Assembly (NCBI GenBank): GCA_001803465.1
Contig: MHDE01000005.1
Location: 17,310 to 56,075, forward strand
DNA: 38,766 nucleotides
Origin: Microgenomates group bacterium RIFCSPHIGHO2_01_FULL_45_11
Lineage (GTDB): Bacteria > Patescibacteriota > Microgenomatia > UBA1400 > 2-01-FULL-45-11
Direction of reading: 5' to 3'
The translations under genes were made by a program, and so were the position numbers. Positions 1 to 38,766 of the stretch are shown here, in pieces. The number at the start of each line of letters is the position of its first letter. Position 1 is the first letter of the stretch. The notes beneath the pieces were generated by a model. The model was not told the DNA's origin. It did no database searches and saw only the letters and a program-made list of their open reading frames with translations.

Positions 1-110
1 CAACTATGTCTTACGCCAAACAAATCATGACTAGACAAGTTTTAGTCGCCGCTGCCGACGGTTACGGCGCCGCTTGCCCTAGCTGCCACCCAACCCTAAA
101 CCGGGGATAA
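1..110 (+). CDS. 3' end of an unidentified CDS entering from upstream (...MSYAKQIMTRQVLVAAADGYGAACPSCHPTLNRG*)
   Basis: The frame is open from base 3 to TAA at 108-110. It is truncated by the window edge and I recognise no family. Confidence 0.3.
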   Translation, partial: TMSYAKQIMTRQVLVAAADGYGAACPSCHPTLNRG

Positions 111-182
111 AAAGGCTAAATCGTTTCCCCCTTCTCCAAGCCCTTTTCTTTTCCGCTCAAACCATTTACTATTATAGCGCTT

Positions 183-1277
183 ATGAAGGTATACTTCGGC
201 GCTTCCGTCACCTTAGACCGTTCTCTCTTACCGATGTATCAGAAAATAGTCAGCGAGATTAAAAGTATAGGTCATACCGTCCTGTCCGAGTATGTCGTTG
301 ACCCCAAGCTTCAAGCCGGCGCTGGTTTAAGCCCAAAGAAACTTTTTGCCCGGGAAACCGCCACCATTGATAAAGCCGACCTCATGGTCGCCGAAGTCAC
401 TCTACCGAGTTGGGGCACCGCTTTTTTAATGGAACACGCTTTAAAAAAAGGCCGACCGGTTCTGGCTTTGTTCTTTCAAGAGGCAGACCACCCCTTACCC
501 CTCATGATTCAAGGCCATCCTGACCTCTACGTCGCCCACTACGATGACGATTCCCTCAAAAATGTCCTCAAAAAAAATCTAGACCACCTCGAACAAATGA
601 AATCCCGAAAGGGAAAACTTATTGTTATCGACGGCGCCGACGGTTCCGGCAAAGCCACCCAAACCGAGCGCTTAGTCGCTTATTTCAAAAAGCATCACCT
701 ACCGCATAAATATATTTCCTTTCCTCGCTATAAAACTAGCTTTCACGGCAAACACGTCGGCCGCTTCTTAAAAGGCGAGTTTGGCGGTAACGGCGAGGTT
801 AGTCCCTACCTGTCGTCTTTGGCTTTTGCCCTGGATCGCTTGACCGCCCGCGACCAGTTAGTCGACTGGCTTAAAGAGGGCAACCTCGTCATTGCCGACC
901 GCTATGTCTCGGCCAGTTTAGCCCATCAGGGTTCCAAGGTTTCTTCAGAGAAACGAAGTTCGTTTCTTGATTGGCTCTATACCATGGAATACCTGGAGCA
1001 CAAGTTGCCCAAAGAAGATATCGTTATCTATTTATATGTTCCCCTGGAAGTTTCTCAAGAACTAATTAAAAAACGGGGGAGCGCAGATATCGCTGACAGC
1101 GACCTTGACCACCAAAGCCGCACCATCACTCTCTATCAAGAATTAGTCAAAAAATACCCCCATTGGGTGATGATTACCTGCGTTGACAAGAAAGGTAAAT
1201 TGCTGGCCATTGACGCTATCCACCAACAAATTCTTGAGGTTCTTCGCCAACGCCATATTCTGCCATCTTCCTCTTGA
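183..1277 (+). CDS. tmk: Thymidylate kinase with an N-terminal nucleoside 2-deoxyribosyltransferase-like domain (fusion)
   Basis: The C-terminal ~220 aa carry the Tmk P-loop LIVIDGADGSGKATQ, the DR(Y/H) motif ADRYVSASLAHQ and lid-like region. The N-terminal ~140 aa (MKVYFGASV...VAEVTLPSWGTAFLMEHALKKGRPVLALFF) are paralogous to ORFs 20796 and 22559. Confidence 0.9.
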   Translation: MKVYFGASVTLDRSLLPMYQKIVSEIKSIGHTVLSEYVVDPKLQAGAGLSPKKLFARETATIDKADLMVAEVTLPSWGTAFLMEHALKKGRPVLALFFQEADHPLPLMIQGHPDLYVAHYDDDSLKNVLKKNLDHLEQMKSRKGKLIVIDGADGSGKATQTERLVAYFKKHHLPHKYISFPRYKTSFHGKHVGRFLKGEFGGNGEVSPYLSSLAFALDRLTARDQLVDWLKEGNLVIADRYVSASLAHQGSKVSSEKRSSFLDWLYTMEYLEHKLPKEDIVIYLYVPLEVSQELIKKRGSADIADSDLDHQSRTITLYQELVKKYPHWVMITCVDKKGKLLAIDAIHQQILEVLRQRHILPSSS

Positions 1278-1382
1278 CAAATATGTAATGGCTATGTAGA
1301 CTTTCGGGAAAGTGGTTTGTCTAAGACACCCACTTTTGATCCAAGCAACGAGACCCTCCGAAGCTTAAGCGAAGGAGGGGTG

Positions 1383-1411
1383 ACACCAAGTTTTCAAAGG
1401 GGGTGTTTTTT
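1383..1411 (+). terminator. Hairpin plus T-run, possible tmk terminator
   Basis: acacc(1383-1387)...ggtgt(1402-1406) is followed by tttttt. It lies about 105 nt after the tmk stop. Confidence 0.4.
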
Positions 1412-1474
1412 GTTTAACCAAACAACTCCTATCATCATTTGTCTTAAAATTTCTTTCCGAAAAGAGCAGAAAGT

Positions 1475-1501
1475 CCCGCGCCTAAGCCGCGCGGTTTTTT
1501 T
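1475..1501 (+). terminator. Rho-independent terminator-like hairpin
   Basis: The GC stem ccgcgc/gcgcgg has a 7-nt loop (ctaagcc) and is followed by T7 (1495-1501). Confidence 0.6.
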
Positions 1502-2395
1502 ATGGGACCAGACCAGAGTCAGTATCTAGAGGCCAGAAAAAAAGAGAGCAGAGTTCCCCCTTTGTTAAGGGGCATCGGCCGTGTTTTTGTCGTCACCGAC
1601 AACGACAGTAAAGTTGCCGCCACGACAGAGTGGTTAAATACCTTTGGCATTATCGTTGGCGAAGCGTCACTACCGATAGCACCTCGACAGAGTAGTCGAC
1701 GCGAGCCAGACTGGACCAGTGCCATCAAAGTTTCCCGGCATAAAGTTGAATCGTTGGTGGCTGATCTCGAAGGCGAACCCGGTCCCGAAGCCCTGGTTAT
1801 CGCTTCGGACATCGTGGTCTGGATAAACGGTCAACCAAGATTTAACCTGTCTCGCCAAAAGATAACCGACCCCCAGGATCTTTGGGTTAGAAACTGTAAC
1901 CACAATGCTGTTCCAGGAGACAAGTTGCGTTTAGAAGAAGCTGATTTGATTGCGACCTTTACTCAGCCAGCAGCAATTTGGTGGGACGTTGCCGTTTCAG
2001 TTTCTCGGAAGGGATTACGCCTGACCGCCGCCGACCGGTTTTTGGCAGAAACTAAACCTTTACCAGCCCAGCTGATCAGGCAAATTTTTTGGAGTGACGT
2101 TCCTGGCAGCGTCGGTCGTAACACCCGTTTGCCCCTTATCGATGACGACAGATTAAAACCTTACTTTACCGGAATGGTGAGTTTTCCTCTCACTCTCTGT
2201 ACAGATGAGCTGGGTAATTTCCACGACTGGCATGAAAACTGTACCAGTGATTTAGTTCATGACTTGTTATCGGTTGAAACCATGAGAAATCAAGCCGCTC
2301 AAGCTATCCTCGGCGGGATCTTAAGCTCAGAACGCATGGCAGAGTTAGCCAAACAAAAACCAAAAACCAACCCCAACGGTTGGTTTATGGTGTAA
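1502..2395 (+). CDS. Hypothetical protein; weak Maf/ITPase-like resemblance (..ALVIASDIVVWINGQ..)
   Basis: This is a 297-aa ORF with host-like codon usage. The start is uncertain: the ATG abuts the terminator T-run, and an alternative TTG lies at 1562. The family assignment is only a motif-level impression. Confidence 0.5.
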   Translation: MGPDQSQYLEARKKESRVPPLLRGIGRVFVVTDNDSKVAATTEWLNTFGIIVGEASLPIAPRQSSRREPDWTSAIKVSRHKVESLVADLEGEPGPEALVIASDIVVWINGQPRFNLSRQKITDPQDLWVRNCNHNAVPGDKLRLEEADLIATFTQPAAIWWDVAVSVSRKGLRLTAADRFLAETKPLPAQLIRQIFWSDVPGSVGRNTRLPLIDDDRLKPYFTGMVSFPLTLCTDELGNFHDWHENCTSDLVHDLLSVETMRNQAAQAILGGILSSERMAELAKQKPKTNPNGWFMV

Positions 2396-2441
2396 AATAA
2401 TACCATTGGTGCCTTACTATAGTTTTAGTTAGTTAAAGATT

Positions 2442-2678
2442 ATGGCTACACTTCCTAGACAGCCAGACGTTGTAATTTACCAAATCAAAGCTGTTGACTG
2501 TGGAGCGAAACAGGCAGAACTAATTAAGCCTGCAGACCTTCCCCCAGGCACCGCGCTTGCAGAGTTCGTTAATTTATTAGGATTACCGTTATTTAATCTG
2601 TCAAATGATTTGGAGCCGGGAACGGAAGAAGAACAGCAAAAAGACATCTTCTTACTCAGCGAATCGGAAAAAATATGA
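2442..2678 (+). CDS. Hypothetical small protein (78 aa)
   Basis: The ORF overlaps the next ORF by ATGA (2675-2678), which suggests translational coupling. There is no recognisable motif and no clear SD. Confidence 0.45.
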   Translation: MATLPRQPDVVIYQIKAVDCGAKQAELIKPADLPPGTALAEFVNLLGLPLFNLSNDLEPGTEEEQQKDIFLLSESEKI

Positions 2679-3001
2679 GTTCCTACACCGTTACTCTTAT
2701 GACCAGAAAGGAAACCACTCCCTTCACGTCAGCGCCATTCCGCAATGCCATAGAACCAGTGAAGACTCAAGAGATCCCCGCCAATACTAGTCTTGCCCTC
2801 AGACTGGAAAATGGAGATGTTATTGGTCACGTCATAAATTATGCTGGCCAACTCCTCGTTGTTCCTTGCCGCACCAAAGACGGTTACGTCTACGTTTCCG
2901 AACACATCACCTACAACCCTGTAGTCTTAGACGATGAATCAGCCCATGTCCATCAAAACGGTAATGTCACCCAATTTTTCGAAGTAGCAAGTGTTGGGTA
3001 A
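2675..3001 (+). CDS. Hypothetical small protein (108 aa)
   Basis: The ORF is start/stop-coupled to the preceding ORF. I recognise no family. Confidence 0.5.
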   Translation: MSSYTVTLMTRKETTPFTSAPFRNAIEPVKTQEIPANTSLALRLENGDVIGHVINYAGQLLVVPCRTKDGYVYVSEHITYNPVVLDDESAHVHQNGNVTQFFEVASVG

Positions 3002-3114
3002 TCACCCTTTCATCCCTTTACTCCCGCAGTGTTTATTCAAGACACGTCGGCAGTCAAAGATCACCCCAATCCCGCTTTCCCCTAAGGCGTAGAATCGTAT
3101 ACAATACTTCCAGT

Positions 3115-5235
3115 ATGTTCGACACCCTGCTTTTGAAGTTGCCTCGCGACACCGAAGTCACCCCGGAAATGGCCAAAAATTTTTTGGCTGGCGTCAGTGA
3201 AGTGGCCAGCCGACCAGGACTCATCAAGCATCTTCTCGGCCAGCGGCCGGTACCTTTAGCCTTAGAAATTATTAGTTTTCACCAGCAAATTCAATTTACT
3301 ATTACCTGCGGTCAAGCCATTACCGAATTTGTCAAAACCCAACTCCAGTCTAATTACCCCCTGGTGGTCGTCGAAACCATCGCCGACCCCCTCCTAAATA
3401 TCGCCCCCGTCTCTGTCGGCAGACTCTCTCTGGCTACAGCCAATTATTATCCCTTGAGTACCGCCAAAGACTTCCGCGACCTTGATCCCTTAGCTTCGGT
3501 ACTTTCGGTCATGGCCAAAGCCGAAGCCGATGAGGTAATGATGGTCCAACTGGCTCTGGCAAAAGCCGGCAGTAACTGGCAACATCATGGTCAATCGGCC
3601 ATTGATAAAGGTCGGCCGGGAGAGAAACCCGAACAAACTAAGGCCCTGCCCGAACAACAACTTATCAGAGATAAAATTTCCTTTCCCGGTTATTATTTCA
3701 CTCTTCTATTGGCAGCCACCCACAAATCTCGTCTGCGCGAATTGGCCAGCGCTTTTCAGGTCTTTAGCCGCGCCGGGGGCAACCGTCTTTCCTTATCGGT
3801 GCCCCTCTTTAGTAAGCGAAAATTGCTTCACGACCTCCAGGGTAGACGAGCGGTCGGTAAACAAGTCTTAAATATCGACGAGTTAGCCACTATTTGGCAC
3901 TTGCCCGGAGAAAAAATCAAAGTCACCGGTATTGCCTGGGGCAGTGCGATTCTGTCCGAAGCCCCGGAAAATCTGCCCTTGGCTGAAGGCAAGACAGAAG
4001 CAGAAAAAGCCACCATCAACTTTTTTGCCAAAACTGTTTTTAAAAACAAGGACGCCGTCTTTGGTATCAAAGACGCCGATCGCCGCCGTCACCTTTGGTC
4101 TATCGGCAAAACCGGTACCGGTAAATCCACCCTTATTGCCAACATGGCCATCGACGACTTCAAAAAGGGGAGAGGAGTCACTGTTATCGACCCCCACGGC
4201 GACCTTTCCGACATTCTTCTCGATTATATCCCGAGCCACCGGGTCAACGACGTCATCTACTTAAACCCGGCTGACAAAGACTACACTGTCACCATCAATC
4301 CGTTGGAAGTCGCCAGTAGGGAAGAGCGGGAATTAGTGGTTTCTGGCATTGTCGCCATTTTCCACAAACTCTACGGCTACTCCTGGGGACCACGCTTGGA
4401 ATATATCTTAAGAAATTGTTTGTTGACCTTGACGGAAGCGTCCGACTCTACTCTGGGAGACGTGATTAAGCTTTTGACCGACTTTAAGTTTCGTCAAAAA
4501 GTCGTCGACACCATCAGCGACACCGTCATGAAACAATATTGGCTGGTCGAGTATGCCCAAATGCCAGAAAGACTTCGCCAAGAGGCCATCGCTCCCATCT
4601 TAAACAAAGTCGGCCAATTTGTCGGCTCGCCCCTGATCCGCTCGGTCATCGGCTCACCTAAATCTTCCGTCAGCATTGATGCTGTCATAAACGAAGGCAA
4701 AATCCTCATCGCCAATCTCTCCCAGGGAAGGTTAGGCGAAGACAACGGTGCCCTACTTGGGGCCATGCTCATCACTAAGTTTCAGCTGGCTTCCATGCGT
4801 CGGGTCAATGTGCCAGAAGAACAAAGGCGGGACTTTTACCTTTATGTAGACGAGTTTCAAAATTTCGCCACCCTGTCTTTTGTCAAAATTCTCTCCGAGG
4901 CCAGAAAATACCGCTTGAATTTAATGATGGCCAATCAATACATCGCCCAAATTCCCGAAGAAATTATCAAGGCAATCTTAGGCAACGTCGGCAGCTTAAT
5001 AACCTTTACCGTCGGCGCATCCGACGCTTTTCTTTTAAAGCGCGAGTTTTCCGAGGTTTTCTCCGAGTCTGACCTCGTTAACTTGGAGAACTACCAAATT
5101 GCCGTGAAGTTAATGATTGACGCCCACGCCAGCCGTCCCTTCCTGGCTCACACTTTGCCTTTGCCAGTCTCCAAAAACCAAAACCGTGACAAAGTCATCC
5201 GTGTCTCCCGAGAACGCTATTCCAAAAAAAAGTAA
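3115..5235 (+). CDS. TraD/VirD4/TrwB-like (type IV coupling protein-like, HerA/FtsK superfamily) P-loop ATPase with a soluble N-terminal domain of unknown type
   Basis: Motifs seen are Walker A GKTGTGKST (4105-4131), VIDPHGDL, Walker B-like FYLYVDEFQNF (~4840-4866) and ARKYRLNLMMANQ. The first ~320 aa contain no hydrophobic TM segment. Confidence 0.85.
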   Translation: MFDTLLLKLPRDTEVTPEMAKNFLAGVSEVASRPGLIKHLLGQRPVPLALEIISFHQQIQFTITCGQAITEFVKTQLQSNYPLVVVETIADPLLNIAPVSVGRLSLATANYYPLSTAKDFRDLDPLASVLSVMAKAEADEVMMVQLALAKAGSNWQHHGQSAIDKGRPGEKPEQTKALPEQQLIRDKISFPGYYFTLLLAATHKSRLRELASAFQVFSRAGGNRLSLSVPLFSKRKLLHDLQGRRAVGKQVLNIDELATIWHLPGEKIKVTGIAWGSAILSEAPENLPLAEGKTEAEKATINFFAKTVFKNKDAVFGIKDADRRRHLWSIGKTGTGKSTLIANMAIDDFKKGRGVTVIDPHGDLSDILLDYIPSHRVNDVIYLNPADKDYTVTINPLEVASREERELVVSGIVAIFHKLYGYSWGPRLEYILRNCLLTLTEASDSTLGDVIKLLTDFKFRQKVVDTISDTVMKQYWLVEYAQMPERLRQEAIAPILNKVGQFVGSPLIRSVIGSPKSSVSIDAVINEGKILIANLSQGRLGEDNGALLGAMLITKFQLASMRRVNVPEEQRRDFYLYVDEFQNFATLSFVKILSEARKYRLNLMMANQYIAQIPEEIIKAILGNVGSLITFTVGASDAFLLKREFSEVFSESDLVNLENYQIAVKLMIDAHASRPFLAHTLPLPVSKNQNRDKVIRVSRERYSKKK

Positions 5236-5304
5236 AATTTTAAGCGGAGTAAACCACCTTCCCAGTATTTTACTCAATTGAGTTACTTAAAGTACAATAG
5301 AGTT

Positions 5305-6240
5305 ATGGCTAAAGTATTTGACGGCAAAGTTTTTGCCGCTAGCAAAGAAATCATTCTCAAGAAAGAAGTTAAAGCCTTGCCCTTTACTCCACGCTTAATG
5401 TCCATTGTCTTTGTCGAAGACAAAGCCGGAGACACCTACACCGATCTTAAATTCGAGGTTGCTACTCGCATCGGCATCGAGTTTGATAGATTAAATGTCT
5501 CTTTGGACGAACCCCTCGACGCCTTGATAAAAAAAATTCAATCAGCCAGTCAACGACCTGATCTCCACGGCCTTTTAATTCAAAAGCCAGCCAAAGCCAT
5601 CTGGCAGCAGTTCCAACCTATCACCTATAACTCATCACCTATAACCTTCCCCGATTGGTGGCATCAACTTACCTCTCAAATTGATCTCCTCAAAGACGTT
5701 GACTGTCTTCACCCCCAAAACCTAGCCAAAGTCTATCAGGCTACGTGGACATTATTGCCAGCCACTGTCAAAGCCATTCTCTACGTCTTACTCCAAGCCT
5801 TAGACGAGTCAGCCCTGCCATCGATCCCTCGAAACCTTGATGCCAGAGAGCTTCTGATTGCCGTGAAGCCGTTCTTTACTGGCAAAAAAATTAGCGTCGT
5901 CGGCAGAAGCGACATCGTCGGTCGTCCCTTAGCCGCCGTCTGTTCCCAAGCCGGGGGAGAAGTCAACCTTCTCGGCTCGATCGACTCTCTCTCTACCACC
6001 TTACTATCATCGGAAATTATAATTAGCGCTACCGGCGTCGCCAACTTAATCACCGAAGCTCTGGTTAAACCTGGCGCCGTCGTCATTGACGTCGGCTATC
6101 CTGTCGGCGACCTCGACTTTGAACGGGTCAAGTCAGTCGCCGGCTTTATCACCCCCGTTCCATTTGGCATCGGCCCGGTCACCGTTACTTCTCTGTTAGA
6201 AAATCTCGTCCAAGTCGTTGTTCAAAAGCACCCTCGTTGA
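5305..6240 (+). CDS. folD: Methylenetetrahydrofolate dehydrogenase/cyclohydrolase (FolD-like, divergent)
   Basis: FolD-like motifs are MAKVFDGK..., KDVDCLHPQN, VVGRSDIVGRPLA, PGAVVIDVG and TPVPFGIGPVTVTSLLENL. An insertion of about 17 aa lies between the LIQKP and KDVD motifs. The start is taken at ATG 5305 (M10 of the ORF-track entry). Confidence 0.8.
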   Translation: MAKVFDGKVFAASKEIILKKEVKALPFTPRLMSIVFVEDKAGDTYTDLKFEVATRIGIEFDRLNVSLDEPLDALIKKIQSASQRPDLHGLLIQKPAKAIWQQFQPITYNSSPITFPDWWHQLTSQIDLLKDVDCLHPQNLAKVYQATWTLLPATVKAILYVLLQALDESALPSIPRNLDARELLIAVKPFFTGKKISVVGRSDIVGRPLAAVCSQAGGEVNLLGSIDSLSTTLLSSEIIISATGVANLITEALVKPGAVVIDVGYPVGDLDFERVKSVAGFITPVPFGIGPVTVTSLLENLVQVVVQKHPR

Positions 6241-6396
6241 TTACAACACCTGACTTAAAGTATTCATAGAAAAATGGAAAATCACCGAATCATCTAAGTC
6301 TTGTTTTTGAAAGCGCTTCCAGGTAAAATTAGCCTCATTACTCACACCGAACCGGTCTCCTGATTACTTCGGTTTGGTGGCGGTTTAAGGAGACAG

Positions 6397-7170
6397 ATGT
6401 CAGAAAAAGCTTACTCTATAGATCTTAAAGAGCTCTTGGAAGCGGGTTGTCACTTCGGCCATCAGGCCCGCCGCTGGAACCCCAAAATGGTGTCTTATAT
6501 TTACACCACCCGCGACGGCGTCAGCATTTTTGATTTAGCCAAAACCGCCCAATGTTTAGTCGAGGCGATGACCTATGTTCGTGACTGGGTTAAGGATGGG
6601 AAAGACATTGTCTTTGTCGGCACCAAGCGTCAGGCTCAGGCAATTGTCAAGGAGGAAGCCATTAAAGTTGGCGCTCCGTTTATTTCCGAGCGCTGGCTTG
6701 GCGGCCTGCTCACGAATTGGAACGAGATTGAAAAACGCCTTAATCGCTTAAGGACCATGCGCCAGGATCGAGAGGCTGGTTTATACAAAAAATATACCAA
6801 GAAGGAAAATGTTCTTATCGACCGGGAAATCGCCAAACTCGACCGCTTTTTAGGCGGTATCGACTCCTTAAAAGCCGCGCCCGAGGCCTTATTCATCATT
6901 GATACCCACAAGGAAATCGTCGCCGTCCGCGAAGCTAGTCAGAAAAATATTCCCATTGTTGGGATTGTAGATTCCAACGCCGATCCCTACCCCGTTACCA
7001 AAGTCATTCCAGCCAATGATGATGCCGTCCGTTCGATTAAACTCATCGTCGCCAAAATTGCCGAAGCCTACGCCGATGGCAAAGCCCTAAGAAAATCCAC
7101 CCCATCTACCCCCAAAGTTCCAGACAAAGACCAACTTAAAAAACCGCTTAAACCCAAGCAATCAAAATGA
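6397..7170 (+). CDS. rpsB: 30S ribosomal protein S2
   Basis: Characteristic sequence includes LLEAGCHFGHQARRWNPKM and ISERWLGGLLTNW. A strong SD (aaggaga) precedes the start. A 9-bp leader hairpin (caccgaacc...ggtttggtg) lies at about 6345-6379. Confidence 0.97.
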   Translation: MSEKAYSIDLKELLEAGCHFGHQARRWNPKMVSYIYTTRDGVSIFDLAKTAQCLVEAMTYVRDWVKDGKDIVFVGTKRQAQAIVKEEAIKVGAPFISERWLGGLLTNWNEIEKRLNRLRTMRQDREAGLYKKYTKKENVLIDREIAKLDRFLGGIDSLKAAPEALFIIDTHKEIVAVREASQKNIPIVGIVDSNADPYPVTKVIPANDDAVRSIKLIVAKIAEAYADGKALRKSTPSTPKVPDKDQLKKPLKPKQSK

Positions 7171-7272
7171 GCTGTGACTTTTCTATCTAGATCCACCTAA
7201 ATCTTGGTAATATCAATTAGTATCGATTAATATCGACGAGTATCCAAACTAAAAGAGCTAAAGGTATTTAAT

Positions 7273-7743
7273 ATGAGTCAGCCATCAACACTGACAGCCA
7301 TTAAAAAACTACGGGCTGCCACGGGCGCCGGCGTCATGGAGGCCAAGCGGGCTTTGGATAAAGCTAAAGGGAATCTTGAGGAAGCTAAAAAAGTCATTAC
7401 CGCCGCCGGCATAGTCAAGGCCGAGAAACAAGCCGACCGCCAGGCCGAATCAGGCATGGTCTTTGCCTATATCCACCACACTCAACTCTCGGGTACCATT
7501 ATCGAGCTAAACTGCGAGACCGATTTTGTCGCCAAAACTTCCGACTTTCAAAGTCTGGCCAAAGAACTTGCCCTGCAAGTTAACAGCATGAATCCAAGTT
7601 CCGTTGACGATCTCTTAAACCAAGAATATATCCGCGATCCCCAAATAACGGTTAGTGAGCTCGTCAAACAAACCGCCGCCAAAGTGGGCGAGAACGTTAA
7701 AGTCAAACGCTTCCAACGCTTTCAAGTCGGGGAAAAAGCATAA
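7273..7743 (+). CDS. tsf: Elongation factor Ts, short form (156 aa)
   Basis: It has the UBA-like N-terminus IKKLRAATGAGVMEAKRAL and the core motif CETDFVAKTSDF. It follows rpsB. Confidence 0.9.
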   Translation: MSQPSTLTAIKKLRAATGAGVMEAKRALDKAKGNLEEAKKVITAAGIVKAEKQADRQAESGMVFAYIHHTQLSGTIIELNCETDFVAKTSDFQSLAKELALQVNSMNPSSVDDLLNQEYIRDPQITVSELVKQTAAKVGENVKVKRFQRFQVGEKA

Positions 7744-7882
7744 TTGTGAGTCAATGTCTCTTCTACCTTTACTGTAAGCTAGCGAAAGCTCCGGCAGACG
7801 CCTTTAGTCCGTTTTTTTTACAGTTTTCTGATTACTGATTACTGGCAGCTGATTTGTTACAATTAACGGAGGGAGGTCACTC

Positions 7883-8431
7883 ATGTTTGACAAAATGATC
7901 AGTCACATGCAGAAGGTTTTGCTTTTAGTGGAAGACGATCTCAAGCTCATTAAAACCGGCCGGGCTAAACCCAGCCTGGTTGAACACGTTAAAGTTGAAG
8001 CCTATGAGGGTCAGGTCATGCCCCTCATCGAACTGGCCTCAATTACCGCCCCCGACCCTCACACCCTGCTCATTTCTCCTTGGGACAAAACCATTGTCGA
8101 CAAAGTCTACAAAACGTTATCAGCCGGCGAACAATCTCTAAATCCAGTGATTGACGGCGACCTCATTCGCATCAGCGTGCCGCCTTTGACGCAAGAAAGA
8201 AGAGAAGAACTCGTCAAGCTGGTTAAGCAGAGGCTTGAAGCCGGCCGGCAAATGCTGCGCCAGTTAAGAAACGACACCAAAAAAGACATCGACGCTATGG
8301 AGGGAGAACCAGGAGTGAGCGAAGACGACGTCAAACGTTACTTAGACGACATGCAGAAAAAATTTGACGAATTTCTCGTTAAACTCGAAGACTTAGGTAA
8401 AACCAAAGAAAAAGAACTGATGGAGCTATAA
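7883..8431 (+). CDS. frr: Ribosome recycling factor
   Basis: Sequence is typical RRF (GRAKPSLVEHVKVEAYG..., LIRISVPPLTQERREELVK). The SD is ggagggagg. Confidence 0.95.
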   Translation: MFDKMISHMQKVLLLVEDDLKLIKTGRAKPSLVEHVKVEAYEGQVMPLIELASITAPDPHTLLISPWDKTIVDKVYKTLSAGEQSLNPVIDGDLIRISVPPLTQERREELVKLVKQRLEAGRQMLRQLRNDTKKDIDAMEGEPGVSEDDVKRYLDDMQKKFDEFLVKLEDLGKTKEKELMEL

Positions 8432-8459
8432 ATAGGGTATCCACTATTCACTGCTTATT

Positions 8460-9608
8460 ATGGTCACCGCCCTTATTCTAATCAATTTTCTAGTCATTCT
8501 TTCATTTTTAGTTTTGATTCATGAACTGGCTCATTTTTTAGTCGCCCGCAAAGCCGGAGTCAAAGTTGAGGAATTTGGGCTGGGTCTCCCGCCCCGCGCC
8601 AAAATTCTCCTCAAAGATAAACTCGGCACCATCTATTCACTTAACTGGCTACCGATTGGTGGTTTTGTCCGGATGTCAGGTGAGGACGAAGCCGAAGACA
8701 TAAAGTCTCCCTCCTCGCCGCCCGCCGACAGACTCTATGCTAAATCCAAACGAGTTCGCCTGGCCATAATCGTAGCCGGCACCATCGCCAATTTCCTTGT
8801 CGGTGTCATTTTATTCGGTGGTCTCTACACTTATACTGGCATACCCGAACCATTGGGTTACGTCAAAGTCGACGAAGTCATTGCCGACACCCCGGCGATG
8901 ACAGCCGGTTTGCAAGCGGGCGACAAAATTATTGCGGCCGATGATACGAAATTCCCTACCGCCGATGCCTTTACCGATTTTGTCGGCAAAAACCGCGGTA
9001 GAAAAATAATCCTAACCATAGAACGCCATGCCACCAATAGACAGCTAGAAGTCTACGTCAGAAGCGAAACCGAAACTCCGCCAGGTCAAGGGCCGACCGG
9101 CATCTTTGTTACCGACACCCAAATTGTCAAACACCCCTGGTGGCAAATGCCCTTTCGCGGAATGGCAGAGGGCATAAAAATTTCCTTAAACTTTATAGTC
9201 GGCGTCGTCGTCGGGCTCGGTAATGCCCTCCGGAATTTACTTTTCGCCGGCACAGTACCCAAGGACATTGCCGGGCCAGTCGGCATTGGCTATCAGGCTG
9301 TAAAACATGATTTAATTACCCCCGGGCTGTTTTCGGTAAAAAACCTTCTTTTCACCGCCATAATTTCCTTAAATCTGGCCATCATCAACCTGTTACCTTT
9401 TCCCGCCCTCGACGGCGGTCGGGCCCTCTTAGTTATTTTGGAAAAACTTACCAGCCGCCGCCTCCGCCCGCAGCTAGAACACTGGCTCAATCTGGCCAGC
9501 CTCGGTCTGCTTCTGACCCTGTTTCTTTTAATATCGGCAAATGACATCGGAGTGATTGTTAACGACTCATCAGTTAGGGATTGGCTGAAAGCCATCTTCG
9601 GTCGCTAG
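8460..9608 (+). CDS. rseP: RIP (site-2) zinc metalloprotease, RseP family, with PDZ domain
   Basis: It carries the HELAHF zinc motif in the first TM segment, a PDZ-like central region (TPAMTAGLQAGDKIIA) and the C-terminal NLLPFPALDGGR motif. Confidence 0.9.
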   Translation: MVTALILINFLVILSFLVLIHELAHFLVARKAGVKVEEFGLGLPPRAKILLKDKLGTIYSLNWLPIGGFVRMSGEDEAEDIKSPSSPPADRLYAKSKRVRLAIIVAGTIANFLVGVILFGGLYTYTGIPEPLGYVKVDEVIADTPAMTAGLQAGDKIIAADDTKFPTADAFTDFVGKNRGRKIILTIERHATNRQLEVYVRSETETPPGQGPTGIFVTDTQIVKHPWWQMPFRGMAEGIKISLNFIVGVVVGLGNALRNLLFAGTVPKDIAGPVGIGYQAVKHDLITPGLFSVKNLLFTAIISLNLAIINLLPFPALDGGRALLVILEKLTSRRLRPQLEHWLNLASLGLLLTLFLLISANDIGVIVNDSSVRDWLKAIFGR

Positions 9609-10433
9609 CTTCTTCGGTTTAGTCATCGCCTGGAATTCGGTCAATGCCTCTTCCGCCCTACTGGCAATTTCCTTTGATGGACTCGCCGCCAGTGTTCGTA
9701 TGCCTGTGAGTAAGTTTTCCTCGTCGGTGTCGGTTAGAAGAATCGCTGGCATGTCTTCAAATGTTAGTTCAGTCACCGGCGCTGTGAAGGCAGCTGTCGA
9801 ACCGGCTAACTCCGCTTTGATACGCGCTTCAATCGCTTTGAACAATGCCTCCATCCGCTGCTCATGGAGTAAGTGTTTTTTAGTCTGCTGTTGGATTAGT
9901 AGTCGCGCCGCCGTGTCGATAAAAGCCAATTGCGATGTTAGTCCCTGATCGATTGCGGCCTGATTAGCCGTGAGGGCAAGCAGTCGGGACCGAAACGGGG
10001 TGTGTTCCGGCAAAGGATAGGCTTGAAGAATGGTGGGTATCTCCAAGATGAGGGAAGCCCGGAATTTATCCGAGTCTGGGAACTGACGCTGACGCCGATC
10101 AAAAAACATTTTACTCGTTAGTTTCAGACCGTACCGCCAATCGTGACGGGTCAGAAACGTCGAAAATATTGTCGACGGCAGAATAATTTGCGGGTGATGC
10201 TCGAGAAAGTCACGATAGGCAGTTACCCCTCGCTGACCAAAAATCACTCTAATGGTATTTTCCAGCCCTTCGGCCGTACCGGTGAGAGCTTGCACAAAAT
10301 ACAAATAGACATTGGTATGAAATTCCACCACCCGAGGGAGTAGGGGAGAGAAAGCTAAAAGAAAACTAAGCAAACCATGAGTTCGATATAGTTGAAGTAG
10401 GCGGTGCTTGGTAACACGCATGGTTAGAATCAT
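9570..10433 (-). CDS. Hypothetical protein (287 aa)
   Basis: This long ORF is convergent with rseP, and their 3' ends overlap by 39 nt. I recognise no motif. Confidence 0.5.
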   Translation of the reverse strand: MILTMRVTKHRLLQLYRTHGLLSFLLAFSPLLPRVVEFHTNVYLYFVQALTGTAEGLENTIRVIFGQRGVTAYRDFLEHHPQIILPSTIFSTFLTRHDWRYGLKLTSKMFFDRRQRQFPDSDKFRASLILEIPTILQAYPLPEHTPFRSRLLALTANQAAIDQGLTSQLAFIDTAARLLIQQQTKKHLLHEQRMEALFKAIEARIKAELAGSTAAFTAPVTELTFEDMPAILLTDTDEENLLTGIRTLAASPSKEIASRAEEALTEFQAMTKPKKLATEDGFQPIPN

Positions 10434-10598
10434 TCTAGCAGGCTCCTCCCCTTCTTACCATTATGCGTATTAAATATGTATTATTGCTTAAACAGGTCAG
10501 GTTTACAAGGCCGTATTCCCGTCCTTTTCGGCAGGCGGAGTTTGTAATAGAATAGGGTACGAAGTTCATCCTCAGTCGGTGAAGGAGAAATACCAACC

Positions 10599-11840
10599 AT
10601 GAAAATGACCAACTCGGCTATTATTCCTATCAGAAAGCCACCAAAAGGCGGCGAAACAGTTAACCATCGCCTCTTAGTTCAAGGCGGATTTGTCAGGCAA
10701 CTTATGGCCGGAGTCTATATTTACCTACCTTTAGGTTTACGGGTTTTGGACAAGATTCGTCAAGTCATCCGAGCAGAAATGAATACGATTGGAGGTCAAG
10801 AGATTCTGATGCCACTTTTGCATCCGGCTAAAAATTGGAAAACCACTGGTGGTTGGGACAATATCGATGTGCTGTTTAAGTTGAAAAGCCGCACCGGCAA
10901 AGACTTCGCTCTCGGCCAAAGTCACGAAGAGATCGTTACCCCTCTAGCCAAGGAACTAATTAGAAGTTACCGAGATCTTCCCCTGGCTTTATACCAAATT
11001 CATTGGAAGTTTCGAGACGAACTTCGTTCAAAATCTGGATTACTGCGGGGCCGTGAATTTGAAATGAAGGATCTATATAGTTTTCATGCTTCGCAACGAG
11101 ACTTCGAAAAGTTTTATAAAGAGGTCAAAAATGCTTACCTTAAAGCCTTCAAAAAAGTCGAACTGGAAGCCAAGGTTACCGAGGCTTCAGGGGGAGGTTT
11201 CTCAGAAAAAATTTCCTACGAGTTTATGGTGACTACCGACGCGGGCGAGGATGACATTCTTTACTGTGACGCTTGTGAATTTTGCATCAATTTGGAAATT
11301 GCCAAAGTCAAGGCTGGCAGCACTTGTCCTAAATGTACCCAAGGTAAGCTAAACAAAGCTAAAGCAGCCGAGGTGGGAAACATTTTTGACTTGGGACAGA
11401 AATACGTCAAAGACTTTGGCCTTGAGTATCGGGACGAACAGGGTAAAGCTCACTACCCGATTATGGGTTGTTACGGGTGGGGAACGACGCGGACTATGGC
11501 GGTTTTGGTAGAAAAATTTCACGACGATAAAGGCATAATTTGGCCAAAGTCTGTCTCCCCCTATCACGTCCATCTAATCGACATCAATCAAGGTCAACAG
11601 GGAGAATTAATTTACAACCGTTTGCAAAATGAAAATATCGAAGTTTTATGGGACGATCGGTCTAAAGCTGCCGGAGTAAAATTTGCTGACGCTGACCTCA
11701 TTGGTATACCCGTGAGGTTAATTGTCTCTGAAAAAACCAAAACTAACGTCGAATGGAAACGACGAATGGAAACAACTTCAGAAATTATCGACATTTCTTC
11801 TAGTATTGATAGAATTAAACAGCTTTACAACCAGCTTTAA
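10599..11840 (+). CDS. proS: Prolyl-tRNA synthetase, short form without INS editing domain
   Basis: Class II motifs are present (FRDELRSKSGLLRGREFEMKD, GCYGWGTTR), followed by a C-terminal anticodon-binding domain. A CxxC...CxxC mini-insertion sits where INS normally lies. Confidence 0.93.
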   Translation: MKMTNSAIIPIRKPPKGGETVNHRLLVQGGFVRQLMAGVYIYLPLGLRVLDKIRQVIRAEMNTIGGQEILMPLLHPAKNWKTTGGWDNIDVLFKLKSRTGKDFALGQSHEEIVTPLAKELIRSYRDLPLALYQIHWKFRDELRSKSGLLRGREFEMKDLYSFHASQRDFEKFYKEVKNAYLKAFKKVELEAKVTEASGGGFSEKISYEFMVTTDAGEDDILYCDACEFCINLEIAKVKAGSTCPKCTQGKLNKAKAAEVGNIFDLGQKYVKDFGLEYRDEQGKAHYPIMGCYGWGTTRTMAVLVEKFHDDKGIIWPKSVSPYHVHLIDINQGQQGELIYNRLQNENIEVLWDDRSKAAGVKFADADLIGIPVRLIVSEKTKTNVEWKRRMETTSEIIDISSSIDRIKQLYNQL

Positions 11841-11844
11841 TAAA

Positions 11845-12714
11845 ATGAATGATATATCAAAGAAAGTTATTACCACTCACCAAAATCCCGACCTTGATGC
11901 CATTGGTTCGATTTGGCTTTTACAGCGCTTTGATAAATCAAACTATGACAACTCATCGGTGACTTTTGTGCCGGCCGGTGAAAAGATTAGTCTCAAACAA
12001 CTTAAAGATCTCAAATTGGATATCACGCAAATCACCCACGTTGATACCGGCGGTAGTGAATTTGACGATCACGCCAATAACACAGGTAATTCTTCAGCCG
12101 TCTTAGTCTTTAATTATTTAAAGAGACAAAATCCTTCACTTGTCGAAGATAAGGCACTCGGAAAAGTAGTGGGGTTCATTGATAAAACCGATCACTTTGA
12201 GTCTTACTTTTGGCCGGAACCGACGCACGACCGTTACTACTTCATGCTCGAGCACATCCTTAACGGTTATAAATTAGGTGGTTATGGTGACGACCATGAC
12301 CTCGTCCGTTTAGGAATAACTTGTTTGGATGGAGCCTATACCATAATAAAAATCTACTTGGAAGCCGAAGAGGAAATAAAAAAAGGTACTATTTTTAACA
12401 CCAAACATGGTCAGGCTTTGGCAGTTGAATGCAGTAACGACGCGGTAATAAAACTTGCTCAAAAAATGGGATATACTATCGTGGTTCGCAAAGACCCGGA
12501 GTTAGGTAATCTTCGCATCAAAGCTGCCCCACTACCCCAAATCGATTTGACTCCGGTATGGGCTAAAATTCAAAAGTTAGACACTATCGGCAGTTGGTAT
12601 TTTCACCCCGGTAAGCATATGTTAATCAATGGCTCCAAAAAAAATACCGATCAAAAACCTTCACCCTTAACCTTAACTGAAGCTACAGAAATTATTAAAA
12701 CCACTCTGAAGTAA
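11845..12714 (+). CDS. DHH-family phosphoesterase-like protein
   Basis: Motifs seen are HQNPDLDAIGS (DHH motif I/II) and DTGGSEFDDH. The start is taken at ATG 11845, just after the proS stop; the ORF-track start at 11722 overlaps proS. Confidence 0.75.
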   Translation: MNDISKKVITTHQNPDLDAIGSIWLLQRFDKSNYDNSSVTFVPAGEKISLKQLKDLKLDITQITHVDTGGSEFDDHANNTGNSSAVLVFNYLKRQNPSLVEDKALGKVVGFIDKTDHFESYFWPEPTHDRYYFMLEHILNGYKLGGYGDDHDLVRLGITCLDGAYTIIKIYLEAEEEIKKGTIFNTKHGQALAVECSNDAVIKLAQKMGYTIVVRKDPELGNLRIKAAPLPQIDLTPVWAKIQKLDTIGSWYFHPGKHMLINGSKKNTDQKPSPLTLTEATEIIKTTLK

Positions 12715-12715
12715 C

Positions 12716-13123
12716 ATGAAACAATGCCCTTTTTGTCAAATCGTCAACAAACAAATACCTGCCCTTACGGTCTATGAAGACAGGGACTTTATGGCATTTT
12801 TGGATATTTACCCCAAGGTTTACGGTCACACCTTGGTTATTCCTAAAAAGCATTATCGTTGGGTTTATGATGTTAAACCTTATACTAAGTATTGGCAGCT
12901 GGCTCGCCAGATTGGCCTGGCAGCCTTACGAGCGTTTAATGCCAGGTGGATAAGCTTTATGACCGTTGGCGAGGAGGTACCCCACGCCCACATCCACGTT
13001 CTACCTAGAACCGAAGCCGATCATCAGCCCGCTGTTGTCAACTTTAGTAAAATAGTAAAGTTAAGCCGTAATCAACTAAAGGCAATCGCTATTAGATTGA
13101 AGCAAGAGATGGGAGGTGTATAG
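12716..13123 (+). CDS. HIT-family nucleotide hydrolase/transferase
   Basis: It has the histidine triad HAHIHVLPR and an N-terminal CPFC. Confidence 0.9.
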   Translation: MKQCPFCQIVNKQIPALTVYEDRDFMAFLDIYPKVYGHTLVIPKKHYRWVYDVKPYTKYWQLARQIGLAALRAFNARWISFMTVGEEVPHAHIHVLPRTEADHQPAVVNFSKIVKLSRNQLKAIAIRLKQEMGGV

Positions 13124-13125
13124 GC

Positions 13126-13323
13126 GTGTCCACCATCGTTAAAGCCAAAAAAGACGAACCAGTGGCTTCTATTATCCGTCGGTTCAAAAAAATTGTTGCC
13201 GCTGAACAAATCCTAAAAATAGCCAAAAAAAAAGAGTATTACATTAAACCTTCGCAACTACGCAAAGAAAAGAAAAAAGAAAACGAACGTCAGCGAGCCC
13301 GGGAAAGAGCCTTGCAACAGTGA
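13126..13323 (+). CDS. rpsU: 30S ribosomal protein S21
   Basis: It starts at GTG after the SD ggaggtg. The sequence is basic (..SIIRRFKKIV...YYIKPSQLRKEKKKE..). Confidence 0.9.
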   Translation: MSTIVKAKKDEPVASIIRRFKKIVAAEQILKIAKKKEYYIKPSQLRKEKKKENERQRARERALQQ

Positions 13324-13394
13324 GGTTCTGATTTAAGCACTCTCGGTTAATTTAGCTATATTCTGTGAAGGGCGGTGAGGGGAAAAGAATCCCT

Positions 13395-13796
13395 ATGGCC
13401 AAGGTTCTCATTCACGCCGACAGTAAATTTCCGGTAAATCGACGTCGGATTCGCCGAACCATCGAACGCGTTCTAACAGAAAAAGGAGCTATAGGTAATA
13501 TGGTGGTTTCAGTGGCGGTGGTTGGTGACAGGAAAATGAGTCTGCTCAATAAACACTATACTGGTTCTATTGGGACTACCGACGTTCTCTCATTTCCATA
13601 TACCGAAGACACCGGTAAGTTAACACCCAAAGGCTTTATTACTCCTAAGACAGAAGCTTTGCAGCTCGGCGATATCGTGGTTAGTTACCCCCAGGCAATT
13701 AAACAGGCAATCAAAGAAAACAAATTAGTTGACGACAAGATTGATTTTTTAGTCGAACACGGCCTCAACCACTTATTGGGTATCCACCACGACTAA
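13395..13796 (+). CDS. ybeY: rRNA maturation RNase YbeY
   Basis: The C-terminal zinc motif is HGLNHLLGIHH. The start is taken at ATG 13395, downstream of the SD ggtgagggg. Confidence 0.85.
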   Translation: MAKVLIHADSKFPVNRRRIRRTIERVLTEKGAIGNMVVSVAVVGDRKMSLLNKHYTGSIGTTDVLSFPYTEDTGKLTPKGFITPKTEALQLGDIVVSYPQAIKQAIKENKLVDDKIDFLVEHGLNHLLGIHHD

Positions 13797-13798
13797 TT

Positions 13799-13855
13799 AA
13801 TTCAAAATTAAAAATTGAAGATTCTCAGCTCGATTTAATTTTTAAATTTTGAATT
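13799..13855. repeat. AT-only inverted repeat (about 18-bp arms)
   Basis: The arms are aattcaaaattaaaaatt (13799-13816) and aatttttaaattttgaatt (13837-13855), with one bulge. It lies between ybeY and dnaX. Confidence 0.7.
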
Positions 13856-13877
13856 TTAACTTTTAAATTAAAGCCCT

Positions 13878-15401
13878 ATGTCCTTTTATCGTAAATACCG
13901 GCCGCAATTAGTTAGACAACTTGATTTAATTGTCATTCGCGAGAATTTTGAAAAAATTCTTTCTAGCGGCAGTTTTTCCCATGCCTATCTTTTTACCGGC
14001 CCGCGGGGTACCGGCAAAACCAGCGCGGCGCGCATTCTGGCCAAAATCGTTAACTGTCAAACAAACCAGATTTTTTTGAAAAAGAATCAGCCTCTCCAAG
14101 AACCTTGCGATAACTGTTCGCTGTGTCGTCGGATTAGCCAAGGCAGCAGTTTAGCGGTGATAGAGATGGATGCAGCCAGTAACCGAGGTATAGACGATAT
14201 CCGGTTGTTGCGCGATCGCATTGGTTTAGCGCCTGTTGAAGGCAGTCGCACCGTCTACATTATCGACGAAGTCCATATGTTGACAACCGAAGCCTTCAAC
14301 GCTCTTCTCAAAACATTAGAGGAACCGCCGCCCCACGTTGTCTTCGTTTTGTGTACTACTGAGACAGAAAAGATTCCTGGCACCATCACCTCACGCTGCG
14401 TTCACTTTTCATTTCCCAAGGCTACCACCGGTGAAGTAGTCGCTTCATTAGCTAAAGTTGTCAAAGCCGAAAAAATAGCCATCGATGTCAAAGCCCTTGA
14501 ATTACTGGCCGCTTCGGTTGATGGCAGTTTTCGCGACGGCATGAAATTATTGGAGCAGCTAAACCTAACCGGTGACAAGATTAGAGAAGCAGCAGTGCGT
14601 AAAATAGTCGATTATGAACAGCTCAACCAAGCCCGAGACCTCGTTGATCTGCTTCTATCAAGAAAGATTAATCCCGCCCTCAAACTCCTGGCCGATAGCG
14701 AAAGTGCCAACGCCGATCCCTTAAAATTAATTAAACAGCTGCTTAGTCTACTCCGTCAAAAACTTCTTACTGGTCTTCAACAAACACCAAAAAAATCTGA
14801 ATTAAAAGAAATTATTCAATTAATTGAATTACTAGAAAAAGCAGGCGTACAGGTAAAATCGTCACCAATAACTTTTCTTCCCCTCGAAGTAGCAGCAGCA
14901 GAATTTTGCTTGTCAAGTCAAGCAGTCGGTCATATTAAATCAAATCCTGAACCGGTGCCTCAGCCGACAGTAGTCATAAATCACTCTCAGCCCCTCCCCA
15001 AACCCAAATCTACACCTCAGTCCCAGGCTCCTAGCGGAATCAAACCGAAAACCTTTGCAGAGATTCAAAATCGCTGGCCAGCAGTTTTAGCTGCCGTCAA
15101 ACCCCATAACCACAGCCTCGAAGCTCTGCTCCGATCTAGTCGACCCCTGTCATTCGGTCACGGCACCATCACTTTAGAAGTCTTTTATCAATTCCACAAA
15201 GAACAGCTGGAACAGGAACGGTACCGCCGGACATTGGAGATGGTCGTCTCCGAGATTTTTGCCTCGCCTATAAAATTAAAATACATTTTAGGAGCAAAGC
15301 AATCATCGGCTTCGAAAGCACCAGAAAAGCCCAACGTTTCCGGTCGGGTAGAGGACGAAGAATTAGCTAAAGTCGCCGAAGAAATTTTCGGTTCAAATTA
15401 A
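13878..15401 (+). CDS. dnaX: DNA polymerase III gamma/tau subunit
   Basis: Motifs seen are the Walker A GPRGTGKTS, a zinc module CDNCSLC, Walker B YIIDEVHML and sensor motifs. Confidence 0.93.
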   Translation: MSFYRKYRPQLVRQLDLIVIRENFEKILSSGSFSHAYLFTGPRGTGKTSAARILAKIVNCQTNQIFLKKNQPLQEPCDNCSLCRRISQGSSLAVIEMDAASNRGIDDIRLLRDRIGLAPVEGSRTVYIIDEVHMLTTEAFNALLKTLEEPPPHVVFVLCTTETEKIPGTITSRCVHFSFPKATTGEVVASLAKVVKAEKIAIDVKALELLAASVDGSFRDGMKLLEQLNLTGDKIREAAVRKIVDYEQLNQARDLVDLLLSRKINPALKLLADSESANADPLKLIKQLLSLLRQKLLTGLQQTPKKSELKEIIQLIELLEKAGVQVKSSPITFLPLEVAAAEFCLSSQAVGHIKSNPEPVPQPTVVINHSQPLPKPKSTPQSQAPSGIKPKTFAEIQNRWPAVLAAVKPHNHSLEALLRSSRPLSFGHGTITLEVFYQFHKEQLEQERYRRTLEMVVSEIFASPIKLKYILGAKQSSASKAPEKPNVSGRVEDEELAKVAEEIFGSN

Positions 15402-15458
15402 CTCGCTGCTGGTATATAATAAGTCAGAAGTTACGAATCCTAGCTGAGGAGATGATCT

Positions 15459-15758
15459 ATGGCGTTTAATCCGCTCAAAGGTTTAGGCGATTTAAACAAA
15501 CTTCGCCAGCAAGCCATGCAGATTCAGCAACAGCTGGCAGCTGAAGAGATTGTTGTCGAAGAAGGCGACGTGCGTGTGGTTATCTCCGGTGACCAACGAA
15601 TTAAAGAATTTACAGTGCAGGGAATTACTTCAGAACAAGCCATCGCCGTCTTAAACAAAGCCATCAAACAATCCCAACAGCTGGCTGCCAAAAAACTCCA
15701 ACAGATGAGCATGGGGATGGGTGGCGGTACGCCCACCAGTCCTCCTCCAGGACAGTAG
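15459..15758 (+). CDS. ybaB: Nucleoid-associated protein YbaB/EbfC
   Basis: It sits in the conserved position after dnaX and has typical sequence (LRQQAMQIQQQL..VVISGDQRIKEF). Confidence 0.9.
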   Translation: MAFNPLKGLGDLNKLRQQAMQIQQQLAAEEIVVEEGDVRVVISGDQRIKEFTVQGITSEQAIAVLNKAIKQSQQLAAKKLQQMSMGMGGGTPTSPPPGQ

Positions 15759-15759
15759 A

Positions 15760-16254
15760 TCAATGGTCCAAAGTTCGGGCGCGAAGGAAAAGATAGGATT
15801 GCAGTTCTTGTTCGCTCGTTAGTCGACTATAACTTATACCGCCATTGCTCGTATGGAGAAACAGTCGAACTCTCGGCGGCAAGTCATTTGTTGTTTCCCC
15901 AAAATTTTTCCTAACAAAATCGCTCTCCGTCTCGCCCAAGTGCATCATTTGGTGAACCAGCTGTAGCCAGCGGTCACCTCCTACCAGTTTATGTCGATTC
16001 CAGGCATAGACAATGGTTCCCGGTTCGAGTTTTGATATTCGATCAATTTCCTGCGTCGGGCCAAACAACCCCAAATATCCCTCTGCCGATAAAAAAGCCT
16101 GCGGGGGTAATTCTTTCAAACCAAACAGTACGCCGGTAGCCAGTTGCATCAGCAGCTGACAATTGGCTTCAGCTGGCGGACGGCTTAAGTCAACTTCCTC
16201 TCTCGGTCCGGCGGCAAAAGAATAGGGGATTCCCAACAACTCACTTGGTTTCAT
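15760..16254 (-). CDS. Hypothetical protein, possibly NlpC/P60-like (Cys...His pattern)
   Basis: The 164-178 aa ORF has a weak pattern of ANCQLL...PGTIVYAW...HLGE...LHTSNGG. The start is taken at M15 (16254) to avoid overlap with glyA; 16296 is also possible. Confidence 0.45.
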   Translation of the reverse strand: MKPSELLGIPYSFAAGPREEVDLSRPPAEANCQLLMQLATGVLFGLKELPPQAFLSAEGYLGLFGPTQEIDRISKLEPGTIVYAWNRHKLVGGDRWLQLVHQMMHLGETESDFVRKNFGETTNDLPPRVRLFLHTSNGGISYSRLTSEQELQSYLFLRARTLDH

Positions 16255-16262
16255 GGGATCTT

Positions 16263-17519
16263 TCAGTAAGCTTTGGGAATGTGAAAGCGGCGACACAATT
16301 GACGGACTTCCTTGAGCACCTCGGCGGCGGTAAGCTTTTTTTTAAGAATGGTGACGATCAGTTCTCCGATTTTTTTCATTTCCTTTTCTTTCATGCCCCG
16401 ACTAGTGACTGCCGGTGTGCCCAAACGGATTCCCGAAGGATTGAACGGCGGATTAGGATCAAACGGCACGGTATTGTAATTTAAAACTATGCCTGCTTTT
16501 TCCAATAGAATCGCCGCGTCTTTGCCTTTAATATTCAGCGATCGCAAATCTGCCACCATCAGGTGATTATCCGTTCCTCCGGTTGTCAAGTTGACGCCGT
16601 TTATCATTAAAGTTTGAGCTAGCGCTTTGGCGTTTTTGACTATTTGTTGGCCGTATTTTTTAAATCGAGCCGTTGACGCTTCAGTTAAGGCCACGGCAAT
16701 CCCGGCAATGGTATTAATATGTGGACCGCCCTGCAGGCCTGGAAAGACCGCCTTATCAATCTTACTCGCCAAATCCTTATCTTTTTTTAGTCCCCGACTA
16801 GTCACTAAAATCATCGCCCCCCGAGGACCTCGTAAAGTTTTATGAGTCGTGGTCATGACTACGTGAGCGAAGGCAGTAGGGGAGGGGTGAACACCAGCGA
16901 TGATAAGTCCGGCAATATGCGATATGTCAGCCAAAAGATACGCTCCGACACTTCCAGCAATCTCTCCGAAGCGCTTAAAGTTAAGAACTCGGGGATAGGC
17001 GGTAGTACCGGCGACTAAAATTTTAGGTTTGTGTTTTTTGACAAACTTAGCCAACTGGTCGTAGTCAATCACGCCGTCTTTTCCCACTTCGTACTGAATC
17101 GATGTAAAAAACTTTCCCGAAAAGGTAATCTTGGGGTGACCATGGGTGAGATGCCCACCGGAAGATAAAGTCAAACCCATCACTACATCGCCGGAATTCA
17201 ATAAATTGAAGTAAACCGCGGCATTGGCCGGCGAGCCTGAATATGGCTGAACATTAACATGGGGTACGCCAAAGAGTTTCTTGGCGCGTTCAATCGCTAA
17301 CTGTTCTACCTGGTCGACAAAAGTTTGACCTTGATAATAGCGTTTTTGGGGATAGCCTTCGGCGTATTTATTACCCAAAGGTGAACCGACGGCCTCTTCC
17401 ACTGCTTGCGAGGCGTAGTTTTCGGAAGGGATAAGCATCAACGTCTGTTCTTGCCGCCTTCGTTCAGCGCTTATGAGTTTAGCAATGGCTCGGTCAGTTT
17501 GAGTTATATATTTCATCAT
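16263..17519 (-). CDS. glyA: Serine hydroxymethyltransferase
   Basis: Motifs seen are MIPSENY, GYPQKRYYQG and TTTHKTLRGPRG (PLP lysine). The start is MMKY at 17519, with the SD aaagga. Confidence 0.95.
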   Translation of the reverse strand: MMKYITQTDRAIAKLISAERRRQEQTLMLIPSENYASQAVEEAVGSPLGNKYAEGYPQKRYYQGQTFVDQVEQLAIERAKKLFGVPHVNVQPYSGSPANAAVYFNLLNSGDVVMGLTLSSGGHLTHGHPKITFSGKFFTSIQYEVGKDGVIDYDQLAKFVKKHKPKILVAGTTAYPRVLNFKRFGEIAGSVGAYLLADISHIAGLIIAGVHPSPTAFAHVVMTTTHKTLRGPRGAMILVTSRGLKKDKDLASKIDKAVFPGLQGGPHINTIAGIAVALTEASTARFKKYGQQIVKNAKALAQTLMINGVNLTTGGTDNHLMVADLRSLNIKGKDAAILLEKAGIVLNYNTVPFDPNPPFNPSGIRLGTPAVTSRGMKEKEMKKIGELIVTILKKKLTAAEVLKEVRQLCRRFHIPKAY

Positions 17520-17592
17520 CGATCCTTTCGGGAAAATAAAAAATAATCTAACTAAGTAAACCAAAGAGGAGCTGGTCAAATATTTAGTTAGA

Positions 17593-18096
17593 TCATAGAA
17601 GATTGTACTCTAAAAGCAGCGTATAGCGATTAAGATTTTTGACTTGGACTAACTCTAACCTACGCTCGGCAGCTTTGTCAAATAGTTTGATACCTTTACC
17701 AAAAAGCATTGGCTCAACCGTCAAATATAATTTATTCACCACTCCCGCTTCCATAAACATAGTATAAATTTGACTGCCGCCGCAGACAGCCACTTCCGAA
17801 TACCTTTCCTTTTCTAGCTGTCGAATCAACTCTTCAGGCGGCAACGACGAGGTCCTTATCACCCTGGAGATCGGAATTTTTTCTGGATGGCGGGTGTAGA
17901 CAATGTTTAACCGGTCCGGTAGTGGTTTACGAAATGTGGCAAAGGTTTTTGACCCCACTACTATCACACCAGCTTTTTTAGTTCGCTCTTGGAAAAACTC
18001 TTTATCTTCTTTACTGGTCCAGTTAATCGACGGCTCGTTCGAATTTCTGGCAATAAAGCCGTCTGCGGATTGAGCGGCAATGATAAATACGTTCAT
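17593..18096 (-). CDS. folA: Dihydrofolate reductase family protein (RibD_C/DHFR-like)
   Basis: The pattern is MNVFIIAAQSADGFIA...VIVVGSKTFATF..PLPDRLNIVYTR. It is divergently adjacent to thyA. Confidence 0.7.
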   Translation of the reverse strand: MNVFIIAAQSADGFIARNSNEPSINWTSKEDKEFFQERTKKAGVIVVGSKTFATFRKPLPDRLNIVYTRHPEKIPISRVIRTSSLPPEELIRQLEKERYSEVAVCGGSQIYTMFMEAGVVNKLYLTVEPMLFGKGIKLFDKAAERRLELVQVKNLNRYTLLLEYNLL

Positions 18097-18245
18097 AACC
18101 TTTGCTGCTTGCCCGCCCTTACAAATCCCGATATATATCGGGAGAAGGAGGGTGGTACTTGTTCTTACTATTCTACTTGCGCTACTTTTCCAATGGTATC
18201 ATAGAGTAACGGATTACGAATTATGAATCACGAATCATGGGATAG

Positions 18246-19283
18246 ATGAAACAAAACCAGCATCGTGAATACCAGTACCTTAATCTCCTCCAAGACATTC
18301 TCGATCACGGGGTAGGAAAGATTAGCCACACTACTGGTGAGCATTTAAAAAGCGTCTTCGGCCGTCAAATCCGTTTTGATTTAGGTCAGGGTTTTCCGCT
18401 TCTCACCACCAAAAAGGTCTTTATTAAAGGCGTCATCCATGAACTATTGTGGTTTATCTCAGGCTCTAGTAACGTCACCTACTTGACGAGAAACGGCGTC
18501 CACATTTGGGATGACTGGGCGTATAAAAGCTACCAGTTACAAGTAGCCAGGAACAAGAAATTATCGGATCTTAGCCTCGAAGAGTTTCAGAAAAAAATTC
18601 AAGAAGATGATAACTTTGCCCAAAAATGGGGCGAGATCGGACCGGTTTACGGCTATCAATGGCGTAAGTGGCCATCAGCCGACGGCAGGGAAATAGATCA
18701 GCTGGCTTGGGTGATCGAAAAAATCGCCTTAAAACCCCAAAAGAAACACTATATCGTTTCAGCCTGGAATCCCGAGTACATTTACGAAATGGCCGCTCCA
18801 GGAAAAAGTATGGTCATTGCTCCCTGTCACACCTTTTACCATGTCAATATTGCCGCTGACAAACTCTCCCTTCAACTCTACCAAAGAAGCGCCGACATGT
18901 TTTTAGGCGTGCCCTTCAACATTGCTTCGTACGCTCTTTTAACGTTAATGCTCGCCCAAGTCACCGGCTACCGTCCTGGTGAGTTTGTCCACACTTTTGG
19001 CGACGCCCATATCTACGCCAACCACTTTAACCAAGTCAAAGAGCAACTCACCCGGAAACCTCGGCCCTTTCCCATCCTGAAGTTAAATCCCGCCATCAAA
19101 AAGATTGACGACTTCAAATACGAAGACTTTGAACTAGACGGTTACAACCCCTATCCAGCCATCAAAGCCCCCATCGCTGTTGTCGGCGGTTTTGAAGACA
19201 AAGACTACCAAGTCTTAAAAGACAAAATCAGCCGCCAGGGTAAGAAGGATAATAAGAAGGATAAAAGGATAAATAGAAGATAA
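18246..19283 (+). CDS. thyA: Thymidylate synthase (ThyA) with an internal insertion and a 33-aa K-rich C-terminal extension
   Basis: Motifs seen are [18 protein letters not shown], the catalytic PCH in [31 protein letters not shown] and ...IKAPIAV. Confidence 0.93.
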
Positions 19284-19313
19284 GATTCTTAAAACAAGTT
19301 CAGAATGACACCG

Positions 19314-19363
19314 GGGATATCTTCTGCCGTCATGCTGAATTCTTTTCAGCATCTAAATATCCC
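19314..19363. repeat. Nested hairpin / REP-like element downstream of thyA
   Basis: The outer stem is gggatat (19314-19320) / atatccc (19357-19363). The inner stem is atgctgaa (19332-19339) / ttcagcat (19345-19352). A related half-site caagttcagaatgac lies at 19295-19309 in inverted orientation. Confidence 0.55.
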
Positions 19364-19428
19364 AGAATTGACCATTGCGCAGTAGCGTATACTGAATAGA
19401 AATCTCATGAAAGAAGTTGAGTCACTCG

Positions 19429-20034
19429 ATGAGACTACCCAAAGCCATTACCCGCCTGATTGAACAACTGGAGAAATTACCCGGCATCGGGCCCAAAACT
19501 GCCCAACGCTTAACTTTTTATCTTCTCCACAATCCCCAAACCGAACTCGACAACTTTGCCGCAGCCTTCCAGAATCTTAAACGAGAAACGGTCATTTGTT
19601 CTATTTGTAACAACGTCGCTGAAACCGACCCGTGCCGAATTTGTTCCGACATTAGCCGGGACACGTCAATCATCTGCGTCGTCGAGCAACCCCTGGATAT
19701 CCTCGTCATCGAACGCAGTGGGGGCTACACCGGCCTCTATCACGTCCTCCACGGCGCCATCGCTCCCTTAAATAACATCGGCCCCGACCAACTCCACTTA
19801 AAGGATTTGCTGCCCCGTCTTAAAAGTGATACAATCCGTGAACTAATCTTGGCCACCAACCCCACCATGGAAGGGGACGCTACTGCCATGTATATCGCCA
19901 AATTAATCGAGGAGAAAGGCTTAAACAACTTTAAAATCACCCGCTTAGGCCGGGGATTGCCCGTCGGCGGCGATTTGGAATACGCCGACGACATCACCCT
20001 CACCCGTGCGTTTGAAGGCAGGAAAGAATTGTAG
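19429..20034 (+). CDS. recR: Recombination protein RecR
   Basis: It has the HhH motif LPGIGPKTAQRL, a C4 zinc finger CSICNN...CRIC and a Toprim domain. The start is taken at ATG 19429. Confidence 0.93.
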   Translation: MRLPKAITRLIEQLEKLPGIGPKTAQRLTFYLLHNPQTELDNFAAAFQNLKRETVICSICNNVAETDPCRICSDISRDTSIICVVEQPLDILVIERSGGYTGLYHVLHGAIAPLNNIGPDQLHLKDLLPRLKSDTIRELILATNPTMEGDATAMYIAKLIEEKGLNNFKITRLGRGLPVGGDLEYADDITLTRAFEGRKEL

Positions 20035-20035
20035 T

Positions 20036-20794
20036 ATGGCGGTGGAAGCTATAGAAACCGGATCTAAAATAAAAACATTAGGGTGTGAACCTGAAAACCC
20101 ACCCCAGGTTAGCCAATTTGTGAGAACTCTTGAGACTCGATTTTTAACTAGCTTTCATAAACAAGCAAACATGAAATTTTATGATGGGGTTGCACCTCAG
20201 TACGCCAATGAGCGGGCCTGGACTACAGACACAAGAAATAGCATTCGGGAAAACCTTATTAGGAGAGTCAACCAATATATTAGTGATGGAGACAAAATTT
20301 TAGTTGTCGGTACAGGAACTGGTAGCGACCAAGAAATTCTGCAAGAGATAGGAGCTGTGTGTTACGGTATTGACCTGTCTAGACTAATGTTAATAGAGGC
20401 AAAAAGACGTATAAATGATCATTTAGTTCAAGCGGAAGCAGACGAAATTCCATTTCCTACCGACTTTTTTAATTTTGTGTACTGTGAGGCTGCTGCAGAG
20501 CATTTTGATGGGCCGTTTCTTAGTACTGAATTTATTCCAGAACTAACAAGAGTGCTGGTTCCAAATCAGAAGAGAGCCAATTTATTATTAAGCGTTAGGT
20601 TGGGTAATGGAAAAGTTTATCGTATATCTGATAAGAATAGCTTTAAATACTTTGCAACTTATACACAAGAAACCATAAACAGAATTTTAACAGATGCAGG
20701 GGTAGAAATAGTCGAACAGTGGTGCTCTCAAGGAGGAACACCCAGCGTCGAAGGCATCTTACCTTGGTTTAATACTATAGGAAAAATAAGATAG
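20036..20794 (+). CDS. Class I SAM-dependent methyltransferase
   Basis: Motif I is ILVVGTGTGSD, followed by GIDLS. The start is either ATG 20036 (1 nt after the recR stop) or ATG 20171. Composition is AT-richer than the neighbours. Confidence 0.75.
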   Translation: MAVEAIETGSKIKTLGCEPENPPQVSQFVRTLETRFLTSFHKQANMKFYDGVAPQYANERAWTTDTRNSIRENLIRRVNQYISDGDKILVVGTGTGSDQEILQEIGAVCYGIDLSRLMLIEAKRRINDHLVQAEADEIPFPTDFFNFVYCEAAAEHFDGPFLSTEFIPELTRVLVPNQKRANLLLSVRLGNGKVYRISDKNSFKYFATYTQETINRILTDAGVEIVEQWCSQGGTPSVEGILPWFNTIGKIR

Positions 20795-20795
20795 T

Positions 20796-21371
20796 ATGAA
20801 GGTTTACTTTACAGCGGCAATAAGCGCTTTATCTCAGTATGGTGATAACTATAAGAAAATTGTAAGTTCTCTTGAGGATTTAGGTCATACAGTAATCGCT
20901 GACCACATTTTAAAGAAATCGTTGACACAGGTTTTATATCAAGAGAAACCAGAGGAACATGAGGCTTACTACAAGTCAATGATAAAAAATATTTCTAGCT
21001 CTGATTTATTAGTTGCTGAAGTTTCTTTTCCTTCAACTGTTCATGTAGGTCATGAGTTAACTTTAGCTCTTGAAAAAGATAAACCAGTTTTAGCCTTGTT
21101 TATCAAAGGGAAGAGACCGGTTTTATTTTGGGGAATTACTTCAGATAAGTTTTATGCAACCGAATACGAATTAGGTGATCTTAAAAAAACCTTGAAAGAT
21201 GCAATAGAGTATTTAACTGAACAAATGGACACTCGGTTTAACTTCTTTATTTCTCCCAAAATCGCTACCTACCTTGACTGGATTGCCAAAAAGAAACGCC
21301 TGCCTAGAGCGGTGTACCTTCGCCGCCTCATTGAAGAGGATATGAAGAACGACAAAAACTACAGTAAATAG
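20796..21371 (+). CDS. NDT-like domain protein with C-terminal ribbon-helix-helix-like tail (paralog A)
   Basis: The sequence is MKVYFTAA...LLVAEVSFPSTVHVGHELTLALEKDKPVLALF plus the tail RFNFFISPKIATYLDWIAKKKRLPRAVYLRRLIEEDM. It is paralogous to 22559-23131 and to the tmk N-terminus. Confidence 0.75.
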   Translation: MKVYFTAAISALSQYGDNYKKIVSSLEDLGHTVIADHILKKSLTQVLYQEKPEEHEAYYKSMIKNISSSDLLVAEVSFPSTVHVGHELTLALEKDKPVLALFIKGKRPVLFWGITSDKFYATEYELGDLKKTLKDAIEYLTEQMDTRFNFFISPKIATYLDWIAKKKRLPRAVYLRRLIEEDMKNDKNYSK

Positions 21372-21511
21372 CCAATCGTCAACAGACAATAGCCAATAGT
21401 AAACAGACAACAGTAAAAAGAGTATAGGGGTTAGAGCATAGAGCATAGGGAAAATACCTGTAGCTACCAGCTTTAAGCTTTCAGCTATAACCTATAGACT
21501 ATACACTACTC

Positions 21512-22444
21512 ATGAAATCTTTCATTTGTCCGACGCTAGCCATCGACGACATCACTTTGCCCGACACGGTCTTAACCAAGGTGGTCGGCGGCTCATCTAC
21601 CTATGCAGCCCTGGCTTCATCCTTATTTGCGCCTACGGTTTTAGGTAGCATTGTCGGCAACGACTTTCCCGAAAAGTACCTTACGTTTTTGGCGAAAAGA
21701 GGCGTTGATACCCGCGGCGTTCAACATTCCAAAAAACCTTCGTTTCATTGGGTAGCCAAATACTCCGATGATCTCCACGACGTCAAAACCATCAAAAATG
21801 AATTAAACGCCTTCGAAGATTTCCGCGTGCCCCCGCTTAAAAAGTATACCAAAGGTTGTTACAGCGCCTTTATTTCCAATATCGACCCCGACATCCAATT
21901 AAAAATTTTGAAACTCCTTCCCAAAAAAACCATTACCATCATTGACAGCATGGACTTATGGATGATTGAAAAGCGGTCAGCCTTAAAAAAAGCCATTAAA
22001 TTAGCCGATATTTTCATGGTCAGCGAGCCCGAAGCCGAGGTGCTAGTGCAGGAAAAATTACCCTTGCCGTCGCTCATTGAACGCCTGATGCTTTTAGGCC
22101 CCAAAGTCGTCATTTACAAACGCGGTGAGCACGGTATCGCCATGTACGGCAAGATGGGCACCTTAATCGTTCCCAGCTATCCCCTTACCTTTGCCGTTGA
22201 CCCTTCCGGAGCCGGCGACGCTTTGGGCGGCGCTATCGCCGGTGTTCTTTCCCGCCTTGGCCGTTTTGACCGGCAATCAATGGCCAGCGCCATGGTCTTA
22301 GGCAGCATCATCGCCTCTTTCACTGTCGAAGGCTACGGCACTGAAGGTTTGGAGCAAGTCATCCTTCCCGAAGTCATCAACCGCGCCAAGGTCTTTTTGA
22401 GCCAGCTTCCCTGTGAGGATCATATCAACCTCATCAAACCGTAG
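21512..22444 (+). CDS. PfkB-family carbohydrate/nucleoside kinase
   Basis: It carries PfkB signature 2 DPSGAGDALGGAIAG and an N-terminal GG-containing strand KVVGGSSTYAA. Confidence 0.85.
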   Translation: MKSFICPTLAIDDITLPDTVLTKVVGGSSTYAALASSLFAPTVLGSIVGNDFPEKYLTFLAKRGVDTRGVQHSKKPSFHWVAKYSDDLHDVKTIKNELNAFEDFRVPPLKKYTKGCYSAFISNIDPDIQLKILKLLPKKTITIIDSMDLWMIEKRSALKKAIKLADIFMVSEPEAEVLVQEKLPLPSLIERLMLLGPKVVIYKRGEHGIAMYGKMGTLIVPSYPLTFAVDPSGAGDALGGAIAGVLSRLGRFDRQSMASAMVLGSIIASFTVEGYGTEGLEQVILPEVINRAKVFLSQLPCEDHINLIKP

Positions 22445-22454
22445 TGGTGAGAAT

Positions 22455-22562
22455 ATGAAGGTTTATTCCAAGAAAGCAACGCCTCCGACACGGCGAAGCC
22501 GGATCGAAGGCAAAGCGATATCAATAGCGCCGAAGGCTCAAGGCGGAACATATCTTCTATGA
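22455..22562 (+). CDS. 35-codon upstream ORF (MKVYSKKATPPTRRSRIEGKAISIAPKAQGGTYLL*), possibly a decayed 5' remnant of an NDT-like paralog
   Basis: An SD-like ggtgag lies 5 nt upstream of the ATG. The first 12 nt (atgaaggtttat) match the start of paralog A. Its TGA overlaps the ATG of 22559 (ctATGAag). It is below the ORF-track length cutoff. Confidence 0.2.
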   Translation: MKVYSKKATPPTRRSRIEGKAISIAPKAQGGTYLL

Positions 22563-23131
22563 AGATCTATTTCACCGGTTCGCTCCACAACCTCGACATC
22601 GACAAAGATGTCTATCTCCAAATCGTCAAAACCGTTGAAAGTTTTGGCTATTCCGTCAAAGCCGACCACATTTTAAAAACCACCAAAGAAGAGCTAGATA
22701 AAAAAACCGCCCCAGAAAGAACTAGTTTTTATAAAGAACTCAACCGCTTTATTACCGCCTCCGACGTCGTCGTCGCCGAAGTTTCCTTTCCATCCACCAT
22801 CAATATCGGCCATGAAGTTTCCTTGGCCCTGGATAAAGGCAAGCCGATTATTGCCCTTTACCAGCCAGGCAGAGAACCCGGGGTACTTCAAGGCATCCAC
22901 TCCGACCGTTTTATCCTTTTGGAATACACTCTTACCGACCTCAAAACCGTTCTCGAATACGGCCTCGAAGAGGCCGCCGCTCAAATCGACATCCGCTTTA
23001 ACTTTTTTGTCTCGCCGGAAATCGCCAGCTACTTAGATTACGTCGCCAAAAAGAGAAAGCTGCCCCGCGCCGTTTATTTACGCCGTCTTATTGAAGAAGA
23101 CATGGCTAAAAACAGCGACTATTCAGGATAG
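22559..23131 (+). CDS. NDT-like domain protein with C-terminal ribbon-helix-helix-like tail (paralog B)
   Basis: The sequence is MKIYFTGS...VVVAEVSFPSTINIGHEVSLALDKGKPIIALY plus the tail RFNFFVSPEIASYLDYVAKKRKLPRAVYLRRLIEEDM. Codon usage is host-like. Confidence 0.75.
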   Translation: MKIYFTGSLHNLDIDKDVYLQIVKTVESFGYSVKADHILKTTKEELDKKTAPERTSFYKELNRFITASDVVVAEVSFPSTINIGHEVSLALDKGKPIIALYQPGREPGVLQGIHSDRFILLEYTLTDLKTVLEYGLEEAAAQIDIRFNFFVSPEIASYLDYVAKKRKLPRAVYLRRLIEEDMAKNSDYSG

Positions 23132-23259
23132 GACTCTACTTGCTTGCCCTTCCGTAGTTCCGAGCCGATTCGGTCTGAGCAGTTCGGTGAGCTCATCGCC
23201 GGAGGGCTCACGGTCGAATGACTTGCGAGGGACGAAGGAGGGTGTTACATTTACCCCAT

Positions 23260-23784
23260 ATGTCCAAAACCATAGGCGGTGACGTCTTTGAGCAGCTGGC
23301 CGAGCAGAGCAAACATACTGCCAAAACTACTGTCAGTCTTCCCGGCCAGGTCGTTAATCAAGCCTTGGGGAAGTCAACCGCTCTTACCGCGAGCGAAACC
23401 ACAGTTCCTGAAAAGAAAGACGCCATCCTACCACCTTCTCAACCAACCACCAGCTCTCAACCGCCAGGTTCAGTGATAGAACAACAACGAGCCCAAGAAG
23501 AGCTGGAAGCCAACAAGCTTAAGCGGCACCTTGAAAAAATTCGGGAAGAGGAAGACTATCAGCGAGCCAAATCCAACCAGCAAGTTGAAGCCTCAAAGCA
23601 ACAAGCCGAGCAAGAAAAGGTGGAGGAAGTCAAGCAATTAGAACATGCCCAATCCGAACAGGAAAAGTCCCAAGTGTTGCAGGCTGGACAATCAGGCGCT
23701 ACTCCAGTTGCCGCTATCGGGCCGATGGGAATGAAAATTCTCAAAAACAAGGCCACCCATGAGCGGGGCACGATTAAAGACTAG
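23260..23784 (+). CDS. Hypothetical Q/E/K-rich, probably coiled-coil protein
   Basis: The ORF is low-complexity, charged and helical. The start is taken at ATG 23260 (MSKTIGG), downstream of gaaggaggg. Confidence 0.5.
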   Translation: MSKTIGGDVFEQLAEQSKHTAKTTVSLPGQVVNQALGKSTALTASETTVPEKKDAILPPSQPTTSSQPPGSVIEQQRAQEELEANKLKRHLEKIREEEDYQRAKSNQQVEASKQQAEQEKVEEVKQLEHAQSEQEKSQVLQAGQSGATPVAAIGPMGMKILKNKATHERGTIKD

Positions 23785-23822
23785 AATCACGAATTAAAAA
23801 TAATGAATCACGAATTAAAAAT
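23784..23822. repeat. Tandem 18-nt direct repeat (gaatcacgaattaaaaat x2, period 21)
   Basis: The copies are at 23784-23801 and 23805-23822. They are followed by ctattcgctattggctattcgcta (23844-23867). Confidence 0.85.
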
Positions 23823-23873
23823 GTAGCTACAGGTTTTCAATTCCTATTCGCTATTGGCTATTCGCTAACCGCT

Positions 23874-25301
23874 ATGTTCTTATATAACACCCTCACCAAA
23901 AAAGTCGAAGATTTTAAACCTATAAACCCTCCTAAAGTCGGTGTCTACGCCTGTGGACCCACTGTCTATGACTACGCCCACCTCGGCCACATGAGAAAAT
24001 ACGTCGGCGATGACATTTTAGTGAGAACTTTAAAATATGTTGGCTTCGAGCCCAAACTAGTCATGAACATCACTGACGTTGGTCACCTCACCTCCGACGC
24101 CGATACCGGCGAGGACAAAATGGAAAAAGGTGCTCAAAAACATGGTTTAAACGTTTGGGATTTAGCCAACAAATTCACCCAGCAATTTTTTGATTCTACC
24201 ACTGCCCTTAACGTCAAACCACCCGACATCGTCTGCAAAGCTACCGATCATATTCCTGAACAAATCGAGCTCATTAAGAAACTTGAGGTCAAAGGCTACA
24301 CCTATAAAACTGACGACGGTATTTATTTTAACACCAGTAAATTCTCTGGTTATGACAAGTTAAGTGGCATGAAGCTAAATAAGCTCAAAGAGGGTGCTCG
24401 GGTTGAAACCAATCCCCAAAAGAAAAATCAGACCGATTTTGCCCTGTGGAAATTTACTCCCAGCGGAGTGAGGAGACAAATGGAATGGCCTTCACCCTGG
24501 GGTAAAGGCTTCCCCGGTTGGCACATTGAATGTTCTTCCATGAGCATGAAGTATTTAGGCGAGCAATTTGATATCCACACCGGCGGCATCGACCATGTTC
24601 CCATTCATCATACCAATGAAATCGCCCAGTCGGAAGCCGCTACCGGCAAAATCCCCTTTGTCAGATATTGGGTGCATCACGCCTTTTTATCAGTAGATGG
24701 TCAAAAGATGAGTAAAAGCCTAGACAACCTCTTCACGGTCGCAGACGTTACCAAGAAGGGTATTAATCCTCTGGCGCTCCGGTATCTTTATCTCACGACT
24801 CACTATCGCAAAACCCTAAATTTCACCTGGAAAGGCTTAGCTGCCGCCCGGCGTGGGCTGGAACGCTTGACTGAATCAGTCAGAAGGTTTCAAACCGACC
24901 AGCAACGCCTGTCCCTGTCACCAGAAAAATTAAAGAAGATTGATGCCTACCGTCAGGAATTCGACACCGCTATCAGTAGCGACCTAGATCTGCCTCAAGC
25001 CTTGGCCATTGCCTGGGAGGTAGTCAAGTCTAACATCCCTTCGACCGACAAGTACGACCTGTTACGCGATTTTGATTCCGTTTTTGGTCTGAATTTAGCT
25101 CAAACCACCAGTCAAGTTGAGGTTTTACCCGAAAGCTTGGAAAAGTTAGTCAAACAACGAGACAGTTTGCGTCTAGCCGGCGATTTTACCGGCGCCGATA
25201 AAATCCGCCAGAAACTGCTCCAACTGGGTTTTGTCATCGAAGACACCCCTACCGGCACCAAGGTAAAGAAAGGTAAAGAGACGAATGAAACGCTTTCGTA
25301 A
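23874..25301 (+). CDS. cysS: Cysteinyl-tRNA synthetase
   Basis: It has the class I motifs HLGH (AHLGHMRKY) and KMSKS. Confidence 0.95.
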   Translation: MFLYNTLTKKVEDFKPINPPKVGVYACGPTVYDYAHLGHMRKYVGDDILVRTLKYVGFEPKLVMNITDVGHLTSDADTGEDKMEKGAQKHGLNVWDLANKFTQQFFDSTTALNVKPPDIVCKATDHIPEQIELIKKLEVKGYTYKTDDGIYFNTSKFSGYDKLSGMKLNKLKEGARVETNPQKKNQTDFALWKFTPSGVRRQMEWPSPWGKGFPGWHIECSSMSMKYLGEQFDIHTGGIDHVPIHHTNEIAQSEAATGKIPFVRYWVHHAFLSVDGQKMSKSLDNLFTVADVTKKGINPLALRYLYLTTHYRKTLNFTWKGLAAARRGLERLTESVRRFQTDQQRLSLSPEKLKKIDAYRQEFDTAISSDLDLPQALAIAWEVVKSNIPSTDKYDLLRDFDSVFGLNLAQTTSQVEVLPESLEKLVKQRDSLRLAGDFTGADKIRQKLLQLGFVIEDTPTGTKVKKGKETNETLS

Positions 25302-25923
25302 CTACTTAGTCATTTTGGCCACTGGCCTTGTCTTTATCGACCTAGCCTATCTCAACTGGCATCAAGCCAAACGACTTACTGTTGAAGAAAGATTAGCCAC
25401 TATCGAAAAGCGCCTCGACTCTCTTATTAAACGGGCACCAGCTTCTTCCGAGCCGTCAGCTAGATTAAACGCTAACCAAGTTAGTAGCCCCACCGCTACT
25501 TTTGACGAACAGAGCCCACCATCTCCTACTCCCTCTAACAGTAAGTCAGCGGTTACCACCAGCTCGGTCAAAGAATATTTCGTTCCCTTGGGTTCTGGCA
25601 ACACTATCAGTCAGGACTGGGTGGACATTACTTCTGCCAAGGCCACCATCGACAGCAGTCGCTATGGCTCGATTGAAGCCGTCTATTTTGAAGCCAGCCT
25701 ACAAATCGTCAACGGCGAACTCCACGCCCGCTTAGTCGATGAAACCGGTAACCATACTTATTATTCAAGCGACATCTTTCATAACTCTAGCACCCCTCAA
25801 TGGAAAACTTCCACCGCCGTCAGCCTCAATAATGGCACCCGTACCTATAAAGTCCAATTAAGATCAACTTCGGGTGAGCTTGGTACTATGGCGGCTGCTC
25901 GGTTGCGCATTCTGGTTAAATGA
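25285..25923 (+). CDS. Hypothetical N-terminally membrane-anchored protein with S/T/P linker and beta-rich C-domain
   Basis: It has one TM helix (YLVILATGLVFIDLAYL). It overlaps the end of cysS by 17 nt. Confidence 0.6.
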   Translation: MKRFRNYLVILATGLVFIDLAYLNWHQAKRLTVEERLATIEKRLDSLIKRAPASSEPSARLNANQVSSPTATFDEQSPPSPTPSNSKSAVTTSSVKEYFVPLGSGNTISQDWVDITSAKATIDSSRYGSIEAVYFEASLQIVNGELHARLVDETGNHTYYSSDIFHNSSTPQWKTSTAVSLNNGTRTYKVQLRSTSGELGTMAAARLRILVK

Positions 25924-25932
25924 CAGACTGGT

Positions 25933-27432
25933 ATGGCTAAAGCTACGGTTAAAACTCCCTCCTTTCATCAGTTACTTAATCAGGATAAAGGCGAAGCCTA
26001 TCTAAAAAAAATTTTACCCCAGACCCCGACAGCTAAAAACCACTGGTTCTCACGCTGGTATCAGGAAACGGGGGAGTTTGGCGAAATTTACCCCAGTCAA
26101 GGCTTATTAAAGACTCCCTACGATTTTATCGATTCGGTCGGCAAAGTCCTTCTGGCTGAAGAAGAATTAGTAAAAACCTTGTCAAAACGCCATTTTCTGC
26201 TCACTTTGTTTAATCATCCTGACCGCCTTTCTGCTCTAAAAAAAGTTGATAAGGAAAAATTTATTGCCCCATCCCGGGTTGATTGTCCGGCCATAGATTA
26301 CGCTCAAAAACAGGGCCGGTCTCTTTCTGTCCGCGACCTTGGTACCACCATCCTCGGTACCGACCAACCCCGCGTCAGTCGCCGCGCCCTGTTAGCCACT
26401 GGCCCCTTTGTTAAAATCGGCCAGTTTGGCAGACATCCTTTTGTCGGTTCGGAAATGCCGGATATTTTCGGTAGCGCTGCGGCCCTGGCCACTATGGCTG
26501 CTTGTCACTGCCTCACCACTGTTCCCCGAAACGGCATTTTTTCTGACTTAAGGCGGCAATCAGACTTAGTCAAAGCCGTCTTCGCTTGGTTATCGGAGGA
26601 AGAAATCTTGGCTGGCCGCAGCGACAAAAGTTGGTTACTGAACCGGTGGCGCAGGAACCTCATGGTGGCTCTCGAGCCCCAGTTACCGCAAGCGGCCAAA
26701 AGAGCCGAAATGGCCTATAAAAATGGGGTGCGCGCCTTCCGCATTTACTCGCCCGAGCCGGGCACCGATGCCATCAAAGTAGTTAAGTCGCTCCGTCGTC
26801 TCTTCGGGGCAGATGTCGAAATTTTTGTTGGTCAGGTAGCTACCGTCAACCAAGCCCAGTCTTTCCAGTCAGTCGGCGCCGACGGCCTCTATGTCGGCAT
26901 TGGCGGCGGCGGCCGTTGTATCACCGGTGTTCGGAGCGGTTCGGTCATCGATTGGCCGGAACTGGTCTGGCAGCTACGGGGAAAAATATCACTACCGATA
27001 ATTGTCCAGGGCGGCGCCAGCGACCACATCGCTGTTACTCTCCTCTTCGGAGCCACCGGTATCGGCGTTTCCCGCATTGCCGGCGGCGGCACTATCGAAT
27101 CACCCGGAGGTTTACTCTATCTGGTCGATGCCAAAAATCAGTGGTTCAAACCCTATGGTGGCGAAGCCTCGGCCCGGACTAAATTCCTCGACAAAAAGAT
27201 GTTACCGTTTGGCATTCCTGCCTTTGTCGAGGGTGAAACTACCCGAGCGCTCAAAAGCTTTATGCCCTATATCGTTCCCACCCTTGCCTTTAATATCTTT
27301 CTTCTGCTTGAAGACACTATTCTTTCTTTGGTTTTTCGGGGGGTAAAAACCATCAGTCAATTGCAAGCCCTAAACCCGTCACCGCTGCGCCTCTTAACCG
27401 CTAGCGGTTTATACCAGCAAAACACTCACTGA
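25933..27432 (+). CDS. IMP dehydrogenase/GMP reductase-family TIM-barrel protein with long N-terminal extension
   Basis: Family-like stretches are PFVGSEMPDIFGSAAALATMA, the catalytic-loop-like VGIGGGGRCITGV and IIVQGGASDHIAVTLLFGATGIGVS. Confidence 0.7.
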   Translation: MAKATVKTPSFHQLLNQDKGEAYLKKILPQTPTAKNHWFSRWYQETGEFGEIYPSQGLLKTPYDFIDSVGKVLLAEEELVKTLSKRHFLLTLFNHPDRLSALKKVDKEKFIAPSRVDCPAIDYAQKQGRSLSVRDLGTTILGTDQPRVSRRALLATGPFVKIGQFGRHPFVGSEMPDIFGSAAALATMAACHCLTTVPRNGIFSDLRRQSDLVKAVFAWLSEEEILAGRSDKSWLLNRWRRNLMVALEPQLPQAAKRAEMAYKNGVRAFRIYSPEPGTDAIKVVKSLRRLFGADVEIFVGQVATVNQAQSFQSVGADGLYVGIGGGGRCITGVRSGSVIDWPELVWQLRGKISLPIIVQGGASDHIAVTLLFGATGIGVSRIAGGGTIESPGGLLYLVDAKNQWFKPYGGEASARTKFLDKKMLPFGIPAFVEGETTRALKSFMPYIVPTLAFNIFLLLEDTILSLVFRGVKTISQLQALNPSPLRLLTASGLYQQNTH

Positions 27433-27550
27433 AAATAATTAATCTGTAAATACAAAGTTTTTATCTGACGAGTCCTATCGCGAGTTTTCCCTCAAACACC
27501 CAAGGTGACCCCTTTGTGGACATCCCTACCAACTCACCCGCTTATTCGAG

Positions 27551-27724
27551 CCTGGAAGAAAACCAAGAGCGTTAGCTCTTGGATGAATTCCAGGCAGGAC
27601 GTCAAACGTCCTAGCCACGTTAGACGTGGCAGAACATTACGTCAGTAACATCGGCCAAGTCAGACTTGGCGTAGATATACTTCTCCCCGACATAATGTCG
27701 GGGAATACCACGGGCGTCAGCCCG
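27551..27724. repeat. Array of seven consecutive short hairpins (stems 4-8 bp, loops 3-4 nt)
   Basis: H1 is cctggaa/ttccagg enclosing ccaagagc-gtta-gctcttgg. H2 is aggacgt-caa-acgtcct. H3 is gccacgt-tag-acgtggc. H4 is ttac-gtca-gtaa. H5 is gccaagt-cag-acttggc. H6 is ccccgaca-taa-tgtcgggg. H7 is cgggc-gtca-gcccg. Confidence 0.85.
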
Positions 27725-27851
27725 GGGAAGTTTATTTTGATAGCATTTCGTAAATTAATTGACCTTCTCGTTATCATATTCATTATTTCAAGATACTAAT
27801 AATTTCTACCTTAGCGAAACATAAACCGTTAAAGTTTTTACTTTCTCCTCA

Positions 27852-27880
27852 TTGTTCATTACTTCTAGTTGTGTTAGAAT
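27852..27880 (+). promoter_or_regulatory. Candidate sigma70-type promoter for the rpsF operon
   Basis: The elements are ttgttc (27852-27857), a 17-nt spacer and tagaat (27875-27880), with TG at -15/-14. This implies a 5' UTR of about 200 nt. Confidence 0.3.
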
Positions 27881-28089
27881 CACGGCCAGACTAAACGCAA
27901 ACTCATTTTTAAATTGAAGTTGCCATTAACGTGTACTACCCCGAAGTATCAAGATTTACGCTTGACCGCCTCTTGATGAAACGGCTGCTCGCCGTCAGCG
28001 ATTTAACTGAGCTCATCGTCAAAGTCTTGTCAAAGGGAATAGGTAGCCTTTGTAAAATCTGATGCCAAGTGGTAGAAGTAAGGAATAGC

Positions 28090-28368
28090 GTGAACCAATA
28101 CGAACTAACGATTATCGTTCCTGCGACGGCCGAGTCGGTGGCCAGCCTAAAAGAAGTCATAAAAAAGTTGATTACCGCCTTCAAAGGCAAAATTATTGAA
28201 GAGATGGACTGGGGCGAGCGTTCCTTAGCCTACGCCATTGCCAAATACGACAAGGGTTTCTATCTGCATTTTCTGGTAGAATTGCCTCAGGCGGCAGTCA
28301 ACGACCTTGAAAAGAAGGTTCGTCAACAGAAGGGGATTATTCGATCATTACTGGTCAAGAAACAATGA
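28090..28368 (+). CDS. rpsF: 30S ribosomal protein S6
   Basis: It starts at GTG 28090 after the SD aaggaa and begins (M)NQYELTIIV, typical of S6. It is followed by ssb and rpsR. Confidence 0.9.
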   Translation: MNQYELTIIVPATAESVASLKEVIKKLITAFKGKIIEEMDWGERSLAYAIAKYDKGFYLHFLVELPQAAVNDLEKKVRQQKGIIRSLLVKKQ

Positions 28369-28499
28369 AGCTTCCGGACGTTTCGGCCGGAAAGGCCAGA
28401 CATCCGGGGTTTTACCCAACGTATTTCACGAAAGGGGATAAATTAAAGCTTGGATTCTTCTAACTATCAATTAGTCTAGGTTTAGAAAGAGGGGAAATT

Positions 28500-29039
28500 A
28501 TGGCAGCCCGTTCATTAAATAAAGTTTTGTTAATAGGTAATCTTACCAGAGATCCGGAATTGCGCTATACGCCTCAAGGCACGCCTGTTTGCACCTTTGG
28601 TCTAGCCACCAACCGAACCTGGACACCCACGGACAGCAACGAAAAACAGGAAGAGACAGAGTTTCACCGCATTGTGGCTTGGTCCAAGTTGGCCGAGATT
28701 TGCGCCCAACTTCTTTACAAAGGCAGGAAAGTTTTTGTCGAAGGCAGATTACAAACCAGAAAGTGGCAAACTGCCGACGGCCATGATCGGGAGACCACCG
28801 AGGTGGTCATCGACAACATGATTGCTCTGGGTGCTCCCAAAGGCGTCCCCGTGGCCGAGGAAGAATACGAAATGGTCCCCGAAACCGCTGTCACCCAACC
28901 GGCGCCGGAGGCAGAGGTTAGCCAACCGATCACTCCCGCTCCCGCACAGACTAAAGTTAAGAGAGGAAAAAAGGGCAAAAGTGACAGTGATGGCACTCCA
29001 GCCGATCAAGACGTTCCGGCCGACGACATTCCCTTTTAA
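28500..29039 (+). CDS. ssb: Single-stranded DNA-binding protein
   Basis: It has an OB fold ([22 protein letters not shown]), an acidic tail and the terminal DDIPF. Confidence 0.95.
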
Positions 29040-29062
29040 CTACCTTAACATTCATTCTTATT

Positions 29063-29332
29063 ATGGCAAGAACACCCGTTGAAAATAAAACTCCCTCGAC
29101 CTCACGCTCGGGGTATTCAGCGAGGGGCGATAAGCTAAAACCTCTGCCACCCCCGGCCACTCTGCCGGACTACAAAGACGTCAAAGGCTTACAGCGTTAT
29201 CTGGACGATCGGGGAAAAATTATTCCCGCCGCTCGTTCCGGTTTGTCGGCGCGGCAACAACGCCGTATTGCTCGGGAAATTAAACGTGCCAGACACTTAG
29301 CCCTACTTCCTTTTACCCAAACACTTCATTAG
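29063..29332 (+). CDS. rpsR: 30S ribosomal protein S18
   Basis: Characteristic sequence is [49 protein letters not shown]. Confidence 0.92.
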
Positions 29333-29396
29333 TCAAAAGTCTCCGCCGCCAATTCGTGGTATGATAGTTTGTTACGTTGTCCTGACATTTCATCGG

Positions 29397-29523
29397 ACTG
29401 ACAATAATCTTAAACATTATGTGTTGTTAACTGCGCCAAGTCAGACTTGGCTGCGCTCACTGCCAATAATCTAACGATTATGTCTTGTTCATTACTTTCA
29501 CTGCCAATAATCTAACGATTATG
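29397..29523 (+). repeat. Tandem triplication of the ctpA start region
   Basis: cactgccaataatctaacgattatg is exactly repeated at 29458-29482 and 29499-29523. A degenerate copy, actgacaataatcttaaacattatg, lies at 29397-29421. The hairpin gccaagtcagacttggc (29434-29450) is inserted between copies 1 and 2. Confidence 0.85.
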
Positions 29524-30795
29524 CGCCTTCGCCTCACCTTATCAGCCATCCGCAAATTGGGCCTTGGTCTACTCTTGGTCATCGTTGGCTTCGGCGGCGG
29601 CTATTTCTTCGGTTTACGCCAAACCACCTGGGGTAGCAAGCCTTTAGTCCGCTTGGTTAACTACGAACCCCCCGTTGAGTATCAAGACCTTGACTTCGCC
29701 CTTTTTTGGGAAGTCTGGCAACGCCTCGAGAAAAATTATTTAGACACTACTAAAATTGATCCTGAAAAAATGGTCTACGGTGCCATCAAAGGTATGACCG
29801 CCGCTTTGGGCGATCCCTACACCGTTTTTTTGCCGCCGGAAGAAAATCAACAAGCTAAGGAGGACTTAAACGGTGAATTTGGTGGCGTTGGCATCGAGCT
29901 CGGCTATATAAAAGGCCAACTGGCAGTGATGGCCCCTCTAGAAAACACCCCTTCGAAGCAGGCAGGTATCAAAGCCGGCGATCTCATTCTCCACATTAAA
30001 GACGAGAAGAAAAATCTTAACATTGATACCATTGGCTTAAGTCTCCAGGAAGCCGTCACCTACATCAGGGGGCCAAAAGGCCAAGCTGTCATCTTAACTC
30101 TTTATCGGCAGGGCAAAGGGGATTTCGAAGTCAACTTAATTCGCGATAAAATCATGGTTCCCTCAGTCGAACTAGATCTGGGTAGCTGGGGAGATACGGG
30201 CTGGCAGGAATCTGCTGCCGGTGATATCGCTTGGCTAAAATTGTACCGTTTTGGTGAGAATACCCAAAGCCAGTGGGATGAAGCCGTCACCACTATTATC
30301 AGAAACCGCTCCCACCTAGAGGGAATCGTCTTAGACCTTCGCAATAACCCCGGTGGCTACTTTCAGGGAGCCATCGATGTGGCCAGCGAGTTTATCGCCG
30401 ACGGCGTCATTGTTCAACAGCAAGGTAAAAGTGACCAGGAAACGTTCAGCGTTCAGCGCCGCGGCAAGCTCATCGACCTACCCCTGGTAGTCATTATCAA
30501 TAAGGGTAGTGCTTCGGCCAGCGAAATCTTAGCTGGGGCTTTGCGCGATCGTTTGGACGTTAAACTCGTCGGCGAGCGCAGTTTTGGCAAGGGGACAGTC
30601 CAGGACGCCGTCGATTTAAGGAATAATTCAGGTTTGCATATTACCATTGCGCGGTGGTTACTGCCCGATGGCGACTGGATTCACGACGAAGGCTTGGCTC
30701 CTGACATCGAAGTCAGCTTGCCAGAAGCTACCGAAGACCAGCCTGAACCTGAAGATACTCAGTTGAAACGGGCGATTGAAGAGTTGAAAAAATAA
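29521..30795 (+). CDS. ctpA: S41 carboxy-terminal processing peptidase with PDZ domain
   Basis: Motifs seen are LDLRNNPGG, GSASASEI and FGKGTVQ, plus an N-terminal TM anchor. The start is taken at ATG 29521 (MRLRLTL). Confidence 0.88.
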   Translation: MRLRLTLSAIRKLGLGLLLVIVGFGGGYFFGLRQTTWGSKPLVRLVNYEPPVEYQDLDFALFWEVWQRLEKNYLDTTKIDPEKMVYGAIKGMTAALGDPYTVFLPPEENQQAKEDLNGEFGGVGIELGYIKGQLAVMAPLENTPSKQAGIKAGDLILHIKDEKKNLNIDTIGLSLQEAVTYIRGPKGQAVILTLYRQGKGDFEVNLIRDKIMVPSVELDLGSWGDTGWQESAAGDIAWLKLYRFGENTQSQWDEAVTTIIRNRSHLEGIVLDLRNNPGGYFQGAIDVASEFIADGVIVQQQGKSDQETFSVQRRGKLIDLPLVVIINKGSASASEILAGALRDRLDVKLVGERSFGKGTVQDAVDLRNNSGLHITIARWLLPDGDWIHDEGLAPDIEVSLPEATEDQPEPEDTQLKRAIEELKK

Positions 30796-30822
30796 CTTTA
30801 AGAATTTAAGATTGGAAAAGTG

Positions 30823-31986
30823 ATGAAGTCAATCGGTCGATCAGTCATCGCTCTCCTGGTCATTATCATCTTAACCGCCTCTTTCTTAGGTGGGGCCATT
30901 GCCGACCGCCTCTTTGTCATTAAGCCCTTAAACTACCTCATTCCCCGGGGAGATTTTAAGATTGGCGATACCTCCTTTACCCAAAAAATCCTCAACGAAG
31001 AATCAGTCGTTATCGACGTTGCCGAAGAAGCCGCGCCTTCGGTGGTCACCGTTTCCATCAAAGCCGAGCGGCGAGTCTTGGAGCCGTTCTTCTTAGACCC
31101 CTTTGGACTTTTTGGTGAGGGCCTGCGGGGTCGCAGTCGCACCGAAACCATCGAACAAGACATTGGTTCCGGCTTTGTTGTCGACAAAGGCCTGGTAGTC
31201 ACCAACCGCCATGTGGTCAGCAACACCAGCGCCGAGTATAAAATCATCGACCGCGATAATAAAGAGTATGTCGTCGAAAGAATATATCGTGACCCGGCCA
31301 ACGACTTAGCCATTCTCCAAGTTAGTTCCGACTTAAGACCCATTGAACTCGGGGATAGTGGCAACTTAAAAGTCGGCCAATTCGTCATTGCTATCGGTAC
31401 GGCTTTAGGAGAATTTCGTCACACCGTCACTACCGGTGTCATCTCCGGCCTCGGCCGCGGCATCACCGCCGGCGATAGCTTGGGCGGTTTTGTGGAGGAA
31501 CTCGATAATGTCATCCAAACTGACGCCGCCATTAACCCCGGCAACTCGGGCGGCCCACTGTTAAATAGCGCCGGTCAAGTCATCGGTATCAACACCGCTG
31601 TCTCTGCTAGTGGCGAAAACGTTGGCTTTGCCATCCCCATCAATGTTCTCAAAGACTCACTCACCAATTTCGAAACTACCGGCCGTTTTGACCGCGCTTT
31701 TTTGGGAGTGCGCTACCGGATGATCCCCAAAGAAACAGCCCTCTTAAACGATGTTCCCGAAGGTGCCTACATCGTCGAAGTGGTTGACGGCTCTCCCGCT
31801 GCCAATGCCGGCATCGAAACCGGCGATATCATCACTAAAATCGACGGCCAGGTTCTTAAAGAAGCTGACGGGGGACTGGCCACTATCATTAACCGCAAAA
31901 AATCAGGCGAAACCGCCAAAATAGAACTCTGGCGTAACGGCGAAACCCAAACCATCGACGTCAAATTAGAAGGACAAGGAAATTAA
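30823..31986 (+). CDS. htrA: HtrA/DegP-family serine protease with one PDZ domain
   Basis: The catalytic triad context is TNRHV, DLAIL and GNSGGPL. The C-terminal region is PDZ-like ([15 protein letters not shown]). An N-terminal TM segment is present. Confidence 0.9.
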
Positions 31987-32882
31987 GCTGAATACACCTT
32001 TTTAAGGGTCTGATTAATTAAGTCTAAATCTCCCTCTAAAATCCCCCCCAGGTTATACCAGCTTTCATTAATCCGGTGGTCAGTCACCCGGTTTTGGGGG
32101 AAATTATAGGTTCGGATTTTTTCTGCCCGCATCGCTCTGCCAACGGCCGCTTTTCGTTGCGCCTCAAGATTTGATAACCGCTTTTCTTCCTCCATCTCCC
32201 ACAAGCGCGACCGCAACAGCTGTAAAGCAATCTCTTTATTCTGTTGTTGAAACCGCTCTTGCCGGCAATGGACCACAATCCCGCTCGGCCGATGCGTCAG
32301 CGTGACCGCCGTATTCACTTTATTGACATTTTGCCCGCCATGGCCGCCGGCTCGGGAAAATTTCCACTCTAAATCATCTTCTTTAATTTCAACTTGATTG
32401 GGTTGAATCTCCGGTAAAACCGCCACACTGGCGGTACTGGTATGAATCCGGCCGCTCGCTTCTGTTTCCGGCACTCGTTGCACCCGGTGCACTCCCGACT
32501 CATATTTAAAAGCTCCATACGCACCCTTACCGGCAACCTTAATCACTCCTGAATCTAAGAGAGCGACTTTGTAACCTTTTCGTTCTGCAAACCGGCTATA
32601 CATTCGTAGCAGTTCCTCCGCCCAAATTTTAGCCTCTTCACCGCCGGCACCCGGTCGAACTTCGATGAGGGCATTAACTAAATCAAAAGAAGCTTGAGGC
32701 GTCGTCGCCGACTTCTCATTATCAGTTATTGTCGTCAGCGCTTGAGTTAAAGCTGCCTGTTGCTCTTTTAGTTTGGCGATTTCCTCTTGGGCCAAAGCCG
32801 CCAGTTCCGGATCGGTAAGTAACTTTTCGTGTTCGGAAATTTTTTGGCTAATCCGGTCAATCTCTATCTGCAATTGGTTCAT
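31983..32882 (-). CDS. prfA: Peptide chain release factor 1, short form (299 aa)
   Basis: It is RF1-type ([17 protein letters not shown], a PxT motif and no SPF) and carries GGQ in [12 protein letters not shown]. Confidence 0.88.
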
Positions 32883-32932
32883 AGTTGTTTCTTATAGCAT
32901 ACCACCGTTGAGTTAGGGGATACGTCATCCCA

Positions 32933-32956
32933 CTTTAATTTTTTAAAAAATTAAAG
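32933..32956. repeat. Perfect 24-nt AT palindrome
   Basis: The sequence is ctttaatttttt|aaaaaattaaag, between rpmE and prfA. The adjacent hairpin gggat-acgtc-atccc lies at about 32917-32931. Confidence 0.8.
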
Positions 32957-32975
32957 TATTGGGGTACGATAAGAG

Positions 32976-33308
32976 TTAGCGTTTGGAAACGACCTGTTCC
33001 TGTTGGAGTCTTTTCTTTTCCGACATTAGCATTTCCTTGAGCGTCTCCGGCCGGTACTGTTTCTTGGCTTTCAGTTTCTTTTCCACTCTTTTCTTCAGAT
33101 ATTCACTGGCCAGCCTCTGCTTTTTCTGGAATTTTTCAACTCGACCTTGAACGTCAACGTACCTCATCTCTCCGGTAAAAAAGGGGTGGCAGGCCGAACA
33201 AATGTCCACCGTAATTTCCGGCTTGGTCGAGCCGGTCACAAAAGTGTTGCCGCAGGCGCAGGTTACTTTAGCATCATCATGCCAGGTCGGATGAATGTCA
33301 ACTTTCAT
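32976..33308 (-). CDS. rpmE: 50S ribosomal protein L31 (zinc-binding type) with K-rich C-terminal extension
   Basis: The sequence is [10 protein letters not shown]...CACGNTF...[10 protein letters not shown]...GRVEKFQKK plus about 40 extra residues. Confidence 0.92.
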
Positions 33309-33340
33309 AACGAGATATCAATAACTTCTTCCTAAGCGTT

Positions 33341-33371
33341 ACATCGGCCAAGTCTATCTTGGCGTAGATAT
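33341..33371. repeat. Dispersed palindromic element acatcggccaagtc-NNN-cttggcgtagatat
   Basis: 28 of 31 nt are identical to 27647-27677; only the 3 loop bases differ. The core hairpin is also present at 29434-29450. Confidence 0.85.
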
Positions 33372-33413
33372 GGGGGAATTGTATCAAATTTTGCTCCACC
33401 TGAAAAGGTCTGG

Positions 33414-34391
33414 TCAACGCTTAGTTTTACTGACCGCTCTTTTAGCCGGCGGTCTCCGCTCGGCAATAAACACTCCCACCGTGGTTAAAATTAACGCCGC
33501 TACCATAACGAGATTCAATCGTTCTTTAAGCCACAGAGTCGCCAGCGGTATCGTCACCAACGGCTGCAAATAGCCAAACAGCGACGCTTCTGAGGCTTCG
33601 ATTTTATCATTACCATAGATGTAGGCAGTCCAGCCTATGAGCGATCCAAAAATCCCCATGTACAAACTCGCTATCAGTACGCTCGGTACCCTTAATCCCG
33701 ACAAAGCTACCTGCGGCAGGGCTGCCATCGGCGTCGCAAACATAAACAACAGGTAGAACCCGATTAAGCCCACCCATAAGCCGACCAGTCCCACTAATAA
33801 TTTCGGCACCTTCCGATACACCCGTTTGGCTAACAACAGGTACACAGCCCACAAGAGGTTATGACCGATTACCAGCATGTTGCCAAAAACGCTTGAAGCC
33901 TGTTTTCCGCCGTTCGGGAAAAATAGCGGCTCCAGGGTTAAAATTAGCATGCCGATGAGAGCTAAAATCAAGCCGACAAACTCTTGTGGCTCCTCCTTTT
34001 CTTTTAAAAACAGTATCCCGCCCACAATCACCAAAATCGGCGCCGCGTTAGCGATGAGCGTTGCCTCCAAAGATGAAGTCCGTTTCAAACCTTCGTAAAG
34101 AAAAGACAAGGCTCCGACCACTCCAATTACTTCCAGCCCGACAATCGTCATCAGTTGAGTTAGACTCGGCCTTAGGCGGCAGATTAAGTAGACCAGAATC
34201 GGCAAAGACACCATCGCTGCCAAAAGGTAGCGGTAGAAAAGATATTGAAACGGCGTTACAAACTCCAGTGCCGGCTTGACAATCGGCAACGCCGCTCCCC
34301 AAACGACGGTGTTAATTAGCAGGGCCAGGTATGCTAGTTTGCGCTGTTTCGTCACCCTTACATGATGGCAGACCGCTAACCCCTTGGTCAA
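33414..34391 (-). CDS. EamA/DMT-family transporter (about 10 TM)
   Basis: It is repetitively hydrophobic with two EamA-like halves. The start codon is uncertain. Confidence 0.75.
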   Translation of the reverse strand: MTKGLAVCHHVRVTKQRKLAYLALLINTVVWGAALPIVKPALEFVTPFQYLFYRYLLAAMVSLPILVYLICRLRPSLTQLMTIVGLEVIGVVGALSFLYEGLKRTSSLEATLIANAAPILVIVGGILFLKEKEEPQEFVGLILALIGMLILTLEPLFFPNGGKQASSVFGNMLVIGHNLLWAVYLLLAKRVYRKVPKLLVGLVGLWVGLIGFYLLFMFATPMAALPQVALSGLRVPSVLIASLYMGIFGSLIGWTAYIYGNDKIEASEASLFGYLQPLVTIPLATLWLKERLNLVMVAALILTTVGVFIAERRPPAKRAVSKTKR

Positions 34392-34422
34392 GACGAGATT
34401 GGCTTTGGAGGAGTGAGGCTAG

Positions 34423-35631
34423 TTACGCGGCTGTTAGTAGCCGAACAACATCAGCTGATTTTAGGAGTTTCTCTTCTCCGGTTTTCATGTCTTTGAGTTT
34501 GACTACATTACTCTTTGCTTCATCTGGGCCGATGACAACGACATACGGAATGCCTTTTCTGTCTGCATATTTGAGTTGTTTGCCCAATTTGTCGGCAATG
34601 GGATAGAGTTCGGTGTTAATTCCGGCCTGGCGTAATTGTTTTGCCACCTGCAAAGTTTGGTCTTGTAGGTCGTTGGAAAAGAAAATGACGAGCACTCGGC
34701 TTACCGACCGAGAAGGGATAAGACCGAACTGGTCAGCAGCTTCTACGGTGCGGTCAAAGCCGTAGGCGATACCGGTGGCAGGTATGTCCTGCCCCGTCAG
34801 ACGCTGCATCATGCCATCATAGCGTTCCCCGCCGCCGACAGATCCGACGGTATAGTCTTCGATGACAATTTCCCATATCGGCCCTTGGGAATAGGAGAAT
34901 GAACGGGCCAGTGTCGGTTCAAAGCGGTAAAACTCTTTCGAAAAGCCAGCATTTTCCAGATACGAGGTGATTATTCGTATTGTTTCGTCTGGCTTGATGT
35001 TTTGGATATAATCCAAATATTTTACTGCCTGATTTTTATCAATGCCTTTATCTACCATATCGGTGATAACTCCCTGCCGGCCAATTTTTTTAAGTTTGTC
35101 AATGGCAACAATAGCGGGGTAGGGGATGTCTTTCATGAGATCGCGGTTATTAAAGACTATTATCGGTTTTTTGAAGCCAATTTTTAAGTAAGTATCGAGG
35201 TTAACGGCCATTACTTCGGCGTCAGCAGTCGGATCTTTGAATCCAAAAATATCGACATCAAATTGGGTGAATTCCCGGTATCTGCCTTTTTGAGGTTTTT
35301 CCGCCCGGAAGACATTTTGGAATTGGTAACGGCGGAAGGGGAAAACGATCTTATTTAGGTTATTGCCGACAAAACGGCAGGTAGGAACGGTTTGGTCGTA
35401 GCGCAAAGCCACGTTACGACCACCCTGATCTTCAAACTTGAAGAAGAGTTTTTCATCTTCACCTATTTCACCTTCAAACAATCCCAGCGGTTCCAAGGTT
35501 GGGGTCTCGATGGGTTCGTATCCGAAGGATTCGGCGACTTCTACCATAATGTTTTTAACCCATTGGCGTTTTTTGGCATCATCTGGCAAAAGGTCCCTAA
35601 AGCCTTTGAGCGGCTGAATAGTTTTCTTCAT
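34423..35631 (-). CDS. hisS: Histidyl-tRNA synthetase
   Basis: It begins PLKGFRDLLP, carries class II motifs (RYDQTVP, FRAEKPQKGRYREFTQ, GGGERYD) and ends in an anticodon-binding domain. Confidence 0.93.
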   Translation of the reverse strand: MKKTIQPLKGFRDLLPDDAKKRQWVKNIMVEVAESFGYEPIETPTLEPLGLFEGEIGEDEKLFFKFEDQGGRNVALRYDQTVPTCRFVGNNLNKIVFPFRRYQFQNVFRAEKPQKGRYREFTQFDVDIFGFKDPTADAEVMAVNLDTYLKIGFKKPIIVFNNRDLMKDIPYPAIVAIDKLKKIGRQGVITDMVDKGIDKNQAVKYLDYIQNIKPDETIRIITSYLENAGFSKEFYRFEPTLARSFSYSQGPIWEIVIEDYTVGSVGGGERYDGMMQRLTGQDIPATGIAYGFDRTVEAADQFGLIPSRSVSRVLVIFFSNDLQDQTLQVAKQLRQAGINTELYPIADKLGKQLKYADRKGIPYVVVIGPDEAKSNVVKLKDMKTGEEKLLKSADVVRLLTAA

Positions 35632-35686
35632 TTCGTTCCTTTCACTTAGATACTTGTTAGTTTAACATTGTTTCTTGTCAAGAGTA

Positions 35687-35720
35687 GGGGATAACCGGCC
35701 GTACGCGCCGGTATATCCCC
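35687..35720 (-). terminator. Strong 13-bp hairpin after the 147-aa ORF (no U-tract)
   Basis: On the minus strand the sequence is ggggatat-accggc-gcgtacg-gccggt-tatcccc. It is followed by a perfect TTGACA (plus-strand 35676-35681) upstream of hisS. Confidence 0.4.
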
Positions 35721-35726
35721 GTATCA

Positions 35727-36170
35727 TTAGTGAATGCCCACGAAATCATTAGGGGCATTGATCCAGTCAAGTCCGTTAGCAAAGTCCTTATCAATCAGAG
35801 CATACCCCGGGCGTTCTCCAACCACAAATTGAATATCCTCACTATCAGCAGGCGTTGATAGATATTCCAGTGGTTGATCGGGTACATAAGGTCTTAACTT
35901 CAAACCACTTCCAGGTATTAAGGTTTGGGCAGCTATTTCCGGAAACTGTCTCGTTAGAACATTAACTGTTTCTTGAGAGACATAAAGCCTGCCCTTACCG
36001 TTGGCCAAGGCCAGGGCATCGGGTAGGGTATTGAGTGATTCGTCCCAATAGATATTAACCGGCCGGTTTGCCCATCTTGTCAGGACAGAGACTTTTAGCA
36101 CAGCGGTTGTCTGCCTTAACCCAGGTTCTTCAGGGTTCGGCAACCGATCAATTGTCTCAATCTTTTTCAT
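35727..36170 (-). CDS. Hypothetical protein (147 aa)
   Basis: ATG 36170 lies 8 nt after the SD gaaaggaggtga. The ORF-track GTG start at 36179 falls inside that SD. I recognise no family. Confidence 0.6.
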   Translation of the reverse strand: MKKIETIDRLPNPEEPGLRQTTAVLKVSVLTRWANRPVNIYWDESLNTLPDALALANGKGRLYVSQETVNVLTRQFPEIAAQTLIPGSGLKLRPYVPDQPLEYLSTPADSEDIQFVVGERPGYALIDKDFANGLDWINAPNDFVGIH

Positions 36171-36230
36171 TTCATTCACCTCCTTTCTCTCAAGTAAGGA
36201 ACTTCCTTACAAGGATGGTCCTTGTTAGAT

Positions 36231-36443
36231 TTATAAATCGGCAGCTACCCCGGCATCGCTATCGTCTCTTGGTTGCTCGGCGGATAATTGAGAAACGACG
36301 GTAAGTGCCGCCAGTTCTTCAGGCTTTAGTAATTCGCCCAAAGCCCCGGCACCTTCATCGTCTCTGGCTTGGAAAGCTTTGCCAGTCGTTGGATCAACGG
36401 CCAGCTTGATTACGCTGCTCATTGCTTCTTGTTCATTGTTCAT
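36231..36443 (-). CDS. Hypothetical acidic small protein (70 aa)
   Basis: It is preceded by the same strong SD, gaaaggaggtga. I recognise no family. Confidence 0.55.
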   Translation of the reverse strand: MNNEQEAMSSVIKLAVDPTTGKAFQARDDEGAGALGELLKPEELAALTVVSQLSAEQPRDDSDAGVAADL

Positions 36444-36598
36444 TACGGCTCACCTCCTTTCTTCTATCATGGTTGCTAAAAAGCAAAAAACTGTACAATC
36501 CGTCCTTCGTAGCTCGGCCTGGCACTAACTGCTTATTCAGTCGTATTGCCAGCCGGTTACTACGGAGGATTATGCGCTATCAGAATCTTAAGGTGCAC

Positions 36599-36623
36599 AA
36601 AAAAACCTCCGGTTACGGAGGTT
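36599..36623 (-). terminator. Intrinsic terminator, candidate attenuator
   Basis: On the minus strand the sequence is aacctccg-taac-cggaggtt followed by U7 (plus-strand A-run 36599-36605). Confidence 0.65.
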
Positions 36624-36649
36624 GTCACTGCCTGTTAAATTATTAGAAT

Positions 36650-36724
36650 TCAGCCACTACAAACCACAACCTCCGCTCGAAGGTCGTGATGATGAACGTT
36701 GGCATTACTACGAAGTCGATTCAT
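36650..36724 (-). CDS. Candidate 24-codon leader peptide MNRLRSNANVHHHDLRAEVVVCSG*
   Basis: ATG is at 36724-36722. Three consecutive His codons (CAT CAT CAC) lie at 36694-36686, and TGA at 36652-36650. There is no SD, so the mRNA would have to be leaderless from the predicted promoter. Confidence 0.3.
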   Translation of the reverse strand: MNRLRSNANVHHHDLRAEVVVCSG

Positions 36725-36732
36725 AAGTTGCA

Positions 36733-36761
36733 ATGTTACCAGTCCTAAATAATTCTGTCAA
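36733..36761 (-). promoter_or_regulatory. Candidate promoter (perfect TTGACA, 17-nt spacer, TAACAT)
   Basis: On the minus strand, ttgaca is at 36761-36756 and taacat at 36738-36733. The predicted TSS is about 36727-36725, essentially at the leader ATG. Confidence 0.35.
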
Positions 36762-36793
36762 CTTAACAACACGTCAGTAACTTTTTGAATGAT

Positions 36794-37060
36794 TTATGCG
36801 CTCGGGTATAGAGATTCAGTCGCCAATCGTAAGGCAAAGTTTTGCTCACTACCATCAAGAGCTGAAAACCCCTGGACGTTGTTACTGACTAAATTCAAAA
36901 TTCTTACGCCTAGCTTTATAGTGTAATCCGAATTCTGGAAAGTTCTGTCGGCAAGCGCAGTCGCAATCGCACCAACTTGTACCACCGCCAATAATTCTGG
37001 GTCTGACGCCACTGCCTGGAGTCGACCAGCAGCTTCTAGAGCTTGTTCCTGGCTTAACAT
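36794..37060 (-). CDS. Hypothetical small protein (88 aa)
   Basis: An SD (ggag) lies 7 nt upstream of the ATG. The sequence is Ala/Leu-rich and probably helical. Confidence 0.5.
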   Translation of the reverse strand: MLSQEQALEAAGRLQAVASDPELLAVVQVGAIATALADRTFQNSDYTIKLGVRILNLVSNNVQGFSALDGSEQNFALRLATESLYPSA

Positions 37061-37115
37061 ATAAGCTCCACATCAATTACTATGGGGTGAATTTAACCAG
37101 AGACAGAGTCAAAAG

Positions 37116-37322
37116 TCAATCAGTTGGCGCTAACCCCTCATTAGACAGCGCTTGGCTCAATTGGGATAAGACTACCGCAACATCCAGGGAGTCGTACTCA
37201 CCATCAGAATCTTCAACCGCTGACACCCAAATAGGCTGACTCAACTCAATTTCATCGGGATCAACCAAAATCACTCTCTGTCCCTCTGTTCCGACTATTA
37301 GGATGTTGTTTTTGTCAGACAT
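37116..37322 (-). CDS. Hypothetical acidic small protein (68 aa)
   Basis: An SD (ggagag) lies upstream of the ATG. I recognise no family. Confidence 0.5.
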   Translation of the reverse strand: MSDKNNILIVGTEGQRVILVDPDEIELSQPIWVSAVEDSDGEYDSLDVAVVLSQLSQALSNEGLAPTD

Positions 37323-37389
37323 AATCTCTCCAGAATTTCTGATAATGGTTGACGTATATCAAACTCAAAGGGTCATGTGCAAATCGAAA

Positions 37390-38463
37390 TTAACTGGTGA
37401 GCGTACGAAAACCTCTATTAGTAATCATTATAGTGTTCTCAAATCTATAGCCAAATTTTCCGGGAATATAGACTCCGGGCTCAACGGTTACTACCATGCC
37501 AGAGACAAGTTTAGTCGAGTCCCTTGCCGAAAGCGATGGGTCTTCGTGGATAGATAAGCCGATGCCGTGGCCGGTATTGTGGATAAAATTATCTCCAAAG
37601 CCAGCTTGGCTAATGACTTTACGCGCCGCCGCATCTACTTTAGCTGCTGTCGTTTTACCATTGGCTAGGGTAGTTAAAGCCGTTCGATACGCCTGTTTCA
37701 CTATTATCTCAACCCGTCTAAACTCCGGGGTAGGGGAGCCAGCCCAAAAAATGGTCCGGGTCATATCGCTACAGTAGTCATTAACCTTGGCGCCCAGGTC
37801 AATCAACACCACTTCATTTTGCTTCAGTCTCCGCCCCGTCGGCACCTGGTGGGGGACAGCACTATGGCTGCCAAAAGCCACAATCGGCGGGAAAGACATT
37901 TCATTAGCTCCGGCCTGTAGCATTAGCTGGCTAATAGCATGAGCTACCGCTGTCTCCGTTACCCCCTCTCTTAGGTTGGCAATAGCCTGTTTCATCACTA
38001 AACTGGCAATTTTGGCCGACCGTTTAAGCCACTTTTGCTCGGTGGCATCTTTGACCAGCCTTAAATTTTCTACTCGCCTTTGACCATCAACCAGGGTAAT
38101 GCCTTTAAGCCGCGTCTTTAGCTGCCTGAATTCTTGAATAGTTAAATCAGTCTCTTCTACCGCCAACGTCTTAACGCCCAATTCTTTTATAAACTCGCTG
38201 ACCGTTTTTTTGGAGCTAAACTGTCTCTTTCTAAGCCTAAGTTTAGGTTTAAGTTGAGACAGGGGAGAGGCGAGCAGCAGTTCAATTTTCGGCGCTACCA
38301 ATAAATACGCTTGACGATCCGCCACCGCCTCGCCCGTAAGACCAGTAAGGTAGACAATATTTTCCTTAGAGGAAATAAGCCAGCCGGCCGTATCGACTTT
38401 CCTTAATAGTCGTCGCAACCGGGACAGCCGAACCGCTTGTGGTGAGTGCAGTCGCCCCAACAT
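37390..38463 (-). CDS. pepP: M24-family Xaa-Pro aminopeptidase/dipeptidase
   Basis: The metal-ligand context is DLGAKVNDYCSDMTRT, HGIGLSIHE and VEPGVYIPGKFGYRFEN. The start is taken at ATG 38463, 1 nt after the stop of the upstream ORF. Confidence 0.88.
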   Translation of the reverse strand: MLGRLHSPQAVRLSRLRRLLRKVDTAGWLISSKENIVYLTGLTGEAVADRQAYLLVAPKIELLLASPLSQLKPKLRLRKRQFSSKKTVSEFIKELGVKTLAVEETDLTIQEFRQLKTRLKGITLVDGQRRVENLRLVKDATEQKWLKRSAKIASLVMKQAIANLREGVTETAVAHAISQLMLQAGANEMSFPPIVAFGSHSAVPHQVPTGRRLKQNEVVLIDLGAKVNDYCSDMTRTIFWAGSPTPEFRRVEIIVKQAYRTALTTLANGKTTAAKVDAAARKVISQAGFGDNFIHNTGHGIGLSIHEDPSLSARDSTKLVSGMVVTVEPGVYIPGKFGYRFENTIMITNRGFRTLTS

Positions 38464-38464
38464 C

Positions 38465-38755
38465 TTACTCGTCTTCTGTCTCTGCCACTTCGGGAAGGGT
38501 TTCCACATCGCTATCGGCCAGAATTACCAGCGCCGTGTCTACTTTTGTTTTAGCCGCTGCCGCCGGCATATAAATCACTAACAGAGTTTGCCCCTCTACC
38601 AAGACGTCAGCCTCCACCGTAGTTAACTCTCCGTCTTGTTTTAGTTGAATCTCGGTTGTTTTGGAAAGTGTCACGGTTAGCTCCGAACCGTCAGCCAAAA
38701 GTATGGTCAGTTCGTCATCGTCAAGGTTTATAAGCTTAATTCGGCCAAACCCCAC
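38465..38755 (-). CDS. Hypothetical acidic small protein (96 aa or longer; the 5' end may lie outside the window)
   Basis: The ORF is tightly coupled to pepP (TAA-g-ATG). Its GTG start lies 12 nt from the window edge, so the N-terminus is uncertain. Confidence 0.4.
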   Translation of the reverse strand: MGFGRIKLINLDDDELTILLADGSELTVTLSKTTEIQLKQDGELTTVEADVLVEGQTLLVIYMPAAAAKTKVDTALVILADSDVETLPEVAETEDE

Positions 38756-38766
38756 CTTTTTCGCTG

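Follow-up and report, generated by a model that had tools for sequence, protein, structure and literature searches.

Paralogous DNPH1-like/ribbon-helix-helix fusion proteins paired with upstream enzyme genes in Microgenomates-type Patescibacteria

Described relatives and layout of the locus

Trigger enzymes and one-component regulators, such as PutA, NikR, NrtR, BirA, and PyrR, combine an enzyme or enzyme-like ligand domain with DNA binding in one chain and are encoded beside metabolically related genes. PutA joins a ribbon-helix-helix (RHH) domain to an enzyme, NikR joins an RHH domain to a ligand domain, and NrtR joins a Nudix-like domain to a wHTH, while HicB-type antitoxins have an N-terminal globular domain and a C-terminal RHH and are encoded downstream of their partner gene. 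We know of no trigger enzyme or one-component regulator that senses or catalyzes through a DNPH1/NDT-type domain. In DNPH1/Rcl (2'-deoxynucleoside 5'-phosphate N-hydrolase; hmdUMP hydrolase), the roles of the active-site residues have been described, and the residue at the Y24 position, which belongs to the catalytic triad, is informative about the sugar, with Tyr implying deoxyribose and Phe implying ribose (PMC10603095). MilB, which together with BlsM and BcmB represents the CMP and hydroxymethyl-CMP N-glycosidases of nucleoside-antibiotic pathways, has Phe at this position and prefers ribose (PMC10603095). MilB also carries the substrate motif F-L-(G/A)-(G/A)-P-F-(R/K), and genes for MilB-type glycosidases are linked to the gene for the modifying enzyme MilA (PMC4081090).

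Here, we analyzed a 38,766-nt stretch of DNA (the window) from a candidate-phyla-radiation (Microgenomates-type) genome, in which two genes, encoding paralogs A and B, combine a DNPH1/Rcl-like N-terminal domain with a C-terminal RHH (Table 1). Both ORFs, the class-I SAM-dependent methyltransferase (MTase) gene preceding A, and the PfkB kinase gene between A and B were found where an earlier note on this DNA had placed them. Like the known trigger enzymes and one-component regulators, A and B have enzyme-like and DNA-binding domains in one chain and are encoded beside metabolically related genes, but their RHH is C-terminal rather than N-terminal as in PutA/NikR-type regulators, and unlike known trigger enzymes, their family has diversified within a single locus, giving rise to partner-specific paralogs and to pseudo-enzymes. 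They also share with HicB the order of an N-terminal globular domain and a C-terminal RHH, as well as a gene position downstream of the partner; however, their N-domain is unrelated to that of HicB, their partners are neither HicA nor a known toxin, their location is syntenic and housekeeping, and they match no model of a defense or toxin-antitoxin system. Sequence and literature searches returned no characterized protein with a DNPH1-like N-domain and a C-terminal RHH, as that note had supposed.

Table 1. Features of the recR–cysS region of the window
Feature	Position	Strand	Remarks
recR	19417..20034	+	Conserved flank on the left of the variable, cassette-bearing slot; Pfam RecR domains in public gene calls
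Class-I SAM-dependent methyltransferase (UbiE/Methyltransf_11 type)	20036..20794	+	Partner enzyme, cassette 1; Methyltransf_11 E 4.7e-13
Paralog A, 191 aa	20796..21371	+	DNPH1/Rcl-like N-domain (aa 1 to ~142), then C-terminal RHH
RHH domain of paralog A (DTRFNFFISPKIATYLDWIAKKKRLPRAVYLRRLIEEDMKND)	21228..21353	+	RHH_3 match and family-level RHH evidence
21-nt imperfect direct repeats, three overlapping copies	21361..21416	+	Overlap the end of gene A and extend into the spacer before PfkB
PfkB-family kinase, 310 aa	21512..22444	+	Partner enzyme, cassette 2; PF00294 E 4.7e-22; GAGD catalytic motif
Paralog B, 190 aa	22559..23131	+	DNPH1/Rcl-like N-domain, then C-terminal RHH
RHH domain of paralog B (DIRFNFFVSPEIASYLDYVAKKRKLPRAVYLRRLIEEDMAKN)	22988..23113	+	Tail-only AF2 model and Foldseek
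cysS (cysteinyl-tRNA synthetase)	23874..25301	+	Conserved right flank of the slot; Pfam tRNA-synt_1e

The longest ORF for the MTase starts from GTG at 20006, and in public gene calls for this organism the gene begins with ATG at 20036, 1 nt past the recR stop; paralog A in turn starts 1 nt past the MTase stop. The closest PDB match of the MTase is the UbiE-related MTase 2avn (E 1e-6), and that of the PfkB kinase is an uncharacterized PfkB kinase, 3kd6 (E 5e-51), with ribokinase and nucleoside kinase models matching the PfkB kinase of the window below threshold. The dnaX-ybaB-recR genes adjoin the locus.

Domain identities and residue conservation

A and B are paralogs, with 95/190 residues identical (50%), 73% positives, and one gap (BLASTP E 2e-69), and the motifs by which the earlier note had recognized the pair, namely MK(V/I)YFT, VAEVSFPST, GHE, and the tail RFNFF...LPRAVYLRRLIEEDM, are all present. 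Nucleotide identity is 69% over the tail and 55% over the whole gene. The synonymous divergence claimed for the tails was borne out, as 31 of the 42 aligned codons encode identical residues and 17 of these 31 use different codons. Since A and B fall in separate deep clades of the family tree, recent gene conversion between them is ruled out, in agreement with what had been proposed.

The assignment of the N-domain to the NDT/DNPH1 superfamily held in both sequence and structure comparisons. When paralog B was searched against the PDB with phmmer, it matched rat Rcl (2klh, E 3.2e-11) and human DNPH1 (~1e-6) over residues 2-135. The AF2 model of B, with a mean pLDDT of 87.5 and ~90 across residues 1-140, matched DNPH1 4kxm in Foldseek (E 1e-8, TM to target 0.81) and MilB-type 4jem, 4ohr, and 4ohb (E ~1e-6); there were 67 PDB matches at E<=1e-3, and 50/50 of those listed are DNPH1/Rcl or MilB chains. 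Pfam PF05014 scored 19.4 bits for A and 24.7 bits for B, both under the gathering score of 28.8 bits, and precomputed PF05014 matches are present on many of their homologs.

Both paralogs have Y4, D36-H37, S79, E86, and S115 (paralog B numbering), the equivalents of human DNPH1 Y24, E55-H56, S98, E104, and S128 (S128'), so that the nucleophile Glu of the GHE motif is kept in A and B alike. Of these, S98 and S128', the latter supplied by the dimer mate, contact the 5'-phosphate in DNPH1. On the other hand, by sequence alignment, the position of the general acid D80 in hDNPH1 (D69 in rat, D72 in NDT) appears to hold Leu in B, Met in A, and hydrophobic residues throughout the DNPH1-RHH family. 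The equivalent of R30, an Arg of the phosphate/base loop, is missing, with Ser at this position in A and His in B, and the R30/GS(I)RGG loop is not conserved. Since the general-acid Asp and R30 are missing, any catalysis by A and B must differ from that of DNPH1. The two proteins further differ from DNPH1/Rcl in their extra C-terminal RHH, and about a quarter of the family lacks the nucleophile. Tyr at the Y24 position predicts a deoxyribose preference for A and B; across the family, this position is Tyr in 80/123 copies and Phe in 21/123. We also considered a MilB-type hydroxymethyl-CMP glycosidase, with which A and B share superfamily, fold, and the linkage of the glycosidase gene to a gene for a nucleotide-modifying enzyme. 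This candidate was rejected, as A and B read (V/I)YFT(A/G)(A/S)(I/L), with Tyr and no Arg/Lys, and a MilA/ThyA-like hydroxymethylase is not generally linked to the family. In place of a ThyA-like hydroxymethylase, the family is paired with MTase, PfkB, radical-SAM, and P-loop kinase proteins, and MilB is without an RHH.

The tail of ~42 aa is an RHH, as the earlier note had read it. Pfam RHH_3 matches 11 of 26 family tails, and all seven Foldseek matches of the B tail model are RHH proteins (Arc, HpNikR, and SvtR; rmsd 1.2-2.6 Å over 39-45 columns), with E-values of 2.4-6.8 that are high because the domain is so small. Although the window tails themselves fall under the Pfam cut-off (RHH_3 14.7 bits; A tail E 0.03), divergent in-register family tails pass the gathering scores (RHH_1 30.7 bits, GA 20.5; RHH_3 22.0 and 22.8 bits, GA 21.6), and A and B are therefore RHH members by transitivity. 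Tail helices lie at 153-166 and 170-184 in the full-length AF2 model of B, and the tail-only model has residues 7-15 extended and helices at 16-29 and 33-47 (pLDDT 91-95). The ribbon segment in these monomer models is a short helix (146-149) by DSSP when full-length and extended when tail-only.

In common with Arc, Mnt, CopG, and NikR-N, the tail has a predicted strand-helix-helix order in ~42 residues and is basic (+3.6 per 40 aa, compared to -2.8 for the acidic N-domain). It also has stand-alone relatives of Arc size (51-63 aa), found in surroundings that resemble phages or mobile elements, where Arc-type repressors usually occur. Unlike Arc, Mnt, CopG, and NikR-N, A and B have their RHH fused behind an enzyme-fold domain, at its C-terminus, and the R-x-N-x-F ribbon contains an unusual conserved Phe. 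This F150 is nearly invariant and, by alignment, stands at a ribbon position that faces DNA in Arc.

Partner pairing and phyletic distribution of the family

The DNPH1-RHH proteins form a large lineage-specific family rather than a one-off fusion, with >640 protein clusters in at least 227 species genomes, essentially all of Microgenomates-type Patescibacteria, and one to six copies per locus. We found no specific name on any homolog, no paper describing the family, and no member on viral contigs. The RHH tail is present in 123/123 family copies, and R146 and R175 are invariant among these, while the nucleophile Glu is found in only 89/123. Conservation within the protein is highest in the RHH, which forms the core of the family, and many copies are probably pseudo-enzymes, judging by the loss of the nucleophile. 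Ribbon positions 148 (N/T) and 150 (F/L/M) vary between paralog classes, as expected if the DNA specificities of the paralogs differ, and the ribbon residues R-N-F are near-invariant among the enzyme-paired classes.

The earlier note had regarded the pair of paralogs bracketing PfkB as a unit, but this arrangement is not what is conserved. Instead, the window holds two independent cassettes, each an enzyme gene followed by a DNPH1-RHH gene (MTase then A, and PfkB then B), inside a recR–cysS slot that varies in copy number and partner. Among related loci, RecR lies upstream in 32/80 and CysS downstream in 28/80, and the gap between partner and copy ranges from an overlap to a few nt. Across the family, the partners are MTases, radical-SAM enzymes, PfkB, P-loop kinases, a TK-like protein, and NUDIX, and the paralog clades follow the type of upstream partner, with single genomes holding different clades together. 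Paralog A sits in an MTase-partnered clade, where an MTase precedes 21 related A-type copies, and the clade of B has PfkB upstream of every member; linkage to PfkB is limited to this clade and to some radical-SAM cassettes at one gene's remove. Glu86 is kept in 59/61 enzyme-paired copies compared to 30/62 unpaired copies (Fisher p 5e-10, with copies counted irrespective of phylogeny), and the unpaired, extra tandem copies have often lost the Glu but always keep the RHH.

Regulatory and enzymatic readings of A and B

Since conservation of the RHH exceeds that of the catalytic Glu, we favor, tentatively and with slightly less than even confidence, reading A and B as nucleotide-responsive trigger enzymes or one-component regulators. 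Both have the layout of a trigger enzyme, with an enzyme-type and a DNA-binding domain in one polypeptide that is stably paired with genes for nucleotide or small-molecule enzymes. The partner enzyme would make or modify a (deoxy)nucleoside monophosphate, the DNPH1-like domain would bind that nucleotide, and the RHH would dimerize and bind DNA, which would couple nucleotide occupancy to transcription of the cassette or of other targets. Copies that retain the Glu, such as A and B, would probably cleave the N-glycosidic bond via a covalent Glu86 intermediate, while the Glu-less tandem paralogs in other genomes may be pure sensors or regulators, or hetero-oligomer partners. Paralogy, domain identities, residue conservation, phyletic distribution, and the pairing with partners are shown here, while we infer the substrate, catalysis, dimerization, DNA binding, and regulation by A and B, as well as the sensor-regulator or trigger-enzyme role for a salvage module put forward in the earlier note. 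The family, which is widespread yet uncharacterized, most plausibly links nucleotide chemistry to gene control.

Several observations count against a regulator. The window copies are under the PF05014 and RHH gathering cut-offs, paralogous regulators with distinct targets would not usually share a ribbon as uniform as the near-invariant R-N-F of the enzyme-paired classes, and an autoregulator would typically be encoded upstream of its partner or divergently from it, while the RHH gene here follows it. In addition, k-mer enrichment in 77 regions upstream of cassettes compared to 261 control spacers, a comparison of low power, revealed no conserved operator. The only enriched words were the promoter-like TATAAT and TGnTATAAT, and a GCCAAT-containing word was just ~2-fold enriched. 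The direct repeats at the end of gene A, together with further short tandem repeats in the A-PfkB spacer (21372-21511), are candidate protein-binding repeats, but they are not conserved in the spacers of the closest relatives. The RNA fold of this spacer is not significant (z -2.0).

The negative operator search, as well as a near-invariant ribbon in the paired classes that fits a common non-specific target, would also suit a purely metabolic function, which we regard as unlikely but credible. A and B would then act as (d)NMP N-glycosidases or deoxyribosyl-transferases that share two-step routes of salvage or sanitation with their partners. The NMP would be made by a kinase or NUDIX partner, or modified by an MTase or radical-SAM partner, before the glycosidase freed base and sugar phosphate, and the RHH would be no regulator but solely an oligomerization module or a non-specific nucleoid tether. 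Patescibacteria depend on nucleotide salvage, the kinase and NUDIX partners all yield nucleoside monophosphates, and the enzyme-paired copies that so consistently keep the catalytic Glu keep the Tyr, Asp/Glu-His, and Ser residues too. MilA/MilB offers a precedent for a modifier-plus-glycosidase gene pair (PMC4081090). However, the general-acid Asp is missing, the strongest conservation falls on the RHH, and 34/123 copies without the nucleophile still have an intact RHH, so RHH function persists without catalysis. In addition, since DNPH1 and MilB already dimerize via the catalytic domain (PMC10603095), an extra dimerization module is not obviously needed. That A and B are instead DNA-docked base-exchange or N-glycosidase enzymes, or enzymatic 'immunity' partners that destroy a modified nucleotide from the adjacent MTase, radical-SAM enzyme, or kinase, seems improbable to us; if true, either would represent a previously unrecognized modular modified-nucleotide system and its radiation into partner-specific cassettes in a salvage-dependent, genome-reduced lineage. 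An antitoxin-like arrangement, in which the product of the partner would be a modified nucleotide that does harm, the DNPH1-like domain would destroy it or neutralize the enzyme, and the RHH would auto-repress the pair, would mirror HicAB in having the effector gene upstream of the RHH gene and the neutralizing domain N-terminal to the RHH. Weak matches to VapB (window tails) and to HicB_lk, CopG_antitoxin, and CcdA (one divergent tail), a slot variable in copy number and partner, and the distant relationship of P-loop kinases to zeta-toxin-type kinases point the same way. We nevertheless consider this arrangement decidedly improbable, as the partners are ordinary-looking metabolic enzymes of 170-340 aa, PADLOC gives no match for A or B, the family is absent from viral contigs, the position is syntenic, vertically inherited, and beside housekeeping genes, and the clades show long-standing stability, not sporadic occurrence. 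A HicB-type type II antitoxin in the strict sense was rejected, given the lack of HicA or a recognized toxin partner, of a PADLOC match, and of copies on viral contigs, and the syntenic recR–cysS slot.

An RHH that docks the NDT-type domain on DNA, where a base would be removed or exchanged in or beside the DNA and the partners would supply or process the modified base, strikes us as very improbable. The fused DNA-binding domain is invariant with a nearly invariant F150 in its ribbon, the Tyr at the Y24 position predicts deoxyribose, and the locus adjoins dnaX-ybaB-recR, all of which are consistent with a DNA-directed glycosidase or transglycosylase. However, Glu-less copies are common, no restriction-modification or DNA-modification gene set is associated, the idea is entirely inferential, and to our knowledge, no NDT/DNPH1-family member acts on polymeric DNA. 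While the chemistry of the NDT superfamily, base exchange via a covalent deoxyribosyl-Glu intermediate (PMC10603095), would fit such an activity, the active site of DNPH1 is a closed pocket for mononucleotides (PMC10603095), which argues against it. We give least credence to a role in anti-phage defense or conflict, in which A and B would be nucleotide-depleting effectors and their RHH would sense or regulate, an option that the earlier note had also disfavored. NDT/DrHyd-type domains serve as effectors in some conflict systems, and the locus holds a variable tandem array. Yet there is no PADLOC match, no copy was found on viral contigs, the surroundings are syntenic and housekeeping, the locus has no NTPase, sensor, or other defense-type partner genes, and a genome-reduced lineage has retained copies in at least 227 of its species.

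General linkage of thyA to the DNPH1-RHH family was not found in related loci. In the window, a thyA gene lies ~1.5 kb upstream, where it encodes a canonical ThyA (357 bits) and adjoins DHFR and GlyA.

Two partner-linked cassettes and their domain architecture

Both copies of the fusion protein, here called A and B, were found on the forward strand exactly where and at the sizes that the earlier note had given, and they are clear paralogs, as it had claimed (50% identity, 73% positives, one gap, E 2e-69). The PfkB kinase between them and the SAM methyltransferase before A are likewise borne out by Pfam matches. However, the note had the pair bracketing the kinase as one unit, and we find instead two cassettes, each with a partner enzyme gene followed by a DNPH1-RHH gene: methyltransferase→A and PfkB→B. 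With the methyltransferase start of the public gene calls, recR, the methyltransferase gene and A are spaced one nucleotide apart. The synonymous divergence reported for the two tails also holds, as 31 of the 42 tail codons encode identical residues and 17 of these 31 use different codons; nucleotide identity between A and B is 69% in the tail and 55% over the whole gene.

Coordinates of the features discussed (L-numbers are related loci on other contigs, with coordinates local to each)
Feature	Position	Strand	Properties
Paralog A	window:20796-21371	+	191 aa
Paralog B	window:22559-23131	+	190 aa
PfkB-family kinase	between A and B		PF00294, E 4.7e-22
Class-I SAM methyltransferase	directly before A; start 20036 in public gene calls for the same organism		Methyltransf_11, E 4.7e-13
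A-PfkB spacer	window:21361-21511		unusually repetitive
Three overlapping imperfect 21-nt direct repeats	window:21361-21416		ACAGnnAATAGCCAATnGTnA
Stand-alone RHH protein	L085:3499-3654
Stand-alone RHH protein	L086:1405-1596
Stand-alone RHH protein	L087:38-208
Glu-less second-in-tandem subclade	L013:8635-9213
Glu-less second-in-tandem subclade	L026:8628-9197
Glu-less second-in-tandem subclade	L030:6847-7398
Glu-less second-in-tandem subclade	L053:8570-9139
Glu-less second-in-tandem subclade	L042:3825-4391
Glu-less second-in-tandem subclade	L011:9936-10535
tRNA gene	L021:6888-6959		tRNA-Cys(GCA)
tRNA gene	L044:6875-6949		odd ARAGORN call, 4-base anticodon loop
HerA/DUF87 and TraG/VirD4-like coupling-protein ATPase	window:3115-5235		706 aa
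dnaX	window:13878-15401
glyA, DHFR/RibD_C-like gene, thyA	window:16263-19283	-, -, +	complete thymidylate cycle
Low-complexity protein	window:23218-23784		188 aa, Q/E/K-rich, no Pfam match
Partial IMPDH/GMP-reductase match	window:25933-27432		499 aa; 52 bits, residues 169-417

The Pfam NDT model PF05014 scores both copies below its cut-off of 28.8 bits (A 19.4, B 24.7). In a PDB sequence search, residues 2-135 aligned with rat Rcl/DNPH1 (E 3e-11) and with human DNPH1 (E about 1e-6), and an AlphaFold2 model built from 39 family sequences (mean pLDDT 87.5, about 90 in the N-domain) retrieved DNPH1 in Foldseek at E 1e-8, with a TM to target of about 0.8 and MilB lower in the list. The sequence and structure matches together place the N-domain in the NDT/DNPH1 superfamily, as first proposed. 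Among the key DNPH1 residues defined in a mechanism paper (PMC10603095), both window copies retain the equivalents of Y24 (Tyr4 in B), E55-H56 (Asp36-His37), S98 (Ser79), the nucleophile E104 (Glu86) and S128' (Ser115), whereas the position of the general acid D80 is Leu or Met, and hydrophobic family-wide, and the R30 equivalent is missing. Because the key residues are kept while D80 and R30 are changed, the N-domain reads as a divergent DNPH1-like nucleotide-binding or N-glycosidase module that is plausibly active. At the Y24 position A and B have Tyr, not Phe, which by comparison with the MilB F17Y result predicts a deoxyribose ligand (PMC10603095, PMC4081090).

For the C-terminal tail, single-sequence searches gave weak matches, all of them to RHH proteins (RHH_3 at E 0.03, a VapB model, and YiiF and a CopG-family protein in the PDB at E about 1). 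At the family level, Pfam RHH_3 matched 11 of 26 tails, with a best E of 1.4e-4, and divergent tails that read G-x-(S/P)-R-S-E-Y-I-R-x-L-I in an in-register alignment exceeded Pfam gathering scores (RHH_1, 30.7 bits; RHH_3, 22.0 and 22.8 bits). A tail-only AlphaFold2 model had an extended stretch leading into two helices (pLDDT 91-95), and all seven of its Foldseek matches were RHH proteins (Arc, H. pylori NikR and SvtR) at an rmsd of 1.2-2.6 A; with so small a domain, their E-values do not reach significance. The tail is basic, at +3.6 per 40 residues, and the N-domain is acidic. We consider the RHH assignment secure, and the domain would be expected to dimerise and bind DNA.

Distribution and partner genes of the family

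A word-indexed search returned 646 protein clusters, and nearly all of the 120 listed are about 190 aa long with ~99% coverage, so that these carry both domains; those that are named at all are called "hypothetical protein", "nucleoside 2-deoxyribosyltransferase" or "2'-deoxynucleoside 5'-phosphate N-hydrolase". When each species was represented by a single genome, relatives turned up in at least 227 genomes, and the informative labels were Microgenomates-type Patescibacteria (Shapiro-, Collier-, Beckwith-, Woese- and Chisholmbacteria). Apparent archaeal homologs, labelled Bathyarchaeia or Methanoperedens, were set aside, since their neighbours are bacterial or CPR-type (recR and cysS in L006, Mur ligase and Ddl in L034) and the contigs are therefore probably mis-binned. 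Clear CPR synteny was also seen on many contigs titled 'uncultured Pseudomonadales', 'Gammaproteobacteria', 'Vitreimonas', 'Methanoperedens' and 'Bathyarchaeia' (L002, L004, L006, L007, L012, L034 and others), and such titles are very likely placeholder or mis-binning artefacts.

Across 80 related loci, family genes occupy a few syntenic positions, most commonly dnaX-ybaB-recR-[slot]-cysS, with between one and six DNPH1-RHH genes in the slot. Directly upstream of nearly every first copy lies one enzyme gene, often overlapping it or separated by a few nucleotides. The partners are a radical-SAM protein (21 loci), SAM-methyltransferases (several clusters), a PfkB kinase, P-loop kinases (AAA_33 or shikimate-kinase-like), a thymidine-kinase-like protein and a NUDIX hydrolase. 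In a neighbour-joining tree of 123 copies, the clades follow the upstream partner: B clusters with the six PfkB-partnered copies and A with methyltransferase-partnered copies, while co-directional radical-SAM, divergent radical-SAM and P-loop partners each define distinct clades. Since single genomes also hold copies from different clades, the copies are old paralogs, each bound to its own partner gene.

A tail-only profile run against 1.84 billion representatives matched 377 proteins. We rejected the idea of the tail as a promiscuous module, as nearly all of the best 150 of the 377 were ~190-aa proteins with the tail at the C terminus, or fragments thereof. The exceptions among these 150 were three stand-alone RHH proteins of 51-63 aa. 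They share the tail motif of the family (R-x-N-F-F-V-T ... P-(R/M)-S-V-Y-L-R-x-L-I-E), and small overlapping ORFs surround them, some of which encode a VRR-NUC/RecU-like nuclease, an HTH protein and a lytic transglycosylase. The setting looks like a phage or mobile element, and such an element is a possible source of the fused tail. A split version of the fusion was also rejected: in an hhalign comparison, the protein encoded ahead of a stand-alone RHH did not match the NDT domain (probability 0.2%).

Our literature searches on NDT with RHH, DNPH1 with Patescibacteria and deoxyribosyltransferase with CPR returned nothing relevant. In agreement with the earlier note, they yielded no characterised protein that joins an NDT-like fold to a C-terminal RHH, nor any description of the DNPH1/NDT-RHH combination, of the partner-specific cassettes and pseudo-enzyme radiation, or of a restriction to one CPR class. 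The DNPH1-RHH family is real, widespread and uncharacterised, and it overturns no established idea; both domains come from well-known superfamilies, and an enzyme fused to a DNA-binding domain is a known kind of regulator, as in PutA and NikR (both with RHH), NrtR, BirA and PyrR.

Conservation and candidate functions

No other part of the protein is as well conserved as the RHH. The tail, R146 and R175 are kept in 123 of 123 copies and N148 in 112, whereas the nucleophile Glu86 is present in 89. Glu86 is retained in 59 of the 61 copies directly downstream of an enzyme gene but in only 30 of the 62 extra tandem or orphan copies (Fisher p 5e-10, a test that ignores phylogeny among copies), and the replacements in unpaired copies are Leu, Ile, Cys, Ser, Arg, Lys and Asn. 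Together, these patterns make an RHH-mediated function the constant of the family, and they suggest that catalysis or Glu-dependent ligand binding is maintained specifically where a partner enzyme is present. The ribbon is altered in Glu-less classes (e.g., R-F-T-F-F or R-F-T-M-L), as would be expected if they differed in DNA specificity.

The best-supported model, which we hold tentatively, is that DNPH1-RHH proteins are nucleotide-responsive trigger enzymes or one-component regulators. The partner enzyme would make or modify a (deoxy)nucleoside monophosphate, the DNPH1-like domain would bind that nucleotide and, in A and B, probably cleave it, and the RHH would couple nucleotide state to DNA binding. 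The MilA/MilB gene pair, a modifier and a glycosidase, offers a precedent for the partner-linked layout (PMC4081090). The main weakness of the regulator model is that no operator was found. When 77 cassette-upstream spacers were compared with 261 other spacers (7-9-mer presence, 5-6-mer counts), the only enriched words were promoter-type TATAAT / GATATAAT, and a recurring TA(T/A)(A/G)GCCAAT word spotted by eye was enriched only about 2-fold. In the A-PfkB spacer, the 21-nt repeats are followed by AGAGCAT twice, AGCTTTn three times and CTATA(G/C)AC-type repeats just before the PfkB start, and these repeats are not conserved in the spacers of the closest relatives. No Rfam family matched 19200-24000, RNA folding of the window spacers was unremarkable (z -1.8, -2.0 and +0.1; the A-PfkB spacer, -2.0), and promoter and terminator scans of these spacers did not rise above shuffled expectation.

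The chief rival is a purely metabolic glycosidase in which the RHH acts in oligomerisation or as a non-specific tether to the nucleoid. It accounts for the missing operator and for the R-N-F ribbon that is almost invariant among paired classes; this reading leaves the intact RHH of Glu-less copies unexplained, and we judge it rather doubtful. We also rate lower the possibility that the N-domain cleaves SAH or 5'-deoxyadenosine released by the methyltransferase and radical-SAM partners, because Tyr at the Y24 position in A, B and most paired copies favours 2'-deoxyribose (PMC10603095) and because the kinase and NUDIX partners would go unexplained. Synteny among housekeeping genes and the lack of any defence or mobile-element signature speak against three further readings: an immunity or antitoxin-like module with a HicB-like layout is unlikely, a DNA-directed glycosidase or transglycosylase less likely again, and a defence effector the most improbable. 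Against defence in particular, PADLOC gave nothing for A or B, no relatives were found on viral contigs, and tblastn of phage genomes gave one marginal match (E 0.07).

To our knowledge, Patescibacteria lack de novo nucleotide synthesis and have very few recognisable regulators, and little is understood of how they regulate and clean the nucleotide pools that they salvage. In one major class of this group, with up to six tandem genes in a genome of about 1 Mb, a DNA-binding domain is joined to the fold of DNPH1, the enzyme that sanitises the nucleotide pool in humans. If nucleotide-responsive regulation or trigger-enzyme action is the role of these proteins, the lineage would have its own solution to nucleotide homeostasis, RHH regulators would gain a new sensor domain, and the methyltransferase-, radical-SAM-, kinase- and NUDIX-specific paralogs would point to so far unknown nucleotide transformations. 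Glu-retaining and Glu-less paralogs also form a natural enzyme-to-pseudoenzyme series in which the turning of enzymes into sensors could be studied.

Tandem arrays and neighbouring genes

One Glu-less subclade has Leu, Cys or Ser at the nucleophile position and the ribbon RFTFFVTPKI. Its members in L013, L026, L030 and L053 lie right behind a Glu-retaining, radical-SAM-partnered copy, the L011 member comes third in an array of that kind, and the L042 member is preceded by a Glu-less copy. The order of Glu-retaining and Glu-less copies suggests enzyme/pseudo-enzyme pairs.

The gene order PfkB, radical SAM, DNPH1-RHH occurs in L009, L011, L026, L049 and L067, and in L019, L031, L037 and L071 PfkB lies on the opposite strand, one gene upstream of the radical-SAM cassette; these arrangements hint that some lineages have a module of three genes. 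An RmlC-like epimerase and apparent sugar-nucleotide genes adjoin the PfkB/radical-SAM arrays of L009, L019, L031, L037, L067 and L071. In L021 and L044, a tRNA gene between recR and the partner enzyme forms the left boundary of the variable slot and adjoins cysS-linked genes. At about 19 related loci, low-complexity proteins (clusters 'lowcx' and c22) lie directly downstream of DNPH1-RHH and upstream of cysS, and the window has one downstream of B.

The thymidylate-cycle genes of the window split dnaX from recR, while dnaX-ybaB-recR is contiguous at most related loci; the window ThyA, long at 345 aa, carries an internal insertion and ends in a Lys-rich tail. Another nucleotide-metabolism gene near the locus encodes the protein with the weak IMPDH/GMP-reductase match, which has an N-terminal extension of about 170 aa. 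Farther upstream, the coupling-protein ATPase could be part of a DNA-uptake or type-IV-secretion-like apparatus relevant to nucleotide acquisition.

Follow-up and report, generated by a model that had tools for sequence, protein, structure and literature searches.

The window, by which we mean the whole stretch of 38,766 nucleotides that was analysed, comes from a CPR/Patescibacteria genome of the Microgenomates type. The stretch is also present in contig MHDF01000007.1 (GCA_001803475.1) and in about 20 metagenome contigs; the contigs of this population are 99.9-100 % identical. The minus strand carries, in the order of transcription, a gene for an M24 peptidase (38508-37390), the small genes p68, p88, p70 and p147, hisS (35631-34423), a gene for an EamA transporter, rpmE (L31) and a release factor gene. 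The element described here lies on the same strand in front of p70, and hisS is the only gene after it that has anything to do with histidine. No homologue of p88, p147 or p70 was found among 5.8 billion proteins, p70 matching only itself; the two genes between the element and hisS are thus orphans, as had been proposed before. For the same reason an alignment of orthologous intergenic regions by way of the flanking genes failed. Matches to phage records, PHROGs or PDB sequences were not found, and there was no base-composition anomaly across the orphan stretch. Nor was the hairpin motif of the element a genome-wide repeat.

The upstream part of the element is a promoter followed by a very short open reading frame. 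The -35 box TTGACA (36761-36756) is separated by a 17-nt spacer from TAACAT (36738-36733), exactly as in the original prediction. In addition a TG at 36741-36740 turns the latter into an extended -10 box (TGgTAACAT, 36733-36741). With a score of 10/12 this leader promoter is among the four best promoter-like sites in 19 kb. The leader ORF (36650-36724 including the stop codon; MNRLRSNANVHHHDLRAEVVVCSG) comprises 24 codons, with its ATG at 36724-36722, 8 nt behind the -10 box, and its TGA at 36652-36650. Codons 11-13 are the His codons CAT CAT CAC (36686-36694), to which we assign the regulatory role. Start, His run and stop codon are all found where they had been predicted. The run consists of three His codons only. 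CAYx3 runs occur six times in the window (both strands), and the leader run is the only one that is read as HHH in an ATG-initiated frame. In the six-frame background HHH accounts for 6 of 521 homo-triplets.

It might be thought a defect that the leader ORF has no Shine-Dalgarno (SD) sequence, and the original prediction had listed this as a caveat. In this clade, however, it is normal. An SD is recognisable in only about 12 of 36 window genes (about a third), and in several window genes the ATG is preceded at 6-10 nt by a -10 box. In related CPR loci (324 genes) the positions of -10-like hexamers show a sharp maximum 6-9 nt ahead of the start codon, and in about 20 species hisS itself is among the genes with this arrangement. 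Judged by these start regions, leaderless mRNAs seem to be a normal gene architecture in the clade, and the leader, with its TAACAT, 8 nt and ATG, conforms to it. Since -10 boxes are so often found at a distance of 6-9 nt from the ATG, the lack of an SD need not be a defect. With the optimal distance of 7 nt from the -10 box, transcription would be expected to begin at U36726, giving a 2-nt leader and not a 5'-terminal AUG.

The remainder of the element consists of regions that can pair in alternative ways. Folding identified region 1 (36679-36690) as the 5' strand of an anti-antiterminator helix 1:2. Folding and complementarity together defined region 2 (36663-36675), the partner of either region 1 or region 3, and region 3 (36616-36625), which belongs to the antiterminator when paired with region 2 and serves as 5' arm of the terminator when paired with region 4. 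Helix 1:2 pairs 36690-36679 with 36674-36663 at -16.3 kcal/mol. It had been proposed as 8 bp with two G.U pairs; the helix and its GAGC loop are present, but it is longer, namely 12 bp with 3 G.U pairs. Helix 2:3 (36675-36666 with 36625-36616, -15.5 kcal/mol) is 100 % complementary over its 10 nt, so that the perfect pairing claimed for it holds. The predicted terminator was likewise recovered, both by folding and by a terminator scan (36599-36623). It has an 8-bp stem, AACCUCCG/CGGAGGUU, and the loop UAAC; the GC-rich hairpin (36623-36604, -12.1 kcal/mol) is followed by a U7 run that extends to 36599, 155 nt before p70. It belongs to the best three terminators of the window. Region 1 opens with the third His codon, which is followed at a distance of 9-10 nt by the start of region 2. 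The stop codon is placed between regions 2 and 3, 10 nt past the former.

Computed folding showed how the two arrangements compete. Once region 2 has been made, helix 1:2 forms with a probability of 0.999. When only regions 1-3 exist, helix 2:3 has a probability of 0.90, and in the full transcript the combination of 1:2 and 3:4 has a probability of 0.87. Masking a ribosome-sized stretch centred on the His codons, and with it region 1, makes 2:3 the structure of minimum free energy. Helix 2:3 is therefore competitive, the opposite of which had been named as one of the outcomes that would refute the original proposal, and in silico the leader would act as a balanced switch. At equilibrium 2:3 is already ahead while region 4 is still missing, and basal termination would therefore be a matter of kinetics.

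Could such a pairing have arisen by accident? When the 97-nt leader is paired with the 5' arm of the terminator, the duplex has an energy of -20.6 kcal/mol, a value reached by only 6 of 5000 dinucleotide shuffles. Of the 12 terminator-like sites in the window, no other has an upstream complement of that strength (z -4.5 here, between -1.3 and +1.4 at the other 11). Rare in shuffled sequences and unique among the terminator-like sites, the antiterminator pairing is not a chance feature. It should be added that hairpins 1:2 and 3:4 align with each other over 29 nt (p about 0.01), a likeness which fits local duplication as well as functional design.

Relatives of the leader were missed by a first search, in which CAYx3 runs were sought within 1.5 kb upstream of hisS in related genomes and turned up only inside longer ORFs, out of the His frame. 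The explanation is that the homologues sit 1.6-4.5 kb upstream of hisS. They were found by a scan of 2.28 Mb (both strands) which was blind to the amino acid: a -10 box had to be followed after 5-10 nt by an ATG-initiated sORF of 8-45 codons with any homo-tripeptide, and by a terminator. This gave 9 hits, 5 of them with HHH (the window and loci L003, L103, L104 and L138). Since the leaders of L003, L103 and L104 are identical, they represent 3 distinct sequences. All 5 are located upstream of hisS and on the same strand. Two pattern scans of species-representative genomes added L213, L214, L258, L243 and L284. The members with the device ahead of hisS are L003/L214, L138, L213, L258 and L284. 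The leader is absent from about 55 of 65 CPR loci of relatives, and a metagenome scan for closer relatives of the window's HisRS found none above 76 % identity.

The members share the arrangement TTGACA-16/17-TATAAT-8-ATG, and the -35 box of the window recurs as the same TTGACA at the same distance in L003, L138, L213, L214, L258 and L284. In six other CPR loci there are homologous sORFs, which have HHH or HHHH at codons 10-15; member ORFs comprise 21-26 codons (16 in L243). CATCATCAC is identical in every family member; its CAC pairs with a GUG of region 2 and forms the beginning of helix 1:2. Region 2 in turn is complementary to the 5' arm of the terminator, and this 2:3 duplex stands out in L003 (z -5.5), L214 (-5.3), L138 (-6.0), L213 (-9.8) and L258 (-6.5), while it is weaker in L243 (-2.1) and L284 (-1.6). 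The spacing is nearly constant as well. In seven leaders the stop codon follows region 2 after 10, 10, 10, 10, 9, 2 and 10 nt, and region 3 follows the stop codon after 21, 22, 21, 22, 21, 33 and 21 nt. The helix sequences themselves are lineage-specific. Region 2 reads GGAGGUUGUG in the window, GGCGGGUGUAG in L003, AGCGGGGUGAU in L138, GGGAGUGCU in L213 and GGGUGCUGGUU in L284, each being complementary to regions 1 and 3 of the same leader. MAFFT and RNAalifold applied to the seven leaders, which are divergent and align poorly, recovered only part of the terminator and neither helix 1:2 nor helix 2:3. The helices were consequently analysed sequence by sequence, and it is on these individual folds that our conclusion rests that the architecture appears conserved with compensatory change.

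ORF, His codons and all three helices are thus preserved in the relatives, at a syntenic position between pepM24 and hisS. This bears directly on the idea that a duplicated terminator hairpin produced the 2:3 complementarity and that the three-His ORF is accidental. The 29-nt likeness of the hairpins, the lack of any counterpart in Rfam and the presence of six three-His-codon runs in the window would all be in keeping with such an accident. Nevertheless ORF, His run, three helices and spacing recur at the syntenic position in six other CPR loci, and 5 of the 9 hits of a scan that was blind to the amino acid were HHH. A chance origin is strongly disfavoured, and we regard it as extremely improbable.

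At least five other ultra-small CPR bacteria have the same device at this genomic position in front of hisS, and for this reason it is very likely a real histidine-sensing attenuator. Its working can be deduced from the geometry. On an mRNA a ribosome reaches +11 to +16 from its P site. If this reach is assumed, a ribosome whose A site is occupied by His codon 2 or 3 would hold single-stranded RNA up to 36683-36676. This edge is inside or just past region 1 and short of region 2 (36675). The geometry therefore fits a stalled-ribosome sensor, in which region 1 would be covered and region 2 left free.

We propose the following course of events. From the TTGACA/TGgTAACAT promoter transcription would begin a few bases ahead of the ATG, and the leader of 24 codons would be translated by a ribosome. 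With an ample supply of charged tRNA-His, this ribosome would pass regions 1 and 2 and reach the stop codon 10 nt past region 2; with the stop codon at this distance, an undelayed ribosome would sit on region 2 as region 3 emerges. Either the ribosome at the stop codon covers region 2 or helix 1:2 re-forms behind it; in both cases 3:4 could pair and RNA polymerase would terminate at U7 (36599). When charged tRNA-His is scarce, the ribosome would pause once His codon 2 or 3 has entered its A site, and its leading edge would melt region 1 without extending as far as region 2, which could then pair with region 3 over 10 perfect bp. The terminator would be blocked, and transcription would proceed into p70, p147 and probably hisS. 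In our judgement the element is probably such a ribosome-mediated, His-sensing transcription attenuator of the classical leader-peptide kind, working on a leaderless mRNA. The original reading as a stalled-ribosome attenuator thus gains support from folding and from the relatives.

The order pepM24 ... leader ... hisS-eamA-L31 (rpmE) is held across the members including the window, while the genes between leader and hisS differ. In L213 these are HisG, HisD, a HisC-phosphatase (HAD) fusion and a GNAT protein, and in L138 HisG and an Asp/Glu racemase. L003 has an aromatic-amino-acid lyase and a 61-aa ORF at this place, the window p70 and p147. In L284 nothing intervenes and hisS starts about 90 nt after the terminator. 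The leader of L243 heads hisG-hisD-hisC, hisS not being found within the 8-kb locus. In the five lineages in which the whole string is readable, hisS is the constant partner. Most likely the device descends from the attenuator of a his biosynthesis operon ending in hisS, as it still exists in L213. The simplest history is that several lineages afterwards lost their biosynthetic genes or had them replaced, and that in the window the his genes have gone and two orphans are found in their place. p70 and p147 were also considered as remnants of his genes, but neither has significant similarity to the proteins encoded after the leader in the relatives. The members can be arranged in an evolutionary series with a full his operon ending in hisS (L213), remnants of it (L138, L003), hisS alone (L284) and two orphans plus hisS (the window). 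It shows a regulatory device outliving the pathway it once served.

Such a history could also have left a mere relic, that is, an attenuator of the lost his operon which persists without regulating, its terminator simply ending transcripts of p68-p88. In favour of this, no other terminator comes earlier behind p88, the genes on either side are strict orphans, and no his biosynthesis gene follows the leader here, in contrast to L213, L138 and L243. Against it, the perfect -35 box, the extended -10 box, the open ORF, HHH, the perfect 10-bp helix 2:3 and U7 are all intact and strong, and there is no other promoter-like site before p70. The population sequences point the same way. In the roughly 20 contigs the sole SNPs (36594, 36557 and 36541) fall just downstream of the terminator, so that there are none in the attenuator compared with 3 in the next 60 nt, a difference which is not significant. 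On balance a non-functional relic is quite improbable.

How far the control extends depends on hisS, which lies 1.0 kb downstream of the leader and behind a strong hairpin. p70 (36231-36443) is the first gene after the attenuator and has a strong SD, AAAGGAGGTGA; the same strong SD precedes p147 (35727-36170). p70 contains no His and p147 one His in 147 residues. The histidyl-tRNA synthetase (34423-35631, 402 aa), assigned by Pfam and synteny, contains none at all. Together the three proteins have 1 His in 619 residues compared with 1.93 % in the other window genes, which suits genes that are made while tRNA-His is uncharged; a His-free HisRS is a trait of the whole enzyme clade.

The original prediction had pointed to a perfect -35 box belonging to hisS itself, and it could be argued that the His attenuator is real but here controls only p70 and p147, hisS being transcribed from its own promoter and unregulated by the leader. 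Before hisS the sequence TTGACA (35681-35676) is indeed followed after 16 nt by TAACAA, and 17-22 nt in front of the hisS ATG a -10-like box is found again, as TATAAT in L138 and as TACAAT in L003 and L284. On the other hand the promoter scan found no site of at least 9/12 before hisS, so that the claim of a separate promoter stands only with regard to the recurrent box. A 13-bp GC hairpin (35720-35687) between p147 and hisS might be taken as a barrier to read-through, but it has no U tract. Moreover, it is part of a structured junction (35629-35745; z -5.9, reached by 0 of 200 shuffles), in which the SD/start region of hisS (35646-35631) is the predicted partner of the final codons of p147 (35745-35729), the two pairing around this hairpin. 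Such a pairing makes sense only on a shared transcript, and the model suggests translational coupling of p147 and hisS. In addition, hisS is common to all leader-headed strings and is the sole gene after the leader in L284. We therefore infer that hisS is co-transcribed with the leader and consider its exclusion from the control unlikely, although hisS probably has a basal expression of its own as well and, to judge from the recurrent -10-like box, may even depend chiefly on a separate promoter.

The terminated transcript of about 125 nt has its own promoter and terminator. It might be mainly a trans-acting sRNA, or its 24-aa peptide might be functional in itself, in place of a cis role; sRNAs derived from attenuators and leader peptides acting in trans are known from Sinorhizobium (PMC6614838, PMC7298713). 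In the CPR family, however, the sequence of the peptide is unconserved except for HHH and the residues encoded by region 2, and what is conserved are the pairing geometry and the His codons. Furthermore, a trans role would add to attenuation in cis and not replace it. As the main function it is very unlikely.

Leader-peptide attenuation is textbook biology. In hisL of E. coli and Salmonella a leader ORF with His codons is followed by helices 1:2, 2:3 and 3:4 and a terminator, and stalling of the ribosome on the His codons shifts the balance towards the antiterminator. The device in the window resembles hisL in its short ORF with consecutive His codons, its alternative helices and its intrinsic terminator. 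It differs in having three His codons where hisL has seven, in being leaderless and not SD-led, in its 24-codon peptide whose stop codon lies 10 nt after region 2, and in being followed by orphan genes and hisS in place of hisG-hisI. Control of an aminoacyl-tRNA synthetase operon by a leader peptide with cognate codons is known from pheST of E. coli (pheM leader). There, amino acid and phylum are different, the leader is SD-led and the synthetase genes follow it directly.

The statement in the original prediction that attenuation by a leader peptide at a histidyl-tRNA synthetase locus had not been described was too strong. In bacilli, His leader peptides had already been predicted in front of a hisS paralogue and of hisZ by Naville and Gautheret 2010 (PMC2965389), who also stressed the ease with which attenuators move between genes. 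These leaders share with the window an sORF with His codons and a premature terminator ahead of a gene of the histidyl-tRNA-synthetase family. They belong to another phylum, have no sequence similarity to the window, are not described as leaderless and are located directly upstream of the regulated gene. A counterpart with regard to leaderless translation are the polycysteine sORF attenuators of mycobacteria (Canestrari et al., 10.1101/834739), in which the sORF is likewise a leaderless first cistron, a run of cognate codons serves as the sensor and the stalled ribosome remodels the downstream RNA. The mycobacterial sORFs, however, unmask a ribosome-binding site and thus act on translation, whereas the window has an intrinsic terminator and would act on transcription.

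The device shares with the T-box (RF00230) the terminator/antiterminator logic and the outcome that more synthetase would be made when charged tRNA is scarce. It has neither Stem I nor a specifier loop, and its antiterminator is a perfect helix without the tRNA-binding bulge. RF00230 gave no match in the window, either at the gathering score or at E<=10. The same model found a T-box in a related Collierbacteria genome (L021, 855-1102), so it is sensitive enough in this clade; this T-box also means that terminator/antiterminator control exists in the group. The Rfam model His_leader (RF00514) had no match in the window at the gathering score or E<=10 and none in L003 and L103. Other Rfam matches in the window were noise, such as Phe_leader with 18.5 bits against a gathering score of 55. 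No Rfam model detects these CPR leaders, and a literature search found no report of leader-peptide attenuation in CPR/Patescibacteria. The mechanism is thus already known, while a family of His attenuators in CPR appears to be undescribed.

The significance of the family lies in what it may tell about the biology of these organisms. It is a sequence-level argument for coupling of transcription and translation in uncultivated, ultra-small bacteria, and it argues that leaderless mRNAs may serve as sensors in CPR. Going further, we tentatively suggest that the leader could be the surviving sensor of a lost his operon in an ultra-small CPR bacterium that is probably dependent on histidine, that it couples the charging of tRNA-His to the lineage-specific proteins p70 and p147 and to HisRS, that p70 and p147 constitute a new response to His starvation, and that the family is the first evidence of ribosome-coupled control of transcription on leaderless mRNAs in CPR. 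This wider scenario as a whole is conceivable, but we would put it forward as a working idea with less than even confidence.

For p70 and p147 the leader at any rate provides a functional handle, namely a predicted induction when the charging of tRNA-His falls. p147 had no match to any family or structure, and its single-sequence AlphaFold model had a pLDDT of 46. p147 was also considered as a HutP-like RNA-binding antiterminator, but this idea found no support, as the protein has no Pfam or PDB hit. The part of the p70 5' UTR that remains behind the attenuator (36444-36598) is itself structured (z -3.4), a property specific to this genome. It contains a long hairpin (36573-36495), and the p70 SD (36456-36451) has a predicted pairing partner in CACCUU (36595-36590). 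There is also a mini-ORF, from GUG at 36598 to UAG at 36560, and its SD, GGAGG at 36610-36606, is located inside arm 4 of the terminator.

The histidyl-tRNA synthetase (HisRS) encoded in the window (hisS, 34423-35631, minus strand) contained no histidine in 402 amino acids, where about 7.8 would be expected. In 16 of 16 readable relatives, among the hisS genes of loci L001-L054, the orthologues contained zero or one histidine; these relatives included Clostridia and Bacteroidota whose enzymes belong to the same HisRS clade. The cognate amino acid is thus avoided to an extreme degree in these enzymes. The products of the four orphan genes p68, p88, p70 and p147, which lie between the M24 peptidase gene and hisS, were all acidic and together contained a single histidine in 373 residues. 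p70 and p147 shared an identical and unusually strong Shine-Dalgarno (SD) sequence, AAAGGAGGTGA (36448-36461 and 36176-36189, respectively, both minus strand); the majority of genes in the window had no SD.

A further open reading frame of 12 codons was found between the leader terminator and p70 on the minus strand (GUG at 36598 to UAG at 36560, within 36560-36610). It was preceded by a perfect SD, GGAGG (36610-36606), at a spacing of 7 nt. This SD doubles as the 3' arm of the leader terminator and would therefore be exposed in the antiterminated state only. The first codons of the mini-ORF, CACCUU (36595-36590), were predicted to pair with the SD of p70, and the population SNP A36594T disrupts one of these pairs. 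RNA structure was also predicted further downstream. The p147-hisS junction (35629-35745, minus strand) was much more stably folded than shuffled sequences (z -5.9); in the predicted fold the end of p147 is paired with the SD and start of hisS, enclosing a GC hairpin of 13 bp. Such a fold suggests possible translational coupling.

The CPR leaders L003, L138, L213, L214, L258 and L209 also had the 6-8 nt directly 5' of the -35 box in common, (T)AACACG-TTGACA; this additional sequence may represent an operator or an UP-like element. At this position the window leader carried GTTAAG.

In about 20 related CPR species without the His leader (L001, L006-L008, L010, L011, L015, L102, L109-L116 and L122-L132) a consensus -10 box, mostly TATAAT, was situated 6-8 nt 5' of the hisS ATG. 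At this distance from the start codon hisS in these species resembles a gene with a leaderless mRNA. The same arrangement was seen in many further genes of these loci. Matches to the pattern TTGACA-N16-18-TANNNT-N8-ATG...CATCATCAC were obtained in more than 119 genomes (loci L180-L259, e.g. L180 1768+, L192, L204 and L250), roughly tenfold the number expected at random. Dozens of matches came from Acidobacteriaceae/Terriglobia, with leaders such as MQIHRHHRHHHHHVTSV, and others from Dormibacterota, Chloroflexi, Ignavibacteria and Planctomycetes. Three (L256, L236 and L227) were located immediately 5' of hisS/hisZ-like genes. Leaderless His leaders seem to be widespread. The matches in Ruminococcus (L309 1429+, L310 1446+ and L301) contained tandem repeats with a unit of about 36 nt, GGTGCTCACCACCATAAAGGGCAGACTGAATTATTG, each of which encodes HHH.

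Related genomes gave matches to other RNA elements. A Collierbacteria genome possessed a bona fide T-box leader (L021, 855-1102, plus strand; 96 bits) upstream of genes for a 365-aa protein without known family and a PLP-dependent decarboxylase; the T-box is situated about 3 kb 5' of hisS. Read by eye, its specifier resembles UUA and its discriminator reader resembles U, so the T-box is probably not His-specific. A glmS ribozyme match of 55.5 bits (L003 7619-7815 and L103 6619-6815, both minus strand) belonged to a Paceibacterota genome bearing a member of the leader family.

Elsewhere in the window, about 1 kb without a long ORF (27432-28500) was flanked by an IMPDH-domain gene and ssb. An Rfam search of this stretch gave no match. 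It contained a terminator-like hairpin (27582-27563, minus strand), which is among the three best in the window and, like the leader terminator, has a UAAC loop. A sequence of about 25 nt, cactgccaataatctaacgatt, was present as two direct copies (29461-29520, plus strand) just 5' of the start of an S41 peptidase gene. Finally, a 706-aa protein (3115-5235, plus strand) contained HerA-like domains and domains of the TraG/VirD4 coupling-protein type. In a genome of this small size, this is a hint of a system for type IV secretion or of a conjugation-like one.
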